The notes: a model not told the origin generated them from the letters alone. Shown: positions 1-64,000, counted from the first letter of the stretch. The stretch is 64,000 nucleotides of DNA from an uncultured virus (IMG/VR IMGVR_UViG_3300025137_000019) (IMGVR_UViG_3300025137_000019), one strand, 5' to 3'. Numbers and translations are program-made.

Positions 1-129
1 AATATTATTATAGGTAATCCTACATAAGGCCCCCACCCTTCTATTCTAAACAAATTAAAGCCAATATTCATAATGAACATAAGCAACAAACCTGCAGTAA
101 ATGCATTCTTTTGTTCTTCTGTTTTATAT

Positions 130-330
130 CTACTCATTGGGTAAATGTTTAGGTGCTTCATAATAATGCATAAGCCAGTCAACAAATAGTATGCTTTCTA
201 GTCCAGATTTATTATTTTTACTTTTATACTCATTGTACACTGATATTAAGTTTTCCCAGCCTTTTGTGGCTTCTTCTTTTTTTCTTTTTAGTTCTCTAAA
301 ATGTTCAAACGTTTCATTATCTATTGCCAT
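130..330 (-). CDS. hypothetical protein
   Basis: 66-aa ORF overlapping the upstream ORF in a minus-strand gene run. Confidence 0.6.
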   Translation of the reverse strand: MAIDNETFEHFRELKRKKEEATKGWENLISVYNEYKSKNNKSGLESILFVDWLMHYYEAPKHLPNE

Positions 331-517
331 CTTCTTTGGTTTTTAATTTATTATAAATTGATTTTTCTGATATACTTAATGATTTATAAGTATATTCTTT
401 ATCAGATAACATTTCTTCCTCAGTTTTTATATAAGGTTCTTGTTTACTACCTAATCTAGATTTTATGGAAGAAAGTTGATCTGTCCAGGTTCTACCCTTC
501 TCTTTCTTTACCTTCAT
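317..517 (-). CDS. hypothetical basic protein
   Basis: 66-aa ATG ORF, coupled to neighbours. Confidence 0.55.
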   Translation of the reverse strand: MKVKKEKGRTWTDQLSSIKSRLGSKQEPYIKTEEEMLSDKEYTYKSLSISEKSIYNKLKTKEDGNR

Positions 518-741
518 TATTTTGTTTTACCATAAGATATTTGATATATAAATCTTTATCAAAATGATCCCAATGTGCTATCCAATCTGCTATATTAGTT
601 CCCATTTTCAGCTTCTTTAATTAATATTCTAATACTTGCAATAAGTATTAATTGTTTCTTGATGTCTTTACCATCACGAATTAATATTTCCAAATCTCTC
701 AGTAAATCATATGCTTCATTCATAATTATAAAATTAATAAA

Positions 742-1027
742 AAGGGTAGTATTATACCAGAGCATTTATCTCAGCCTAGTTGCTTTCACAAATCTTTTTT
801 CCATAGATGCTTACCTCCATGATTAGTATAATACTGTGTATTAGGGTCTATGCCTATTCTATTACCAAATAGGACTCAACACTTTGCCTCCATGTACCCC
901 GCAGGTTGCTCATCTGTCTCCATGCTTAACAAGAGAATTCAACATTACTACTATTACATTTGTAAGTCCATCTCTACTACACTTCCTAGACCTTAACATA
1001 ACATTGCCGTTGTGGAGTAACACCCTT
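742..1027 (-). ncRNA. candidate structured ncRNA (~290 nt) directly downstream of tRNA-Arg
   Basis: No ORF in the track; ends pair (AAGGGT/ACCCTT, GTGTTA/TAATAC); nested helices GGTCTAG/CTAGGCT and CCTATT/AATAGG; TTGT-GAAA-GCAA tetraloop hairpin. Confidence 0.55.
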
Positions 1028-1029
1028 AG

Positions 1030-1103
1030 TACACCCATTAGGAGTCGAACCTAAGACCTACTGCTTAGAAGGCAGTTGCTCTATCCATCTGAGCTATGGG
1101 TGC
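1030..1103 (-). tRNA. tRNA-Arg(UCU), CCA not encoded
   Basis: Cloverleaf GCACCCA..TAGCTCAGATGGATAGAGC..ACTGC-CT-TCT-AA-GCAGT..GGTTCGACTCC..TGGGTGT-A. Confidence 0.95.
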
Positions 1104-1147
1104 AAATTATTAGGCACATATATATTGCACTAATAAACTTAATAAAC

Positions 1148-1990
1148 TTAGAAAATATACCTTATTGTGTCTAAATCAAAGTACTGTGAGTATAGTTCTT
1201 TAAACTCCTCAAGTAACCTTGTTTTATGTTCCAAAGGATATCTCATTACCCCTGAGCTATTTTTTACTTCTCTAGATAATTTCATAAACTCTCTAGCTTC
1301 TTCAGAAGATTTAGCCATTTGATTGGGGTGATTAGTTAATGCTATTACTTCACATTTATTTTCTCCAGCTATATCTTTTACCATCTTAAACAACTCACTG
1401 TAGTCTTCTTTCCATTTCTTATAGAAAACAAGAGGACTGTAGTTAACGTGCACTTCCCAACCAAGATCCTTAAGTCTATTTATCTCAGGGATCCTTCTTG
1501 CAACCTTCTGCATCTTAGGCTCCAACACGTCTGCAAACCTTTGTGGCATAAGACTAACTCTTACCCTTGGTTTTTTGTTGAACTTTTTAACGTCAAGTTT
1601 CAACAAACTAGGATACTTAGTTGCCATAGTTGAATTCAAGGTGGGGTGATTATCATATCTTTTAAGATAATCTATTAATGGCTCAGGTAAAAACTTCTGC
1701 ATTAACACTAAATCAGTATTACATGCAACATCTACCATGGTATATATTGGATCCTGCTGATCAGGGATCTTGGTAAAACCTTTCTCCCACTCTACAACAG
1801 AGTTAAATATATCATCTACATTTTCATTTACAAATACTCTATGACCATTATATCTTGACATATAACAATAAGTATCTACACAGCCTCCAAAACAACCATA
1901 TACTAGGTTAGGAGCTATGCAATTTGCACTATTATTATTGTCTTTGGTAGCTAAAGTTTTTGTTTTCTGAACTTTAATTGCCCCACTCAT
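1148..1990 (-). CDS. spore photoproduct lyase family radical SAM protein
   Basis: GCFGGCVDTYCY cluster motif, DVACNTD (SplB Cys141-like), ATKY, RVRVSLMP, HVNYSP, MRYP motifs typical of SplB-like proteins. Confidence 0.8.
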   Translation of the reverse strand: MSGAIKVQKTKTLATKDNNNSANCIAPNLVYGCFGGCVDTYCYMSRYNGHRVFVNENVDDIFNSVVEWEKGFTKIPDQQDPIYTMVDVACNTDLVLMQKFLPEPLIDYLKRYDNHPTLNSTMATKYPSLLKLDVKKFNKKPRVRVSLMPQRFADVLEPKMQKVARRIPEINRLKDLGWEVHVNYSPLVFYKKWKEDYSELFKMVKDIAGENKCEVIALTNHPNQMAKSSEEAREFMKLSREVKNSSGVMRYPLEHKTRLLEEFKELYSQYFDLDTIRYIF

Positions 1991-2007
1991 TGTTTATATA
2001 AACTTTA

Positions 2008-2238
2008 TTAGAATGGTTCTTTTTCTTTTTGTTTCTCAACCTCTTTCGCATCTGCAATGAGTTTAAGTTCAGCTTCTGTATAAGTGCTTCTCTCCTTTTT
2101 GAGATACTTTTCATATTCTTCCCAATTATAAATTTCTAATTCTTTCATTCTTGCAACATCACCTGAAGTTATATTTTCAGGTAGTTGGCCTTCATTGGCA
2201 TTACATATTTCTGTAAATAATTCTTTCATTCTTCCCAT
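2008..2238 (-). CDS. hypothetical protein
   Basis: 76-aa ORF starting MGRMKELF. Confidence 0.65.
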   Translation of the reverse strand: MGRMKELFTEICNANEGQLPENITSGDVARMKELEIYNWEEYEKYLKKERSTYTEAELKLIADAKEVEKQKEKEPF

Positions 2239-2708
2239 AACATTTCTGTTAAATTAGTATCCATTGTATTTAATGCTATTGCTATCAACTTTCTTACAGC
2301 TTGACCTTTTTTAAGACCCTTATCATTTGCAAAATCTTTAATTTTACATAGTTCTTCATTAGTTAATGTAACTGTTACGTCTTTATTAAAGAACTTTACA
2401 CTATTGGTCTCTGGAATATTAAAAGGAAACTTTTTATATAATACTGAAATATTTTCTAAAAATTCAGCATCTCCTACATTAGACATACGAGTAGGTTGTC
2501 TTTTAGCATGGTTAACTGTAGATCTATCAATACCATGTTTACTAAGTTTAAATATATTAGCAATCATCTGCTCACTATAGTTAAACTTGTAATATAAAAT
2601 ACATATTAAATAATTTCTTTTATCAATAAAAAGTCTTTTACGTGTTTTACGCTTAGGAAGAATAGCTTTAAGAGTTTTTATAACATCTCTTGGTGTATAA
2701 TCTTCCAT
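2226..2708 (-). CDS. DNA-binding protein (DnaA-C-like HTH plus C-terminal ribbon-helix-helix-like domain)
   Basis: RNY..IANIF..DRSTVNHA resembles DnaA domain IV; VTVTLTNEEL..KGLKKGQAVRKLI resembles an RHH domain. Confidence 0.55.
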   Translation of the reverse strand: MEDYTPRDVIKTLKAILPKRKTRKRLFIDKRNYLICILYYKFNYSEQMIANIFKLSKHGIDRSTVNHAKRQPTRMSNVGDAEFLENISVLYKKFPFNIPETNSVKFFNKDVTVTLTNEELCKIKDFANDKGLKKGQAVRKLIAIALNTMDTNLTEMLWEE

Positions 2709-2711
2709 ATT

Positions 2712-2891
2712 TTAAATAAAAAATGGCCATAGCAGTCCTTTAAACTCACCTACTATTGGTCCTATGATTAAACTTGAAATAAATCCATGTGACTGTGCCC
2801 ATAAATACCAAAAGTATAAAGCACAGATTTGTGATGCAATAAAGTATAATACTAGTGAAAACATCACTAGTTGAAAATTCATTTTACCCAT
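2712..2891 (-). CDS. small membrane protein (59 aa, not in ORF track)
   Basis: ATG-TAA ORF filling the gap, two hydrophobic segments. Confidence 0.55.
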   Translation of the reverse strand: MGKMNFQLVMFSLVLYFIASQICALYFWYLWAQSHGFISSLIIGPIVGEFKGLLWPFFI

Positions 2892-2896
2892 AAGTT

Positions 2897-3190
2897 TTAG
2901 ATTAAATCAAAGTCTGCAGGCTCCATGAGCTCTTCTTCTTCCCTTTCTTCAAATACTTCTTTGAGAGAAATATCAAATATTATTGCAAATCTTTCAGCAT
3001 TATAATATTCATAGGGTGCAGACTTATCTGTTAAGGCTACTTCTTCTAGGTCATAACCTAAACCGTCTTGTAAGCCCATTTTTTTTATACCTATTACAGT
3101 ATATGTTTGTCCTTCCTCAATCCATTCGTCTTGAGAAATTATATCTGGTTTATTTGTATCATCTATGCATACTACCTGCATACTCTTCAA
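2897..3190 (-). CDS. hypothetical acidic phage protein
   Basis: VVCIDD..EGQTYTV..ERF pattern seen in small Bacteroidota-phage proteins. Confidence 0.65.
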   Translation of the reverse strand: MKSMQVVCIDDTNKPDIISQDEWIEEGQTYTVIGIKKMGLQDGLGYDLEEVALTDKSAPYEYYNAERFAIIFDISLKEVFEEREEEELMEPADFDLI

Positions 3191-3419
3191 TTTCTGATTT
3201 GATAGTTAATGTATCAAATCTATTCTTTATTTCATACATTTCAAAAAATGGACCAGAAATAATATCACATTTACCAGTAGAATGTGCTATTAAAGCACAC
3301 TGCTCTGCCTGTTCCAATGTGTGATCGCAAAATCTTATTAGACTTGCCATAATATATTCAAATGATAACTTGTCATCATTATATAATGTAATTTTATGTG
3401 TTTTTAAACTAATGTCCAT
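3159..3419 (-). CDS. clpS: ATP-dependent Clp protease adaptor ClpS
   Basis: ITLYNDD..FEYI..L..FCDH..EQAEQCALIAH..GKC, a Bacteroidota-type ClpS signature. Confidence 0.85.
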   Translation of the reverse strand: MDISLKTHKITLYNDDKLSFEYIMASLIRFCDHTLEQAEQCALIAHSTGKCDIISGPFFEMYEIKNRFDTLTIKSEIEEYAGSMHR

Positions 3420-3430
3420 ATATTAATATA

Positions 3431-4534
3431 CTAATTTATCTTAACATTAAAGTCATTCCAGGTGATCTTACTTTGATCAAAACCTTCTAATGCATCCTTT
3501 ACCCACTTCTCATCTATAGTATTCTTATAGCATAAAATATGAACAATAGCTGTATCATCAGGATTTAATCTTAGTAAACGTCCTATACGTTGAGCAGCTT
3601 TTCTTTCATTACCATATGCATGCATAATAATACCTTGTTTTAAATCAGGGATGTTTACACCCTCACTCAGCTGTAATACGGAGGAAAGTTGCTTTATTAA
3701 ACCTGACTTAAACATTTCTAGATTTTCATCAGAGTCTATATTATTACTATGATAGCTATATTTACATAATCTATCAGCTTGAGATTGAGTATTAGCAAAT
3801 AAAATACACTTATTATCTTTAGACGCTATATCTGCAAATAATAATTCAGCGTAAGTTTCTTTACTTGGATACTCCATCATAGCTTTCATTCTCATCACTC
3901 TCAACATGTGAATATTACCAGCTGCTGTATCTAATCTAGTACCCCAATAACTATAATTTTTAGATTCACTAGTCATAAATGACTTAGTTTTAGTTTTTAC
4001 CTGATAATTATTAGCATCAGATAATTCTAACTCATGAACTATAATCTTATAATCATTAAGAATACCATTTTCAATTGCATCATCAGCTTTAAAAGTAAAT
4101 ACTACAGGGCAAAATTCACTAACCATCTTACCTTTTTCAGTCCAATTACGTTTAGGTGGTGTACCAGTAAGTCCTAGTATTTTACCTTTAAATAATTGTA
4201 AAAATCCTCTATGTGAATCTAGCAAGCTATGACACTCATCAAGATATACAGCATCAAAATCATTTGGGTTATGTTTATTTAAACTTAAATAAGTAGAAAA
4301 TGTAATTCTATCTAATAAATCTTCCATTCCAAACTTTTTAGCATCATCTTCCCAAGAGGTAAATATAGACTTCTTTGGTGCTACAACTAGTGTTCTCATT
4401 AAAGATGTTGTATGCTTAGACATATGTTTAAGACCAACAACAGTTTTACCAACACCTGTACCTAGTACCACTGTACATCTTGTTTTTCCATAAGTACTAT
4501 CTAGTGCTTTGGATTGTATTTCATCTTTATTCAT
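3431..4534 (-). CDS. superfamily 2 (DEAD/ResIII-like) helicase
   Basis: GTGVGKT, DECH, LTGTP, EGVNIP, QRIGR motifs. Confidence 0.9.
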   Translation of the reverse strand: MNKDEIQSKALDSTYGKTRCTVVLGTGVGKTVVGLKHMSKHTTSLMRTLVVAPKKSIFTSWEDDAKKFGMEDLLDRITFSTYLSLNKHNPNDFDAVYLDECHSLLDSHRGFLQLFKGKILGLTGTPPKRNWTEKGKMVSEFCPVVFTFKADDAIENGILNDYKIIVHELELSDANNYQVKTKTKSFMTSESKNYSYWGTRLDTAAGNIHMLRVMRMKAMMEYPSKETYAELLFADIASKDNKCILFANTQSQADRLCKYSYHSNNIDSDENLEMFKSGLIKQLSSVLQLSEGVNIPDLKQGIIMHAYGNERKAAQRIGRLLRLNPDDTAIVHILCYKNTIDEKWVKDALEGFDQSKITWNDFNVKIN

Positions 4535-4552
4535 CTGTCTTGTATTTTATTT

Positions 4553-4804
4553 CTATCTACCATAACTTATTTGTTGTTTATCTTCTAAAAAAGTGACCAC
4601 TTTATACCAATGAGACTTTGCACTTTCTCTTGCTAACTCTTTAGCTGTAACAATTGCTGCTTGTAAAGCCTCTCTGGGATACAATTTATCTCCAACTACA
4701 CCTTTAGAAGGTGAATCAAAGAGTAAATGCGTATCTATTAATCTTTGTGCATCATCTTTAACTTTAGAATAATTTGTATTAGATTCTTGTTTGTTGTAAA
4801 TCAT
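4553..4804 (-). CDS. hypothetical protein
   Basis: 83-aa ORF overlapping the upstream stop (ATGA). Confidence 0.6.
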   Translation of the reverse strand: MIYNKQESNTNYSKVKDDAQRLIDTHLLFDSPSKGVVGDKLYPREALQAAIVTAKELARESAKSHWYKVVTFLEDKQQISYGR

Positions 4805-5205
4805 TGTAAATATTTTAATGTCCTTGCTTGTTTTGGGTTGTTATGAATCCAGTTATGACAATTTCTACATACAGGGATCCATGTACTTTGTACTAAATAA
4901 AAAGCATCACGGTTACTGCCTGCATAAGTATGATGTATATCTGTTGCATTTTTAGTACATCCTGTAACATCTACTTTGCATAAATTATTTTCTTCTAGAA
5001 ATCTATTCCTTAATTTAGAGTATTCTAAATCTTTTTTCTTTCTTTTGGCAGAAACACGAGGAATAGGTACTTTTGGTTTCTGTGACTTATTAGTCTTGCT
5101 TTTGTGGCAACTCCAGCAATATTTACAGTACCTATGACCCTCATGATTCTTCCATATAATAGTCATCTTTTGACAACCATCACATTCTTTTAGTTTGACC
5201 TGCAT
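4801..5205 (-). CDS. zinc-finger/HNH-like nuclease
   Basis: CxxC..CxxC at the N-terminus; C..ATDIHH..CRNCHNWIH HNH-like C-terminus. Confidence 0.7.
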   Translation of the reverse strand: MQVKLKECDGCQKMTIIWKNHEGHRYCKYCWSCHKSKTNKSQKPKVPIPRVSAKRKKKDLEYSKLRNRFLEENNLCKVDVTGCTKNATDIHHTYAGSNRDAFYLVQSTWIPVCRNCHNWIHNNPKQARTLKYLQ

Positions 5206-5701
5206 TTCTTAATTGTGGTAAATTATTTGGTGCTGATTTTAAACTTAAAAAGTTTTTAGGTAAAACACCTTTATCAATAAAGATAGTGATAATTTCACTT
5301 TTATTAATATTTAAATCTTTAAAATTTAAAGTATTTCTAAAGTTTTGATCAGTATAGTTTTCCTTTAAAAGAAATGTAGTAAGCTTGGTATCAGGGAAAA
5401 GAGAGCTAAAAAAATTATTAGTATATTCTCTAGTTTTTTCTTGCTTAAATACATTTATAACATCTTGAGCTCTTCTATATACGTTTGTTATCCTTTTTCT
5501 TTTCTTTTTACACATCTTTACTACTTCCTCTTTAGGAAGATAGTTTAAACCTTTTAGAGCTCTATTATATAGATAGTTCTGATATTGTGTATATGTATCA
5601 GTTTCATAATTCATATAGGTTTTTTGATGTGTTAGATTATTACTATAATCTTTCAGTGCATCAAACTGGTAATTTTTTATTCTGTTTTTTAACTTTTCCA
5701 T
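5180..5701 (-). CDS. hypothetical protein
   Basis: 173-aa ORF with an AT-rich leader. Confidence 0.7.
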   Translation of the reverse strand: MEKLKNRIKNYQFDALKDYSNNLTHQKTYMNYETDTYTQYQNYLYNRALKGLNYLPKEEVVKMCKKKRKRITNVYRRAQDVINVFKQEKTREYTNNFFSSLFPDTKLTTFLLKENYTDQNFRNTLNFKDLNINKSEIITIFIDKGVLPKNFLSLKSAPNNLPQLRNAGQTKRM

Positions 5702-5725
5702 AGTTTAAATTTTATAGGTTTAAAT

Positions 5726-5751
5726 AAAAGGGCCAATTTCTTGACCCTTTT
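5726..5751 (-). terminator. intrinsic terminator
   Basis: AAAAGGG-CCAA..TTGA-CCCTTTT hairpin with T-run. Confidence 0.6.
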
Positions 5752-5775
5752 AAGTCAGTAATTAACTAATAACTG

Positions 5776-6261
5776 TTATGATTTATCTAAATCAAAGCTT
5801 GCTCCTGCAGCATTTTTAATTGCAGAATTAGACTTTTGAGCTTCATAAGCTGCACGTAGTTCATCAATATTATCATGTTTGATAAGTGAATCACTTGAAG
5901 TGTTATCAAATGAAAGCATAGTACGTCTGTAAATTGGTAAACCACCAATAGTACATACAATACCTGTTTCACCAGCTATTTTCAGATCTCTTTCAGGTGT
6001 CTTTGTGTTAAAAGGCTCTAAAGCTTCTTCTACTACAATTTTACCATCTAATTGCTGACCAGCATAAAAACCTGCATCTGTTAATTCAGATACTGTACCT
6101 GGTACTAATGCAGAAATAGATTTTCTACGCAAGAAACCATTGTCATCAATCATTGTTCTTTGTTGCTGTACTCTAATAAAACCATAATCTGAATTGTTTT
6201 CAGATACATTTACTACAGCTCCTGTTGTTTCGTCTGATAAGACGGTTACTTTTGAATTCAT
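5776..6261 (-). CDS. conserved phage protein, possibly ssDNA-binding (OB-like)
   Basis: 161 aa, beta-rich, followed by a terminator; function is inferred. Confidence 0.45.
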   Translation of the reverse strand: MNSKVTVLSDETTGAVVNVSENNSDYGFIRVQQQRTMIDDNGFLRRKSISALVPGTVSELTDAGFYAGQQLDGKIVVEEALEPFNTKTPERDLKIAGETGIVCTIGGLPIYRRTMLSFDNTSSDSLIKHDNIDELRAAYEAQKSNSAIKNAAGASFDLDKS

Positions 6262-6385
6262 AATTTGAATTTTTAAAATATTAATAAATAAATTGTTTGA
6301 GTTCTCTATACTATATCATTAGTCACTCTTCTAATTGATAAGTTGTAATACCAGAACGGTATTAAATATACATGTAGATCTACTA

Positions 6386-6631
6386 TTAAGATAGGTCATC
6401 AAGTGATAAATCACCTGATAAACCCTCACTGTCATCATCTAAATCCTTAAATTCATCAAAGTCACTAGACTTTTCTGATTTAGATTTATTAATAACAGAA
6501 TTTTTAAAGGGATTTATTATATGGTCTCCATAATCACCAGCCATGAGATATTGTATATCCTCATGAGTTAAGTTTAGATACTCTTCTACAGAGATATTTA
6601 TAACTTTGCCATTTGGCAGTTGGTACATCAT
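6386..6631 (-). CDS. hypothetical protein with acidic tail
   Basis: MMYQLPNGK start; track start extended into non-coding DNA. Confidence 0.65.
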   Translation of the reverse strand: MMYQLPNGKVINISVEEYLNLTHEDIQYLMAGDYGDHIINPFKNSVINKSKSEKSSDFDEFKDLDDDSEGLSGDLSLDDLS

Positions 6632-6798
6632 TTTTAAACATATATAAGTTAGGTAAATATAATATAATTTACCTTTTATTAAAGTAATGTTTAAAAATAT
6701 ATGACAATATATAGCTAAAGCCAAGTAGAGGAGTTAAATTTATCTGTCCAACTCCTCTATCTCCGCTTGGAAAAGTATATTAACAGAAATATACTATT

Positions 6799-7239
6799 TT
6801 AAAATTCCTTATAAATTATTAAATCTTCTCCTTTAACAGTGGTCAACTTTTTTTCAAGCTCATCACCTTTTTTACAATAAAAACTAATCTCATATTGAAA
6901 CGGTGTATGATAACCACAAAACTTGGTTATACTAGCTAAGATTGTATTATCTTTCCTAACTCTTCCTGTGTTCTTGACATCATCAATATCTACACCCCAT
7001 CCTAATTTATCAATACTTATATATACTGAAGTATTGTTAGGTATAGGTTCTTCTAAACCATTTCCTGTAAATATTTTAGTAAATAACTTAAGTGCTGGTT
7101 CACTTGTACAAAGCATCGGAGTTAAAAGTTTTACAAAATCATCCTTGTAAGGACTTTTAATAATACTTTCTAAACTTTTAGCAATTTCAGTATCTTTGTA
7201 TTCAACAAAAATGCTTATTGGCTTATCATTAGTAGACAT
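6799..7239 (-). CDS. hypothetical protein
   Basis: 146-aa ORF. Confidence 0.65.
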   Translation of the reverse strand: MSTNDKPISIFVEYKDTEIAKSLESIIKSPYKDDFVKLLTPMLCTSEPALKLFTKIFTGNGLEEPIPNNTSVYISIDKLGWGVDIDDVKNTGRVRKDNTILASITKFCGYHTPFQYEISFYCKKGDELEKKLTTVKGEDLIIYKEF

Positions 7240-7535
7240 TTATAACTCTTATGTCACTACCTTCATCTGCTCTTTTAAAAGCAAGATCTTCATTAGGTGT
7301 AAAGTATTCTTTACCCATATGGATATAAATATAATGTTTTACTTCTTCAATCATAATTTTTAATAAGTTTAAAATAAACAAGGTCCGCTAGGTGTGTTAG
7401 TAGGATTTTTTATGTACTGCCGCATCTTATGTGCGTTGACTTATGTACCACCATACCTTGTTTGTATGCTTAACATCACTGACTTTACAGTGCCTAATAG
7501 TGCAGCGTAGAACTTAATCTTTCTGATATTAGATT

Positions 7536-7817
7536 TTAAATAAATAAATAATATTTACAAATAACAAATAATGTAAAGCCTGCAACTATAATCATACTAC
7601 CTTTAATACAATTAAGTTCAAATTCTTCAGCCATCAATGCATTTTCTAAATATCTTATTCTAGATTCTAATCTTTTTGATTTTTCTTCTTCATCATCTAT
7701 TTCTTCATCAAAAGGGTATAATGTTGAACAATAAAGATATATATCATTTGAAGTTTGTTCTTGCTTTAAATAATTTATTTCTCTTTTAAGTTGTTTAATT
7801 CTTTTTACTACTCCCAT
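7536..7817 (-). CDS. coiled-coil protein with C-terminal TM anchor
   Basis: Heptad-like N-terminus, hydrophobic C-terminus. Confidence 0.6.
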   Translation of the reverse strand: MGVVKRIKQLKREINYLKQEQTSNDIYLYCSTLYPFDEEIDDEEEKSKRLESRIRYLENALMAEEFELNCIKGSMIIVAGFTLFVICKYYLFI

Positions 7818-7827
7818 AATTTGTTTT

Positions 7828-8373
7828 TTAAAAAGGTAACCCTTTGATTTCTGTAGCTAATGCAATATCAAATTCATTAAAAAATCTTTCACTTAAAGTG
7901 TGATCAGAACCTATTAATTTATAATTATTAATATCTGTATCTGCTTTTTTCATTTTCTTATGAAATGCACTAAAGATTTTCTTAAATTTTTTAATTTGGC
8001 TAATGTTAGCTGTTGGGTTTTTAAACGCTATTCCTGGAGAAATGTATTTTACTGTATACATACAGTATGTAGTATTAACACTCACTTCTAGTTTATTACC
8101 GCTTCTTTCTATTTCATTATTAAAATAAGTTTTAAAATTAAAAATATTAATCTTATCAACCAAGTTTTCTAGCCATTTAGGATTTTCTTTTACCCAATGA
8201 ACTAATGTTTCTGTTTGATTTTTGTTAGCATCATACTTTTCAGTTACTGTAACATCCCAGTAAGCATTATGTATTTGTATTGCACTATTTGTACTTTGTG
8301 CTGATACAGCATGTCCTTTATAAATAGCACCTCTCTTAGCTTTAATAATATTGTTGTCAAAATACTCTTCCAT
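7828..8373 (-). CDS. hypothetical protein
   Basis: 181-aa ORF ending LPF. Confidence 0.65.
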   Translation of the reverse strand: MEEYFDNNIIKAKRGAIYKGHAVSAQSTNSAIQIHNAYWDVTVTEKYDANKNQTETLVHWVKENPKWLENLVDKINIFNFKTYFNNEIERSGNKLEVSVNTTYCMYTVKYISPGIAFKNPTANISQIKKFKKIFSAFHKKMKKADTDINNYKLIGSDHTLSERFFNEFDIALATEIKGLPF

Positions 8374-8400
8374 TTTTTTTCTTTTAAAAACAAGAGAAGG

Positions 8401-8634
8401 TTAATCCCTCTCCTGTTTATGTTCAACATTAGCAACATCATTATTAAGTTGCAAAACTTCTTCTTGTCCATACGCATCACAATGCACTCCACTGGCACAA
8501 CTATTAAATGCTAATGATATTAATATAGCCATTATAGCTGATATACCAACTGCTATAATTGGCTTCAATGTGTCTTGGTGTATTCCTCTAAACTTTTTCA
8601 TATCTTTTTTGTTTTTTGTTTTAACTTTTTTCAT
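8401..8634 (-). CDS. putative lipoprotein
   Basis: Hydrophobic stretch then FNSC lipobox-like motif, xCDAY. Confidence 0.55.
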   Translation of the reverse strand: MKKVKTKNKKDMKKFRGIHQDTLKPIIAVGISAIMAILISLAFNSCASGVHCDAYGQEEVLQLNNDVANVEHKQERD

Positions 8635-8636
8635 TT

Positions 8637-9044
8637 TTATTTTTCAACTTTATAATAAATCTTTTTTGGGATATCATCAAGATATACTCTAGTTACAGGA
8701 CATAACCAACCCTTCATACCTTTAGTACCAGGATTGTTACTTTTTGATACATGATACCAACCACCACCTGAATCAGGTGCATCTAAGGTTAACTCATCAC
8801 ATTCTGGAAAACTACTAAGACTAAATATAGCCTTACATGATTTCTTATTATGATGTAGGTATGAGCTAATTATCTCTGACATACCTAAAACAAAAGGCTC
8901 TGCTTTAATACCAAAGGTATTATCATCAAATTGCCATGTTTTTCCTGTTCTATATAGGTTCAAATGCATCATTGCATTTCCTGGCTTATCCCATTTCTTT
9001 GATATACTATTTATAACTTTATTATATATTTCTGCTAACTTCAT
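8637..9044 (-). CDS. conserved hypothetical protein (DUF6717-like)
   Basis: WQFDD..EPFVLG..GGWY..GWLCP motifs. Confidence 0.65.
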   Translation of the reverse strand: MKLAEIYNKVINSISKKWDKPGNAMMHLNLYRTGKTWQFDDNTFGIKAEPFVLGMSEIISSYLHHNKKSCKAIFSLSSFPECDELTLDAPDSGGGWYHVSKSNNPGTKGMKGWLCPVTRVYLDDIPKKIYYKVEK

Positions 9045-9543
9045 TTCTTTGTTTTTTTTTCATTTCATTATTAAATAAATCAACTCTTACTTTCATTATA
9101 GTTTCTCCTAACCAATTCATTCCTTGCCATAGTCTTCTGTCATGGATATCTTTATTATCTAAACCTAATCCTATACCCCAAATTCTATCTGTTGGAGAAG
9201 CTTCAACAATCTCTCTATCACCATAACTAATTAACTCTATGCATAACTCATCATTTTGATCAAATTTTGCATAGTTAGCATCATAAACATGCTTTCTAGC
9301 TACTTTTTCCCATTCTTCTTTGTTAAAATTTTTAACAGCTCTACCAAAAGCCTTTTGCCAACTTGGATCATCAGTATCCATTATAAGATCATAATGTTCT
9401 TTATCTTTAAATAAATCTGCTTTCTTAGCCATCATATACTGTTCAGCACAATTGTACTCTATACCATCAATAATAAACTTTGAGGGATACCATTGACTAC
9501 ATATTCCCCCATAGAAGAATACATATTTATCTGTTACTACCAT
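9022..9543 (-). CDS. NADAR/YbiA family protein
   Basis: SQWY, AEQYMMAKKA, KAFGR, AKFDQN, EASPTDRIWGIG, GxNxLG. Confidence 0.92.
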   Translation of the reverse strand: MVVTDKYVFFYGGICSQWYPSKFIIDGIEYNCAEQYMMAKKADLFKDKEHYDLIMDTDDPSWQKAFGRAVKNFNKEEWEKVARKHVYDANYAKFDQNDELCIELISYGDREIVEASPTDRIWGIGLGLDNKDIHDRRLWQGMNWLGETIMKVRVDLFNNEMKKKQRNEVSRNI

Positions 9544-9670
9544 TTTTCTAATGTTAAATATAAATTAATAATGATGCTTGATTGATTAGGTTCAAGCATC
9601 AAAACCTACACTGTGTCTTGCATTACTCAACAGCCCGTGTACAAACTATCCCGTGTACATAGGATTATCA

Positions 9671-10141
9671 CTAGAAAGCACCAGGTGCTACCTGCAATAC
9701 ACGCAAACCTAGTGACCTCCACATCTCAACAACTTGGTCTCTGTCATCAATGACAAACTTAACATCATACTTAGGTCTGATATGATCCATATAGATCTCT
9801 GACTTAATGATGTTATCTTTTCTAAAGTCACCTGCTTTTCTGATGTAAAAATCATCAAAGCGTACTCCATTATCCTTCAACCATTTTCTAGTTGCTTCTT
9901 CACAAACACCATCTCTACCTGTAGTAATAATAATTTTGTATTTATGAGGCATATCAACTAAACTTCCATCAAATTCAGCATAAATAGGCTGACCCATTCT
10001 TGCAAAGTCTTGAACAAGTTCAATAACATCTTGATGAGGTTTATCAAGGTGGACTTTGTCCCACTCAAAAGGTCCTCTTACACCTCTCATATCTGCTAAC
10101 GTCCCGTCAACATCTACAATAATTGCTAATTCTTTTGTCAT
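9671..10141 (-). CDS. HAD-family polynucleotide 3'-phosphatase (T4 PNK phosphatase-like)
   Basis: DVDGTLA, TGR, R..D.RKD..K, DDRDQVVEMWRSLG. Confidence 0.88.
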   Translation of the reverse strand: MTKELAIIVDVDGTLADMRGVRGPFEWDKVHLDKPHQDVIELVQDFARMGQPIYAEFDGSLVDMPHKYKIIITTGRDGVCEEATRKWLKDNGVRFDDFYIRKAGDFRKDNIIKSEIYMDHIRPKYDVKFVIDDRDQVVEMWRSLGLRVLQVAPGAF

Positions 10142-10364
10142 AAGTTAATTAATAAGTTAATAGATAAGTAAAACCTGTTCTGACCCTTATAGTCACCGCA
10201 GACTATAGTTAATTAAAACTCAAGGGTCAGTTACAGATTAATAAGATGCAAGCAGTGTCAAAGGTTACGGTACTGAGCTTTCCATAAGTACTAACGTTCT
10301 TGTAACCACCATTAGAAGTGACTATTAAACTCTTCTTATTGTAACAACAGCTGCTTGCAATGTT

Positions 10365-10577
10365 TTAATCTTTTCTTTTAGGTAAACCGTGAAGCATAAT
10401 TTGTTCTACTTTTTCATTAGTTGCCCTAACAGTTCTTCCTATTTGTGTTATATCATCCCACATATGGTGTTGAATTTTATAAAGACTTTTGTGGTACTCT
10501 TCCTGTTCTTGTCTTATGTATACTAACAGCAGGCAATTTACTATAAATGTTAGTATTATTAATATTGCTGTAATCAT
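10365..10577 (-). CDS. small membrane-anchored protein
   Basis: ATG start MITAIL, N-terminal TM. Confidence 0.55.
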   Translation of the reverse strand: MITAILIILTFIVNCLLLVYIRQEQEEYHKSLYKIQHHMWDDITQIGRTVRATNEKVEQIMLHGLPKRKD

Positions 10578-10660
10578 TTCTTTTCTTTTTTTTACGCTAA
10601 ATAAAAAGACACCAAGGGAGCCCACTAATGAGCCCCACAATTAATGGTGTCTAGTACCTA

Positions 10661-10685
10661 AAAAGGGACACTTTTACATGTCCCT
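10661..10685 (-). terminator. intrinsic terminator after the 608-aa gene
   Basis: AGGGACA/TGTCCCT stem with T-run on the minus strand. Confidence 0.6.
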
Positions 10686-10692
10686 AGTAGTC

Positions 10693-12519
10693 TTATGACA
10701 ATAAGCTAATTAAAGCTGACTTGTCATCAGTAAGTTTAACATCTTCTCCATCAGGAGATGTTTTATCCATGTAGTCATTTAATGTCAATGTCATATCTGA
10801 CATATCAATTTGACTTTGAATAAGATCACGTGTAGTAATACCTGCTCTAGCAACTCTACCATTGCCAGTAGCTCTATCAGTAAAGATAAATCTACCATCA
10901 ACATAGATAGCCATAGACATTTGCATACCTGTCATCACCATAGGAGTCTGAAATATAATATCATCTGGATGTACCATATGATTTCTATCAAAACTCTCTC
11001 CTTCAGGAAGTCTAGCAACGATAAATGTATACTTTGACCCTGGTTCAGCACAGAAACTATTGCACATAAATACACCATTAGGCATATTATCACGGAACAA
11101 TAAATATTCTGCAGCTTCAGGATTAGCAGATGTCATATCACCTGAATAAACAATGTTGTTACCTTCATCAGTGTATGAATTACACCAAGAAAAAGTATCA
11201 CCATCTATATTAGTAAATGACAAATCAAGATCTCTTGCACCATCCTCACCTTTCCAATAAATCCCAACAATGAGATTATCTTCAGGCTTAACATCAATAT
11301 AAGAACCAACTGGTAACGTACCAATAAAGTTTTTCTCTGATGTAGGAAGAGCAATTTTCAAATCAGAAGGAATAATAATATTCTTCCAATTAAGTCTTGA
11401 CTCAATGTTTTTACGGATCTTTGCTTTCAATGTATAAGTAATTGAATTTAAATTCAAATCACCATTAACATTCAAATCCCAAGAACTCTTCTTGACCCAA
11501 CTTTTACCATTTCTGATATTAATTGTATCAACAAAGTTACCTTTGATTCTCTTCTGACAAGCATTATAGTACTTGACCAGCTGGAAAGTAGACATATCAT
11601 TGATATTTCTCTGCAACCATTTTAGAGTCTCCATGTTCTCAATATTACTATTTAAATACTGAGGAGTCAAGAAGACTGTACTCATAGGCATAACAGTAGG
11701 AACGTGATGCTTCTTAGATAACTTAGATATCTTGTTAATCACAGGTCTTAACTCACCATTTCTCAAAGCAAGAAACAATGGCTTGTATCTATTAAAGATA
11801 CCTGCCCATTCAAATAAAGAATGTGAATTAAAAGATTCCCTGACATATTCAAGATCAGTATCTTTAATACCATCATGTTCAACAGAGAATAAAGCATATT
11901 GTGATATAGTTTGCTTATCTTTAACAATACAAGCACTATCAGTAATTACAAAGTTAATTGCTTGCAATGTCTCTTCAGCTGTATCAAAAGCAATACCTTT
12001 AGCAATACGGTATCTAATCAAGAACTCACGGTTCTTAACATCAGACAAATCTAACTCAATCTGAAACTCAGAAATCAATTCAAAGATATCATTTAAAGTA
12101 TCATTCTTAAGAGCAATACCTGAATGTAGCATATCCTGGATCTTACCTGTAAGTTCAGCCAATGTAATAGGCTCAATAATCTTACATTCAGTAAAATCAA
12201 GTTCCGCAGGATTATCATTAGGAACATAAGGTGTACCTGTATGACCTGTACCATAAGTAGAAGCATAATGCATACACTGGTCTACCCACAATGCTTCTCT
12301 ACTTCTATTAATAACATCATTAAATGACTTATAGAAAGTAGTATTAAAATTGTTTGGTAATGAGTTCATGTAAGTCATTACTCTTATAGCATCACAATCA
12401 GGATGCATAATATATCCTCTCTGTGCACAATTTCTAATAAGTACAGAGTTAACTGTATTAGAATCATTGGTATTTCTCAGTGCTCTACCAAATAAACGAA
12501 GTTCAGCAAATTTTGCCAT
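10693..12519 (-). CDS. large helical N-terminal domain plus TerD-like C-terminal domain protein
   Basis: F.RYKPLFLAL..INKISKLSKKHH, ALPTSEKNFIG, GIYW..DLDLS..YSGDMTSA..AAEY (TerD-like). Confidence 0.7.
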   Translation of the reverse strand: MAKFAELRLFGRALRNTNDSNTVNSVLIRNCAQRGYIMHPDCDAIRVMTYMNSLPNNFNTTFYKSFNDVINRSREALWVDQCMHYASTYGTGHTGTPYVPNDNPAELDFTECKIIEPITLAELTGKIQDMLHSGIALKNDTLNDIFELISEFQIELDLSDVKNREFLIRYRIAKGIAFDTAEETLQAINFVITDSACIVKDKQTISQYALFSVEHDGIKDTDLEYVRESFNSHSLFEWAGIFNRYKPLFLALRNGELRPVINKISKLSKKHHVPTVMPMSTVFLTPQYLNSNIENMETLKWLQRNINDMSTFQLVKYYNACQKRIKGNFVDTINIRNGKSWVKKSSWDLNVNGDLNLNSITYTLKAKIRKNIESRLNWKNIIIPSDLKIALPTSEKNFIGTLPVGSYIDVKPEDNLIVGIYWKGEDGARDLDLSFTNIDGDTFSWCNSYTDEGNNIVYSGDMTSANPEAAEYLLFRDNMPNGVFMCNSFCAEPGSKYTFIVARLPEGESFDRNHMVHPDDIIFQTPMVMTGMQMSMAIYVDGRFIFTDRATGNGRVARAGITTRDLIQSQIDMSDMTLTLNDYMDKTSPDGEDVKLTDDKSALISLLS

Positions 12520-12570
12520 AATAAGTATAAGTTTTAAGTGAATGAATAAGTAGGTTGTAGAAAAGAATCA

Positions 12571-12869
12571 AGAGAGATGAAATGTAGGTTCTTTTTGGTT
12601 GTGTAAAAAGGAACATTTTATATCTCTCTATCTTCTTAATGGCTTACTCTAAACGGGATTTTCAGCCTTTAACTCCCATAGCGACACACTAACTAATAGA
12701 GACCACAGTAAGACGGTCAGTAATAATTGTCTGATTAACTCTCAAACTCTATCAGCATGTATGTGTCTTTCTCTGTTTATGGTTAAACAGGAACTGACAC
12801 TTTGGTTTTAATTAAGACGGGAAGTAATTCTTTTGTTTGTTATAGTTAAAAGGAACTTCCTATGTCTTT
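12571..12869 (-). ncRNA. three tandem copies of a structured RNA motif
   Basis: Copies at 12571-12629, 12709-12810 and 12813-12869 share a 6-bp stem (AAATGT/ACATTT, GTCAGT/ACTGAC, GGAAGT/ACTTCC) followed by TCC and a second stem. Confidence 0.7.
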
Positions 12870-12921
12870 AGTGGTAGGGTTTAGGTGATCAATCCCGCGT
12901 TATAACTACCATACGCTCATC

Positions 12922-13086
12922 TTAACAATCATAAGGGTCAATCATATCATCAAAGATATCATTGATCGCATCATCTGCAAAATTAGACTCAATGTTACCC
13001 AAAGGGTCTAATCCCTGTATTTCCATTAATATACCCATAGAGGTCATAATGTCTTTATCTTCTGGTTCTTGTTTTGGTTCTACCAT
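12922..13086 (-). CDS. small, very acidic protein (54 aa, not in ORF track)
   Basis: MVEPKQEPED..DDMIDPYDC, 15 D/E versus 2 K. Confidence 0.55.
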   Translation of the reverse strand: MVEPKQEPEDKDIMTSMGILMEIQGLDPLGNIESNFADDAINDIFDDMIDPYDC

Positions 13087-13152
13087 AACTGCTATTGATT
13101 TTATACTGTGACCACACTAGTGCTGACAGTAAGATAATAATTAAAATTGTTT

Positions 13153-13368
13153 TCATTTCTTTCTTGTTTGTAATTTAAGAACATCTACTACATTATTGTA
13201 GGGAAGATTAACATCCACAACAACTCCTCCTAAATCAATAGTAGCAGCATTCATATTATACCTTTCATGTTCATGTTGGTATAAAGGTTCTACTTTTACT
13301 ATATGATCTATGTTAATAGCCACAGGTTGTTTGTCCTCTAGTGTGACAAATGAAATAAATTTACTCAT
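13153..13368 (-). CDS. small protein, FlbD-like pattern
   Basis: FI....VAINIDHIVKVE....ATI..V..V pattern. Confidence 0.55.
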   Translation of the reverse strand: MSKFISFVTLEDKQPVAINIDHIVKVEPLYQHEHERYNMNAATIDLGGVVVDVNLPYNNVVDVLKLQTRKK

Positions 13369-13483
13369 GTTGTTTGGTTTTATGTTTAAGTTTTCTATAA
13401 TATTTCTTCTTGTTTCGGAACACCTGTTTCTTACAGGCTTCTTGAATCTCTTGTTGTGTAACTACAATCTCTTTCATAGTAAT

Positions 13484-13726
13484 CTAATTTAAATCAGTAA
13501 ATGTATATCCCTTCTTTTGGTAATATTTAACAGCTTCTTCTTTAGTATCAAATCCGCACATAACACTTCCATACTCACAAATATCACTATAAGTATTAGG
13601 TAGCCACCAAAGATCATGATTCTTAGCAATTACAATTTTATCTGTTGTAGTTAACTTTCTACCATCTTCATAGTAAGTAGCATCGCTCATCTTAATAGGC
13701 CATTCAACTTTATAATCTTTGCTCAT
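13484..13726 (-). CDS. hypothetical protein
   Basis: 80-aa ORF, FDTKEEAV motif. Confidence 0.6.
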   Translation of the reverse strand: MSKDYKVEWPIKMSDATYYEDGRKLTTTDKIVIAKNHDLWWLPNTYSDICEYGSVMCGFDTKEEAVKYYQKKGYTFTDLN

Positions 13727-14154
13727 ATGATTTAATTTAAAGGTTTCGGAAACTAATATGCTCTTTCTATAGATAGAGAGTATACTAATGTACTATAGTA
13801 AAAACACTGCTTATTCTGTCTCACGTTAGCTATATATATTATATAGTATTAATATATAAGAGGTATAAATAAGTAAAGTAATGTATAAGGTAAGAATAGT
13901 AGTAAAGTATGACTATACATTAAACGTTCTTACACAAACACTTTTTTAATTATTTTTTGCTAAACAAGTAGACATCTTACAAGATATGTGTAGTAATGTA
14001 CAAATAGTAGTAGGCTATTGTCTGTTTGTAGTAAGTAGTATGTAGTATCTACAAAAAAATAACTACATATTGCCACAAAAAAAACAACAAAGGCTTTAGC
14101 CTTTTTGCTCTATTCAAATAGAGGGTTAGAATAAAGAGGGTTTACTACAAATTA

Positions 14155-14190
14155 AAAACACCCTATCATATTTCTATGATAAGGTGTCTT
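14155..14190 (-). terminator. intrinsic terminator
   Basis: ACACCCTATCATA/TATGATAAGGTGT hairpin with T-run on the minus strand. Confidence 0.65.
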
Positions 14191-14203
14191 GATTAATACT
14201 CTA

Positions 14204-14644
14204 TTACAGTTCTGCAATATCTTTGTCCTTCTCTGCAACTTCTTCTACAGCATCTACTGCTGCTATTGCTGTTGCATTTACTTTACCTGCAAGTTTGTCA
14301 ACAAGTCTCTCTGCAAATTTTGCACCTAAAGATGGTGACACTGCATCCAATGCTGATGCTCTTGCAAGGTCTTTTCTTGTTTCTGAACCGTCCAATGTAA
14401 AGTTCCCGTCCTGCTTCTTGTACAGTGGCAATGTATCCTGCAATGCGTCCATATACATTGTTATCAACTGTGGCGTTCCTGTTACAGGATTTGTTCTTGG
14501 GTAAGCCTTAAACTGTGGAGATGTTGTATACTCTTTAAGTTCTGCTTTTGTACCATTGATACTGTAAACGTGGAATGTTTTACCTTTCCCTGCTCCTTCT
14601 TTGCTCTGCACAAAGTTACTGTCATAAGTTGCTGTTAAGCCCAT
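14204..14644 (-). CDS. early hypothetical protein
   Basis: ATG start MGLTAT, with its own promoter motif and terminator. Confidence 0.75.
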   Translation of the reverse strand: MGLTATYDSNFVQSKEGAGKGKTFHVYSINGTKAELKEYTTSPQFKAYPRTNPVTGTPQLITMYMDALQDTLPLYKKQDGNFTLDGSETRKDLARASALDAVSPSLGAKFAERLVDKLAGKVNATAIAAVDAVEEVAEKDKDIAEL

Positions 14645-14708
14645 ATTGTTAAGTTTTATAATTAATACCAAATAAGTTAAGGGTTAGAAAAAAAGAGGGT
14701 CTTATGTT

Positions 14709-14738
14709 AAAAAGAGACAGCTGTTATACTGTCTCTTT
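14709..14738 (-). terminator. intrinsic terminator
   Basis: AAAGAGACAG/CTGTCTCTTT hairpin. Confidence 0.7.
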
Positions 14739-14771
14739 CTATGAACTTTAAACCTACCTACTCTATGAAAA

Positions 14772-15128
14772 CTAAGCCTTATCTAAATCTATGTGACCTA
14801 CCACTTTTGGTGATATATTACCTTCTCCCAACTTGTTGACATCTATGCACAACTCCAAGTACTCAACTTGGTCTCTTAATAGTTCAAGAAGTTCATGCAC
14901 ACCTGGTGCATCTACTTTGTTATCAGTTAATACTTTAATCTGATTTATAAAGTTATAACCCTGTGTTCTTGTCCACCCAAGTTCTGCTTTACTGTCTCCA
15001 TTCTTTGATGGTTTCCAAGTAGCACCTGCTTTTTGCATTACATACTTTAGTGCTCTTCTTTGAACTCTTGCTGATTGTTGTTCTGTTGCATTTGCTCTGT
15101 CAAATGTTGTTGCTGCTAATAATCTCAT
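14772..15128 (-). CDS. early hypothetical protein
   Basis: 118-aa ORF downstream of the CTAACCCT motif. Confidence 0.75.
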   Translation of the reverse strand: MRLLAATTFDRANATEQQSARVQRRALKYVMQKAGATWKPSKNGDSKAELGWTRTQGYNFINQIKVLTDNKVDAPGVHELLELLRDQVEYLELCIDVNKLGEGNISPKVVGHIDLDKA

Positions 15129-15325
15129 AGGTTTAATTTAAATTTTAGGTAAATTCAGGGTTAGAAAAAAAAGGGTATTTTAATTTTCTGAACACAGTCT
15201 ACTGTTATTCAACTGTGTTCTCACCCTTTTCAGCAACGTCTTGCTCTGGACAAAAGTGGTGGATGCCCCTCTACAAATTCAGGGTTAGATAGCCAAAAGA
15301 AAAAAGCCCCGTTAGGGGCGTTGTG

Positions 15326-15574
15326 CTATGACATGGCACCAAGTTCCAGAGACTTCTGGATCTTGTAGACATCATAGCCATTTTTCTGCTCAGGCTCTTT
15401 GAAGATGTCAATGACGTAGACATTGCCAGCTTTAAGACCGCAAGCTTTGGCGTAGTTCTTATGCCAATTGATGTAAGTTGGAAACTCATCATTAGGCTTA
15501 TTAAGAACTATTGCTGAACGCTGACTTTTAATATTGTCAGACTTGATAATTTTACAAAGTAAAGTGAAGTACAT
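15326..15574 (-). CDS. early hypothetical protein (82 aa)
   Basis: ATG start MYFTLL after the motif at 15606; GCCCC/GGGGC terminator at ~15300-15320. Confidence 0.65.
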   Translation of the reverse strand: MYFTLLCKIIKSDNIKSQRSAIVLNKPNDEFPTYINWHKNYAKACGLKAGNVYVIDIFKEPEQKNGYDVYKIQKSLELGAMS

Positions 15575-15810
15575 AGAATTTATTTTTAAAGTTCTATGCA
15601 AGTTCAGGGTTAGCTCTGTACCAAGCAACAAGAACTTTTCTCTGGGACAGAAAAAGTTTTTTTGTGCAGGTAAAAAAGTTTCCTGACTAAAAAAAGAAGG
15701 GGGGTACCACCAAATTTTTTTTGGCTGGGGGGTTTTTACTATAGGACCCATTAAAACCTCTAATACAAAACTTTTTTCTATAGGTAAAAAAATTTTGTTA
15801 TTTTTACCAC

Positions 15811-16023
15811 ATGGCAAATGAAAAAGAAAAAATACCAGTACTTAAGGTTTGGCAAACAGAAAATGGTCTAGAAATACAAATGCTAAAGGCTATGGGTAAT
15901 AATTACCTTATGTTAGGTCTATTAGATGAGATTAAGTATAAGATACTTTCTGGCGAGATAGAAGAGGAGGAGGAAGCTTCCCCTGATAAAGCTCCTATGG
16001 GGTCTGGTACATATGATGCATAA
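15811..16023 (+). CDS. hypothetical protein
   Basis: First plus-strand ORF. Confidence 0.65.
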   Translation: MANEKEKIPVLKVWQTENGLEIQMLKAMGNNYLMLGLLDEIKYKILSGEIEEEEEASPDKAPMGSGTYDA

Positions 16024-16040
16024 TTTAATAAAAACCAATA

Positions 16041-16346
16041 ATGATGAGTAAATTTATTTTAAGAGGAAACAAGGTCTTGTTAGACAAGCCTGAGAAAAAA
16101 GAAAAAGAAGAAGGTAAGCTAGACCTTATTATTCCAGATAGCATGGAACAAGATGTTGAGAAAGAGATGATGAAGGAGTGGACTCATCTTAATGTCTTTG
16201 CAGTGGGAGTAGAAGTTACTGATGTAAAAGTGGGGGATAAAGTATATGTCCGCACTGGTGCTTTACACAATGCTGAGATTATAGAAATTGATGGAGTGAT
16301 TAAGATGATGGTATTGATTCATGATGTCGTAATGGTATGGCAATAG
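16041..16346 (+). CDS. groES: co-chaperonin GroES-like protein
   Basis: LRGNKVLL..LIIPD..VFAVG..VKVGDKVY..IDG..DVV. Confidence 0.8.
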   Translation: MMSKFILRGNKVLLDKPEKKEKEEGKLDLIIPDSMEQDVEKEMMKEWTHLNVFAVGVEVTDVKVGDKVYVRTGALHNAEIIEIDGVIKMMVLIHDVVMVWQ

Positions 16347-16612
16347 ATTGGTATAAACATATGCACGGCCCCTATGAAAATATGTCTAAAGGTATTTACC
16401 CTTTATCTAAACAAAATACTGTTAATGATTCTATAGTAGATTCAATAAAAGAAAAATACCAAAGTAGATCAGAAGTAGGAATTAAAAAGTATAACAAAAC
16501 TTTAGATAGAGACGATCTTACTGAAAAAGAATGGTTAACCCATTTACAAGAGGAGCTGATGGATGCAACTTTATACATAGAAAAGTTAATTACATTAATT
16601 AAAAATAGATAA
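16337..16612 (+). CDS. conserved phage protein, MazG-like all-alpha fold possible
   Basis: RSEVGIKKY..LDR.DL..WL.HLQEELMDA.LY. Confidence 0.55.
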   Translation: MAIDWYKHMHGPYENMSKGIYPLSKQNTVNDSIVDSIKEKYQSRSEVGIKKYNKTLDRDDLTEKEWLTHLQEELMDATLYIEKLITLIKNR

Positions 16613-16613
16613 T

Positions 16614-16811
16614 ATGTGGCGTATAATAATAATGATTGTAATTGGAGCTTTGATAGCTTCATTAATAATATTAGGTAGGGCGTTTTCTAAAGATTTAGAA
16701 AATTATTATACTAAAGAAAAGTATCCTGACCCTGAAGGAAAAAAAATAGGATATACATTTTATGCAATAGCAGCATTAGTTTTAGCAACTACTTATTTTT
16801 TATTAGGTTAA
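16614..16811 (+). CDS. two-TM membrane protein
   Basis: Two hydrophobic helices. Confidence 0.6.
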   Translation: MWRIIIMIVIGALIASLIILGRAFSKDLENYYTKEKYPDPEGKKIGYTFYAIAALVLATTYFLLG

Positions 16812-16828
16812 TTAAGACCAAAAACCGA

Positions 16829-16862
16829 AAGAGCCTCTAATTTTTGGATTAGGGGCTTTTTT
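16829..16862 (+). terminator. intrinsic terminator
   Basis: GCCTCTAAT/ATTAGGGGC stem with T-run. Confidence 0.7.
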
Positions 16863-16918
16863 ATATCAAATATTTTTATTATATTATAATTGTATATTTA
16901 TTAAATAAAAAGAAACAA

Positions 16919-17536
16919 ATGGCAACAGGAATAAAAAGACCTAGTATTATTAAAGAGTTTGCGTCTAGAAGAACACAAGTTTGGCAATACTTAAATGTAA
17001 GCATTGATAATTTTCTAAGAGAGTTAGGTTTAAGAACTACAACAAGTTTAGTAGAAGGAGCAACTAGTGACTGGCCTTGCCAAGTTACAAAATGTGCAAA
17101 TGAGACTTATGTTAGAGGCGGAGTTACTTATGATGTTTGGAAACATTGTGGTAGAGGACCTCTTCAAGCAACTGCACCTGTTGCTCCAGCAACTGATTAT
17201 ACATCTACTACTGAATTAGGAACAATCAATGTTTCAAAAGGTGGTGCAATTGAAATTATTGCAGACAGCAGCTTAGTAGAAGCAGCTGATGGGGCAAACA
17301 CTGTAGATCGTACACCATTAGCTAATGCTGCTTCATTAGTTGGAGGCGGTATTCCAGGATCAGCATCTCAGTTTGCACAAGCACTTTACTTAACAATTTA
17401 TAATGACCAATCTCCAATTACAGAAAATTGGGTAAGGGTTCAAGGTGTAAACAATGCTGACTATGATGGCTATGTATACACTGAATTTAAATTCATTGTA
17501 GAACAAGGAGCCGAAGTTACAATAAGCGTATCATAA
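16919..17536 (+). CDS. putative virion structural protein
   Basis: 205 aa, A/T/G-rich, first gene after a promoter-like gap. Confidence 0.55.
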   Translation: MATGIKRPSIIKEFASRRTQVWQYLNVSIDNFLRELGLRTTTSLVEGATSDWPCQVTKCANETYVRGGVTYDVWKHCGRGPLQATAPVAPATDYTSTTELGTINVSKGGAIEIIADSSLVEAADGANTVDRTPLANAASLVGGGIPGSASQFAQALYLTIYNDQSPITENWVRVQGVNNADYDGYVYTEFKFIVEQGAEVTISVS

Positions 17537-17553
17537 ATATTAAATAAGAAATC

Positions 17554-18195
17554 ATGACAAAAATAAGATTAGTCAATACTGCAGGAACACCTATAACAAG
17601 AGCTATAGATGCAAAATTAAGTGCAGAGTATGTAGGATATAATACTAAAGAACCAAGTAAAGTAGTCCAAGAAGAGATTGTAATAGAAGAAGCAGACTTT
17701 GCAAACGGTAACGCAACATTTGACTTTACTAAGACTCTTGCAAAGATGGATGTAGTTAAAGAATTAAAAGTTACTGCTGATATTGAAAAAATTGGTTTTT
17801 ATATGACTTCCTCTGTAACTTATAAGGTGAGTAAAGATTGTGAAAACAATCCAAAATATGTAGATTATGATACACTAATAGCTAAACTAAATGGTGAAAA
17901 GAAGACTCTAGAGATACAATTAGAAGCAGCAGCGAAAGCTGGAGATGAGGCACTTGTTGCCCAACTGAAGGGTCAAATTGGAAAATTAGAAGATCAAATA
18001 ACAGACGCTGATAAAGAAAGAGAACAACAAGAAAAGAATGGTATACAACCAATAGTATGTGAAATGAATGGTATCCCTACAAAAATGTCTATTCCTCTTA
18101 ATCAAATTACACGTACTCCTGAACAGCAAGAATTAAGAAGAAACGAAATTAATGCTGAGATTACAGCATCGGCAGTTAAGAAACTAAGAAAATAA
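17554..18195 (+). CDS. hypothetical protein with coiled coil
   Basis: 213-aa ORF. Confidence 0.65.
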   Translation: MTKIRLVNTAGTPITRAIDAKLSAEYVGYNTKEPSKVVQEEIVIEEADFANGNATFDFTKTLAKMDVVKELKVTADIEKIGFYMTSSVTYKVSKDCENNPKYVDYDTLIAKLNGEKKTLEIQLEAAAKAGDEALVAQLKGQIGKLEDQITDADKEREQQEKNGIQPIVCEMNGIPTKMSIPLNQITRTPEQQELRRNEINAEITASAVKKLRK

Positions 18196-18199
18196 AATT

Positions 18200-18403
18200 A
18201 TGCCAGTAAAATTTATACCAGAATCACCAGATCCTTATTTAAATAGAGGTGAAGATATGTCTCCAGCTAAATTTGGTCATCTTAATGAAATATTAAGAAT
18301 GACTCAAAGAGAATATGCTGATGATGCTGCAGCAATAGCTGCTGGTTTAAAAGTAGGCGAGTTATATAGCAGAGCTAATGGTTCTGTCCACGTAGTAAAA
18401 TAA
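18200..18403 (+). CDS. small virion-associated protein
   Basis: YADDAAAIAAGLKVGELY motif typical of fibre-associated domains. Confidence 0.55.
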   Translation: MPVKFIPESPDPYLNRGEDMSPAKFGHLNEILRMTQREYADDAAAIAAGLKVGELYSRANGSVHVVK

Positions 18404-18409
18404 TAAATT

Positions 18410-19327
18410 ATGTCATTAAGAAATATAAGTAATTTCTTTAATATCATTAAGAAGGGTAGACTTAAGAGTCAACTTTCTGATAATGATATGATACCTGTAG
18501 GTACAAGAGATGTTACTAACAAATCTGTATATCAAGATACAGCAGTATCATTTAAAGATTTTAAAAATCAAGTTGGTGGAGCAGCTCCTCAAGGACCCCC
18601 AGGAGCAACTGGTGCTCAAGGTCCACAGGGTATTCAAGGTATACAAGGTGTACCAGGTGCGGTTGGTGCAGCAGGATTAAATTTTACAGGTACTTGGAGT
18701 GCATCTTCTTCTTATGTAGAGGATGATGTAGCATTCTTTAGCGGATCTAGTTATGTATGTACTACAGCAGTAGGGCCAAGTGCTACAGATCCTTCAGTAG
18801 ATACAGCTAACTGGGCTTTCCTAGCATTACAAGGATTACAAGGACCACAAGGTGTTCCAGGGTCAGGTTTTAGTGCTTCTGTAGTTAACAGAACAGGTAC
18901 AGGTGCAAGTACGTCACAAGTTATTCTAAACTATATACTTATTCCAGCTAATACATTTGCTGTAGGAGATGTGTGGAGTTATAAAGCAATGTTTATTAAA
19001 GCTGTAATTACAGGGGCCATAGCTAAGATAAAAATGTACATTGGTGATACAACAAATTTAAGTGGTACAAATTATATGCTTCAAGAGCATAGGTTTGAAA
19101 CAAATTCAAGAGCTATGACTGTAGGAAGAGATTATTATATTGAAGCTGTAGCTACATATGCTCAAGATAGTGGTACTCAAAATGATGACAGTCCCTATTT
19201 ACAAACAGGAAGTTCCATTGATACTTATGTTATTGATTGGACAGTAGACCAGTATTTTGTAATAACAGCTACTAATACAGGTGGAGCATCCCAAGAAGCA
19301 TTTAATGTAGGTGCAAAAATTTATTAA
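18410..19327 (+). CDS. collagen-repeat fibre protein
   Basis: G-X-Y repeats and a GTWS..SY..DDV..GSSYVC..P..W carbohydrate-binding-like module. Confidence 0.75.
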   Translation: MSLRNISNFFNIIKKGRLKSQLSDNDMIPVGTRDVTNKSVYQDTAVSFKDFKNQVGGAAPQGPPGATGAQGPQGIQGIQGVPGAVGAAGLNFTGTWSASSSYVEDDVAFFSGSSYVCTTAVGPSATDPSVDTANWAFLALQGLQGPQGVPGSGFSASVVNRTGTGASTSQVILNYILIPANTFAVGDVWSYKAMFIKAVITGAIAKIKMYIGDTTNLSGTNYMLQEHRFETNSRAMTVGRDYYIEAVATYAQDSGTQNDDSPYLQTGSSIDTYVIDWTVDQYFVITATNTGGASQEAFNVGAKIY

Positions 19328-19338
19328 AATAAAATAAA

Positions 19339-20130
19339 ATGTCAATAGGAAATTTAAAAACAGAAGGCGGTAAAGGAACTAATTGGCCTTGGCAATATAA
19401 AATGCTACTTGGTCTAGATAAGATTGCAGCAGCAATTGTAACAGGGGGTAAAGAGTATGAATCAGATTTAGTATCTATTACTTGTGCAGGACCCGTTCCT
19501 CCTGCAGGTACAGTACTAAGATTAGAAGTAAGAGTATTTGATACTACTACTGGAGCATTTACCAGTGTATCTTATTATGAGCCAGGAAGTATTATTGCAG
19601 ACCCAGCAGATTATTCTGGATGTACTATTACATATTTAGAAGCAGGTGATGCTACAGAAGCTACATTACAAGCTATTCTTACTAAGAATACAGAAATAGA
19701 AGTAACAGCCGATGCTATTTTAGCAATGAATACGGATATTGAGGCTAAGACAACTTTAGTTGTAGCTAATACTGATGAAATAAAAGCAGATGTTGGTGAT
19801 ATTTTAACTAATACTTCAGGTATTTTAGCTGACACTACTGGTATTCAAACTAACACAGATACATTAAGAAATAGTACTAATGTACCTACAATGCTTAGAG
19901 CTACAGCAGCTGGTCAAGTAACAATTGCAGCTCTTGTAAAGTCAGTTTCTTTTTATAATGCATCGGCTACAGATACAGCACATGTACTTACAGTTGATCT
20001 TAAACCAGGAGAAACCGTAAACTTTGATGCAGGTGGTAACGGTAACAAGTTCCCAGCTTCTACATTTACATATGATCCTGATACAACAGGTGGTGGGGCA
20101 GGAGATCTATTAATAATTTATGTAGTATAA
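19339..20130 (+). CDS. putative fibre/structural protein
   Basis: Heptad (I..NT) stalk with a beta-rich end. Confidence 0.55.
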   Translation: MSIGNLKTEGGKGTNWPWQYKMLLGLDKIAAAIVTGGKEYESDLVSITCAGPVPPAGTVLRLEVRVFDTTTGAFTSVSYYEPGSIIADPADYSGCTITYLEAGDATEATLQAILTKNTEIEVTADAILAMNTDIEAKTTLVVANTDEIKADVGDILTNTSGILADTTGIQTNTDTLRNSTNVPTMLRATAAGQVTIAALVKSVSFYNASATDTAHVLTVDLKPGETVNFDAGGNGNKFPASTFTYDPDTTGGGAGDLLIIYVV

Positions 20131-20131
20131 A

Positions 20132-20512
20132 ATGGCAGGTACTAATATAACGCGAACTTTAGCTGAAAATGCCTTTAATAGAGCTTTACTTAGAGCAACC
20201 GTCTTTTCAACAGCAACGGTAGGTGCAACTTTAACTATAAATACAAATGTAATAGGTACTGTAGCTATAACTGCTCAAGATTCAGATTTTACAATTGCAC
20301 TGCCTACAGGTTCACCTAAAGAAGGTCAAAAGTTAATGATTAGAATAAAAGATGATGGAACAGGTAGGTCTATTACGTATAATGCTATATTTAGAGCAAT
20401 AGGTATAACACTACCCACAAGAACTATTGCTAGCAAAGTATTATATTTAGGATGTATGTTTAATTCTGCAGAAACTAAGTGGGATGTAATAGCCGTAAAA
20501 CAAGAAGCTTAA
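20132..20512 (+). CDS. putative tail fibre-associated protein
   Basis: P.G.P.EGQKL.IRIKD.GT.R.IT..WDVIAV domain seen in phage fibres. Confidence 0.6.
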   Translation: MAGTNITRTLAENAFNRALLRATVFSTATVGATLTINTNVIGTVAITAQDSDFTIALPTGSPKEGQKLMIRIKDDGTGRSITYNAIFRAIGITLPTRTIASKVLYLGCMFNSAETKWDVIAVKQEA

Positions 20513-20513
20513 A

Positions 20514-20792
20514 ATGATAATTATTTCAAAAATAGAGTTAGAAGGTGCTGACAATTTAAAGTATACTGATGTAGGATATACAGAAGATACTGCTGTAGCT
20601 ATTCAAATAAATGAAGACTATGACTCTACTTTAGGTAAATTCTTAGGAGAAAATAGAACTAAACTAGCAACAGGAGAATCTAGTGTGAGTACCTTTTTTG
20701 CTACAACTGAATCAGTAAATGAAGCTAGAACAGAAGTAGACACAGTAGAAGGTTTGGGTATACCATTAATAACCAATGTAAATGAGTTATAA
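20514..20792 (+). CDS. hypothetical protein
   Basis: 92-aa ORF in a coupled run. Confidence 0.6.
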   Translation: MIIISKIELEGADNLKYTDVGYTEDTAVAIQINEDYDSTLGKFLGENRTKLATGESSVSTFFATTESVNEARTEVDTVEGLGIPLITNVNEL

Positions 20793-21457
20793 TGGCAGCA
20801 CCTGTAAAAGGAAACACTACTAACGCTAATCCAACTCCTGGATCTAACTCTCATTCTATTACTCATAATCAGAATGCTGGTACTAATAAACTATTAGTAG
20901 TATTTGTCACTATGTCTAACGCTGGTAATAGAACTTACACAGGTGCAACTTATGGTGGTGTAGCAATGACTCAGCTTTATCAAATTAATAGAGGAGGTCT
21001 TAGTCAAAGAATGGTATGTTATCATTTAGAAAGTCCCGCTGATGGGAATAATACATTGCAAATTACCTTTAATGGAAATCAATGGAATCCTATTAGCATA
21101 CATGCTAGAAGTTTTACAGGGTCTGGAGGTGTAGGTGCGTCAACTAGAACAGGAGGGCAAGCTACTCCTCATAATGGAACTCTTACTGTAGCTGATGATT
21201 CTTTAATCATGTTAACATCATGCTCCATTAATCAAATATTAACTCAGCAAATACCAACGGGAACTAATAGAACTTTTACTACACACAATACTAACAGACA
21301 GGTAGCTACAGGTGCAATATCCGCAGATGCTAGGCAGAGTGCAGGTACTATAGCTTTAAGGGCTACTTCTACATTTGGAAGCTTAACGTTAGATAGAACA
21401 GAAATAAAAGGATTATCTGCCTCTGGATCTGATGATGATTTTATAATATTTATTTAA
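20792..21457 (+). CDS. beta-rich virion protein
   Basis: T/G/S-rich; LLVV..TYGGVAMT motif. Confidence 0.55.
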   Translation: MAAPVKGNTTNANPTPGSNSHSITHNQNAGTNKLLVVFVTMSNAGNRTYTGATYGGVAMTQLYQINRGGLSQRMVCYHLESPADGNNTLQITFNGNQWNPISIHARSFTGSGGVGASTRTGGQATPHNGTLTVADDSLIMLTSCSINQILTQQIPTGTNRTFTTHNTNRQVATGAISADARQSAGTIALRATSTFGSLTLDRTEIKGLSASGSDDDFIIFI

Positions 21458-21459
21458 TT

Positions 21460-22263
21460 ATGGGGGCATCAGTAAATATTAATAAAACTCTGGGAGTAGC
21501 TGCAGGAACTAGTATTATAGCTCCTCAGACAGATAGCTTTACCAATACTCATAGTATAGAGCTTGATGGTATTGATGCTTATGTAGACTGTGGTAGCAAC
21601 GGAAGTCTGAACTTTGAAAGAACAGATTCTTTTTCTTTTAGTTTTTGGGTTAAAAGAAATTCAACAGGGACTAATGACGTTATGGTAGCTAGACAAAATG
21701 CAACTGGAAACCAAAGAGGATATTATGTTAATTTAAACACTTCTGATCGACTTGTTATACAATTAAGAAGGGATACTTCAAATAATAGCCAAAGATTAAA
21801 TGTTCAAAGTACTACGTTAATAAACACTACAAATTGGTATCATATAGCTATAACATATGATGGCACAAGTACAGTAAATAGTTTTAAAATGTATATTGAT
21901 GGAGAAAGAGATGTAATTACAAATAAACTAGGCACATTGTCTGCAAGCATACAAACACCTTCAGCTGTATTTTGTATAGGTTCTTTGCATACTGGTGTTG
22001 CGGCAGCTGCTGATGCATTTATGGATGAAATTGCAGTATTTGATTCAGTCTTAACTGATGGAGGAGTTAGCGAAGGTCAAACTGCAGGTGGTGAAATTGC
22101 AGAGATTTATAATAGCGGTACGCCAAATGACTTAACTTCATTATCTCCTATATCTTGGTGGAGGTTTGAAGAAGGCTCAGGAACAAGTGCAACTGATTCA
22201 GGATCTGCGTCAAATACAGGAACTTTAGAAAATACTGCAACTTTTAGTACAGATGTGCCTTAA
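21460..22263 (+). CDS. LamG/concanavalin A-like lectin domain protein
   Basis: FSFSFWVK, WYHIAITYDG, MYIDG, DEIAVF, WWRFEEG. Confidence 0.85.
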   Translation: MGASVNINKTLGVAAGTSIIAPQTDSFTNTHSIELDGIDAYVDCGSNGSLNFERTDSFSFSFWVKRNSTGTNDVMVARQNATGNQRGYYVNLNTSDRLVIQLRRDTSNNSQRLNVQSTTLINTTNWYHIAITYDGTSTVNSFKMYIDGERDVITNKLGTLSASIQTPSAVFCIGSLHTGVAAAADAFMDEIAVFDSVLTDGGVSEGQTAGGEIAEIYNSGTPNDLTSLSPISWWRFEEGSGTSATDSGSASNTGTLENTATFSTDVP

Positions 22264-22272
22264 TAAAATAAT

Positions 22273-22533
22273 ATGAGCCTAAGAAAAACTTTTACAAAAT
22301 ATGCTATAATAAAAATAGAAGATCTAACTAAAGTAGATTTTTCTCAAGTAGGAGAAACTTCTGCAGATACTGTTAGAAAAAACCTATTAGATCCACCTAC
22401 TCAATTTGTATTAAAATGGGATACTCAACCTAGTTTTATTACTGATGGTACAGTTGTACCCGATGCTCTATATACTCATAAAGAATGTTTAGAGTTAATG
22501 GCTACAGATGTTTGGTCTCCCCTAGAACCATAA
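22273..22533 (+). CDS. small conserved phage protein accompanying LamG fibre genes
   Basis: VDFSQV.ETS..TVRK..FVLKW..P.FI motif. Confidence 0.6.
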   Translation: MSLRKTFTKYAIIKIEDLTKVDFSQVGETSADTVRKNLLDPPTQFVLKWDTQPSFITDGTVVPDALYTHKECLELMATDVWSPLEP

Positions 22534-22553
22534 TATAAACCAAAATAAAAACT

Positions 22554-23444
22554 ATGAAATTAATTAAACATGCTGGTAATATCCATGAGTTAAGACTTGA
22601 GGGTACACACGCTAAGATTGCAATGATGTCAGATTTACATTGGGATAATCCAAAGTGTGATTGGAAACAATTAAAACAAGATTTAGACTACTGTTTAAAA
22701 GAATCTATTCCTATTATGATTAATGGAGATATGTTCTGTTTAATGCAAGGTAGAGGTGATAATAGAAAGAATAAATCTGATATAAGGCCAGAGCACAATA
22801 ATGCTATGTACTTAGATAGTATAGTAGAAACAGCAGTAGAGTGGTTTAGTCCATATGCTCATTTGCTTACTGTTATAGGATATGGTAACCATGAGACTGC
22901 AATTATTAAGTTTCAAGAAACAGATATACTAGCTAGATTTGTACAACTTCTTAATATTAAAAATCACACTAATGTACAAGTAGGTGGTTATGGTGGTTGG
23001 ATGATAATCAATCAAACAGTTAGAAAATCTAAATTAGGAAAGGCTGGCACTAAATCTATGAAAATAAGATACTTCCATGGATCAGGTGGTGGTGGTGTAG
23101 TAACTAAAGGAGCACTTAACTTGACTAGAGCGTTAGAAATGTATGAAGACTTTGATGTATTTACTATGGGTCATATCCATGAGAACGCTTCTAGGAATGA
23201 TGTAAGAGATTCAATAGTACAAGGACCTGGATCATATAGACAAGAGCAAAAACAATTGCATCTTATGCTTACAGGAACATATAAAGAAGAATACGGAGAT
23301 GGTTCTAAAGGGTGGCATGTTGAAAGAGGTGCTCCTATTAAACCTACTGGAGGCAGAATCTTAACCATTGATTATAAAAGAGTTAGAGATAAAGATTCTG
23401 ACCTTTGGAAAAGAGGTATAGATTCCTATAAATTTCCTATTTAA
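22554..23444 (+). CDS. calcineurin-like metallophosphoesterase
   Basis: SDLH, GD, GNHE, HG, GHIH motifs. Confidence 0.88.
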   Translation: MKLIKHAGNIHELRLEGTHAKIAMMSDLHWDNPKCDWKQLKQDLDYCLKESIPIMINGDMFCLMQGRGDNRKNKSDIRPEHNNAMYLDSIVETAVEWFSPYAHLLTVIGYGNHETAIIKFQETDILARFVQLLNIKNHTNVQVGGYGGWMIINQTVRKSKLGKAGTKSMKIRYFHGSGGGGVVTKGALNLTRALEMYEDFDVFTMGHIHENASRNDVRDSIVQGPGSYRQEQKQLHLMLTGTYKEEYGDGSKGWHVERGAPIKPTGGRILTIDYKRVRDKDSDLWKRGIDSYKFPI

Positions 23445-23521
23445 ACACTACGTGTTTACTGGTATATTTTAAATATTTTTTGTATATTATAGGTATATGT
23501 TTATAATTTATACAAGAGAGA

Positions 23522-23815
23522 ATGGAAATTTCAAATATGCAAGTGGGTTTTGATGCTTTATTATCAATCCTATCAGCTTTAGTAGGAGCGTTGACAGTGT
23601 GGTTCACTTTAAAAAACAAGGTGGCTATACAACAAATTATACTAGATAGTATGAAAGATAGTTTAGATATGGTTCACAAAAGAGTAGATGGGCTTAAAGA
23701 TAAGGTTGAGTCTAATAGAGAAAAACAAGAAAAATCTGTTGCGGATATTAGAGATGACATGGCTAAAATGAAAATAGAAATCATTGAAGCTATTCATGCA
23801 ATTAAAAGTAAATGA
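23522..23815 (+). CDS. TM plus coiled-coil protein (lysis-associated?)
   Basis: N-terminal TM, first gene of the lysis cluster. Confidence 0.5.
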   Translation: MEISNMQVGFDALLSILSALVGALTVWFTLKNKVAIQQIILDSMKDSLDMVHKRVDGLKDKVESNREKQEKSVADIRDDMAKMKIEIIEAIHAIKSK

Positions 23816-24258
23816 TAAGAATACTTTTTGTATTAGCAATATTGGGTTTATTTGCCTGTACACCTCAGCGTAGGTTTACAAGGTTAATAGATAAATACCC
23901 ACATTTACTTACTACAGATACTTTAGTTATACAGGATACAGTTAAAGTTACTGTACCTAAAGTGGTTCATGATACAATTTTTAGTGAGCACTTTTTTCAT
24001 GAGATTACAAGAGATACATTAATATTACAGAAAGAAAGACTTACTGTAAAAATATTTCACGATACTATAAAGAAGAATATATTTATTCAAGGAAAGTGTG
24101 ATACGGTTATTGTAGAGAAAATAGTTGAGAGAAAGATCCCAATTAAATATTACGAGAAAACTCCACTTTGGAAAAAAGTAATTAATTGGTTAATTATAGC
24201 AGTACTGCTTTATGCAGTATACAGACTGTTTTTGTTTTTAAAAAAAAGATTACTATGA
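23812..24258 (+). CDS. putative unimolecular spanin
   Basis: Lipobox LFAC, beta-rich DT repeats, C-terminal TM helix. Confidence 0.55.
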   Translation: MIRILFVLAILGLFACTPQRRFTRLIDKYPHLLTTDTLVIQDTVKVTVPKVVHDTIFSEHFFHEITRDTLILQKERLTVKIFHDTIKKNIFIQGKCDTVIVEKIVERKIPIKYYEKTPLWKKVINWLIIAVLLYAVYRLFLFLKKRLL

Positions 24259-24491
24259 AAAAGTTTTTTAAAGAATTATTAAGTGATGAATTAGGAAATT
24301 ATTCATCAAAGAGATTAGGTGGTTTACTTTGCGTTTTAGCACTTGTAGTATCATTAATAGCTAATACCTTTACCCATGGTGATATAAAGCCTGCAGAGTA
24401 TCTTGTAGATGCTGTAGCTTTATTTGCATTTGGATCTTTAGGTTTAACATCAATTGATAAATTTACTAAAGCAAGAAATAAAATGGGGTAA
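24255..24491 (+). CDS. putative holin
   Basis: 78 aa from ATG 24255, SSKR motif, 2 TMs, next to the endolysin. Confidence 0.6.
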   Translation: MKKFFKELLSDELGNYSSKRLGGLLCVLALVVSLIANTFTHGDIKPAEYLVDAVALFAFGSLGLTSIDKFTKARNKMG

Positions 24492-24555
24492 GTGCAATTT
24501 TAGTATATTTAACATTCTTTTTAATATATGCCATACCCGCAATAATAAAATATCT

Positions 24556-25260
24556 ATGGAAAAAATTATAACATGCCCTCATTGTCATACTCAATTTGAT
24601 CTATCAATAAACCCTACTTCACCAGATGGGGGCTCAAATTATCTTTGGATATTTGATAATGGTCATGGTGGTATGATAGATGGTGTTTATCAGACACCAG
24701 GTAAAAGATCTCCAGTATGGCCAGACGGGACGCAGCTGTTTGAAGGAGAATTTAATAGAGCTATAGTAAATAGATTAATGGCTAAATGTGAAGCTAATGG
24801 CATAAGTGCTGTAAACCTTGTGGATACACCTAATGATGTTAGCTTAACGGAAAGAGTAAATACTGCTAATAGATTAGCTAAGTCTTCAGATAAGAAATGT
24901 ATATATGTAAGCATACATGCAGATGCCTTTACTGATGAGTCAGCAAATGGTTGGAGTGTATATACTTCACCAGGTACAACTAAATCTGATGGTATTGCTA
25001 CAATATTATTTGAAAAAGCAGCCAGAGAGTTTACTGGTGAGTATATGAGATCAGATAAGTACTCAGATGGTGATGTAGATAAAGAAGCTAAATTTACAGT
25101 ATTAATGAATACTAATATGCCTGCTATACTATCTGAAAACTTTTTTATGACTAATTCAGATAACTGTCACAAATATCTTTTATCTGAAGAAGGTAGAGAT
25201 AGAGTAGCTAAAATACACTTTGAAATGATTCAGCAAGTAGAAGCTGAAGGTAAAATATAA
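24556..25260 (+). CDS. endolysin, N-acetylmuramoyl-L-alanine amidase (Amidase_3)
   Basis: DNGHGG..E..R...AN..SIHA..PAILSE.FFM. Confidence 0.9.
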   Translation: MEKIITCPHCHTQFDLSINPTSPDGGSNYLWIFDNGHGGMIDGVYQTPGKRSPVWPDGTQLFEGEFNRAIVNRLMAKCEANGISAVNLVDTPNDVSLTERVNTANRLAKSSDKKCIYVSIHADAFTDESANGWSVYTSPGTTKSDGIATILFEKAAREFTGEYMRSDKYSDGDVDKEAKFTVLMNTNMPAILSENFFMTNSDNCHKYLLSEEGRDRVAKIHFEMIQQVEAEGKI

Positions 25261-25264
25261 AATT

Positions 25265-25423
25265 ATGAAATTTAGAAACGGTTGGAAATCATATAATAAA
25301 CAATGGGATAAATTTGTTATTAAAGTTAGAGTGTCCTCATTAGATATATTTGGAATTGAAATAGATATTTCAAGAAAGTTTTATTTAATAACTCTATTAA
25401 ATTTCACTATTAAAAACAGGTAA
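25265..25423 (+). CDS. small hypothetical protein (52 aa, not in track)
   Basis: MKFRNGWK..KNR ORF right after the amidase. Confidence 0.55.
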   Translation: MKFRNGWKSYNKQWDKFVIKVRVSSLDIFGIEIDISRKFYLITLLNFTIKNR

Positions 25424-25489
25424 TCTTATTTAACTCTCTATAGTTTAAACTTTATTTGTATATTTGTTTATAAATAAAAATTTAAACCA

Positions 25490-25771
25490 ATGGAAAATCC
25501 AAATGAAAATCTGTCTCCAGAAGAACTTGAACAAAGAAAAGAGGAGATGAAAGTATTTTATGATACGTCAGTACCATATTTAGAATCACAACTTAAATAT
25601 GAAGAACTTCTAACTAATGTTGAAGAAGCTAGATTTAAAAGAGCTAACTTTCAATATCAATGGCAAATGCTTATGGCTCAGACAGCTATGCAAGAAGAAG
25701 ATAGTAAAGAAGAAGATCAAAAAGAAACATCTTCTAAACCACCTAAAAAAACAAAGTTAAAAAGAACATAG
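25490..25771 (+). CDS. hypothetical protein
   Basis: 93-aa ORF after a TATATTTG promoter-like site. Confidence 0.7.
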   Translation: MENPNENLSPEELEQRKEEMKVFYDTSVPYLESQLKYEELLTNVEEARFKRANFQYQWQMLMAQTAMQEEDSKEEDQKETSSKPPKKTKLKRT

Positions 25772-25772
25772 T

Positions 25773-26150
25773 ATGGCACTTGTAAATCAAGTACGTAAAA
25801 ATGTTAGGTTGCAAAAATGGGATATTGTTAAGTATCAGATTTTAACTTATTGCTATATAAATAAAATTTTATTAAGTAATGCAGATCTTGAATGTTTAAC
25901 TTTATTAAGTTTTAATCAACCTATTGAACTAAGTAACTTTTGTTCTGATGCCTCAGTTGAAGATGATTCAATTTTTAAATCTCCTCAATCTGTCAGGAAT
26001 TCATTAAATAAATCTGAAAAGTATAATTTAATTACTAGAAGTTCTAAGAATAAAAAAATAATTAAATTAAATCCTATTTTAAAAATTCAGGTAGAAGGAA
26101 GTATATTACTTGATTATAAATTTTTTGCTCATGAATCCAAAAAAGAGTAA
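25773..26150 (+). CDS. winged-HTH DNA-binding protein
   Basis: LSNADLECL..SPQSVRNSLNK..LI..I.LNP. Confidence 0.55.
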   Translation: MALVNQVRKNVRLQKWDIVKYQILTYCYINKILLSNADLECLTLLSFNQPIELSNFCSDASVEDDSIFKSPQSVRNSLNKSEKYNLITRSSKNKKIIKLNPILKIQVEGSILLDYKFFAHESKKE

Positions 26151-26514
26151 GTATTTTATTAAAGAAATATCAGAGGATTTAGAAGTTAGTCCAGATTTAG
26201 TAGAAGACTTAGTTGATTTTTACTACAAAGAATGTAGAAGTATTTTGAGTAATCTTTCACATATTAGATTAAATATTGAAGGTCTTGGACATTTTGTATC
26301 TAGACCTAACCTAATGGAAAAGGCAATTAAAAGATATACAAAAGCATTACAAAATCATGATACTTCTACATTTTCGGCTTATTATAATAAAAAAAATATA
26401 GAAAAAAAATTAGAATTACTTAATAATAGTTTAATGCATCATAATCAAGAAAGAGATAAAAAAGATAAATTCAAGACGTCAAAGAAAGATGAACTTAAAA
26501 AAGATTTGGAATAA
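26131..26514 (+). CDS. IHF/HU-like protein
   Basis: IKEISEDL..LV..LNIEGLGHF; crAss-like gene position. Confidence 0.6.
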   Translation: MNPKKSKYFIKEISEDLEVSPDLVEDLVDFYYKECRSILSNLSHIRLNIEGLGHFVSRPNLMEKAIKRYTKALQNHDTSTFSAYYNKKNIEKKLELLNNSLMHHNQERDKKDKFKTSKKDELKKDLE

Positions 26515-26785
26515 TAGAAAAGAAATTTATGATGGTATTAAAAACTCAGTCATAAGAGATGATTTTGTTGAGGATGTTGCGGCTAAAAGAATGGTTCTAT
26601 GTAAACAATGTCCTGAGATAGATTTAGAAGGTTCTAAATGCGAAGTACCAGGTACTCAGCCATGTTGTAGTAACTGCGGTTGTTCACTAGGTTTTAAAAC
26701 AAGAGCTTTATCTACAGAGTGTCCATTAGGAGAATGGAAAGCTATAATGACTGAAAAACAAGAAGATAAATTAGGAGAATTATGA
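26489..26785 (+). CDS. Cys-rich zinc-binding protein
   Basis: R..C..C..C..CGC.L..K.R....CP..W. Confidence 0.65.
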   Translation: MNLKKIWNNRKEIYDGIKNSVIRDDFVEDVAAKRMVLCKQCPEIDLEGSKCEVPGTQPCCSNCGCSLGFKTRALSTECPLGEWKAIMTEKQEDKLGEL

Positions 26786-27597
26786 GATTACTATTTAATG
26801 AAAAAGATCACACTTATATTAGTATAGATGACTCTGAAATAAAATGGACAAGTGTTACATCTTTGATTTCAAAGTTTAAGAAAAAGTTTGATGCCAAAAA
26901 GGTATCACAAAAAGTTACTAAGAATAAAAAATCTAAATGGTATAATATAGATCCTGAAGAAATTATAAATATTTGGAATAAAGAATCTAAAAGAGCTACA
27001 GATTTAGGTAGTTTCTATCATAATCAAAGAGAATCTGATTTATGCTCTCTTTCCTCTATTGAAAAAGAAGGGGTTTACTTACCAATTTTTCCATGTGAAC
27101 CTTTAAAAGATGGTAAAAAATTATCATCAAAGCAAAAATTAGAACCAGGGGTTTATCCAGAACATATGGTTTATTTAAGATCAGCAGGTGTATGTGGACA
27201 AGCTGACTTAGTTGAGGTTATTAATGGTAAGGTAAATATTATTGATTATAAAACAAATAAAGAAATTAAAAAAGAATCATATAAAAATTGGGAAGGTATA
27301 AGTGATAAAATGAGTGCTCCTTTGCAAAATCTTGATGATTGTAACTTTAACCACTATAGTTTACAACTCAGTATTTATATGTATATTATATTGAAACATA
27401 ACCCTAAATTAAAACCAGGTAAAATATTTATACATCATATCTCTTTTGAAAAAGAAGGTGAAGATAAACATGGTTACCCAATTTCAAAACTGGATTATAA
27501 AAATGAGCCAATTGTAAAAGATGTTAAGATTATACCTATAAATTATTTAATTGATGAAGTACTAATGCTTATACACCATATAAAACAAACCGCATGA
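26782..27597 (+). CDS. PD-(D/E)XK (Cas4/RecB-like) exonuclease
   Basis: SVT, G..H, E, GQAD, IIDYKT, Y.LQL..Y. Confidence 0.85.
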   Translation: MRLLFNEKDHTYISIDDSEIKWTSVTSLISKFKKKFDAKKVSQKVTKNKKSKWYNIDPEEIINIWNKESKRATDLGSFYHNQRESDLCSLSSIEKEGVYLPIFPCEPLKDGKKLSSKQKLEPGVYPEHMVYLRSAGVCGQADLVEVINGKVNIIDYKTNKEIKKESYKNWEGISDKMSAPLQNLDDCNFNHYSLQLSIYMYIILKHNPKLKPGKIFIHHISFEKEGEDKHGYPISKLDYKNEPIVKDVKIIPINYLIDEVLMLIHHIKQTA

Positions 27598-28109
27598 TAA
27601 TTAGACTATTTGATATAGAAAATGATACTGTAATCCCAACAGAACATTGCTATACACTTAAGGCATTAAAGGATATAATGGAGAATTATCCAGATGACTA
27701 CTTAAAAGTTTATCAGTATTTATTTTATATGACATGTCCTAACCCAGACTTAAATCCTTTTTTTTATACACCAGAAGTTGATAAAGAGTCATTAATATTA
27801 GAGCAGGTAGAGGCAGAGTTTTCAACTGAAGATGATGATATACATTCTGCATTAAAATTTTGTGAGAGAATGTATGAAACTCCAACATCAAGGGCATATA
27901 ATGGTATATCAAAAGCATTAGATAATATGGCTAGATATATGGCTAACACACCTATAACAGATGGGAGAGATGGTAACATTAATCAAATAAGAGCTGTAGC
28001 AAAAGATTTTGAAGCAATTAGATCTTCCTTTAAAGGGGCCTTTAAAGATTTACAAGAAGAACAGCAAAGTAGTGTTAGAGGTGGTTATGGCTTAGGATAT
28101 GATCAGTAA
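27594..28109 (+). CDS. conserved protein before TerL (possible small terminase)
   Basis: Position; VRGG C-terminal motif. Confidence 0.45.
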   Translation: MIIRLFDIENDTVIPTEHCYTLKALKDIMENYPDDYLKVYQYLFYMTCPNPDLNPFFYTPEVDKESLILEQVEAEFSTEDDDIHSALKFCERMYETPTSRAYNGISKALDNMARYMANTPITDGRDGNINQIRAVAKDFEAIRSSFKGAFKDLQEEQQSSVRGGYGLGYDQ

Positions 28110-30312
28110 TACTATATATGAAAATATACCCACCTGGGATAATGGTGTATGGACTAGTACAAGTTTTGATACTAGAGAAGATTTTGCATCTTTTGTAAGA
28201 AACCTTTTTAAAAAACCAGGAGAATATGGTTTTAATAAAATATCTTTAGAATTTAATGCTGAAGCTACTAAGTTTAAAAATACAGGTGTATATTGCACTT
28301 CTGCATTTAAGTCTAAGGACTTTGTTAAATACTGGGATGATCAAAAGTTAAAATGCAGAAAAGGTGTAATATTTAAATCTAAAGATAATATCTGGTATAT
28401 ACCACGAGATTACTATATGTGGTTAAACTTCTTACCAATTTTTAATAAGGAAATACAGCAGTTTGGATTTGCTGATATTAGAGATGCTCAATACCATATG
28501 GCACTATATGAAGTGCTAGCAGAGTTAAACTATAAACATGTTGCCATACTAAAGAAACGTCAGATAGCATCTTCTTATTATCATATGGCAAAGCTTATTA
28601 ATCAGCAATGGTTTGAAGCTGGGGTTACTCTTAAGATAGGTGCTAGTCTTAAAGACTATATTAATGAAAAGGGTTCCTGGAAGTTTTTAGATGAGTATGC
28701 AGCATTTTTAAATGAACACACGGCATGGATTAGACCCATGAATCCAAAGAAGGTTATGATGTGGCAGCAAAAAATTGAGGTAAGGAAAAACAATAGAAAA
28801 AATGAAGTAGGTTTAAAAGGAACTATACAAGGTATGTCATTTGAAAAAGATCCTACAAATGGTGTAGGTGGTCCAGTTAAATACTTCTTTCATGAAGAAG
28901 CTGGTATTGCACCTAAAATGGATAAGACATATGAGTATATGAGACCAGCAATGAGATCAGGACTTACTACTACAGGGTTATTTATAGCAGCAGGATCCGT
29001 AGGTGACTTATCACAATGTAATCCGCTCAAGGATATGATTCTTAATCCAACATCTAAAGATATTTATGCTGTAGAAACTGATCTAATAGACCATAAAGGA
29101 ACTGTAGGTATGTCAGGTTTATTTATTCCTGAACAATGGTCTATGCCACCACATATAGATCAATACGGTAACTCATTAATAGAAGAAGCTACTATAGCAT
29201 TGCAGGATCAATTTAATACATGGAAGGATGATTTAGCTCCAGAAGACTACCAGCTTAGAATATCTCAGCATCCAAGAAATATTAAAGAAGCTTTTGATAA
29301 TAGATCTGTTTCTGTATTTCCTACTCATTTATTAAATGCTCAAGCTAGAAGAATAGAAGAAAAAGAATATGGTTACGAGTATTTAGATATTAGTACTGAT
29401 GATACTGGTAAACCATCTGTTTCAAAAAGTAACAAACAACCAATACGTGAATTTCCAGTCAATAAAAAAACCGAAGATAAAACAGGTTGTTTAGTTGTTT
29501 GGGAAAGACCTAATAAAGAAAAACCTGATTTTGGAACTTATTATGCATCTATTGACCCTGTAGCAGAAGGTAAGACTACTACTTCAGATTCATTATGTTC
29601 TATTTATGTAATGAAAAATTCTGTAGAAATTACAAAAGTAACAGGAACTGAAACTGAAACTTATATTGAACAAAGTAAAATAGTAGCAGCATGGTGTGGA
29701 AGGTTTGATGATATTAAAAAAACACATCAAAGATTAGAACTAATAATAGAGTGGTATAATGCATGGACAGTTATTGAGAATAATATATCTCTTTTTATTA
29801 ACTACATGATTCATAGAAAGAAACAAAGATATTTAGTTCCTAAAAGTCAGATAATGTTTTTAAAAGATCTTGGGGCTAATGCAAATGTATTTCAGGAGTA
29901 TGGTTGGAAAAATACAGGAACGTTATTTAAGTCTCATTTACTTAGTTATGGGATAGAGTTTATAAGAGAAGAGCTTGATCAAGAAACAAAAGAAGATGGA
30001 ACTGTGGTAAAAACTACATATGGTATAGAAAGAATTCCTGATCCTATGTTGATAAAAGAAATGCAAGAATATGCAGATGGAGTTAACGTGGATAGATTAG
30101 TATCATTTGTAGCACTTGTATCTTTTGTTAGAATACAAGAATCTAATAGGGGATATGCTAAGCAAACTATAAGAGATGATTCAGCTAAAAGTTTGCAAAA
30201 GTCAGAAAATTTATATAAATTAAAGAGTAGTCCGTTTAGAAATATGGGTAATAAACGTAAAAAGAGTAAATCAAATTCATTTAAACGTTCACCGTTTAAA
30301 AATATTAAATAG
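28099..30312 (+). CDS. terL: terminase large subunit
   Basis: LKKRQIASS (Walker A-like), HEEAG, SIDP, IENN, DRL nuclease motifs; crAss-like synteny. Confidence 0.88.
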   Translation: MISNTIYENIPTWDNGVWTSTSFDTREDFASFVRNLFKKPGEYGFNKISLEFNAEATKFKNTGVYCTSAFKSKDFVKYWDDQKLKCRKGVIFKSKDNIWYIPRDYYMWLNFLPIFNKEIQQFGFADIRDAQYHMALYEVLAELNYKHVAILKKRQIASSYYHMAKLINQQWFEAGVTLKIGASLKDYINEKGSWKFLDEYAAFLNEHTAWIRPMNPKKVMMWQQKIEVRKNNRKNEVGLKGTIQGMSFEKDPTNGVGGPVKYFFHEEAGIAPKMDKTYEYMRPAMRSGLTTTGLFIAAGSVGDLSQCNPLKDMILNPTSKDIYAVETDLIDHKGTVGMSGLFIPEQWSMPPHIDQYGNSLIEEATIALQDQFNTWKDDLAPEDYQLRISQHPRNIKEAFDNRSVSVFPTHLLNAQARRIEEKEYGYEYLDISTDDTGKPSVSKSNKQPIREFPVNKKTEDKTGCLVVWERPNKEKPDFGTYYASIDPVAEGKTTTSDSLCSIYVMKNSVEITKVTGTETETYIEQSKIVAAWCGRFDDIKKTHQRLELIIEWYNAWTVIENNISLFINYMIHRKKQRYLVPKSQIMFLKDLGANANVFQEYGWKNTGTLFKSHLLSYGIEFIREELDQETKEDGTVVKTTYGIERIPDPMLIKEMQEYADGVNVDRLVSFVALVSFVRIQESNRGYAKQTIRDDSAKSLQKSENLYKLKSSPFRNMGNKRKKSKSNSFKRSPFKNIK

Positions 30313-30317
30313 TAAAT

Positions 30318-33053
30318 ATGCAAGTATTTAATGCACTTCAATTAAGAAAAGGAGCTAAAGCTAAGCAAGATAGAATGGGTACCTTAACCCAACCGCTACA
30401 ATTTTTACCTAAAAAAGATAAAAACCAAGAATGGGCAGCATGGAATTTAGACTGGCTTGAATGGAATGGTTTAAAACAAGTTCGTAGGAATGCAAGAAGG
30501 TTAATGAAAAACTACAAGCTTGCAAAGGGTCAAATTGATAGAACAGACTACATTGTAGAAGAAGATAATGAAATGGTTGATATTATTGACAACCTTCTAA
30601 CTGAAGACATGTCAGCTTTAGAACTAAGGTTTTATCCTATTATACCAAATGTAGTAAATGTACTTACTGCAGAATTTGCTAAAAGATCTACTAAACTTAC
30701 TTATAGAGCTGTTGATGAGTTTTCATATAATGAAATGCTTGAGCAAAAAAGAGCTCAGGTAGAACAAACATTAATGGCAGATGCTCAGACAAAAATAATG
30801 TCTGCAATGGTAGAGCAAGGATTAGATCCAAACTCTGAGGAAGCCCAGCAACAAATGTCACCTGAAAATATTAAGACGCTTCCAGAAATAGAATCTTTCT
30901 TTCAAAAAGACTACAGATCAATGATTGAGCAGTGGGCAGAACACCAGCATAAAGTTGATGTAGAAAGATTTAGAATGGATGAACTAGAAGAAAGAGCTTT
31001 CCGTGATATGTTAATTACAGATAGAGAGTTCTGGCATTTCCATATGATGGAAGATGATTATGAAGTAGAACTTTGGAATCCAGTATTAACTTTTTATCAT
31101 AAATCACCAGAGACTAGATACATGTCACAAGCACAGTGGGTTGGTAAAACAGATATGATGACTGCAGCAGATGTTATTGATAAGTATGGTTTTTTAATGA
31201 CTGAAGAACAGCATGAAGCATTAGAAGAGATTTACCCAATTAGATCTGCAGGATATAATATTACTGGTCAACAAAATGATGGTAGTTTCTATGATGCTAC
31301 AAAATCTCATGAATGGAATACTAACATGCCTTCATTGGCAATGAGACAGTATACATCTTTTATGGGTGAGAATGGTTTAGGAGATGGTGGGGATATTGTA
31401 ACAGATATTATAACAAGTGGTGAAAACTTTGGAAATGATCCTGACTCAGGATTGTTAAGAGTAACTCAAGCATATTGGAAGTCACAAAGAAAGCTTGGTC
31501 ACTTAGTAAAAATTACAGAGGCTGGTGAAGTTATTAATGAAATAATTACAGAAGATTATAAAATAACAGATAAGCCTATTTATGATGATAGATTATTTAA
31601 AAATAAAAGTAAAGATAATTTATTATTTGGTGAACATATAGATTGGATTTGGATAAATCAAACATGGGGTGGGATTAAGATAGGACCAAATATTCCAAGT
31701 CACTGGGGTATGAATAATCCAGGTGGTTTTGCACCTATGTATTTAGGTATTAATCAAAATCATTTAGGACCTATAAAGTTTCAATTTAAAGGGGACTCTA
31801 GTTTATATGGTTGTAAACTTCCTGTAGAAGGAGCTGTATTTTCAGATAGAAATACAAAGTCAACAGCACTTATAGATTTAATGAAACCATATCAGATAGG
31901 TTTTAATATTGTAAATAACCAGATAGCAGATATTCTTGTTGATGAACTTGGTACTATTATTATGCTTGATCAAAATACATTACCTAAACATTCATTAGGG
32001 GAAGATTGGGGTAAAGGTAATTTGTCTAAAGCTTATGTAGCAATGAAAGATTTTGGAATGCTACCTTTAGATACATCTATTACAAATACTGAAAATGCAC
32101 TAAACTTTCAGCATTTTCAAAAGTTAGACTTATCTCAAACTAATAGGTTAATGGGTAGAGTTAATTTAGCAAATCATTTTAAACAACAAGCTTATGAAGT
32201 AATTGGTGTTAATCCACAAAGAATGGGACAGCAATTATCACAAATGACTGCTACAGGTGTAGAGCAAGCTGCTAGTGCATCATATGCACAAACTGAAATG
32301 TACTTTATTCAGCATGCTGATTATCTAATGCCTAGAGTACATCAAATGAGAACAGACCTTGCACAGTTCTATCATTCAACTAAACCATCAGCAAGATTAA
32401 CTTATATCACGTCATTAGATGAAAAAGTTAATTTTCAAATTAATGGTACAGATCTTTTAATGAGAGATTTAAATATTTTCTGTACTACAACTGCAAATCA
32501 TAGAGCAGTTTTAGAACAATTAAAACAACTGTCTATGAATAATAATACTACTGGGGCATCTATATATGATCTTGGAAAAGTTATTCAATCAGATAGTATT
32601 GCTGGTTTAAATACTGTACTTAAAGCTTCTGAGCAAAAACAACAACAACAGAAACAACAAGAACAACAACAGCAGCAAGAAATGCAACAGCAACAAATAC
32701 AAGCTAATCAGGAACAAGAAAAGCTGAAACTTGATTCAGTAGCTGCTGAAGCAGAAAAAGATAGACAAAAAGATATTCTTATAGCTGAGATTAGAGCTGC
32801 TGGTTATGGATCTATGGCAGATATTGATAAAAATATGCAATCTGATTATCAAGATGCTATGAGAGATATTAGAGATACAGAACAGTATCAAGAGCAAACC
32901 TCTTTACAAAGAGAAAAAGAAGTAAACAGATCTAATAATGAATCTGCAAGAAATCAAATTGAAAGAGAAAAGATTCAAGCTCAAAAAGAAATAGCAGATA
33001 AGCAATTACAAATAGCTAGGGAGAATAAAAATAAGTATGATAGAAAGGAATAA
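30318..33053 (+). CDS. portal protein
   Basis: 911 aa after TerL; YPIIPNV, SLIDLMKPYQ-like and G...QRMG motifs, Q-rich C-terminal coil. Confidence 0.85.
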   Translation: MQVFNALQLRKGAKAKQDRMGTLTQPLQFLPKKDKNQEWAAWNLDWLEWNGLKQVRRNARRLMKNYKLAKGQIDRTDYIVEEDNEMVDIIDNLLTEDMSALELRFYPIIPNVVNVLTAEFAKRSTKLTYRAVDEFSYNEMLEQKRAQVEQTLMADAQTKIMSAMVEQGLDPNSEEAQQQMSPENIKTLPEIESFFQKDYRSMIEQWAEHQHKVDVERFRMDELEERAFRDMLITDREFWHFHMMEDDYEVELWNPVLTFYHKSPETRYMSQAQWVGKTDMMTAADVIDKYGFLMTEEQHEALEEIYPIRSAGYNITGQQNDGSFYDATKSHEWNTNMPSLAMRQYTSFMGENGLGDGGDIVTDIITSGENFGNDPDSGLLRVTQAYWKSQRKLGHLVKITEAGEVINEIITEDYKITDKPIYDDRLFKNKSKDNLLFGEHIDWIWINQTWGGIKIGPNIPSHWGMNNPGGFAPMYLGINQNHLGPIKFQFKGDSSLYGCKLPVEGAVFSDRNTKSTALIDLMKPYQIGFNIVNNQIADILVDELGTIIMLDQNTLPKHSLGEDWGKGNLSKAYVAMKDFGMLPLDTSITNTENALNFQHFQKLDLSQTNRLMGRVNLANHFKQQAYEVIGVNPQRMGQQLSQMTATGVEQAASASYAQTEMYFIQHADYLMPRVHQMRTDLAQFYHSTKPSARLTYITSLDEKVNFQINGTDLLMRDLNIFCTTTANHRAVLEQLKQLSMNNNTTGASIYDLGKVIQSDSIAGLNTVLKASEQKQQQQKQQEQQQQQEMQQQQIQANQEQEKLKLDSVAAEAEKDRQKDILIAEIRAAGYGSMADIDKNMQSDYQDAMRDIRDTEQYQEQTSLQREKEVNRSNNESARNQIEREKIQAQKEIADKQLQIARENKNKYDRKE

Positions 33054-33179
33054 TAAATAAACTTTACTTAAATAAATTACCGTTAGCTATATATTGCCAT
33101 TTTTTTAATTTTCATTGTAAATTTATTAAGTTTATTTTAAATATATTTACTATATTATTATTAACACAAAACCAACAAC

Positions 33180-34472
33180 ATGAGTGAAGAGCAAAACAAT
33201 ACAAATGATGCTTTGGAAAATGCATCAGCACAAGACTCTACAACTATAGAACAAGTAGAAGTAGATATTGATCAGATGTTTCCTCAACCAGGTGCAGAAA
33301 GTATAATGCTACCTGAAGAAGAAACATCTAATGAGAAAACAACAGTTCTTTCTAAAGAGAAAGAATTTGATACAACGTTCATTGACAAACCTGTTGAAAC
33401 TTCTGGTAAAGAAGAAGTGTCAGATAATCAAAGTGAAGAAGTAGTTGAAGAAACTATAGCTGAACTTGATGAAATGATTACTGCTGAAGAAGAAACTGGA
33501 TCATCTACTGGTAGACCTAAATTAGATAAAAATGGGTTGATGGATTTAGCAAATAAAATGATAGAAGAAGGAACTCTTTTACCATTTGATGATGATAAAC
33601 CAATTGATGAGTATTCTACTAAAGACTTTAGAGAGTTGTTTGAAGTAAACTTCCAGCAAAGGGAGGATAAGATTAGACAAGATACACCTAAAGAGTTTTT
33701 TGAAGCACTACCTGCTGAATTGCAAGTTGCAGCTAAATATGTTGCTGATGGAGGACAAGACTTAAAAAGTCTTTTTAGAACATTAGCACAGGTGGAAGAA
33801 ACTATGGATTTAAATCCAACTGAAGAAAGACACCAAGCTGAAATTGCAAGACAGTATTTACACGCTACCCAATTTGGAACTCCTGAAGAAATAGAAGCAG
33901 AAATCCAAGATTGGGCAGACCTTGAAAGATTAGAAAAGAAAGCAAAGCAATTTAAACCTAAGTTAGATGCTATGCAGGAAGAAATTGTTGCTAGAAAATT
34001 AGCTGAACAAGAGCAAAAGAAAAAGCAACAAGAGACTCAAGCAAAAGCATATCAAGATAATGTTTATGATACGTTAGCAATTGGAGAATTAGATGGTGTG
34101 AAATTAGATAAGAAAACACAAGGTCTATTATTTTCAGGATTAGTTCAACCAAGCTATCCTTCTATATCTGGTAAACCTACAAATTTATTAGGTCACTTAT
34201 TAGAAAAGTATCAGTTTGTAGAGCCAAGGCATGATTTAATAGCTGAGGCACTTTGGTTATTAGCAGACCCAAAAGGATATAAAACAAAGATTAGAGATGT
34301 AGGGTCTAAAACAGCTGTAGAAAAAACAGTAAGACAATTAAAAACTGCTGAACAACAAAAATCAGCAGCATCTTCTGTTAATAGACAAGAAGATAAACCT
34401 TCAACAGGTAGAAGAACAGTTAGTAGAAGATCTACTGGCAATAAAAAGAACAATATGTTCAAAAGATTTTAA
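33180..34472 (+). CDS. putative scaffold/capsid assembly protein
   Basis: Acidic N-terminus, coiled coil, located between portal and MCP. Confidence 0.6.
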   Translation: MSEEQNNTNDALENASAQDSTTIEQVEVDIDQMFPQPGAESIMLPEEETSNEKTTVLSKEKEFDTTFIDKPVETSGKEEVSDNQSEEVVEETIAELDEMITAEEETGSSTGRPKLDKNGLMDLANKMIEEGTLLPFDDDKPIDEYSTKDFRELFEVNFQQREDKIRQDTPKEFFEALPAELQVAAKYVADGGQDLKSLFRTLAQVEETMDLNPTEERHQAEIARQYLHATQFGTPEEIEAEIQDWADLERLEKKAKQFKPKLDAMQEEIVARKLAEQEQKKKQQETQAKAYQDNVYDTLAIGELDGVKLDKKTQGLLFSGLVQPSYPSISGKPTNLLGHLLEKYQFVEPRHDLIAEALWLLADPKGYKTKIRDVGSKTAVEKTVRQLKTAEQQKSAASSVNRQEDKPSTGRRTVSRRSTGNKKNNMFKRF

Positions 34473-34502
34473 ATTAGTAAACAAATAAAAACAAATAAAT
34501 AA

Positions 34503-36119
34503 ATGGCAACTCCAGTATTAAACAATGGTATCTTTCTAAGGGATACAGCTTATGATGCAAGTTCCCATGTGGATTCGTACCACCTGGTGAATATGCTTAA
34601 AGACGCAGAGCCAATGGACTTAGGTCCAGTGGATTTGTGGGCAATGACACAAAAGGTAGAAATGCCTTTATACCAAATGTCAAGTTTTGGTGGTAAAAAT
34701 GTAATTGAAGTAGACAATGCTCGTGGAGAGTATAAATGGCAAACACCTGTTTCCAATGATCTACCTTATATTATAGAAAATATCATGGAAGACGGGGCAG
34801 TTCTTGGTGTAGATGGAACTACTTTCAGAATTAAACTTTCTCGTAGAGAGTTTGGTCATGGTGATATTATTACTTATGACAAGTATAATGGTGTTGAACT
34901 TTACATTACAGAAGAAGATATTCTTCCTGTAGGTGATGGGTTCATCTATACTGTACAACTTGTTAATAACAATAGTTCAGCAGCTTTAGACCAAGCATAT
35001 CTTGCAAATGGTACTAAGTACTTTAGAAAAGGTTCTGCTCGTGGTGAGTATGGTGAAAGATTCTCTGACATCAGAACAGCTACAGGTTTCCGTGAATTCT
35101 ACAACTATGTAGGTGGAGCAGAAGCACACGTTCACTATTCAGTTTCTTCTAGAGCTGATCTTATGATCAAAGGAGGAATGAATGCAGATGGTACAGTTCC
35201 TGTAACTGAAATCTGGAGAACATCAGGTGATGCAATGAATCCTTCTGTAGCTTCATTAGAAGATATGGTAAAAACTATGGGTAAAGATAAAGTTAAAAGA
35301 GCATTTGATAATGGTGACCTTTCTAGATCTTTCCTTACTTCAATGGAAGCTGCACACCTTTCTAAGGTAGCAAGTGATATTGAGTCTTACCTTATGTGGG
35401 GTAAGGGTGGTAGAGTTAGACAAGATGGACCAGATGATTTAAGATTATCTGTAGGTCTTTGGGCTCAGCTTGATAACTCTTTCAAAAGAGTGTATAACAA
35501 AAATAACTTCAACCTTGACTTATTCCGTTCTGAGATTTATAACTTCTTTAACGGTAAAGTTGAATTCCAGGGTCCAGATCCAAGTAGATCACTAGTTGTT
35601 CAAACTGGTATGGGTGGAATGAGAATGGTTAATGAGGCTATCAAACGTGATGCTGTTGCTTCAGGACTTGTAATTCAAGCTGCTGATATAGGAGCAATTA
35701 CTGGTAAAGGAATGGATCTTAACTTTGGTTTTGCTTACACTTCTTATGTAATTCCTTTCTTAGCTAACGTTAAGTTTGTACTTAACCCAGCATTTGATAA
35801 TGTAAATACTAATGATATTGAGAACCCAATCATTGATGGTTTCCCATTATCTTCTTATTCATTCATTATCTTTGACATCACTGATAATACTAATGACAAT
35901 ATCTTCTTATTGAAGTTGTCTTGGGATAATCAATTAAAGTGGTGGTATCAAAATGGTACAATGGACTACATGGGACGTAGCCAAGGATTCCAGTCTTCTG
36001 GTCAATTCAATGGATACAGAGTTATGATGTCACAAACAATGCCAGCTATCTGGGTAAAAGACCCAACTAAGGTATTGAAGATTGTAATGAGAAACCCAAT
36101 TACTGGAGGATCATTCTAA
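34503..36119 (+). CDS. major capsid protein
   Basis: 538 aa, biased codon usage, LMWG..G.W.Q, strong downstream terminator, crAss-like synteny. Confidence 0.85.
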   Translation: MATPVLNNGIFLRDTAYDASSHVDSYHLVNMLKDAEPMDLGPVDLWAMTQKVEMPLYQMSSFGGKNVIEVDNARGEYKWQTPVSNDLPYIIENIMEDGAVLGVDGTTFRIKLSRREFGHGDIITYDKYNGVELYITEEDILPVGDGFIYTVQLVNNNSSAALDQAYLANGTKYFRKGSARGEYGERFSDIRTATGFREFYNYVGGAEAHVHYSVSSRADLMIKGGMNADGTVPVTEIWRTSGDAMNPSVASLEDMVKTMGKDKVKRAFDNGDLSRSFLTSMEAAHLSKVASDIESYLMWGKGGRVRQDGPDDLRLSVGLWAQLDNSFKRVYNKNNFNLDLFRSEIYNFFNGKVEFQGPDPSRSLVVQTGMGGMRMVNEAIKRDAVASGLVIQAADIGAITGKGMDLNFGFAYTSYVIPFLANVKFVLNPAFDNVNTNDIENPIIDGFPLSSYSFIIFDITDNTNDNIFLLKLSWDNQLKWWYQNGTMDYMGRSQGFQSSGQFNGYRVMMSQTMPAIWVKDPTKVLKIVMRNPITGGSF

Positions 36120-36137
36120 TCTAAACAATAGATTCTT

Positions 36138-36173
36138 AAAAGGGGGAGGGCTTTTCCTCTCCCTTTTTTTTTT
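36138..36173 (+). terminator. intrinsic terminator
   Basis: GGGGGAGG/CCTCTCCC stem with long T-run. Confidence 0.85.
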
Positions 36174-36211
36174 AATAACCAACAAAATAATAACCAACAA
36201 AAATAAAACCA

Positions 36212-37231
36212 ATGGCAAAAACAGATTTTACAATGGTGGAAACACCAACAGAAACTAGAAATTCAAAAGTATCAATTAAACCATACTTTGATCAAAGAGT
36301 TGAAAATATGGGTTTAGAAAATTATGGGTTAAGTCTATTTGACGGAGTTACTCATCAAGAACAATTAGCATGTATAGAAATAAACGGTATTTCTAGATAT
36401 CTAACAGGTCTTAATGAGTTTGCACCAGAGTTAAAAAAACTAAACTCAGATATTAGGGATTCTAAAATAAAACAAATTAGAGTTGCTGTTTCTGAATTAG
36501 AAAAAGAACTTGCAGCAAATATGATTGATCCAGAAGATAAAGACTTTTGGAACAAGGTAAAATTGCTTAAACCTGATAACTCAGAATTCTGGAATAAGAT
36601 AGAATTAACTGTAGGAAATACAATAATATTCCTAGATGTAAATGATCCTTATGATAGAATAAAAATGTATGCTATTGAGGCAGGTGGATTTTCACTAGTA
36701 GCTAAAAGCTATGAGGATGCAAAAAGTAAAGCAAAGCCTCCTAAGTTTTATTTAGATAAAGATGCAGAAACGGTATCTAGTAAAACTGAATATAAAAAAT
36801 TACGTAATAAAGCATTAGCTGAATTACAAAAGTTATTTGATAAGAATAGTACTAAGCTAATGTATGTAGCAAAAGTAATAGATGCAAATAGTACTCAATA
36901 TAAAAGATCCACACCTTTAGATGTGTTGTATGATAATTTAGATGAGTATATACATGGAGAAGGTGCAGAATCTAATATGGAGAGATCTGTTAATTCTTTC
37001 TTAGAAACTGTTAACCAGGATATGGAAAATCTTAAATTAAGATCAATTGTAAAAGATTCTTCTTTCTTTAAGTTTATTGTGACTAAAAGTGATGGTCATA
37101 TTTATCATGGTAAAAAGAATGTAATATTAGGAAGGAACGTTTCTGATGTAGTTGAATACTTAAAAAACCCTCTTAATGAAGACATACTAGATGATTTAAA
37201 TGAATCATGTGAAAAATATTGGAAAAGTTAA
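36212..37231 (+). CDS. conserved crAss-like protein following MCP
   Basis: 339-aa ORF, synteny. Confidence 0.65.
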   Translation: MAKTDFTMVETPTETRNSKVSIKPYFDQRVENMGLENYGLSLFDGVTHQEQLACIEINGISRYLTGLNEFAPELKKLNSDIRDSKIKQIRVAVSELEKELAANMIDPEDKDFWNKVKLLKPDNSEFWNKIELTVGNTIIFLDVNDPYDRIKMYAIEAGGFSLVAKSYEDAKSKAKPPKFYLDKDAETVSSKTEYKKLRNKALAELQKLFDKNSTKLMYVAKVIDANSTQYKRSTPLDVLYDNLDEYIHGEGAESNMERSVNSFLETVNQDMENLKLRSIVKDSSFFKFIVTKSDGHIYHGKKNVILGRNVSDVVEYLKNPLNEDILDDLNESCEKYWKS

Positions 37232-37250
37232 ATTTAAAAAATAAAATATA

Positions 37251-37463
37251 ATGGCAAATAAAAAAATGGTAATGGGTCCAGGAGGTAAAATGGTTCCTAG
37301 TTATGCAATGGATGGTAAAGGATCTAATGATCTTGTGGTAAAAAAAGCTAAGCTAGGCATGGCTCAAGAAACAGACATGATGCAATATGGTAAAGGCGGG
37401 GCTAATAAATATGGTAACGGTGGCTATAAGGCAACAAGAAGAAATAAAAACTATCCAAAATAA
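37251..37463 (+). CDS. small basic protein with xxGG motifs
   Basis: YAMDGKG, YGKGG, YGNGG. Confidence 0.7.
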   Translation: MANKKMVMGPGGKMVPSYAMDGKGSNDLVVKKAKLGMAQETDMMQYGKGGANKYGNGGYKATRRNKNYPK

Positions 37464-37468
37464 AAGAT

Positions 37469-37666
37469 ATGGCTTACTATGATAAAATGAGAGATGAAAT
37501 GCTAGGTAAGAGTAGCCCACAAGTTATCATGGAAATGATGAAACATGGTGGAGGCTGTGGTTGTGGCAAAAGAATGCCTAAGTATTCTAACAATCCTAGA
37601 ACTATTCAAGGAAGACAACTTAGAAATGGTGGTTCAATGAAGTGTGGTGGTTATAAAATGAAATAA
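37469..37666 (+). CDS. small basic protein with xxGG motifs
   Basis: MKHGG, LRNGG, MKCGG. Confidence 0.7.
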   Translation: MAYYDKMRDEMLGKSSPQVIMEMMKHGGGCGCGKRMPKYSNNPRTIQGRQLRNGGSMKCGGYKMK

Positions 37667-37667
37667 C

Positions 37668-37859
37668 ATGGCAAATACTACTGATGCAGGAAAGGTTTTA
37701 GCATTTTTCAGAAAAGGAGGATCTAAAAAAAAGAAGAAAAAGACTAAGAGTAAAAAAGACTCTTGTTATTATGCAGCTAAGAAGGCTCATAAGGTTTTTC
37801 CTTCTGCTTATGCTAGTGGTATGATTGCTAAGTGTAGAAAAAGGAAAGCTAGAAAGTAG
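37668..37859 (+). CDS. small Lys-rich protein
   Basis: FRKGG, KD.CY..FPSAYASG..CRK. Confidence 0.7.
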   Translation: MANTTDAGKVLAFFRKGGSKKKKKKTKSKKDSCYYAAKKAHKVFPSAYASGMIAKCRKRKARK

Positions 37860-38131
37860 TGGCAGTTAGAAAAACAAAGAAAGGTGCAGCTCTTAAACGT
37901 TGGTTCAAAGAAAAATGGACTGATGAAAAGGGTAATGTTTGCGGATCTTCTAAGAATAAAAAAACTAAGAAGTGCAGACCTAGTAAAAAGGTAAGTAGTA
38001 AAACCCCTAGAACTTGGGGTTCTATGTCTAAGTCACAAAAGACCAAAGCTGTTGCAGAAAAGAAAAGAGTTGGCATGGGTAAAAGAACCAGTGCTATAAG
38101 AAAAAGAAAAACTACTAAAAAGAAGAAATAA
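37859..38131 (+). CDS. small Lys-rich protein (DUF5872-like)
   Basis: LKRWFKEKW..CG..CRP.K.VS..TP; GTG start overlapping TAG. Confidence 0.7.
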   Translation: MAVRKTKKGAALKRWFKEKWTDEKGNVCGSSKNKKTKKCRPSKKVSSKTPRTWGSMSKSQKTKAVAEKKRVGMGKRTSAIRKRKTTKKKK

Positions 38132-38304
38132 TGGGAGACATGCCAAGCACTTTATATAAAAAAGGTGGAGCTAAGAAGAAGTTTAAAGTACATAAGATGT
38201 ATAAAGGTACTAAAGCTGTAACAGCTAAAACTATGAAAGAACATCTAGCTTTAAAAAAGAAAGGATATAATCATACTAAGCCAAAAGCTAAAAAGAAGAA
38301 GTAA
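38131..38304 (+). CDS. small Lys-rich protein (57 aa, not in track)
   Basis: MGDMPSTLYKKGG..HKMY..EHLALKKKGYNH; TAATG overlaps on both sides. Confidence 0.7.
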   Translation: MGDMPSTLYKKGGAKKKFKVHKMYKGTKAVTAKTMKEHLALKKKGYNHTKPKAKKKK

Positions 38305-38573
38305 TGCCTGCCAAGAAGAGTAAGAAGAAGGGAGCTATGAAAGGCTGTACAATCAAAAGTGGTTGTAAGTCTAAGAAAGGTGGTCTTACTGCTAAGGGTC
38401 GTAAGAGTATTAACCGTAAAACTGGTTCTAATCTTAAAGCACCTCAACCAGGTGGTGGAGCTAGAAAAAGAAGTTACTGTGCAAGATCTAAAGGTCAGAT
38501 GAAAAAGTTTCCTAAAGCTGCTAAAGATCCAAACAGCCGTTTGAGAAAAGCAAGGAGAAGATGGAAATGCTGA
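38304..38573 (+). CDS. small basic protein (DUF6321-like)
   Basis: GGLTAKGR..NLKAP..RKRSYCAR..DPNSR..WKC. Confidence 0.72.
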   Translation: MPAKKSKKKGAMKGCTIKSGCKSKKGGLTAKGRKSINRKTGSNLKAPQPGGGARKRSYCARSKGQMKKFPKAAKDPNSRLRKARRRWKC

Positions 38574-38663
38574 TGATTTTTTTGTATATTAATACATGAG
38601 TAAAACTTTTAAAGACCCAGAAGAACAGAATGATCAAATTTTTATTTACTGGGATTATTAAAG

Positions 38664-38834
38664 ATGGCAAAAAAGAAAGATAAAAAGTGGATGCAGAAGG
38701 CTAGTGCTTCTATTAAAAAAAGAGGTACTAAAGGTAAATGTACACCTATTACAAAAAAGAGTTGTACAGGTAAAGCTAAAACACTTGCTAAGACTTTTAA
38801 AAAGATTGCCGCTAAAAGAAAGAAAAAGAAATAA
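38664..38834 (+). CDS. small Lys-rich protein (56 aa, not in track)
   Basis: MAKKKDKKWMQKA..LAKTFKK; TAATG overlap with the next gene. Confidence 0.7.
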   Translation: MAKKKDKKWMQKASASIKKRGTKGKCTPITKKSCTGKAKTLAKTFKKIAAKRKKKK

Positions 38835-39532
38835 TGTTAAATAGTACAATTACCATAAAATTAAAAGAACGTCTAAATAAATTAGATAGTCAAGATTATG
38901 ATAATATCTTGTGTTTTCAAGTAGTTGAGGCATTTAATAAAGCTCAAGTAGAATGGTCTAGAAGACAGCTTCATGGTATTAATGCTAAGAGAGAAGGTGA
39001 TGAACAGTCTACAAGAAGAAAAGATGATCTTCAAGTACTATTGGTAGAAACAGATCCTATATTAAGTGAAGAAGATATATATTACTCTGGACCTATTCCT
39101 GAAAATTATTTACAATGGAAAAGACTAGATGTAAATGCATGTAAAGGTTGTTGTGATAATAGAAGAATGACAGTATATCTTGCAGCAGAAGAAAATCTAA
39201 ATCAACTCTTAAGAGATAAATTAAAACAACCTAGTTTTCAGTGGGCTGAAACATTTGCTACCTTAACAGATGATAAGTTTCGTGTCTACACTAATAAGGA
39301 CTTTGAGGTATCTGATGTATCATTAACTTATTATAGGCAACCACGTAAAATACAAGTTAAAGGTTGTACTGATCCTTATACTGGTTTAGATTCTACTCAA
39401 GAAATACTTTGTGAATTTAAAGATGATATAGTAGAACTTATTATTGATGAGGCAGTAAGCATACTGGCTGGAGATATTGAGTCTGGTAATCAGTATTCAA
39501 GAGGACAACAAGAAGCAGAAAGAAATAATTAA
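38834..39532 (+). CDS. head-tail connector/ring protein
   Basis: FNKAQ..LTYYRQP..IIDEAV; crAss-like ring protein pattern. Confidence 0.6.
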   Translation: MLNSTITIKLKERLNKLDSQDYDNILCFQVVEAFNKAQVEWSRRQLHGINAKREGDEQSTRRKDDLQVLLVETDPILSEEDIYYSGPIPENYLQWKRLDVNACKGCCDNRRMTVYLAAEENLNQLLRDKLKQPSFQWAETFATLTDDKFRVYTNKDFEVSDVSLTYYRQPRKIQVKGCTDPYTGLDSTQEILCEFKDDIVELIIDEAVSILAGDIESGNQYSRGQQEAERNN

Positions 39533-39608
39533 TGATTATTTGATTAATTAAAAAACTTTTCTTATATTATAGTATATTATTTATTTATAAAATTTAAAAC
39601 AAAAAACA

Positions 39609-40988
39609 ATGGCTTATTTTAACAACGCTTTTAAAAAGACGTTTATTATGACTAAGTATTTAGATGGTACAACTACACCAGTTGCATCAACTACGTCTGC
39701 TTTAACAGCAGGTGACTTAGCAATGTTTAACGCAAAAACATGGAAACCTACAGATTTTGCCACTCCTGAGTGCTGTCAATTTGTAATTGCTTCTGGTGCT
39801 CCTTATAAAGAGGATAAAGTTGGACCTTTCCATGGAGGATATAAAGAATCAATTAAATCAAAAGGAATTAATCCTAAGTATGTTACTAAAGTATGGACTG
39901 CTGATGCTCATGCGGCTCAACAATCTATTCTACATATTGGTACTACACCATTTACTGTAGGTACAGACGGATGTTGCCCAACTTTTTTATGTGGTGAGAA
40001 TTATCATCTAAGAGTAGATGTTAAAGGATCTGCTGCATTAAGAATGTTAAATCACCAAGCATATCAAGAAGTTACTGCTTATACAGGATGTTGTCCTGAT
40101 GATTCAGTTGCTCCTGTTGCTGTTGATCCAGCAATTGTAATGATTGAGTGGGCAAAAGGAATTCATGAGAGTGTTATTCTTACAGGAAGTGGACCTAATG
40201 GTCGTACTAACCCAAATCCATTTGTTATTCCTGTAGTTACTGTAGCTAGTGCAGCTTCTGTTGCTGCTGGTGAAGTAGATGCTCTTTATTATCCACCTGG
40301 TACAGATGCTGCTGTTTTAACTGCTGGTGCTGCTGCAGCTCAAGCTGCTACTACTCAAGCTACTCCCCCAACTGCTGCTATTTGGACTTCATTTACATCA
40401 GCATTTGCTGCTGGAGATTGTGCAGGTTTAACATTAGTTGGTGCCTATGAAGAAACTAAGTTTGGAGATTGTACTTTCCAACCTTCTGATTTCTATGCTG
40501 TAGAGCCACTAAGATTATATGCTTCTGAGGTAGATTTAAATGGTGATCCATGTGAGTTTACAGGAATCTGTGTAGTAAATGAGTGTACAGGTAGACAAGT
40601 ACAAGGTTTAGGAGAAACTGTAGCAAGAGACTTTATCTTGTCAGAATCTTACCGTCAAAACCCACTAGCAACTGACTTAAGAATTCGTGAAATTACTCAA
40701 GGTAATGACATGATAGGTGGTGGTGCTGGTCAAGTAGACAGAGCTAAACTATATGATAGAACTATGATTCTACATAGTGTTCCAAGATTTAACAACCCAT
40801 CGGGTACATTTGATAATGATCAATACCTAGTTGAGATTGTTACTGTTTCGGATCTTGCTGGTAAAGCTGAAAGAACTGCTTTCTTAACTGATTTCAATTT
40901 TGTTCTTTCATCATGTGGAAATGGTTGTGAAACTCAGGCAGCAGAAGAAGAAGTAGTATGTCCTACTCCATCTTTAGTAGTCGTATAA
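39609..40988 (+). CDS. abundant virion structural protein (capsid auxiliary-like)
   Basis: Biased codons, own promoter-like site and terminator. Confidence 0.6.
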   Translation: MAYFNNAFKKTFIMTKYLDGTTTPVASTTSALTAGDLAMFNAKTWKPTDFATPECCQFVIASGAPYKEDKVGPFHGGYKESIKSKGINPKYVTKVWTADAHAAQQSILHIGTTPFTVGTDGCCPTFLCGENYHLRVDVKGSAALRMLNHQAYQEVTAYTGCCPDDSVAPVAVDPAIVMIEWAKGIHESVILTGSGPNGRTNPNPFVIPVVTVASAASVAAGEVDALYYPPGTDAAVLTAGAAAAQAATTQATPPTAAIWTSFTSAFAAGDCAGLTLVGAYEETKFGDCTFQPSDFYAVEPLRLYASEVDLNGDPCEFTGICVVNECTGRQVQGLGETVARDFILSESYRQNPLATDLRIREITQGNDMIGGGAGQVDRAKLYDRTMILHSVPRFNNPSGTFDNDQYLVEIVTVSDLAGKAERTAFLTDFNFVLSSCGNGCETQAAEEEVVCPTPSLVVV

Positions 40989-41010
40989 GCTTAAATAGTT
41001 AATTACTCAT

Positions 41011-41051
41011 AAAAGGGAGAGTGAGATTTATTTTCTCCTCTCCCTTTTTTT
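41011..41051 (+). terminator. intrinsic terminator
   Basis: GGGAGAG/CTCTCCC stem with T-run. Confidence 0.8.
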
Positions 41052-41064
41052 ATTATAAAAAATT

Positions 41065-41607
41065 ATGGCAAATCATGTATTAAGCTTAGAAATACCTACT
41101 GTAACTACATCTACTGTTTTGAAAGTATTTGACACAAGTGTGTACTCACCATTAGTTTCTGTTTTTAATCCTAGACTTCAAGTATTAGTTCCAGGTTTTA
41201 CAAATAGTGTTGAGATAACATTTGTTCCTGAATCAGCACCTTCAATTACAGCATGTGATTTACAGTTACAAACTGAAGGATGCGGACAAGCCTATAGTAC
41301 TCTACCAGATGGTATTTATAAAATTACATATATTGTGGGTACAGATAATGTAGTAAATGTACAGTATAGTCATTTAAGAATGACATGTGCATTAAGTCAA
41401 TATGAAAAAATCCTATGTGATATAGATGTAGCAGATTGTGATCCTCCAGCTAGTGTAAAAGAAAAGCTTAGAGAACTTCAATTAATACATATGTATTTAC
41501 AAGCAGCTAAAGCAAAAATAGAAACATGTCATGAAGATCAAGAAGGTATGACATTGTTTAACTATGCTGTTAAACTTCTTAATAAATTAGATTGTAAACA
41601 TTGTTAA
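41065..41607 (+). CDS. crAss-like tail structural protein
   Basis: D.S.Y..LPDGIY.I.Y motif. Confidence 0.6.
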   Translation: MANHVLSLEIPTVTTSTVLKVFDTSVYSPLVSVFNPRLQVLVPGFTNSVEITFVPESAPSITACDLQLQTEGCGQAYSTLPDGIYKITYIVGTDNVVNVQYSHLRMTCALSQYEKILCDIDVADCDPPASVKEKLRELQLIHMYLQAAKAKIETCHEDQEGMTLFNYAVKLLNKLDCKHC

Positions 41608-41627
41608 ATAATTAAAACCAACAAATT

Positions 41628-41777
41628 ATGGCAAATACATGTGGACACTGTGGAACTAGAATATCTTGTGGATGTCAAAAAAGAACAGCAACTGACGGAA
41701 AACAAGTATGTACTAAATGCGTAGTAAAATATAATGCAAAGTTAAAAGGCCAAGAACTAATAAAACAAATAAAATAA
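41628..41777 (+). CDS. small Cys-rich protein (49 aa, not in track)
   Basis: CGHCG..SCGCQ..C..C. Confidence 0.65.
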   Translation: MANTCGHCGTRISCGCQKRTATDGKQVCTKCVVKYNAKLKGQELIKQIK

Positions 41778-41778
41778 A

Positions 41779-44460
41779 ATGGCAGATATACCAGGTGGCG
41801 GGATAATAAGTGATTTAAATGTTACTAGATATAGAGTTACTAGATGTTGTAATGCATCTGAGACTGCTTTGTTTGTTATATCTGACACATTTATACCTGA
41901 ATTACTACCTAATGAAACAGCAGTTTATCGGAGGTTAGGTTTAAGCTCTACTATTACAGTAGATGGTGTAACATTTGAATCTGGTTATTGTTATACAATA
42001 GAAAATTTAGGCCAGGGAGCTCCAGTTTTAAATACTATAAGCTGGACTGACTTTGAAGGTACAGATGTTAATCTTGGATGTCAAGATGCTAAATGTGCTC
42101 CTTGTGAAGATCCAGATCCTTTGATACCATTTAAATTAATATGGACACCCTGTTGTGATGCATTTGATGTTATAGAAACAAAAGGTGACAACTATCAAGA
42201 TTACTTAGGTGTTATAGCACCTCTTGCTGTAACTCAAGCAAGTTTTCCAATTGGTTTAATGCTTAATGAGTGTTATCATGTAACTGTTGAAGCAACTAGC
42301 ATTGAAATATATAATAGTTTACCTACACCTGTACCGTTTATTTATAATGGACCAAATGCTACAGGTAATAGTTATGTTCCAGTAGTAACAGATCCAGATA
42401 TTGTAGATCCTTGTTCAGATCCTACAGCTTTAACATTATGTCCAGAGTGTCCTGTAAATTGCTTTAGAGTAGTAAACTGCGAAGGAACTCAAGATTTTTT
42501 AGTTGTTTCAAATATTGATACTTATGGTGTACAAGATATTTCTAATTTTGTAAATCAATTTGTCACATTAGTTGATGAAAATGGTGCAATGGCAAGCACA
42601 TTTTATGTATTAGAAACAAACGAACCTTGTACTAATGCTGTATCTTTTATTTCAGTTGATCCTGTATTACCAACACCTTGTGATTGTTTATGTACAGAAG
42701 TAATTTTTAACCCTACTCTTCCAGCAATTGGAACTCCAAGTCCTATCTTAGATAGTACAGATAAGTTTGATAAGCAATATATTGAAAAAGCAGCTTGGCA
42801 ACAGAATTATGATTTAATAATAGGTATTGATATAGGTGATGTTAAGGATCCAAATGAAGTTACTACAGGTTCTAAAGGATTCACATATGTAGATTGTGAC
42901 GGTGAAGTTCAATACATATTTGGAAACTCAATTATATGTAGTAGTATTTATCCTGTAGTAACTAGCCCAGCATATAGCACTCTTTATGGAAATGTTATAA
43001 TAAATCAAAGCGGTCCTTGTATAGATGGGGAGTGTGCTGTAGATTGTTATGCTTTAGTAAACTGTCAAACTAAAGAAATTATATATAGTATTCAGGAAAC
43101 TTTATTTACATATTATCAATTAGATCAAACTGTAACTTTAGATGGTTATGAGGGTTGTTGGGAAGTAGTTAATGGTGATTGTTCTTGTTTATTAGTACAA
43201 GTAGATGGCACCCTTACACTAACAGCTAACTGGGAAGGTGATTTATATAATGACGAAAAATTATATAAGGTTTTAATTCCATCTTCACCTGGTGGAACTC
43301 CAGATTTAGAATATGCTATATGGTTTTCTGGTGGTAACTGGGCAATTACTACTGTAGCCACTATAGGTAGTATTACGCTTAATGGTACTTTTGCCACTAT
43401 AAGTGGGTTAGGTAAATGTCCTGTAAGTAATACATGGACTCCTGGAAAATATTCTGATCTTAGTGATGTAACTTCAGTTATAACAGAAGAAAATGAATCA
43501 TGTGCAGAAGGTTGTGACTCTTGTCCTGTTAATGTTAATGTATTAACAATATTTGATTCTTGTGCAGATTGTATTGGTGTTATTGCATATAGATTACAAG
43601 GTTGTGATAATCCAGCAGATATTAAGTATACAACATCTGATTTATCACAACATGTAGATAGAGTTATTGAGATAGATTGTGGTTGCTATATAGTTGACTT
43701 AATAACATATAGGCCACCAACAGATATTCCAATTACTGTATTATATTCTTTTGATGACTGTATTAAATGTAAAACAAAATATTTTAAATTAACAGACTGT
43801 AGTGATGGAACTTTAATTCTATATACGGATACAGATTTAACAAGTTATATTAGTCAAGTTGTTAAAATTACTAATTGTGATAATTGTTGGCAAGTTGAGG
43901 CAACAAGAGAACCTGGAATTATTGAAACAGTTACGCTTGACTCTTCATACATAAATTGTCCAGAATGTCTTACTTCTAGTGATATATGTGAAGGCGTTGT
44001 AATTACAAATGTAAGTGATGATGCTACTACTACTGTAGAATATTATGATTGCAATAGTGAGTTTGTTAGTTATAAATTAGTTCCTGGAGCAACAACTGGA
44101 AAAATTTGTGTTAATTATGTAGTTCAAAGTGATGCTTATACTTCTGAACCACCTGTGCTTTATTTAGAAAAATATGGTGATTGTCAACAAGGAGTTTTTC
44201 CACAGCCAGTATTTAAAAATAATAGAACAGTTAGACCAGGGTATAATACACCTATTTGTTCTGCAGCAAAGTATGATAAAATAACTTGTAACTTTGCAGA
44301 TGTTATGTATAAAGACGCATTAGAAAAGAGATATGGTATTAGTAACTGCTGTCCAGAAGATGATCAAAAATGGATAGTAAGTAAGCTTTTAATTGATATG
44401 CAAGCATTAAAAGATATTAACTTTCCATCCTCTGGTACTCCTTGCAAATGTGAAAATTAA
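41779..44460 (+). CDS. Cys-rich repetitive structural (fibre) protein
   Basis: 893 aa, repeated Y.L..C..DL..C(W/Y).V..C..C units. Confidence 0.6.
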   Translation: MADIPGGGIISDLNVTRYRVTRCCNASETALFVISDTFIPELLPNETAVYRRLGLSSTITVDGVTFESGYCYTIENLGQGAPVLNTISWTDFEGTDVNLGCQDAKCAPCEDPDPLIPFKLIWTPCCDAFDVIETKGDNYQDYLGVIAPLAVTQASFPIGLMLNECYHVTVEATSIEIYNSLPTPVPFIYNGPNATGNSYVPVVTDPDIVDPCSDPTALTLCPECPVNCFRVVNCEGTQDFLVVSNIDTYGVQDISNFVNQFVTLVDENGAMASTFYVLETNEPCTNAVSFISVDPVLPTPCDCLCTEVIFNPTLPAIGTPSPILDSTDKFDKQYIEKAAWQQNYDLIIGIDIGDVKDPNEVTTGSKGFTYVDCDGEVQYIFGNSIICSSIYPVVTSPAYSTLYGNVIINQSGPCIDGECAVDCYALVNCQTKEIIYSIQETLFTYYQLDQTVTLDGYEGCWEVVNGDCSCLLVQVDGTLTLTANWEGDLYNDEKLYKVLIPSSPGGTPDLEYAIWFSGGNWAITTVATIGSITLNGTFATISGLGKCPVSNTWTPGKYSDLSDVTSVITEENESCAEGCDSCPVNVNVLTIFDSCADCIGVIAYRLQGCDNPADIKYTTSDLSQHVDRVIEIDCGCYIVDLITYRPPTDIPITVLYSFDDCIKCKTKYFKLTDCSDGTLILYTDTDLTSYISQVVKITNCDNCWQVEATREPGIIETVTLDSSYINCPECLTSSDICEGVVITNVSDDATTTVEYYDCNSEFVSYKLVPGATTGKICVNYVVQSDAYTSEPPVLYLEKYGDCQQGVFPQPVFKNNRTVRPGYNTPICSAAKYDKITCNFADVMYKDALEKRYGISNCCPEDDQKWIVSKLLIDMQALKDINFPSSGTPCKCEN

Positions 44461-44486
44461 TTAGTATATTATAAATAGACAACAAT

Positions 44487-46451
44487 ATGAAACCGTTAAA
44501 TTTAGATAATAAACCCTGTTCTCCTGTGTCAAGCAACTGTATAGTTTGGCAAGGTCCAGATATTGAATGTATAAAACTTTGTCATGGGGATAGTGTTTCA
44601 GACGTTGTACATAAGCTAGCAACTGAGTTATGTAATATTATGACTCAATTAAATGTTTCTAGTTATGACTTAACATGTCTAGGTATCACAGCCGCATGTC
44701 CACCAAAAGATATAACTGTACTAATTCAATTATTAATTGATAAAATTTGTGAATTAGAAGGTCTTATTAATACTAGTAATTCTAATAGTTCAGGAGATAG
44801 TGCTGACTCAGGTTGTCCTGATTGTATTGTATCTGTAGCTGAATGTTTTGTAGTAGGTACAACCACCACAATGCAATTAACAGAATATGTTAATTTAATA
44901 GCAGGTAGAGTTTGTGATTTAATTAGTGAAATTAATATTTTACAAACGCAAATTAGTAATTTAAATATAAGAGTTACCGCATTAGAAGATGTACCGCCTC
45001 CAGGATTAACTTTACCTAGCATACCAACAGATTGCTTAGCATCAGTTATCCCAGGTAATCCACTTTCAGCAACTATAGATATAGTTTTAACAGCTTTATT
45101 AAGTGACAGTACTAAAGGTTTTTGCCAATATATAGATAAGCTTGGTCTACCAGCAGATATTTACGGGGCTATTAACGGTGTTGTATGTATTACAAGTGGT
45201 ACAACTTCAGATACAGATCCTACACTTACAATGTCAGGATTATATAATGGTGTTACGGATCCAAAAACATGGGTTGATACTCCAACAACTTTGGTACATA
45301 CTATTAATAACTTATGGATTGCTATATGTGATTCACATGGTAAACCAACTATTCAGTTTACAGATACAGAAACAGTAAAGTTTACAATGCTATCTGACCG
45401 TCCCTCATATAACTTTGAAGCTAATGTAACTAGACAAGATATATTAATAGAACGTGGAGGATTAGGAATAACTCTTAATGGTACTAATGGTGGATTAAGA
45501 TATACTTATCCAGGTTTTTTACCTAATTCAGCAGTACTTCCGCCAGTAGCGGCTAGTAGTACAAATGCAAGTAGAATAGATCAATTGCAAATGCAAACTG
45601 GGGCACTAGGTACATTAACTCCTATATATGATAATTTTATTGCTTCACCTTTTGATGCTACAAGTGGTGTTATAACTGTACCATCTGATGGCATATATGA
45701 TTTAGGAATGAGAGTTCATATGTCAGCAAACGCTGCTACTAGTATAGATGATGAAGATATTCCTAACGGACCTGCAGACAATGGCTCTTATGGTTATGGT
45801 TTTGGTTTTTATGGAGGATATCCTACAAATAGTAATAACTCTGCTACTGATGTTAACATAACTAATGCTGGTAGTACTCCTACAGCTAGTACAACTGCTG
45901 GGTATACAGATGGACTTGCATATTTAAATAATTCTAGTAGTGTTGATAAACCATTGGTATATATTACTACTGGTACTAATGCTTATGTAGATCCTGCAAA
46001 CCCAGGAAATATAGGACAAGTAGTAATTATAACACTTGTTACTGGTGGTTCAGATTTTAACCAAGATGATATAAACAGTTCTAATAACTTTACAATAGTG
46101 CAAGCTGGTGCAGATGGTAGTGCAAGAGCTAGGGCAATAACTAATTTATCAAAACCAACCCCTACATGTACAATAATGGCTGGTATAATTGAAGCAACTC
46201 CTGGATCTACAGAAAGTGTAAATCATTGTGTTGATATGTTTAATGCTAGTACGGCAATGCCTTATGCAGATCTATCAGCAACTTCTTTAGGGGTTTATTT
46301 AAGACAAGGTACATTATTAAAGTTTTATATTGGAATATTAGTTACTGAAGAAGATCCACTTAAACCTGGTACTGGTGAGCCTGATCCTAGATGGGAATAT
46401 AGCTCAAAACCTTTGGATTATATACAATGGTATTTCAAAAAAGTAGAATAA
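44487..46451 (+). CDS. tail fibre/spike-like protein
   Basis: Cys-rich N-terminus, coiled coil, C1q-like FD.TSG.ITVP.DGIY segment. Confidence 0.6.
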   Translation: MKPLNLDNKPCSPVSSNCIVWQGPDIECIKLCHGDSVSDVVHKLATELCNIMTQLNVSSYDLTCLGITAACPPKDITVLIQLLIDKICELEGLINTSNSNSSGDSADSGCPDCIVSVAECFVVGTTTTMQLTEYVNLIAGRVCDLISEINILQTQISNLNIRVTALEDVPPPGLTLPSIPTDCLASVIPGNPLSATIDIVLTALLSDSTKGFCQYIDKLGLPADIYGAINGVVCITSGTTSDTDPTLTMSGLYNGVTDPKTWVDTPTTLVHTINNLWIAICDSHGKPTIQFTDTETVKFTMLSDRPSYNFEANVTRQDILIERGGLGITLNGTNGGLRYTYPGFLPNSAVLPPVAASSTNASRIDQLQMQTGALGTLTPIYDNFIASPFDATSGVITVPSDGIYDLGMRVHMSANAATSIDDEDIPNGPADNGSYGYGFGFYGGYPTNSNNSATDVNITNAGSTPTASTTAGYTDGLAYLNNSSSVDKPLVYITTGTNAYVDPANPGNIGQVVIITLVTGGSDFNQDDINSSNNFTIVQAGADGSARARAITNLSKPTPTCTIMAGIIEATPGSTESVNHCVDMFNASTAMPYADLSATSLGVYLRQGTLLKFYIGILVTEEDPLKPGTGEPDPRWEYSSKPLDYIQWYFKKVE

Positions 46452-46482
46452 AATATATATATAAATTAAAATAAAAACAAAA

Positions 46483-47886
46483 ATGGCAACTTCAACAAAT
46501 TGTAACTGCTCCTCTACTACACAATGTGGATGTACTCCTGGTTCTTATACAGTAGTACCTCCTTGTCCTCCTTCCTGTGCAGAAGTATTTAATTCTTCTT
46601 GCATAGTATATACAGGCACGGATTTATTGTGTAATACAGATACGGTTATTTCAAGAAATGATTACCTTGATACGGTAATAACAAAATTAGTAAATTACAT
46701 ATGTAGTACTGTAGCTCCACCAGCAAGTGTGGTAGCTGGTAGTGCATTTATTGATGTAGTACCTACAACAGATCCTGTTACAGCAGTAACAACTTATACT
46801 GTATCTGCTGACATGGCTGCATTTGAAATATGGGTAACTCCTATTATTACAAATCAACTTCTAGCAAAGGTATTAGCTGGACCTGGAATTGATGTAGCAG
46901 CTGATGGTGTAGCAGGAACTGTTACTATATCTCATGAAGATACATCTACTGTAGTTTCTCCACTAGTAGTTAGTGGCACAGGTAATACATTTCTTAATGG
47001 TGTCAGCTTTGGTTTTGATACTTTTGGTCATGTAACAAGTGCTGCATTTACAACTGGTACAGTTACTCATCAACCTAACTTTGTAACTGCTCAAATTAAT
47101 CCAGATTCAGGATTTGTGTGGGGACCAGATGATGATCCTACAAATCTTCAAACTGCAGATGCTCCTGGTGATACATTAAACTTTGTAGCAGGTGCAGGAA
47201 TTGTATTAAACGCAAGTACTATTCCTAGTACAGATGCAATTAGAATTACAAACCTTTCTCCAAATGTTGATCAAGATACATGGAAGGAAGTTACAACTGA
47301 TGTTTCTGGTCCTCTTGTACCAGCTGCTCCTGATTCTACACTAGGAATTGTAGGTTCAGTTGGAATTCAAACTGAAGCAGCATTTGGTAATACAGTAAAA
47401 ATTAAAAACCTTGCACCAAATATTGTTCAAAGTGTTTGGGAAACAATCACGGCTAAAGATGGTAGTACTGCTGTAGCTAATACTGCTACAGACAATTTAA
47501 CTATTACAGGTGGTACTGGAATTGATACGGCAATTGTTGGTGATACATTAACAATAAGTACAACATCAGTTGGTTACACAATTCAAGTAGCTCAAGATAT
47601 TGAAATTGATGCTTCTGGTAATTTTACTAATCCCGCATCTGGTGCAACAACAGCAGTTCTAGATTTTGGACCAACTGGTACTAATGCTATATCTAGCAAC
47701 TACATGCAAGTAAGTTTAATTGATGCTACACCAGCTTCTCCAACTTTAGGACAGGAAATAGCTATTCCTGGTGGACCATTTACTGTTGAAATGAATGTAG
47801 GAGTAGGTAAACTAGCATTAAATAATGTTGGTGGTACTACCGTTAGTAAAAAATATACAATAATCGTTACAGGTCCAGCTACATAA
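46483..47886 (+). CDS. tail fibre-like protein
   Basis: N-terminal SCIVYTG motif shared with the previous gene; AG.GI...ITN..PN repeats. Confidence 0.6.
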   Translation: MATSTNCNCSSTTQCGCTPGSYTVVPPCPPSCAEVFNSSCIVYTGTDLLCNTDTVISRNDYLDTVITKLVNYICSTVAPPASVVAGSAFIDVVPTTDPVTAVTTYTVSADMAAFEIWVTPIITNQLLAKVLAGPGIDVAADGVAGTVTISHEDTSTVVSPLVVSGTGNTFLNGVSFGFDTFGHVTSAAFTTGTVTHQPNFVTAQINPDSGFVWGPDDDPTNLQTADAPGDTLNFVAGAGIVLNASTIPSTDAIRITNLSPNVDQDTWKEVTTDVSGPLVPAAPDSTLGIVGSVGIQTEAAFGNTVKIKNLAPNIVQSVWETITAKDGSTAVANTATDNLTITGGTGIDTAIVGDTLTISTTSVGYTIQVAQDIEIDASGNFTNPASGATTAVLDFGPTGTNAISSNYMQVSLIDATPASPTLGQEIAIPGGPFTVEMNVGVGKLALNNVGGTTVSKKYTIIVTGPAT

Positions 47887-47892
47887 AACATT

Positions 47893-47958
47893 GTCGCAGT
47901 TTGTTGGTTTCTGTGGCTAACAACGGGAGAACCCTCACACTTGTGGGGGTTTTCTTTT
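47893..47958 (+). terminator. hairpin plus intrinsic terminator (candidate sRNA)
   Basis: GTCGCAG-loop-CTGTGGC, then GAGAACCCTCAC/GTGGGGGTTTTC with T-run. Confidence 0.7.
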
Positions 47959-48000
47959 ATATGTACATTTGTTTAAATCAATTATTTTTACTATATTATT

Positions 48001-48582
48001 ATGAAGGAATTTAAGAAACCAAACGTTAAAGCTCCAAGATTTAGACCATCGTTTTATAATGTTCTAAATAAAGAGTTCTTTGAAAAATTTAAGAAGAAAT
48101 ACCCTAAGTATAAAAACTTAGATAATAGTATATTAAAAAAGATTGTGAAGACATTTAATGAGACTATTTCTAGTAAGGTAATTGAGAATAGAGATGGTAT
48201 AGAGTTACCTCAACAATTAGGGTGGATTTTCATTGGGACTTGTCAAAAGAGTAAAAAACAAAATGTTGATTTTGCTAAGTCTCATAAATATGGAGTAGAG
48301 GTTCAAAATAAAAATTGGGAAACAGATGGTAAGTTAGCAAAGATATTTTTTACAAATTACGCTCCAAAGCATAAAATTAAAAATAGAGAATTTTGGGGAT
48401 TTGTTGCATGTAGAAATTTTAAAAGGACAGTGGCTAAAACTTATCCTGAAAATTGGAATATGTATGTTGTTGTTGATCCTATACAAAAACTAAAAACATC
48501 ATATAGTAAGGAGGTTTATAAAAGAGTAAGGTTGAGAAATACACAAAAGGATCTAAAAAATTATAATGAATTTGACATATGA
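48001..48582 (+). CDS. crAss-like IHF-related protein
   Basis: G..LP..LG.I..VDF..S motif; position before the tail tube genes. Confidence 0.55.
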   Translation: MKEFKKPNVKAPRFRPSFYNVLNKEFFEKFKKKYPKYKNLDNSILKKIVKTFNETISSKVIENRDGIELPQQLGWIFIGTCQKSKKQNVDFAKSHKYGVEVQNKNWETDGKLAKIFFTNYAPKHKIKNREFWGFVACRNFKRTVAKTYPENWNMYVVVDPIQKLKTSYSKEVYKRVRLRNTQKDLKNYNEFDI

Positions 48583-49250
48583 CAACAATTGGTGAATCCA
48601 TATCAAGAGTAAGAAACACACTTAAAGCAGTTAAAGAAGATCCTTTTTTAACTGACAGGGTCATATATTATTCTATAATTAAATATGGAAAAACTCTTTT
48701 AAAGAGAGAAGATAATCAATATAGACTTATGAGAATAGGAACTATATTTTCAGTTTTACCAATGGTTGAACTTATAGATGTAGACAAAGTAGAGGCTGGT
48801 TGTATGGGTGTGTATTCTGGTTGCTATTTTAAAAGAACTAAAGATAAGTTACCAGATATTTTTGATGGGCTATTTGGTCCAATTATACGTACAGTGTCTT
48901 CAATAGATAGTTCAATAGAAGTTTTTAGAACAGATCCAGGGACTTGGACATCTATAACTAAATCATCAACTTTTAAATATAATAAGAGACCATACTTTTG
49001 GTATCTTAATGGTTATTTATATGTTCCTAATGTAGATTGGGATGCTATAAGAATTGAGGCTATTTTTGATGGAGATATATCAGAGTATGTTTGTGATGAA
49101 GATGAGAAGTGTAAAATAAGACAAGATCAAATTTTACCCTTTCCTGAATATTTATTTTCAGAAATAGAACAAATGACTGTAAAAGAATTAACCATGACTA
49201 TGCAAGTTCCTCAAGATAACTTGGATGATGGTCAAAATGCACTTAGATAA
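48579..49250 (+). CDS. tail ring/tubular protein
   Basis: YFW.LNGYLY motif, synteny. Confidence 0.6.
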   Translation: MTTIGESISRVRNTLKAVKEDPFLTDRVIYYSIIKYGKTLLKREDNQYRLMRIGTIFSVLPMVELIDVDKVEAGCMGVYSGCYFKRTKDKLPDIFDGLFGPIIRTVSSIDSSIEVFRTDPGTWTSITKSSTFKYNKRPYFWYLNGYLYVPNVDWDAIRIEAIFDGDISEYVCDEDEKCKIRQDQILPFPEYLFSEIEQMTVKELTMTMQVPQDNLDDGQNALR

Positions 49251-50284
49251 TGGATTTTAATTACACACTTAAATATAGAACTTTTGATCAACTCTTAGAA
49301 GATGTATCTATTGATTTAAATACGTTTGCTTTAGAGAATATGATAGAGCCTCAACAACTTATAAAGTTGGCCAGAAGGTTAAACTATGAATTAGGATTAA
49401 GGATAAATCAAACTAAAGAAGCTGTATTAGAAGTTAATCATGGTAAAGTAAAATTACCAGATGATTTTTATGTCTGGAATTATGCCATGGTTTGTGGTAA
49501 TTATCAACAGGCTGTTGGTTATGATGGTTATGCTAGTGGTACTAATATGCAAGAGATGCCTATTACAGGTAGTGAAGTTCCTGTAAGCTATAGTGATTTT
49601 CCTGCACAGGTGCCAGATCCATGTGACCTAAATGAGCCAACGCCTTGTTGTGATGATAAAGGAAACTTAGGTCAGTGTCTTACTAATAATCCTAATCAAC
49701 CATATGGAGATGCAAATATAAAACCTAGAGTGTTTTTAAATTGTAAGGATGAAGCTTATGAATTAGTACAAGTTATAAATTCAAGTAATATTAGAAGTTA
49801 CACACAGCTTACTCCATTGCGTATGAAGAAGAGTCAGTCAATAGATTGTGATTGTCCTAACCTATATAATAATTCACCAAATGAAGGTTGGTTAAAAAAT
49901 GGATTTTTATTTACAACATTTAAAACAGGAAATGTTTATTTAAACTACCAAGGAGAAATGGTGGATGATGATGGTAACCTAATGGTTCCAGATCATGAGC
50001 TTTTAAATGAATACTATGAGTATGCATTAAAGAAAAGAATTTTAGAGAATCTAGCAATGAATGGGGAGAATGTAGGTCAAAGATTACAATTAATAATGGG
50101 TGAACTTAGAGCAGCAAGAAACCAAGCATTGAGTCTTGTAAATACTCCAAACTTTGCTGAGATAAAACAAATTTGGGTTACCAATAGAAAGGCACAGTAT
50201 GCAAGGTATTATGATATGTTTTCTTCACATTTACCAGCTAATTCATTTCCTTATAACCCACGTAGCGGAAGAGTAGTTTCTTAA
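49250..50284 (+). CDS. tail tubular protein (P22 gp4-like)
   Basis: LP.DF..F.TG.V.LNY..DDDG..MVPD..EY. Confidence 0.65.
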   Translation: MDFNYTLKYRTFDQLLEDVSIDLNTFALENMIEPQQLIKLARRLNYELGLRINQTKEAVLEVNHGKVKLPDDFYVWNYAMVCGNYQQAVGYDGYASGTNMQEMPITGSEVPVSYSDFPAQVPDPCDLNEPTPCCDDKGNLGQCLTNNPNQPYGDANIKPRVFLNCKDEAYELVQVINSSNIRSYTQLTPLRMKKSQSIDCDCPNLYNNSPNEGWLKNGFLFTTFKTGNVYLNYQGEMVDDDGNLMVPDHELLNEYYEYALKKRILENLAMNGENVGQRLQLIMGELRAARNQALSLVNTPNFAEIKQIWVTNRKAQYARYYDMFSSHLPANSFPYNPRSGRVVS

Positions 50285-50296
50285 TAAGAAAATGAT

Positions 50297-53200
50297 ATGG
50301 CAAGAAAAGGACAAAAAAAAGGATTAAAAAATGTTTCTAAAGACGTTACAAATACTTTTGTCAAAGGGTTAAATAAAGATGCTGAACCTTCTTATGTTAC
50401 AAGTGGTATGTGGACGCATGCAATTAATGCTACAAACAGCACTGTTGAAGGTGATTTAGGAACTATATCTAATGAGTCTTCAAATTATTTATGTGGTGTG
50501 TCTGGAGTATCTATGCCAATTACAGCAACAGATAAAGTTATTATAGGAACAATTTATTTATATTCTGATAAATGGGTTATATATACAGCAGGGCATGATT
50601 CTTCAGGAAATCCTGTTACATCTGAGATAGGCTTATTTGAAACTGATACTTGTACATATAGAGAAATTGTACAGGATACATGTCTAAAATTTGATAAGAG
50701 ATATTTAATATCAGGTGCATCTAGAGAGATGGAAGATTGTACTTGGCAAGTATATTGGTCTGATGGTCTTAATCCAGATAGAGTTTTAAATATAGGTGAT
50801 AATGCTAAGTGGCCTGACTCTAGCTATCAATGGTTGGGTAATGGCCCTGCTACAATGAATTATTATAGTAACGGTATTGTAGATAATTTATTATGGCCAG
50901 GAGTAAAATGGCAGCAAGATATTGATAGCGGCTCAACAACTGCAGAACCATGTGAAACATATGAAGATTTAAATAAACTAGATTGTCCAAAAATTAGACT
51001 TGCAAGATTATTAGAAACACCTTGTTTAAATTTAGAGCTGGGTCAGCAAGGAGGTAGTTTATCAAACGGTACTTATTTTGCAATAATTGCATATACAATA
51101 AAAGGTCAAAGAGTTACTGATTATTTTTCTCAAAGTAATAATCAAATAATTTATACTCCTCAAGATGAACAGGGATCTTTAACATTACAAATTGAAGCTG
51201 ATAAAGAAAATTTTGATGAGTTTGTTTTAGTATTAGTTCAAAATGTAAATCAAGGCACAGTTGCAAAACAAATAGGGTTTTATTCAACTAGTGTAGAAAG
51301 AATATCAATTGATATTATTAATATAAGTTTAGCAACTATTCCTTTAGAAACTCTTCCAGTTCAAACTCCCATTTTTGAAACATCTGATCAAATTACCAGT
51401 GCTAATAATTATCTATTAAGAATTGCACCTAAAAGTAAATTTAATTTTAACTATCAACCTTTAGCAAATCAAATTAAAGCTCAGTGGGCTTCTGTAGAAT
51501 ATCCTGGAGATTATTACATGAAAGGTAATGATAAAACAAATTATCTAAGAGATGAGGTTTATACTTTTTATATAAGATGGGTATATGATACAGGAGATAA
51601 GTCATCTTCTTATCACATACCTGGTAGAGCACCAAGAGAAGTAACCTATAAAGATTTTAATGGAGCCACACAAACTACATTTGAAACTGATCTTTTTCAG
51701 GTTGAAAACGCCTTGGCTACAGATGATAAAGTTTTTGAAGTAATTAATACAGCAAGTCTTGTTAATGGTCCTTTGACAGGTACAACAACAGATGATGGAG
51801 GTACAGTTATTGCAACGGGTGATATGGGATATTGGCAATCTACAGAAGAATACCCTGATGATAGACCTGACATTTGGAATCCTAGTCAATATTGCTGGAC
51901 TGGTCAATCTGCACAAATACCAGCAGGATCAGACCCTGCAGTTACTAAAGGTATTTTTGATCTATGTGGTGAAAAGATTAGACATCATAAGATGCCTGAG
52001 AACTTTTTAAATAATAATCCTACAGATTCATTAGTTCATTTTAAACCTCAAGCAAACTCTGCTAACCAAGGTGCTGATTTTGCAATAAGGCTATTAGGTG
52101 TATTTTTTGAAAATATTATTTTACCCAAAGATCAAGATGGTAATGATATAGAAGGAATTGTAGGATATGAAATATTAAGGGGTTCAAGAGAAGGAAATAA
52201 AAGTATTATTGCTAAAGGTATGGTCAATAACTTTAGAACTTTTAAACAAAGTGGTTCTGCTAATCAAGCAATAACTGGTTTATATGCTAACTATCCTTTT
52301 AATTGTATTAGACCTTTAGGTTCTTCAAATAATTCAAGTGATCATGATTTTGGATTTAATGATCCATATATAAAAAATGAAGACATTTCAGGTAATGTTG
52401 CAAATCAAAATATACCAACAGATATATTTTCATTTCATTCTCCAGATACAACTATGAGAAATCCCTACTTAAGTTCTTCAGAATTTAAGTTATATGGTCA
52501 TTTGTCTGGATTTAGTGATCAACAATTTATTGAACCAAACGGTCATCCAAAAGTAAAATTACTTGCTGGAGCTGCTCTTATACCAATGTTTTTAGGAGGT
52601 ATAACATCAGCTATCATATCATTTCTTGGTAAGAAAACTCAAACGGGTCTTAATTATACTACAGGTTCTTTACCACCAGATCTTATTGGGGTTTCTTCTG
52701 CTGCATATTTAAGTGCAGCAGGTGCTATGCAGTTACCTATAAATGCATATAATCTTTTTATGGCTCAATATTATTCTTCAGGGAACGCATTAGTAGATGC
52801 TGCAATATCAATTGGTGCAGGATATGGTCCTACATTTGCTAGTGTTGCTGATCAAACATTTATGACCGCTGCAAATCTTTCAAGTCTTGGAGGTTATAGT
52901 TCTCCTGTTACATTACAACAAAGTATAGAATTTGGTGACTGGGCATACTTAGATCCTATTAGTAGAATTCTTGGTGCTGCTAATCAATCGCTATTTTATT
53001 TTGCAGAAGGTGCTGATACTGCTTTAGCACTATTATATGCAATGTCTCCATTTAGGCAATTTGCTTTACAACAAGTTTCTTATGGTTTTTACTCAAATAT
53101 GGTTAAGCCTAATTATAATGATTTATATAGATTTACTCTTGAAGATGGTTTTTATATAAAAGATAATGTTCAAGAGGTTCCAACTTATCAAGATAATACT

Positions 53201-55741
53201 GGTTCTCAAATCTCATATAGGATTAATAATTTAAAAAGACCTGATACAGTTGTATTAAGAACTAAGTCTGGACCTACTTTCAATGCCGTGTATCCCAATG
53301 GTGTAACAGCTGGTCCAAAACTATTAGATGCTGCAGACTCTTCTTTAACCACATTAGGAAAAGTTGTTCAAAATAGCAATAGTCCTTATTTACAACCAGG
53401 TAAATTACCAACATTTGAATCTACAGCTAGTCCATTTAGTTTACCAATTGCTAGTCATTATGGTGGAATTAAATCTAGATTAAGAAATCAATATGGTCAG
53501 CTTGGATCAGTTTATCAAATAGTAGTTACTCCTTGTGAGCAAAAATTATCTGACTATGATATATTACCTTTATCATATCAGTGTCCAGTTGATAATTCAA
53601 ATATAAATTATAAACTTTTACAAAGAACTAATCTTATTTTTGGTGGTGATACATACATTAATAGGTATACTGAAAAGAATAGTATGTTGTTTTTCTTTGA
53701 CTGGTTATTTAAACAGCCTGATGGTTTTGAGTATAATTATTTCTTAAGAAATATGATACCTAATGCTAGGTTTGCTATGAATAGTGTCAGATATGATTCT
53801 GGAGATCTTTCATCATTATTTAATATAGATAGTATTGGGGATCCTGGTACTGGGGCTAGTCCTGCTGCATTTTATAATTTAGACTATAAAGTAGGAAATA
53901 GTAATAGACTGTATGATTATAGTGATGATACTAAACAAGGTTTTCCAGATAAAGAAAAAGGTGTATTTTCAGTTAAACAAGCATTCTTCTATTTATCAAA
54001 CTCAGGAATAAAAGATTACTTTGTTGAGAGTGACGTTGTAGTAGACTTTAGACAACAAGCTTTAGAAGTAAAGAATAAACATTATGATCCATATAGGTAT
54101 ACAGATTATAAAGCAATGTTTGATCAAGATCCAAATATTATTGGTGAACAAAGTGGTGCTTTATATGACTATTCTTTGAGCTCTTCTAAATTATATAATC
54201 AATATTTTTCTCAAGGTTCATTACAAAGTAAATATTATAATCCAAATGCTGCCGAGTTATGTTATACATATTACCCAGATAGGTTAATCTATTCCTTACC
54301 TACACAAGATGAGTCTGTAAAAGATAGCTGGTATATATATTTAATAAATAATTATAAAGCATTTAAGAGTGAAATTAATTCTGTCAAGTCAATAAATGAC
54401 AGTGGTATATTTATTACATTCAAAAATGAAAGTCCTATGATGTATCAGGGTGTTGATACATTACAGACTGATGCTGGTACAAAAATCACAATTGGTGATG
54501 GTGGCTTATTTAGTCAACCAACACAAAATGTTTCTGCATCAGATAGGTCATTTGAATATGGGTCTTGTCAAAGTAGACTGTCTATAATAAACACTCCTGT
54601 TGGACTTTACTATATGTCACAAGATCAAGGTAAGATCTTTGCATATGGTGGCGGCCTTACTGAAATTACAAATTCAGGTATGAAATGGTGGTTTATATTA
54701 TTCATGCCTTATAAGTTAACAGAAGATTTTCCAGATTATCCTTATCAAGATAATCCAGTATGTGGTATCGGTTGTCAATCTATCTATGATAACTCAAGTA
54801 ACTTACTTTACTTTTGTAAGAAGGATTACTATTTAAGAGATAAGTATAAGGGTAGAGTTACATATATCCCATTAGGAGAAAAAAATGGTGACTCATTTAT
54901 GCTTGATGAAAATGTAAATTCTGTATTTAAATTAGGTGACCCACTTTTATTTGAAGATGCTTCTTGGACTGTAAGTTATGATCCAAAAAGTAAGTTCTTT
55001 ATTAGCTTTCATGACTGGCATCCTGATTTAAATTTACCTACTAAAGACTATTTTCAGTCAACTAAAAAGAATGGCCTTTGGAGACATAATTATTTATGTA
55101 ATAGTTATTGTAATTATTATGGAGAACAACATGGCTTTGAAGTAGAAATACCTTCTATTACTGGTCAGAATGTAGTTACCTTAAGATCTCTCACATATAT
55201 CTTAGAGTGCTATAGAAGAAATGGTAATAATTGTGTAGATCAACATCATGTTTTAGATTATAACTTTGATCAAGCTGTTATATATAATTCTGAACAAGTT
55301 TCAGGATACCTTAACCTTAACATATATCCAAAGAATAATATTACAGAGTCTTTAAAATATCCAAAGGTATCTGGTACACTTAACTCATATGATATTTTAG
55401 TATCTAAAGAAGAACAAAAATATAGGTTTAATCAATTTTGGGATATAACCAGAGATAGAGCTGAATTTCCTATAGGTTCAGATTACCCTCCAACTGGACA
55501 AACAATTCCTGGTACAACTATTCTACAAGGTAATTATGAATCTAGAAATACATGGGTAACACCACAAAATGGTTATAAGAGAGTTCTAAATGCAGCTAAC
55601 TTAGATTATTCTAAACCTCAGTTACAACAAAAGAAATTTAGACATTATACAAATTTTGTAACTTTAACAAGAAATGAATGCAATGATATAAATATGATTT
55701 TAAAAATCATTAATACTAAGAATCAATTATCACAAAGGTAA
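50297..55741 (+). CDS. tail stabilization/muzzle protein (P22 gp10-like)
   Basis: 1814 aa; F.KGLNKD, YWSDG.NP.R, YLRDEVY, FGGDTYI, SWTVSY..SFHDW motifs of crAss Tstab. Confidence 0.75.
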   Translation: MARKGQKKGLKNVSKDVTNTFVKGLNKDAEPSYVTSGMWTHAINATNSTVEGDLGTISNESSNYLCGVSGVSMPITATDKVIIGTIYLYSDKWVIYTAGHDSSGNPVTSEIGLFETDTCTYREIVQDTCLKFDKRYLISGASREMEDCTWQVYWSDGLNPDRVLNIGDNAKWPDSSYQWLGNGPATMNYYSNGIVDNLLWPGVKWQQDIDSGSTTAEPCETYEDLNKLDCPKIRLARLLETPCLNLELGQQGGSLSNGTYFAIIAYTIKGQRVTDYFSQSNNQIIYTPQDEQGSLTLQIEADKENFDEFVLVLVQNVNQGTVAKQIGFYSTSVERISIDIINISLATIPLETLPVQTPIFETSDQITSANNYLLRIAPKSKFNFNYQPLANQIKAQWASVEYPGDYYMKGNDKTNYLRDEVYTFYIRWVYDTGDKSSSYHIPGRAPREVTYKDFNGATQTTFETDLFQVENALATDDKVFEVINTASLVNGPLTGTTTDDGGTVIATGDMGYWQSTEEYPDDRPDIWNPSQYCWTGQSAQIPAGSDPAVTKGIFDLCGEKIRHHKMPENFLNNNPTDSLVHFKPQANSANQGADFAIRLLGVFFENIILPKDQDGNDIEGIVGYEILRGSREGNKSIIAKGMVNNFRTFKQSGSANQAITGLYANYPFNCIRPLGSSNNSSDHDFGFNDPYIKNEDISGNVANQNIPTDIFSFHSPDTTMRNPYLSSSEFKLYGHLSGFSDQQFIEPNGHPKVKLLAGAALIPMFLGGITSAIISFLGKKTQTGLNYTTGSLPPDLIGVSSAAYLSAAGAMQLPINAYNLFMAQYYSSGNALVDAAISIGAGYGPTFASVADQTFMTAANLSSLGGYSSPVTLQQSIEFGDWAYLDPISRILGAANQSLFYFAEGADTALALLYAMSPFRQFALQQVSYGFYSNMVKPNYNDLYRFTLEDGFYIKDNVQEVPTYQDNTGSQISYRINNLKRPDTVVLRTKSGPTFNAVYPNGVTAGPKLLDAADSSLTTLGKVVQNSNSPYLQPGKLPTFESTASPFSLPIASHYGGIKSRLRNQYGQLGSVYQIVVTPCEQKLSDYDILPLSYQCPVDNSNINYKLLQRTNLIFGGDTYINRYTEKNSMLFFFDWLFKQPDGFEYNYFLRNMIPNARFAMNSVRYDSGDLSSLFNIDSIGDPGTGASPAAFYNLDYKVGNSNRLYDYSDDTKQGFPDKEKGVFSVKQAFFYLSNSGIKDYFVESDVVVDFRQQALEVKNKHYDPYRYTDYKAMFDQDPNIIGEQSGALYDYSLSSSKLYNQYFSQGSLQSKYYNPNAAELCYTYYPDRLIYSLPTQDESVKDSWYIYLINNYKAFKSEINSVKSINDSGIFITFKNESPMMYQGVDTLQTDAGTKITIGDGGLFSQPTQNVSASDRSFEYGSCQSRLSIINTPVGLYYMSQDQGKIFAYGGGLTEITNSGMKWWFILFMPYKLTEDFPDYPYQDNPVCGIGCQSIYDNSSNLLYFCKKDYYLRDKYKGRVTYIPLGEKNGDSFMLDENVNSVFKLGDPLLFEDASWTVSYDPKSKFFISFHDWHPDLNLPTKDYFQSTKKNGLWRHNYLCNSYCNYYGEQHGFEVEIPSITGQNVVTLRSLTYILECYRRNGNNCVDQHHVLDYNFDQAVIYNSEQVSGYLNLNIYPKNNITESLKYPKVSGTLNSYDILVSKEEQKYRFNQFWDITRDRAEFPIGSDYPPTGQTIPGTTILQGNYESRNTWVTPQNGYKRVLNAANLDYSKPQLQQKKFRHYTNFVTLTRNECNDINMILKIINTKNQLSQR

Positions 55742-58700
55742 TGAGCTATAAAATAAAAAATTCTAAAATTGAAGGTAAGGGAGCTTTTGCTAATAAAGCT
55801 TATAAAAAGGGTGATCAAATTTCTGATGAGTCAGATTATGCTAATGAGGCAAATCAATCATTACTCTCATTCTTTCATAATCATGATGAAAAGAATGCAA
55901 ACATGAACTATGTAATTGGTGATGGTGTGGTTAATATGATTGCAAGTAAAGATATTAAAGTTGGTGATGAGCTAGTGTCAAATTACTATGACATGCAGTA
56001 TCCAGGAAGTCCATATGAAGATCCTAGTGAATTTGAAAAGAAGAAGAAAACTTTAGGTAAAAGAAAAAGAAAGCTTAAAGAAGGTGGTCCACATGATCCT
56101 CCTGAGAAGTCTAAAAGTTTAGATGAAGTTACTGTAACAGGTTCTAGAAAAGATCCTCCTAATAAGTATTATGATAAGAATGGTAATTTAATTAAGGATA
56201 TACCAAGCTATGGTACAATATATACTTCAGATCCAAATGATCCAAAAATTCAAGAGTTTAAAGATAGATTAGATCTTTATAATTTATCTAAAAAAAATTA
56301 TTTAGATACGCGAAGAGGTGAACTTGACAGTCATATAAAAGGGATGAGAGATACTATAGATTATTGGTATAGTATAAATGAACCTCAAGAAGCTAAAGAA
56401 CCAGAAGAGATACTAGAAAAATTAATTCAAGACAGAAAGAATATTAGTAGTAAAGATTATTTGAGTCATTATAGAAATCAAAAAGGAGGATATGATGTAA
56501 GTGAAACTGATTTATTTGATGATATTCTTTCAGGAAATTTTGATGAATATAAAGACTATGGTAAGATGCTTCCTGATGACATGGGTAATTATACTCAAAA
56601 AGAATTAGATAAAATTGCGGGTTTGTACTATTCTGTTGGATTAGATCAAAAGCAGGCAGATATTTTAAAACAAGGTTTAAAATTAGGTTATAAGCCATAT
56701 GTTGATCATATATATGATGGCGGAGTGACAATAGACTATCCTTACCCATCTCTTACAGTAAGATATGCTAATCCTGAAAAATATGATTGGGCAAAACCAG
56801 TTGAAGAAAAACCTGAAATACAAATAGATAGGTTACCTATTATAGAACCTTCATTTATATCTAATCCAGTTACAGGAGAGATAATAACTCCTGAAGAAGA
56901 TTTTAATAATGACTATAAAGCTAAACGTGTAGTAGATAAAGAAACACACTATAAAGTAAATAAGAAGGGTAAGTTTAGAAGAGGTCCGTTTGGTAAAAAA
57001 ACTACACGGTCAGTGAGATATGAAATGCCTGAAGAAGAACAAATATATCCAGAAGGTTTTGTTGCAAGATTTAAACACGGTGGTCCTACTGAGGATGAGT
57101 TATCATATTTTGTAGATGATGCAGGTAAACCTTTTAAATATAAAGGTAAGACCTGGAGTGATATAGCAAAGTTATCTGATGAAGAACAAGGTGATTATAT
57201 ACAAGCTTTTAGTAATTACGAAAAATTAAAAGGTAAAAGAGACTATGAATCAAATAGAAAAAGTAAACTTGATCCATTTTATAAATTAGATCCATATGGA
57301 TATGGTAAAACAACATATGGTACTAAAGATGATTGGGAGGCTAAGTATGACTTTAATAAAATGTCTAACAATATTAAAACACTTTACAAAGAACAATTTC
57401 CTGATGAAAAATTACCTAAAGTAGAAACACTATCTGACTTTAACAAGGCTTCAAAAAAACTAGGAATGAATGTTTATTTTGTAGATGAAGGTGATGGTGC
57501 ATTTAGTATCACTGAAAGTCAAGATATTGCAAGTAGAATTTATAATAATGGACTAACTGCAACTCAACTTTCTAAAATGGGATTGGGAAGTAAACAAGAA
57601 ATTCAAGATTATTTTGCACCTACATTTACACAAGCACAACAAGTTTATGACAAACGTAATTTAGAAAATATAACAAAAGATATTCTAGCTGGTGTTTCAG
57701 TAAAAGATGCTATTCAAAAAATTGCAGATAAAAATCAAGGAACAGTAGAAGGCCTTACTAAATTATATGAAACCTCAAGTGTAGATGCACAAAATAAGCT
57801 AATTAAAAGATTAGAAAAATATTATAGTGGGTCTAATAAAGAAGGTTTTTTTGGTTCTGATTATGATGAAAAGAGCAAAAATTTCAAAGATGAAAACCTT
57901 GGTAAAATGGAAGGTATTTTTGAAGAAATGAGAACTGGTAAGTTTAATCCTAATGCTACAATGGAGGATGCTATGAATTATTATTCAGCAAGTACTGCAT
58001 TAGATGAAGCTAAAGATCCTTTAAAAAAATTTACTGAAGAAGTAAAAAATAAAGATTTGTCTAACGAAGAAAAGATAAAACTTTATAATAATCTATTTAA
58101 AGAATTTGATAAAGATCAACAAAAAAAAGCACAAGAAGCATTTTTTATGAAGCAGAGGGGTAGCTTTAAAAGTGATGAGGAAATGACTCAGCATTTAGAA
58201 GCCCAAGATGATATTACTAATCCTTATAGAAAGGCATCTACATTTACAAAACTTTTACATCCTATTGATGCACTTGGTCATTTATCTAAATATGGTAATA
58301 CAGATCGTATGATGGAAACAAATCCATCAGCTGGGATTTGGAAAGATAATCTTGTAATGCAAGCTTTAGATGGTGCATCATATCTTGCTCCTGGTTTAGG
58401 TCAAGTAAGAGCTGCTCAACTTCTTGGTGATGCTGGTAAAGGTTTTTTTGATTACGGATCTCAGTGGGTTAAAGATGGAGAAGCTCCAGATATGTCATAT
58501 TTAGCTGCACCTGTATTACAAGGTACGTTTGGAGCTCTTGGTGCACGTACGGGTTTAAATTCTCTTAAACCTTATAAAAATATATTTAAACCAAATTCAC
58601 AAACATTTCTTGCTAGACCTAGTATGACAGGTACTAAAGCAATTAACTTACCAGGGAATAGACAAATATCATATGGTAATCCTTTTAAAATTGAAGGGAA

Positions 58701-60288
58701 TACTTTAACTAAATTAAATAATGAACAATTATTAAAAGGTCAACAGTTTATAGATGATGCTTTTGCTGCAGAAAAAAATGCCTTTAATATAATGGACTTT
58801 AACAAAAAGCGTAATGTTATAGGTTCACTTGCAACATCTCCATTAAGTTTTACAGGAACTTGGGATGCAATGTTAGGAACAGGTTCACAACCAAAATATA
58901 GAGCAGCAGCAACATCATTTGAAAAAACAGGAGGTGTAATAAAACTACCTAAGAATAAAAAATTACCTAAGCATAATATGCGTGGCATAGTAAAAAATCT
59001 TGCTAAGTATTACCCTGATATGGAAGTAGCTGGTTCAAGTTTACTCACCCCAGACTATGTAAAACGTATACAAGATATAGCTAAGCTAAAGTCATTCTTA
59101 ACTTATGCTAGTAATATAGATAAAAGTCTTGGTAAGAATAGAGAAATATTAAATTATAATATTGGTAAGCAGATTGTTGACGGAAATATAAATCTTGAAG
59201 ATGTAGCTGATTCTTCTTCATCTTTATTTGATTATGATATAGATCCGCGTCATAAGGCAAGAGATGTTATTAATCAGGAAGGAGTTGAAAGTCTATTACA
59301 AAAAATACTTAGATCAACTGAACAAAAAGATTTTTCTCAAAGTAAACCTTTTGGTGACATAGAGAGAAGTGCCTATTCACGTCAGCTTTCAAACCAAAGA
59401 TATGATCATGAAAAAACAATGTTAGATTTGTACCGTGATCCAAATTATAATCCTGCCGCATTACCTATGGAATCATTAGGAAATGGTTATGATTTTACAC
59501 CAGATAGAGATTTTAATCAACAGTATTTTGACTTAATTAATTTTGATTATGATATAGCTAATCCTTTTGGTGATAATTCTAAAGGTCTTGGTACTATAAG
59601 AGATGCGCTGCCTGTATTTTATGCAAAAAACTTTGAAAATGCAAGACAAACAGCAACATATGGAATGGAGAGCATAAATAAAGCATTACACAGTGCTAGA
59701 CCTAGAACATTTTTAACAGATGCTGGATCTAAAACACCAGATTCATATTTAATGGGTGCAAATCAATTAATAAAAAGTATGAATACTTATCCTGAAATTT
59801 TAGGTAATACTCAATTTATAGGATATAGTAGTTTAAATAAAGAGGCTTTTAGTGACGCATTTTTTAAAGGTAAAGAAAAAGCAATAAATAGAGGTGAACT
59901 CAGAGGTCCTTATACAGGAGCTCCTAGAGCTGTTGCTGATAGTAATTTAGAATTTTTTAATAGACTAAGAGGTGACTATACCTCAAATGCATTAGATAAA
60001 ATTTATGCCAAATATAATTTTGAAGGGTTACCTGCTATAAGGTTACCATTATCTACTAAGATGACCAGTGATATAGCAGGTAGAAATAGAGGTTTAGGTA
60101 CTGATTATAGTTATAAACCAGGTACAACATACTTTCCAAGTTATGCTGTTCAAAAACTCAGACCAATGAGTTTAGAAGAAGCATTAAAAATTAAATTTGA
60201 AGATGGTGGTTATTCTTTAGGAGATGAGGTAGATGAAGCTACTATGAAAGAATTAAAGAAATTAGGTTATACACTTGAAGAAGCTTAA
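55741..60288 (+). CDS. giant modular cargo/ejection protein with N-terminal SET domain
   Basis: S.IEGKGAFA..NH..N..A.KDI..GDEL..NY in aa 1-85; xxGG linkers. Confidence 0.7.
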   Translation: MSYKIKNSKIEGKGAFANKAYKKGDQISDESDYANEANQSLLSFFHNHDEKNANMNYVIGDGVVNMIASKDIKVGDELVSNYYDMQYPGSPYEDPSEFEKKKKTLGKRKRKLKEGGPHDPPEKSKSLDEVTVTGSRKDPPNKYYDKNGNLIKDIPSYGTIYTSDPNDPKIQEFKDRLDLYNLSKKNYLDTRRGELDSHIKGMRDTIDYWYSINEPQEAKEPEEILEKLIQDRKNISSKDYLSHYRNQKGGYDVSETDLFDDILSGNFDEYKDYGKMLPDDMGNYTQKELDKIAGLYYSVGLDQKQADILKQGLKLGYKPYVDHIYDGGVTIDYPYPSLTVRYANPEKYDWAKPVEEKPEIQIDRLPIIEPSFISNPVTGEIITPEEDFNNDYKAKRVVDKETHYKVNKKGKFRRGPFGKKTTRSVRYEMPEEEQIYPEGFVARFKHGGPTEDELSYFVDDAGKPFKYKGKTWSDIAKLSDEEQGDYIQAFSNYEKLKGKRDYESNRKSKLDPFYKLDPYGYGKTTYGTKDDWEAKYDFNKMSNNIKTLYKEQFPDEKLPKVETLSDFNKASKKLGMNVYFVDEGDGAFSITESQDIASRIYNNGLTATQLSKMGLGSKQEIQDYFAPTFTQAQQVYDKRNLENITKDILAGVSVKDAIQKIADKNQGTVEGLTKLYETSSVDAQNKLIKRLEKYYSGSNKEGFFGSDYDEKSKNFKDENLGKMEGIFEEMRTGKFNPNATMEDAMNYYSASTALDEAKDPLKKFTEEVKNKDLSNEEKIKLYNNLFKEFDKDQQKKAQEAFFMKQRGSFKSDEEMTQHLEAQDDITNPYRKASTFTKLLHPIDALGHLSKYGNTDRMMETNPSAGIWKDNLVMQALDGASYLAPGLGQVRAAQLLGDAGKGFFDYGSQWVKDGEAPDMSYLAAPVLQGTFGALGARTGLNSLKPYKNIFKPNSQTFLARPSMTGTKAINLPGNRQISYGNPFKIEGNTLTKLNNEQLLKGQQFIDDAFAAEKNAFNIMDFNKKRNVIGSLATSPLSFTGTWDAMLGTGSQPKYRAAATSFEKTGGVIKLPKNKKLPKHNMRGIVKNLAKYYPDMEVAGSSLLTPDYVKRIQDIAKLKSFLTYASNIDKSLGKNREILNYNIGKQIVDGNINLEDVADSSSSLFDYDIDPRHKARDVINQEGVESLLQKILRSTEQKDFSQSKPFGDIERSAYSRQLSNQRYDHEKTMLDLYRDPNYNPAALPMESLGNGYDFTPDRDFNQQYFDLINFDYDIANPFGDNSKGLGTIRDALPVFYAKNFENARQTATYGMESINKALHSARPRTFLTDAGSKTPDSYLMGANQLIKSMNTYPEILGNTQFIGYSSLNKEAFSDAFFKGKEKAINRGELRGPYTGAPRAVADSNLEFFNRLRGDYTSNALDKIYAKYNFEGLPAIRLPLSTKMTSDIAGRNRGLGTDYSYKPGTTYFPSYAVQKLRPMSLEEALKIKFEDGGYSLGDEVDEATMKELKKLGYTLEEA

Positions 60289-60290
60289 TT

Positions 60291-63200
60291 ATGAAAAAAT
60301 ATAAAATAACATCATTACCAAAAAAACGTTCAGGAGGACAATATAATAGACGTGTACTTAATGATCTAGATAGATTCTTAATGGATCCTTATAGTTCTAA
60401 AAAATATAGCAAAAGTCTGGCAGCCACTAATAGTGTGTTTGCTGTAAATGATTTATTTAAAAAACCTGCTAGAAGTAGAATATATAATCCTAACGCTAGA
60501 TACTTACAAGAAGGAGGAGAGTTGCCAAAAGCAATGTTTGGAAAAGGTCTTGGAAAATTTTTTAGAAAAAATAATATTCAAGGAAGTGTTGGTTTTGGTA
60601 ACACAGCACCTCACTTAAATAATTATGTACCTAAAGTAGGAGTTAATACAATTATGGGCAAGCCAAGAAAAGGCTTTTTAGATCTAGGTTTAACTGCTGG
60701 TGGAGATAAGAAGGGATTTGCTGGAAACTTAGATGCTACTTACTATGGTCCTTTTATGGGTGGTAATAGACATTTTCAAGCATTGATTGATTCAGATACA
60801 TATTATGATCAAGGTACTGTAGGTTCATCTATATCAGGAGGTGGTAATTGGATAGGTGGTAGTAGAAATATTGGAAACAAAAGAAAAGATGGTTTAAGAA
60901 AAGGTGATTGGACAACAGAAGGGGGTATTGGCTTACAGATAGGTGCTTTTAAAGATCTTAATGCTGATCCTGTATCATACTATGAAGAACAAAATACTTC
61001 ATCAAATGCGGGAGCACCTGTACTAAAATATAAGCCTGCACCTATAGGTATAGATTTTGGACCTAAAGCACATTTTAGATTTCAGAAAGCATTTGGTAAT
61101 AATCTAACATTAGATGCCAAGGCTTCAATAGTAGCAGACCTAGTAAGAAATTCTGTTGAAGGTGCTGCAAAAGGTAATCAAGCTGAATATGTAAATGAAT
61201 ATGCAATTAACCCAGATGCACCTAATTATACAAATAGCAATCAAACAATTCAAACTGGTGATAGTATTTTAGCTAATGAGGCTGTAGAAACAAAATTTAG
61301 ACCTGACTTTAAACCATCCGCTGAGGTTAAGTTAACATATAACATTCCTACTGGTGGTAGTCTATTTGGAGGTAGAAAAAAAGGTAAAACACCTGATGAA
61401 TTAGATGAAGAAATATCAGTAAAAGAAAGAAAACCTAAACCTGAAAAAGAGATTAAACCTAAAAAAGAAACTAAACCTGTAGAGGTTGATGAATGGGCAA
61501 GACATCCTAGATGGTTACAAGATGGTGGAGAACTACCTAAACATAACTTGAGAGGTATAGTTAAGGGTAGTAAAAAAGCAGCAAATTATTTTCTTGATAA
61601 TGTACTAGCTACAGCTGAACTAACAGGTAATTTAGCTATGTTAAAAGTACGTAATCCTTTTGAAATGGTGCCAATAACACGGCTTCAAAAAATTAAAATG
61701 GACAATATCCAAAGAGATGCTGTAAAACAAGGAGATAGTTTTGTAAAAAACTGGACATATCCAAAAGGTGTAACTAAAGATATGGATGCATCTGTCCAAA
61801 GAAAAATAGAAAATATATTTAAAGATTATCATAATTATCCAGTTGATGATCCCAATTTTACAGACTGGGCAAATAAGTATGGCATGCAAACTAATTTTGG
61901 TGAATCTAATCCTTTTCAGATACAAGGTGAACCACTATTATTAGGTCAAGATATTGCTACTAGTAAAGGTGCACAAAAGTATTTTAATATGTATGATGAT
62001 TTTGATCCAATACGGAATCAAGATGTGGTTGATTATTTATCAAATCCAAGTAAGTACCGTGGAGTTCATGGTGTAAATTTTTGGAGCGGTCCAAGTGTTA
62101 CCACTAAAGGTATGGGTTTTTATAGAAGGGATCCTGAAGAGATAGCACTTACTAGTGCTCATGAAGCTGCTCACACTATGCAAAAATTAGATCATACATT
62201 TCCTAATTGGAAATACCCTTTTGATTGGAGACAAATACTTCAAGGTGATGATAGTAGTTTGAGCAAAAGATTTAAAGATGCATTAGTTAAACCAGGTAAA
62301 GATTGGGGTTCACATAAATCTTGGCTAAGCAGACCTGAAGAACTTCATGCTGACCTTACGATGAATAGATTTAAAGCATTTCAACAGTTAAGAAGATCAA
62401 AAGATTGGGCTAATCATACTGATGAAGAAATATTAGATGCTATGAAAGATCCTAACATCAGTGATGAATTAATGGAATTTATTTATAGCGTAGGTGCTAA
62501 ACCTAATGTTTTATTAAATAACAGACTTGGTTCGCATTTTAAAAGATCAACACCTCTTAAAGAAAGACTTGATCTATTAAAACTTTTACCAGGATTAGCT
62601 ACACCATTTGTACTACCTGGTCTTATGGATGATAATAAACCTAAATTACAAGATGGTGGAGAACTTCCTAAACATAATATAAGAGGTATAGTTAAAACTG
62701 GTAAAAACCTTGTAAATGAAGTAGCTATAGGTAATACAATGTTTCCAGGATGGAGATCACCAGTAGGTGCGACATTACACCATAATGAATTATTAAAAAA
62801 CTTAGGTAGAAAAGGAACATTTAGCCAGTTTAATAATATATCTCAAACAGATTTAAACCCTTTGACTGAAACACTTTTAACAGATTATGCACAAAACTCT
62901 GGCCCGTATAAGATGAGGTCTAGCACTGAAGGTACTATAGGTGATGGTACAGTAAATTGGGCAGAACCTAATCCTTCAGCTCCATGGCAAACACCACAGG
63001 TTTTTGATCCAGAAAGAAAAAAATTATTTCAAGAACAAATACAAGATAAACTTAGAGAAATAAATGTTCCAGAAGAAACTCTTTTTACAAGAGTAGTGGA
63101 TCGTAGAGATCCTAATCTTTTAAATATTGACAATGGTGTAATAAGAGTAGGTGATAATCTTAATTCATTTACAGTAGGTCCTGCTAGTAATATAATTTCA

Positions 63201-63665
63201 GGTGGGGCTAATACAGATAGGTTTGTTTTAACTGGTAAAAATTTAAAAGGTTATGAGGATAGTTTTTTAAAAAATACATATCCTACAGTAACTTCAGAAC
63301 ATGCAGAAATAGCAAAAAAGAGTTTATTTCCAATTGTTAATCAAGGATTTAATTCAGGTAGTATTGAAGAGGTTAATAGAATAATGAACCAATTAAAAAA
63401 AGAAAGAGAAGCAATATTTACAGGATCAGATCTTAAGATTAAACATAAAGTTAAAAATGATAGAGGTGGTATTGATTACATAGTACGTCCAGTACCTTTA
63501 GGTTATACAACTCCGCAGTATGAAAGATTACTTAAAAATCCATATCTTTATAAAGGTATGGGTATTGGTGTAGGAGGGTTGATGTTAGGCTCTGATGATG
63601 ATAAAAAGAAAATAGGTGGGGTAATTAAGATAAGAAAGAGTAAACTTAACAAGTTTAAACATTAA
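60291..63665 (+). CDS. modular cargo protein: beta-strand module, zincin (HExxH), ART-like module
   Basis: AHEAAH..EELHA; R..S..ERE; LQ(D/E)GGELPK repeats. Confidence 0.65.
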   Translation: MKKYKITSLPKKRSGGQYNRRVLNDLDRFLMDPYSSKKYSKSLAATNSVFAVNDLFKKPARSRIYNPNARYLQEGGELPKAMFGKGLGKFFRKNNIQGSVGFGNTAPHLNNYVPKVGVNTIMGKPRKGFLDLGLTAGGDKKGFAGNLDATYYGPFMGGNRHFQALIDSDTYYDQGTVGSSISGGGNWIGGSRNIGNKRKDGLRKGDWTTEGGIGLQIGAFKDLNADPVSYYEEQNTSSNAGAPVLKYKPAPIGIDFGPKAHFRFQKAFGNNLTLDAKASIVADLVRNSVEGAAKGNQAEYVNEYAINPDAPNYTNSNQTIQTGDSILANEAVETKFRPDFKPSAEVKLTYNIPTGGSLFGGRKKGKTPDELDEEISVKERKPKPEKEIKPKKETKPVEVDEWARHPRWLQDGGELPKHNLRGIVKGSKKAANYFLDNVLATAELTGNLAMLKVRNPFEMVPITRLQKIKMDNIQRDAVKQGDSFVKNWTYPKGVTKDMDASVQRKIENIFKDYHNYPVDDPNFTDWANKYGMQTNFGESNPFQIQGEPLLLGQDIATSKGAQKYFNMYDDFDPIRNQDVVDYLSNPSKYRGVHGVNFWSGPSVTTKGMGFYRRDPEEIALTSAHEAAHTMQKLDHTFPNWKYPFDWRQILQGDDSSLSKRFKDALVKPGKDWGSHKSWLSRPEELHADLTMNRFKAFQQLRRSKDWANHTDEEILDAMKDPNISDELMEFIYSVGAKPNVLLNNRLGSHFKRSTPLKERLDLLKLLPGLATPFVLPGLMDDNKPKLQDGGELPKHNIRGIVKTGKNLVNEVAIGNTMFPGWRSPVGATLHHNELLKNLGRKGTFSQFNNISQTDLNPLTETLLTDYAQNSGPYKMRSSTEGTIGDGTVNWAEPNPSAPWQTPQVFDPERKKLFQEQIQDKLREINVPEETLFTRVVDRRDPNLLNIDNGVIRVGDNLNSFTVGPASNIISGGANTDRFVLTGKNLKGYEDSFLKNTYPTVTSEHAEIAKKSLFPIVNQGFNSGSIEEVNRIMNQLKKEREAIFTGSDLKIKHKVKNDRGGIDYIVRPVPLGYTTPQYERLLKNPYLYKGMGIGVGGLMLGSDDDKKKIGGVIKIRKSKLNKFKH
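61515..62695 (+). repeat. 50-bp direct repeat encoding LQDGGELPKHNxRGIVK
   Basis: 61515-61564 vs 62646-62695 match at 46/50; partial copies at 58963-58995 and 60504-60530. Confidence 0.9.
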
Positions 63666-63704
63666 ATTTAAATTTAGTATATTAATATATATAATAAAGA
63701 TATT

Positions 63705-64000
63705 ATGGATTACATGAATAGCCAGCAAACTAATCAAGGAATGGAAAGGTTTCAATCATTCATAGCTACACGTTTACAAAGTGATGCTAACCCTAAAGAT
63801 GTATACTATGAACTTATTTCAGCAGGCTTAGGTAAAAAAGATGCAGGTCAACTTTTGTCAGCTACAATTGCTACATTAATTGAACAAGGTTTATTTGATC
63901 CTACATACTTTGATGAAGCAGAAGCATATGTTCCAAAAGAAGAAAGAACAGATGTTGTTAATGAAAGTAATATGGCAAATCAAGCTACTCAAGCTGAGCA
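63705..64000 (+). CDS. partial ORF (truncated by window end)
   Basis: MDYMNSQQ.., open to the end of the window. Confidence 0.65.
   Translation, partial: MDYMNSQQTNQGMERFQSFIATRLQSDANPKDVYYELISAGLGKKDAGQLLSATIATLIEQGLFDPTYFDEAEAYVPKEERTDVVNESNMANQATQAE

Follow-up and report, generated by a model that had tools for sequence, protein, structure and literature searches.

A minimal SET-domain cassette in a putative ejected cargo protein of a crAss-like phage

Described SET enzymes and phage cargo proteins

In SET methyltransferases the GxG and NH motifs bind the cofactor, the last Tyr of the ELxF/YDY motif is catalytic, and i-SET together with the post-SET region makes up the peptide groove (PMC6054832, extract). 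The phage domain described here shares the fold, the SAM-site motifs and the catalytic Tyr with EZH2, MLL1 and SETD8. Another described enzyme is vSET of PBCV-1 (A612L; PDB 1n3j, 3kma), a chlorovirus H3K27 methyltransferase, likewise a small viral SET, with GxG, NH and EI..Y motifs and no Phe/Tyr at the switch position; it is the best solved sequence match of a member of the family analyzed below (E 3.5e-5). The compact prokaryotic SET enzyme BurB (PDB 9l4t) is a methionine S-methyltransferase that acts on the free amino acid (PMC12542666, extract). It can be superimposed on the model of the phage domain with Z 8.8 and rmsd 2.7 over 78 aligned residues, but the two are only 17% identical, BurB is a stand-alone metabolic enzyme, and we see no sign of a shared pathway context.

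Several described phage proteins are comparable to the carrier of this domain. In crAss001, the muzzle protein gp44 is followed by two cargo proteins, gp45 and gp46, and by three proteins of the RNA polymerase; virions contain them all, gp45 at about 12 copies per virion (PMC10172136, extract). Phage T4 ejects Alt, an enzyme that modifies the host by ADP-ribosylation as opposed to methylation and is itself processed by the gp21 protease; gp21 cleaves after L/I-X-E, and a short N-terminal propeptide targets internal proteins (PMC9026906, extract). Polyvalent proteins, products of late genes for which injection and processing are assumed, combine unrelated enzyme modules in a single chain, and the extract of the respective paper contains no SET domain (PMC5512222).

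In the openly accessible literature we found no study of phage SET domains. Neither PMC7824862 nor PMC7886860 uses the term “SET domain” in its main text, their supplements possibly listing SET annotations, and the match on “set” in the extract of a crAss paper refers to “C2-set” immunoglobulin domains and not to SET (PMC10172136). Still, as databases automatically label SET domains in uncultured phages, the presence of a SET domain in phages is not new in itself.

A reduced SET domain in the window

The stretch of DNA analyzed here (hereafter, the window) comprises 64 kb of an uncultured viral genome and contains a crAss-like head-tail block with the major capsid protein (PF23898), portal, terminase, ring proteins and muzzle; all features given below are on the plus strand. 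The genes of the tail ring proteins R2 and R1 (48579..50284; PF25702 and PF24228) are followed by the crassvirus muzzle protein gene (50297..55741; PF25731, E 9.9e-27), whose stop codon is overlapped by one base by the ATG of the SET-bearing gene (55741..60288), encoding 1515 aa with swappable modules. Next comes a second putative cargo gene (60291..63665), encoding a Gly-Gly-punctuated protein of 1124 aa with no family in Pfam, PHROG, NCBIfam or PADLOC, and in the record G002, derived from the same genome, the block runs on to a 3300-aa gene with the DFDID motif. The SET-bearing gene is the first one past the muzzle and lies between it (PF25731) and the DFDID-bearing RNA polymerase gene, which is the position of cargo genes in Crassvirales. 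PHROGs, NCBIfam and PADLOC contain no family for either the SET domain of the window or the whole 1515-aa protein. The phage is a marine crAss-like one, and its host is probably a Bacteroidota species, as suggested by the crAss-like affinity (PMC7886860, extract). In one marine run, a 3-kb stretch is found in a single contig with 10 differences; this may be the source sample, hence it is not an independent support.

The minimal SET core occupies aa 1–82 (55741..55986), according to the Pfam match, the AlphaFold2 model, fold matches and motifs, and has the class V methyltransferase fold. The three hallmarks named in the original prediction are all located within aa 10–83: the GxG motif IEGKGAFA (aa 10–17; 55768–55791), the NH pseudoknot motif HNHDEKNAN (aa 46–54; 55876–55902), and the EL..Y motif GDELVSNYY (aa 75–83) with Tyr82 in the catalytic position (55984–55986). 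The segment aa 1–115 scores 26.9 bits with the Pfam SET profile PF00856 (E 6.7e-6), above the cut-off of 22.4, while the whole protein scores 20.2, slightly below it. The AlphaFold2 model has pLDDT of 75–96 per block for aa 1–80, Foldseek against PDB yields exclusively SET or PR domains among the matches listed, and VIA-align of the model gives Z 11.8 and rmsd 2.0 over 83 aligned residues for EZH2, Z 11.6 for MLL1, and Z 10.9 for SETD8, in agreement with the SET fold proposed originally. Given the Pfam score and the fold matches, the assignment is beyond chance. PDB matches to PCNA and retroviral integrase in a single-sequence search had E of at least 0.035 and were judged to be due to chance. 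The module starts at 55741, as initially delimited, but it does not end at 56000, reaching the Gly-Gly pair at 56088. This extension and the deletion of the i-SET from a minimal domain are two points absent from the original prediction.

Compared to canonical enzymes, the anatomy of the domain is reduced. The second Gly of GxG and the Asn of NH are 33 residues apart here and 29–43 apart in 38 relatives, and the same spacing counted from alignments is 64 in MLL1 and 52 in vSET, making the domain approximately 31 residues shorter than MLL1 and approximately 19 residues shorter than vSET in the i-SET region. The family profile aligned with MLL1 shows a 31-residue gap spanning the i-SET, and the peptide-groove insert is replaced by a short hairpin. 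Compared to EZH2, MLL1 and SETD8, the domain also has neither a pre-SET nor a Cys post-SET region, and compared to vSET, it resides inside a long modular bacteriophage protein, with a host lacking a histone target. At the switch position, the canonical Phe/Tyr of ELxF/YDY is replaced by Ser80 (Thr in 30, Ser in 6, Ile in one and Ala in one of the 38 sequences); as the active vSET likewise has no Phe/Tyr two residues ahead of the catalytic Tyr, carrying Ile there, the absence of this residue does not exclude activity. The EYxG Tyr, which has a role in the lysine channel, is missing from the family profile, and most relatives (35–36 of 38) have Gly-x-x-His instead. The branch of the window lacks this Gly28/His31 pair as well, and apart from NH, its protein has a degenerate NHS/CxxPN motif.

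The core is followed by a short post-SET segment (aa 83–98; 55987..56034), with YEDP here and LEQP in most relatives, conserved at E93 (36 of 38 aligned sequences) and P95 (37 of 38). This segment probably caps the active site; the model confidence here falls below pLDDT 50 from aa 86 onward, and for a family member it is moderate (73 and 60). By its anatomy the domain is a real member of the SET fold, and not a canonical lysine methyltransferase. Since the domain lacks the i-SET side of the peptide groove, and since one SET enzyme, BurB, acts on free methionine, we grade its identification as a protein-lysine methyltransferase, made from sequence, as likely or plausible.

Residue conservation was assessed in the alignment of 38 dereplicated SET modules, 19–46% identical to that of the window. 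S8, G14, F16, N47, H48, E77 and Y82 are invariant (38/38), and G12 is present in 34 of 38, so that the predicted SAM-binding motifs and catalytic Tyr are kept throughout the family. From 59 unique DNA copies we obtained 19 non-overlapping pairs, one of them saturated and one lying within a single record; for 18 pairs, the median dN/dS is 0.078 and the maximum 0.22, and in the seven sister-group loci dN/dS is approximately 0.05–0.25. These values show purifying selection on the SET cassette in the family pairs and in the sister group, the immediate branch of the window, which is long in the tree and for whose three closest relatives we found no DNA, being outside of this comparison. The phmmer search yielded 49 matches, 30 of them proteins of at least 500 residues, of which one is spurious; P0040, a repeat-rich non-SET match among the 49, was dropped. 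Tblastn against annotated phage records produced two weak matches only (E 0.2), and no cultured carrier was found among these records.

Cargo position, cassette exchange and border motifs

The best 80 of 92 loci of the SET alignment comprise 28 crAss-like loci, 41 loci where SET resides in a DHH-like protein, 10 others and one unparsed; one locus, L088, has the appearance of a minimal cupin-SET protein next to podovirus ejection genes. In 27 of these 28 crAss-like loci the SET domain is in the first gene past the muzzle, and in the remaining one, in the second gene; the first post-muzzle gene carries it in all seven sister-group loci. In a selection by ring protein 2 (best 80 of 461 loci, with patterns derived from SET-positive loci), SET was found in the post-muzzle gene of 20 out of 65 scorable loci, or 15 out of 43 after dereplication. 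Among the 50 longest related records 17 are SET-positive, and among 12 near-complete ones, three. The SET cassette is common yet optional in this clade. A methyltransferase in a phage cargo protein had been called unusual, which agrees with the lack of a paper on it in our literature search, but does not hold within the clade, where it is common.

The 1515-aa protein had also been described as an ejected virion protein. The cargo-1 position, the wall-hydrolase relatives, and the T4-type motifs in a second lineage (see below) support this assignment by inference, and the protein is very probably packaged in the particle and injected. Several of 17 SET-locus cargo proteins have wall-hydrolase modules at this position (SLT, lysozyme, amidase, LysM), a weak GNAT match is also observed among their partner modules, and SET partners in relatives are SLT, LysM, amidase, lysozyme and YkuD. 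The protein resembles crAss001 gp45 in its location past the muzzle and ahead of the virion RNA polymerase genes (PMC10172136, extract). However, a phmmer search against PDB chains, along with Pfam and PHROG, yielded no match to gp45 or gp46, and the protein differs from gp45 in its modular Gly-Gly architecture and in lacking any strongly hydrophobic stretch (the highest hydropathy over 19 residues is 0.88). As in polyvalent proteins (PMC5512222, extract), unrelated swappable domains reside in one late-gene polypeptide, with homology blocks breaking at the seams, but no zincin protease motif was identified in it.

The basic linker and the LKEGG sequence reported originally are both present behind the SET domain. 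The Lys/Arg linker (aa 99–111; 56035..56073) is found only in the closest relatives; the sister group has an acidic tag in its place, and the main family has no linker. The LKEGG seam (aa 112–116; 56074..56088) marks the end of the cassette and the module-swap point, and is a candidate cleavage site. The Gly-Gly pairs of the 1515-aa protein are at aa 115–116, 447–448, 1064–1065 and 1489–1490, the last three being the seams at 57079–57084, 58930–58935 and 60205–60210, and the protein has a C-terminal acidic tag.

The homology pattern follows these seams. Two closest relatives match the protein of the window at aa 1–116, approximately 441–692, and 1060–1515, and differ in between; P0052 and P0053 are 79–86% identical to it across the cassette, with the next module replaced, and the homology to P0053 stops at aa 116. 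Among the matches listed, those to contigs from two other marine runs break at 56088 and 56087 and restart at 57079, the break and the restart being at the Gly codons of two seams; one of these two contigs extends only 30 bases further. Most long phmmer relatives are strings of segments divided by xxGG, where SET may be N-terminal, in the middle or C-terminal, and sometimes occurs twice. Judging by these alignments, strains exchange the modules next to the optional SET cassette precisely at its LKEGG end. Conservation of seams could stem from DNA exchange points, without cleavage.

The DHH-fused SET copies sit in fragments of large phages. Among 25 non-crAss records, most of them short, the gp21-type protease (PF03420) and the gp23 capsid protein were found only in a 229-kb record, whose capsid protein starts with an L-x-E-S motif; no gp21-type protease was found in the six crAss records searched, out of 31 records in total. 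Close to the N-terminus, [LI]xE[SG]G is present in all 12 dereplicated proteins of the DHH type, resembling a capsid-targeting peptide. The strict L/I-x-E motif is found ahead of SET in 9/12 and behind it in 8/12 DHH-type proteins (background 17% and 13%), compared to 0/7 and 1/15 crAss copies, respectively, while xxGG behind SET is present in 14/15 crAss copies and 1/12 DHH copies (background 9% and 5%). A wider motif, defined post hoc from the same data, is present in 12/12 and 10/12 DHH-type proteins. Some jumbo-phage loci (L047, L060) encode SET in a small gene of its own that starts with this leader, and the module behind SET in the jumbo loci is also common to some crAss copies.

As the 15 jumbo copies form a single supported clade, the motif counts weigh as about one event, and Fisher p-values exaggerate the contrast. 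In the tree, these copies nest among the crAss ones, but the AU test (p 0.31; 102 columns) does not reject a separate crAss clade, and hence we do not claim a donor lineage. The same cassette apparently furnished with each lineage's own border motif is the best available argument for a packaged, separately released unit. This border swap speaks for delivery by the virion and, in an indirect way, for cleavage at Gly-Gly, as the position of the seam matches that of the gp21 motif in the jumbo lineage.

Proposed action and alternative readings

We suggest that the cassette is an accessory stand-alone mini-SET methyltransferase with which the first cargo protein begins. The 1515-aa protein would be packaged into the head or the tail and leave the particle before the DNA, and the 116-residue cassette would be freed at LKEGG, as the jumbo copies may be at L/I-x-E by the gp21-type protease. 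Early in infection, the small domain would then refold in the host cytoplasm, take up host SAM, and methylate an amine, most likely that of a lysine exposed on a folded host protein. The loss of the i-SET leaves the active site open, so that no extended peptide is needed, which fits a folded-protein substrate. The role may be early host take-over or counter-defence, similar to T4 Alt, giving a strain-specific advantage. We consider such an ejected and released mini-methyltransferase acting on a host protein to have slightly less than an even chance of being correct. Doubtful, but worth stating, is a broader proposition that aquatic phages inject a stripped-down SET methylating a lysine of a host protein just as infection occurs, and that the cassette has moved between crAss-like and T4-like jumbo phages with its borders rewritten from xxGG to L/I-x-E, a natural experiment revealing the crAss Gly-Gly motifs as protease sites.

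If true, lysine methylation by an injected enzyme would be a new kind of chemistry in host take-over, beyond the ADP-ribosylation known for T4 Alt, in a group of abundant aquatic phages where a third of the sampled genomes have the cassette. Moreover, a SET domain of approximately 85 residues without the i-SET, shorter than vSET, tests the minimal catalytic unit of the fold, and the lineage-specific seams provide a comparative argument, and a test, regarding cleavage of crAss cargo proteins at their Gly-Gly motifs.

The conserved residues are mainly those of the cofactor site, and the i-SET and the EYxG Tyr are lost, as might be expected of a module binding SAM/SAH or methyl-lysine without useful catalysis, that is, an ejected decoy, sensor or adaptor, whose partner would be either a SAM-dependent component of the host defence or the cofactor. 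We regard this as unlikely, since Tyr in the catalytic position is invariant (38/38), the post-SET motif is conserved, and about 12 copies per virion, if the figure for crAss001 gp45 applies, would be too few to deplete cellular SAM. The enzyme may also be active on a substrate other than lysine, such as a small molecule, the amine of an N-terminus, His, or an amine of the cell wall encountered during entry. BurB acts on free Met (PMC12542666, extract) and matches the model over a similarly short span (Z 8.8), 35 out of 38 family members have their own conserved His beside the site, and the partner modules are often wall hydrolases. However, BurB ranks under the protein-lysine SETs in the fold comparison, the closest solved sequence relative, vSET, is a lysine methyltransferase, and with few copies injected, a protein would be a more fitting target than a pool of metabolites; we find this reading improbable.

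The phage's own Lys-rich small proteins encoded at 37.2–38.8 kb had been proposed as substrates, too. Such genes do exist in the window, including those of DUF5872 and DUF6321, and the Lys/Arg linker lies in cis behind the domain, so that the enzyme could act during assembly or in the particle on basic phage proteins or on its own linker, tuning DNA binding or ejection. But neither family co-occurs with SET: in partly incomplete records, DUF6321 is present in 14 of the 17 that have SET and in 27 of the 33 that do not (p 1.0), and DUF5872, in 7 of 17 and 11 of 33, respectively (p 0.76). With the complete SET-positive genome G034 lacking both, and with the basic linker not being a family feature, action on own proteins seems quite improbable. 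Least of all do we expect the domain to be a decaying passenger, non-functional in the branch of the window and serving only as an N-terminal leader: the branch is indeed long and has lost Gly28/His31, but all seven invariant residues are kept, the cassette is 79–86% identical to those of P0052 and P0053 although the next module is replaced, and purifying selection operates in the sister group.

One more stretch, at aa 127–133, resembles a TonB box, and was rejected as a family feature, being present in only one of 65 post-muzzle proteins.

The SET cassette in other phage types

In a non-crAss phage, the SET cassette (minimal SET domain) is located behind a nucleotidyltransferase-like protein (L022:1870–3210, and likewise loci L023 and L024); a V-x-E-S motif lies ahead of the cassette, which nevertheless retains, at its other end, the Gly-Gly tail of the crAss type. 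The L022 copy is 91% identical to that of the crAss locus L099, and the cassette has probably been transferred recently. A small gene of another phage type (L088:326–1063), encoding a cupin-like domain and a mini-SET, adjoins a head-tail connector gene.

In T4-like jumbo phages, a DHH-like protein, the SET cassette, and another small module constitute one fusion (L039:8429–10645; L050:8564–10648; L067 from record G018, and related loci). The DHH-like protein of these loci matches PF01368 weakly and carries a capsid-targeting-like leader. Degradation of nucleotide signals has been proposed as the role of jumbo-phage DHH enzymes (PMC7824862).

Tandem SETs and the sequence past the SET module

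Two different mini-SET subtypes are observed in tandem within single proteins (P0006, P0008, P0011, and P0012), and this arrangement suggests that their targets are different. Two different muzzle-SET loci, L048 and L055, with 92% identity between their SETs, occupy opposite ends of one 118-kb IMG/VR record, which is possibly a chimeric assembly.

Directly past the first seam (a Gly-Gly border between modules) of the cargo protein, we observe a stretch (56119–56139, aa 127–133) that resembles a TonB box and is also present in the sister-group proteins P0005, L173, L176, and L178; a scan of 65 post-muzzle proteins with a TonB-box-like pattern yielded a match in only one. In the sister-group loci L173–L179, the acidic tag found at the end of these cargo proteins also occurs directly after the SET module, which looks as though a formerly separate gene had been fused in along with its tag.

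Candidate seam proteases and Lys/Arg-rich genes

HExxH motifs are found in the RNA polymerase gene (L005:3191–13093) and the next gene, both in record G002 of the same genome as the window, and one such motif is present in the 1124-aa gene at 60291–63665; the products are candidate metalloproteases for the seams. Seven tiny Lys/Arg-rich genes are located in a row at 37251–38834, two of them being DUF5872 and DUF6321, and several contain xxGG motifs resembling the cargo seams.
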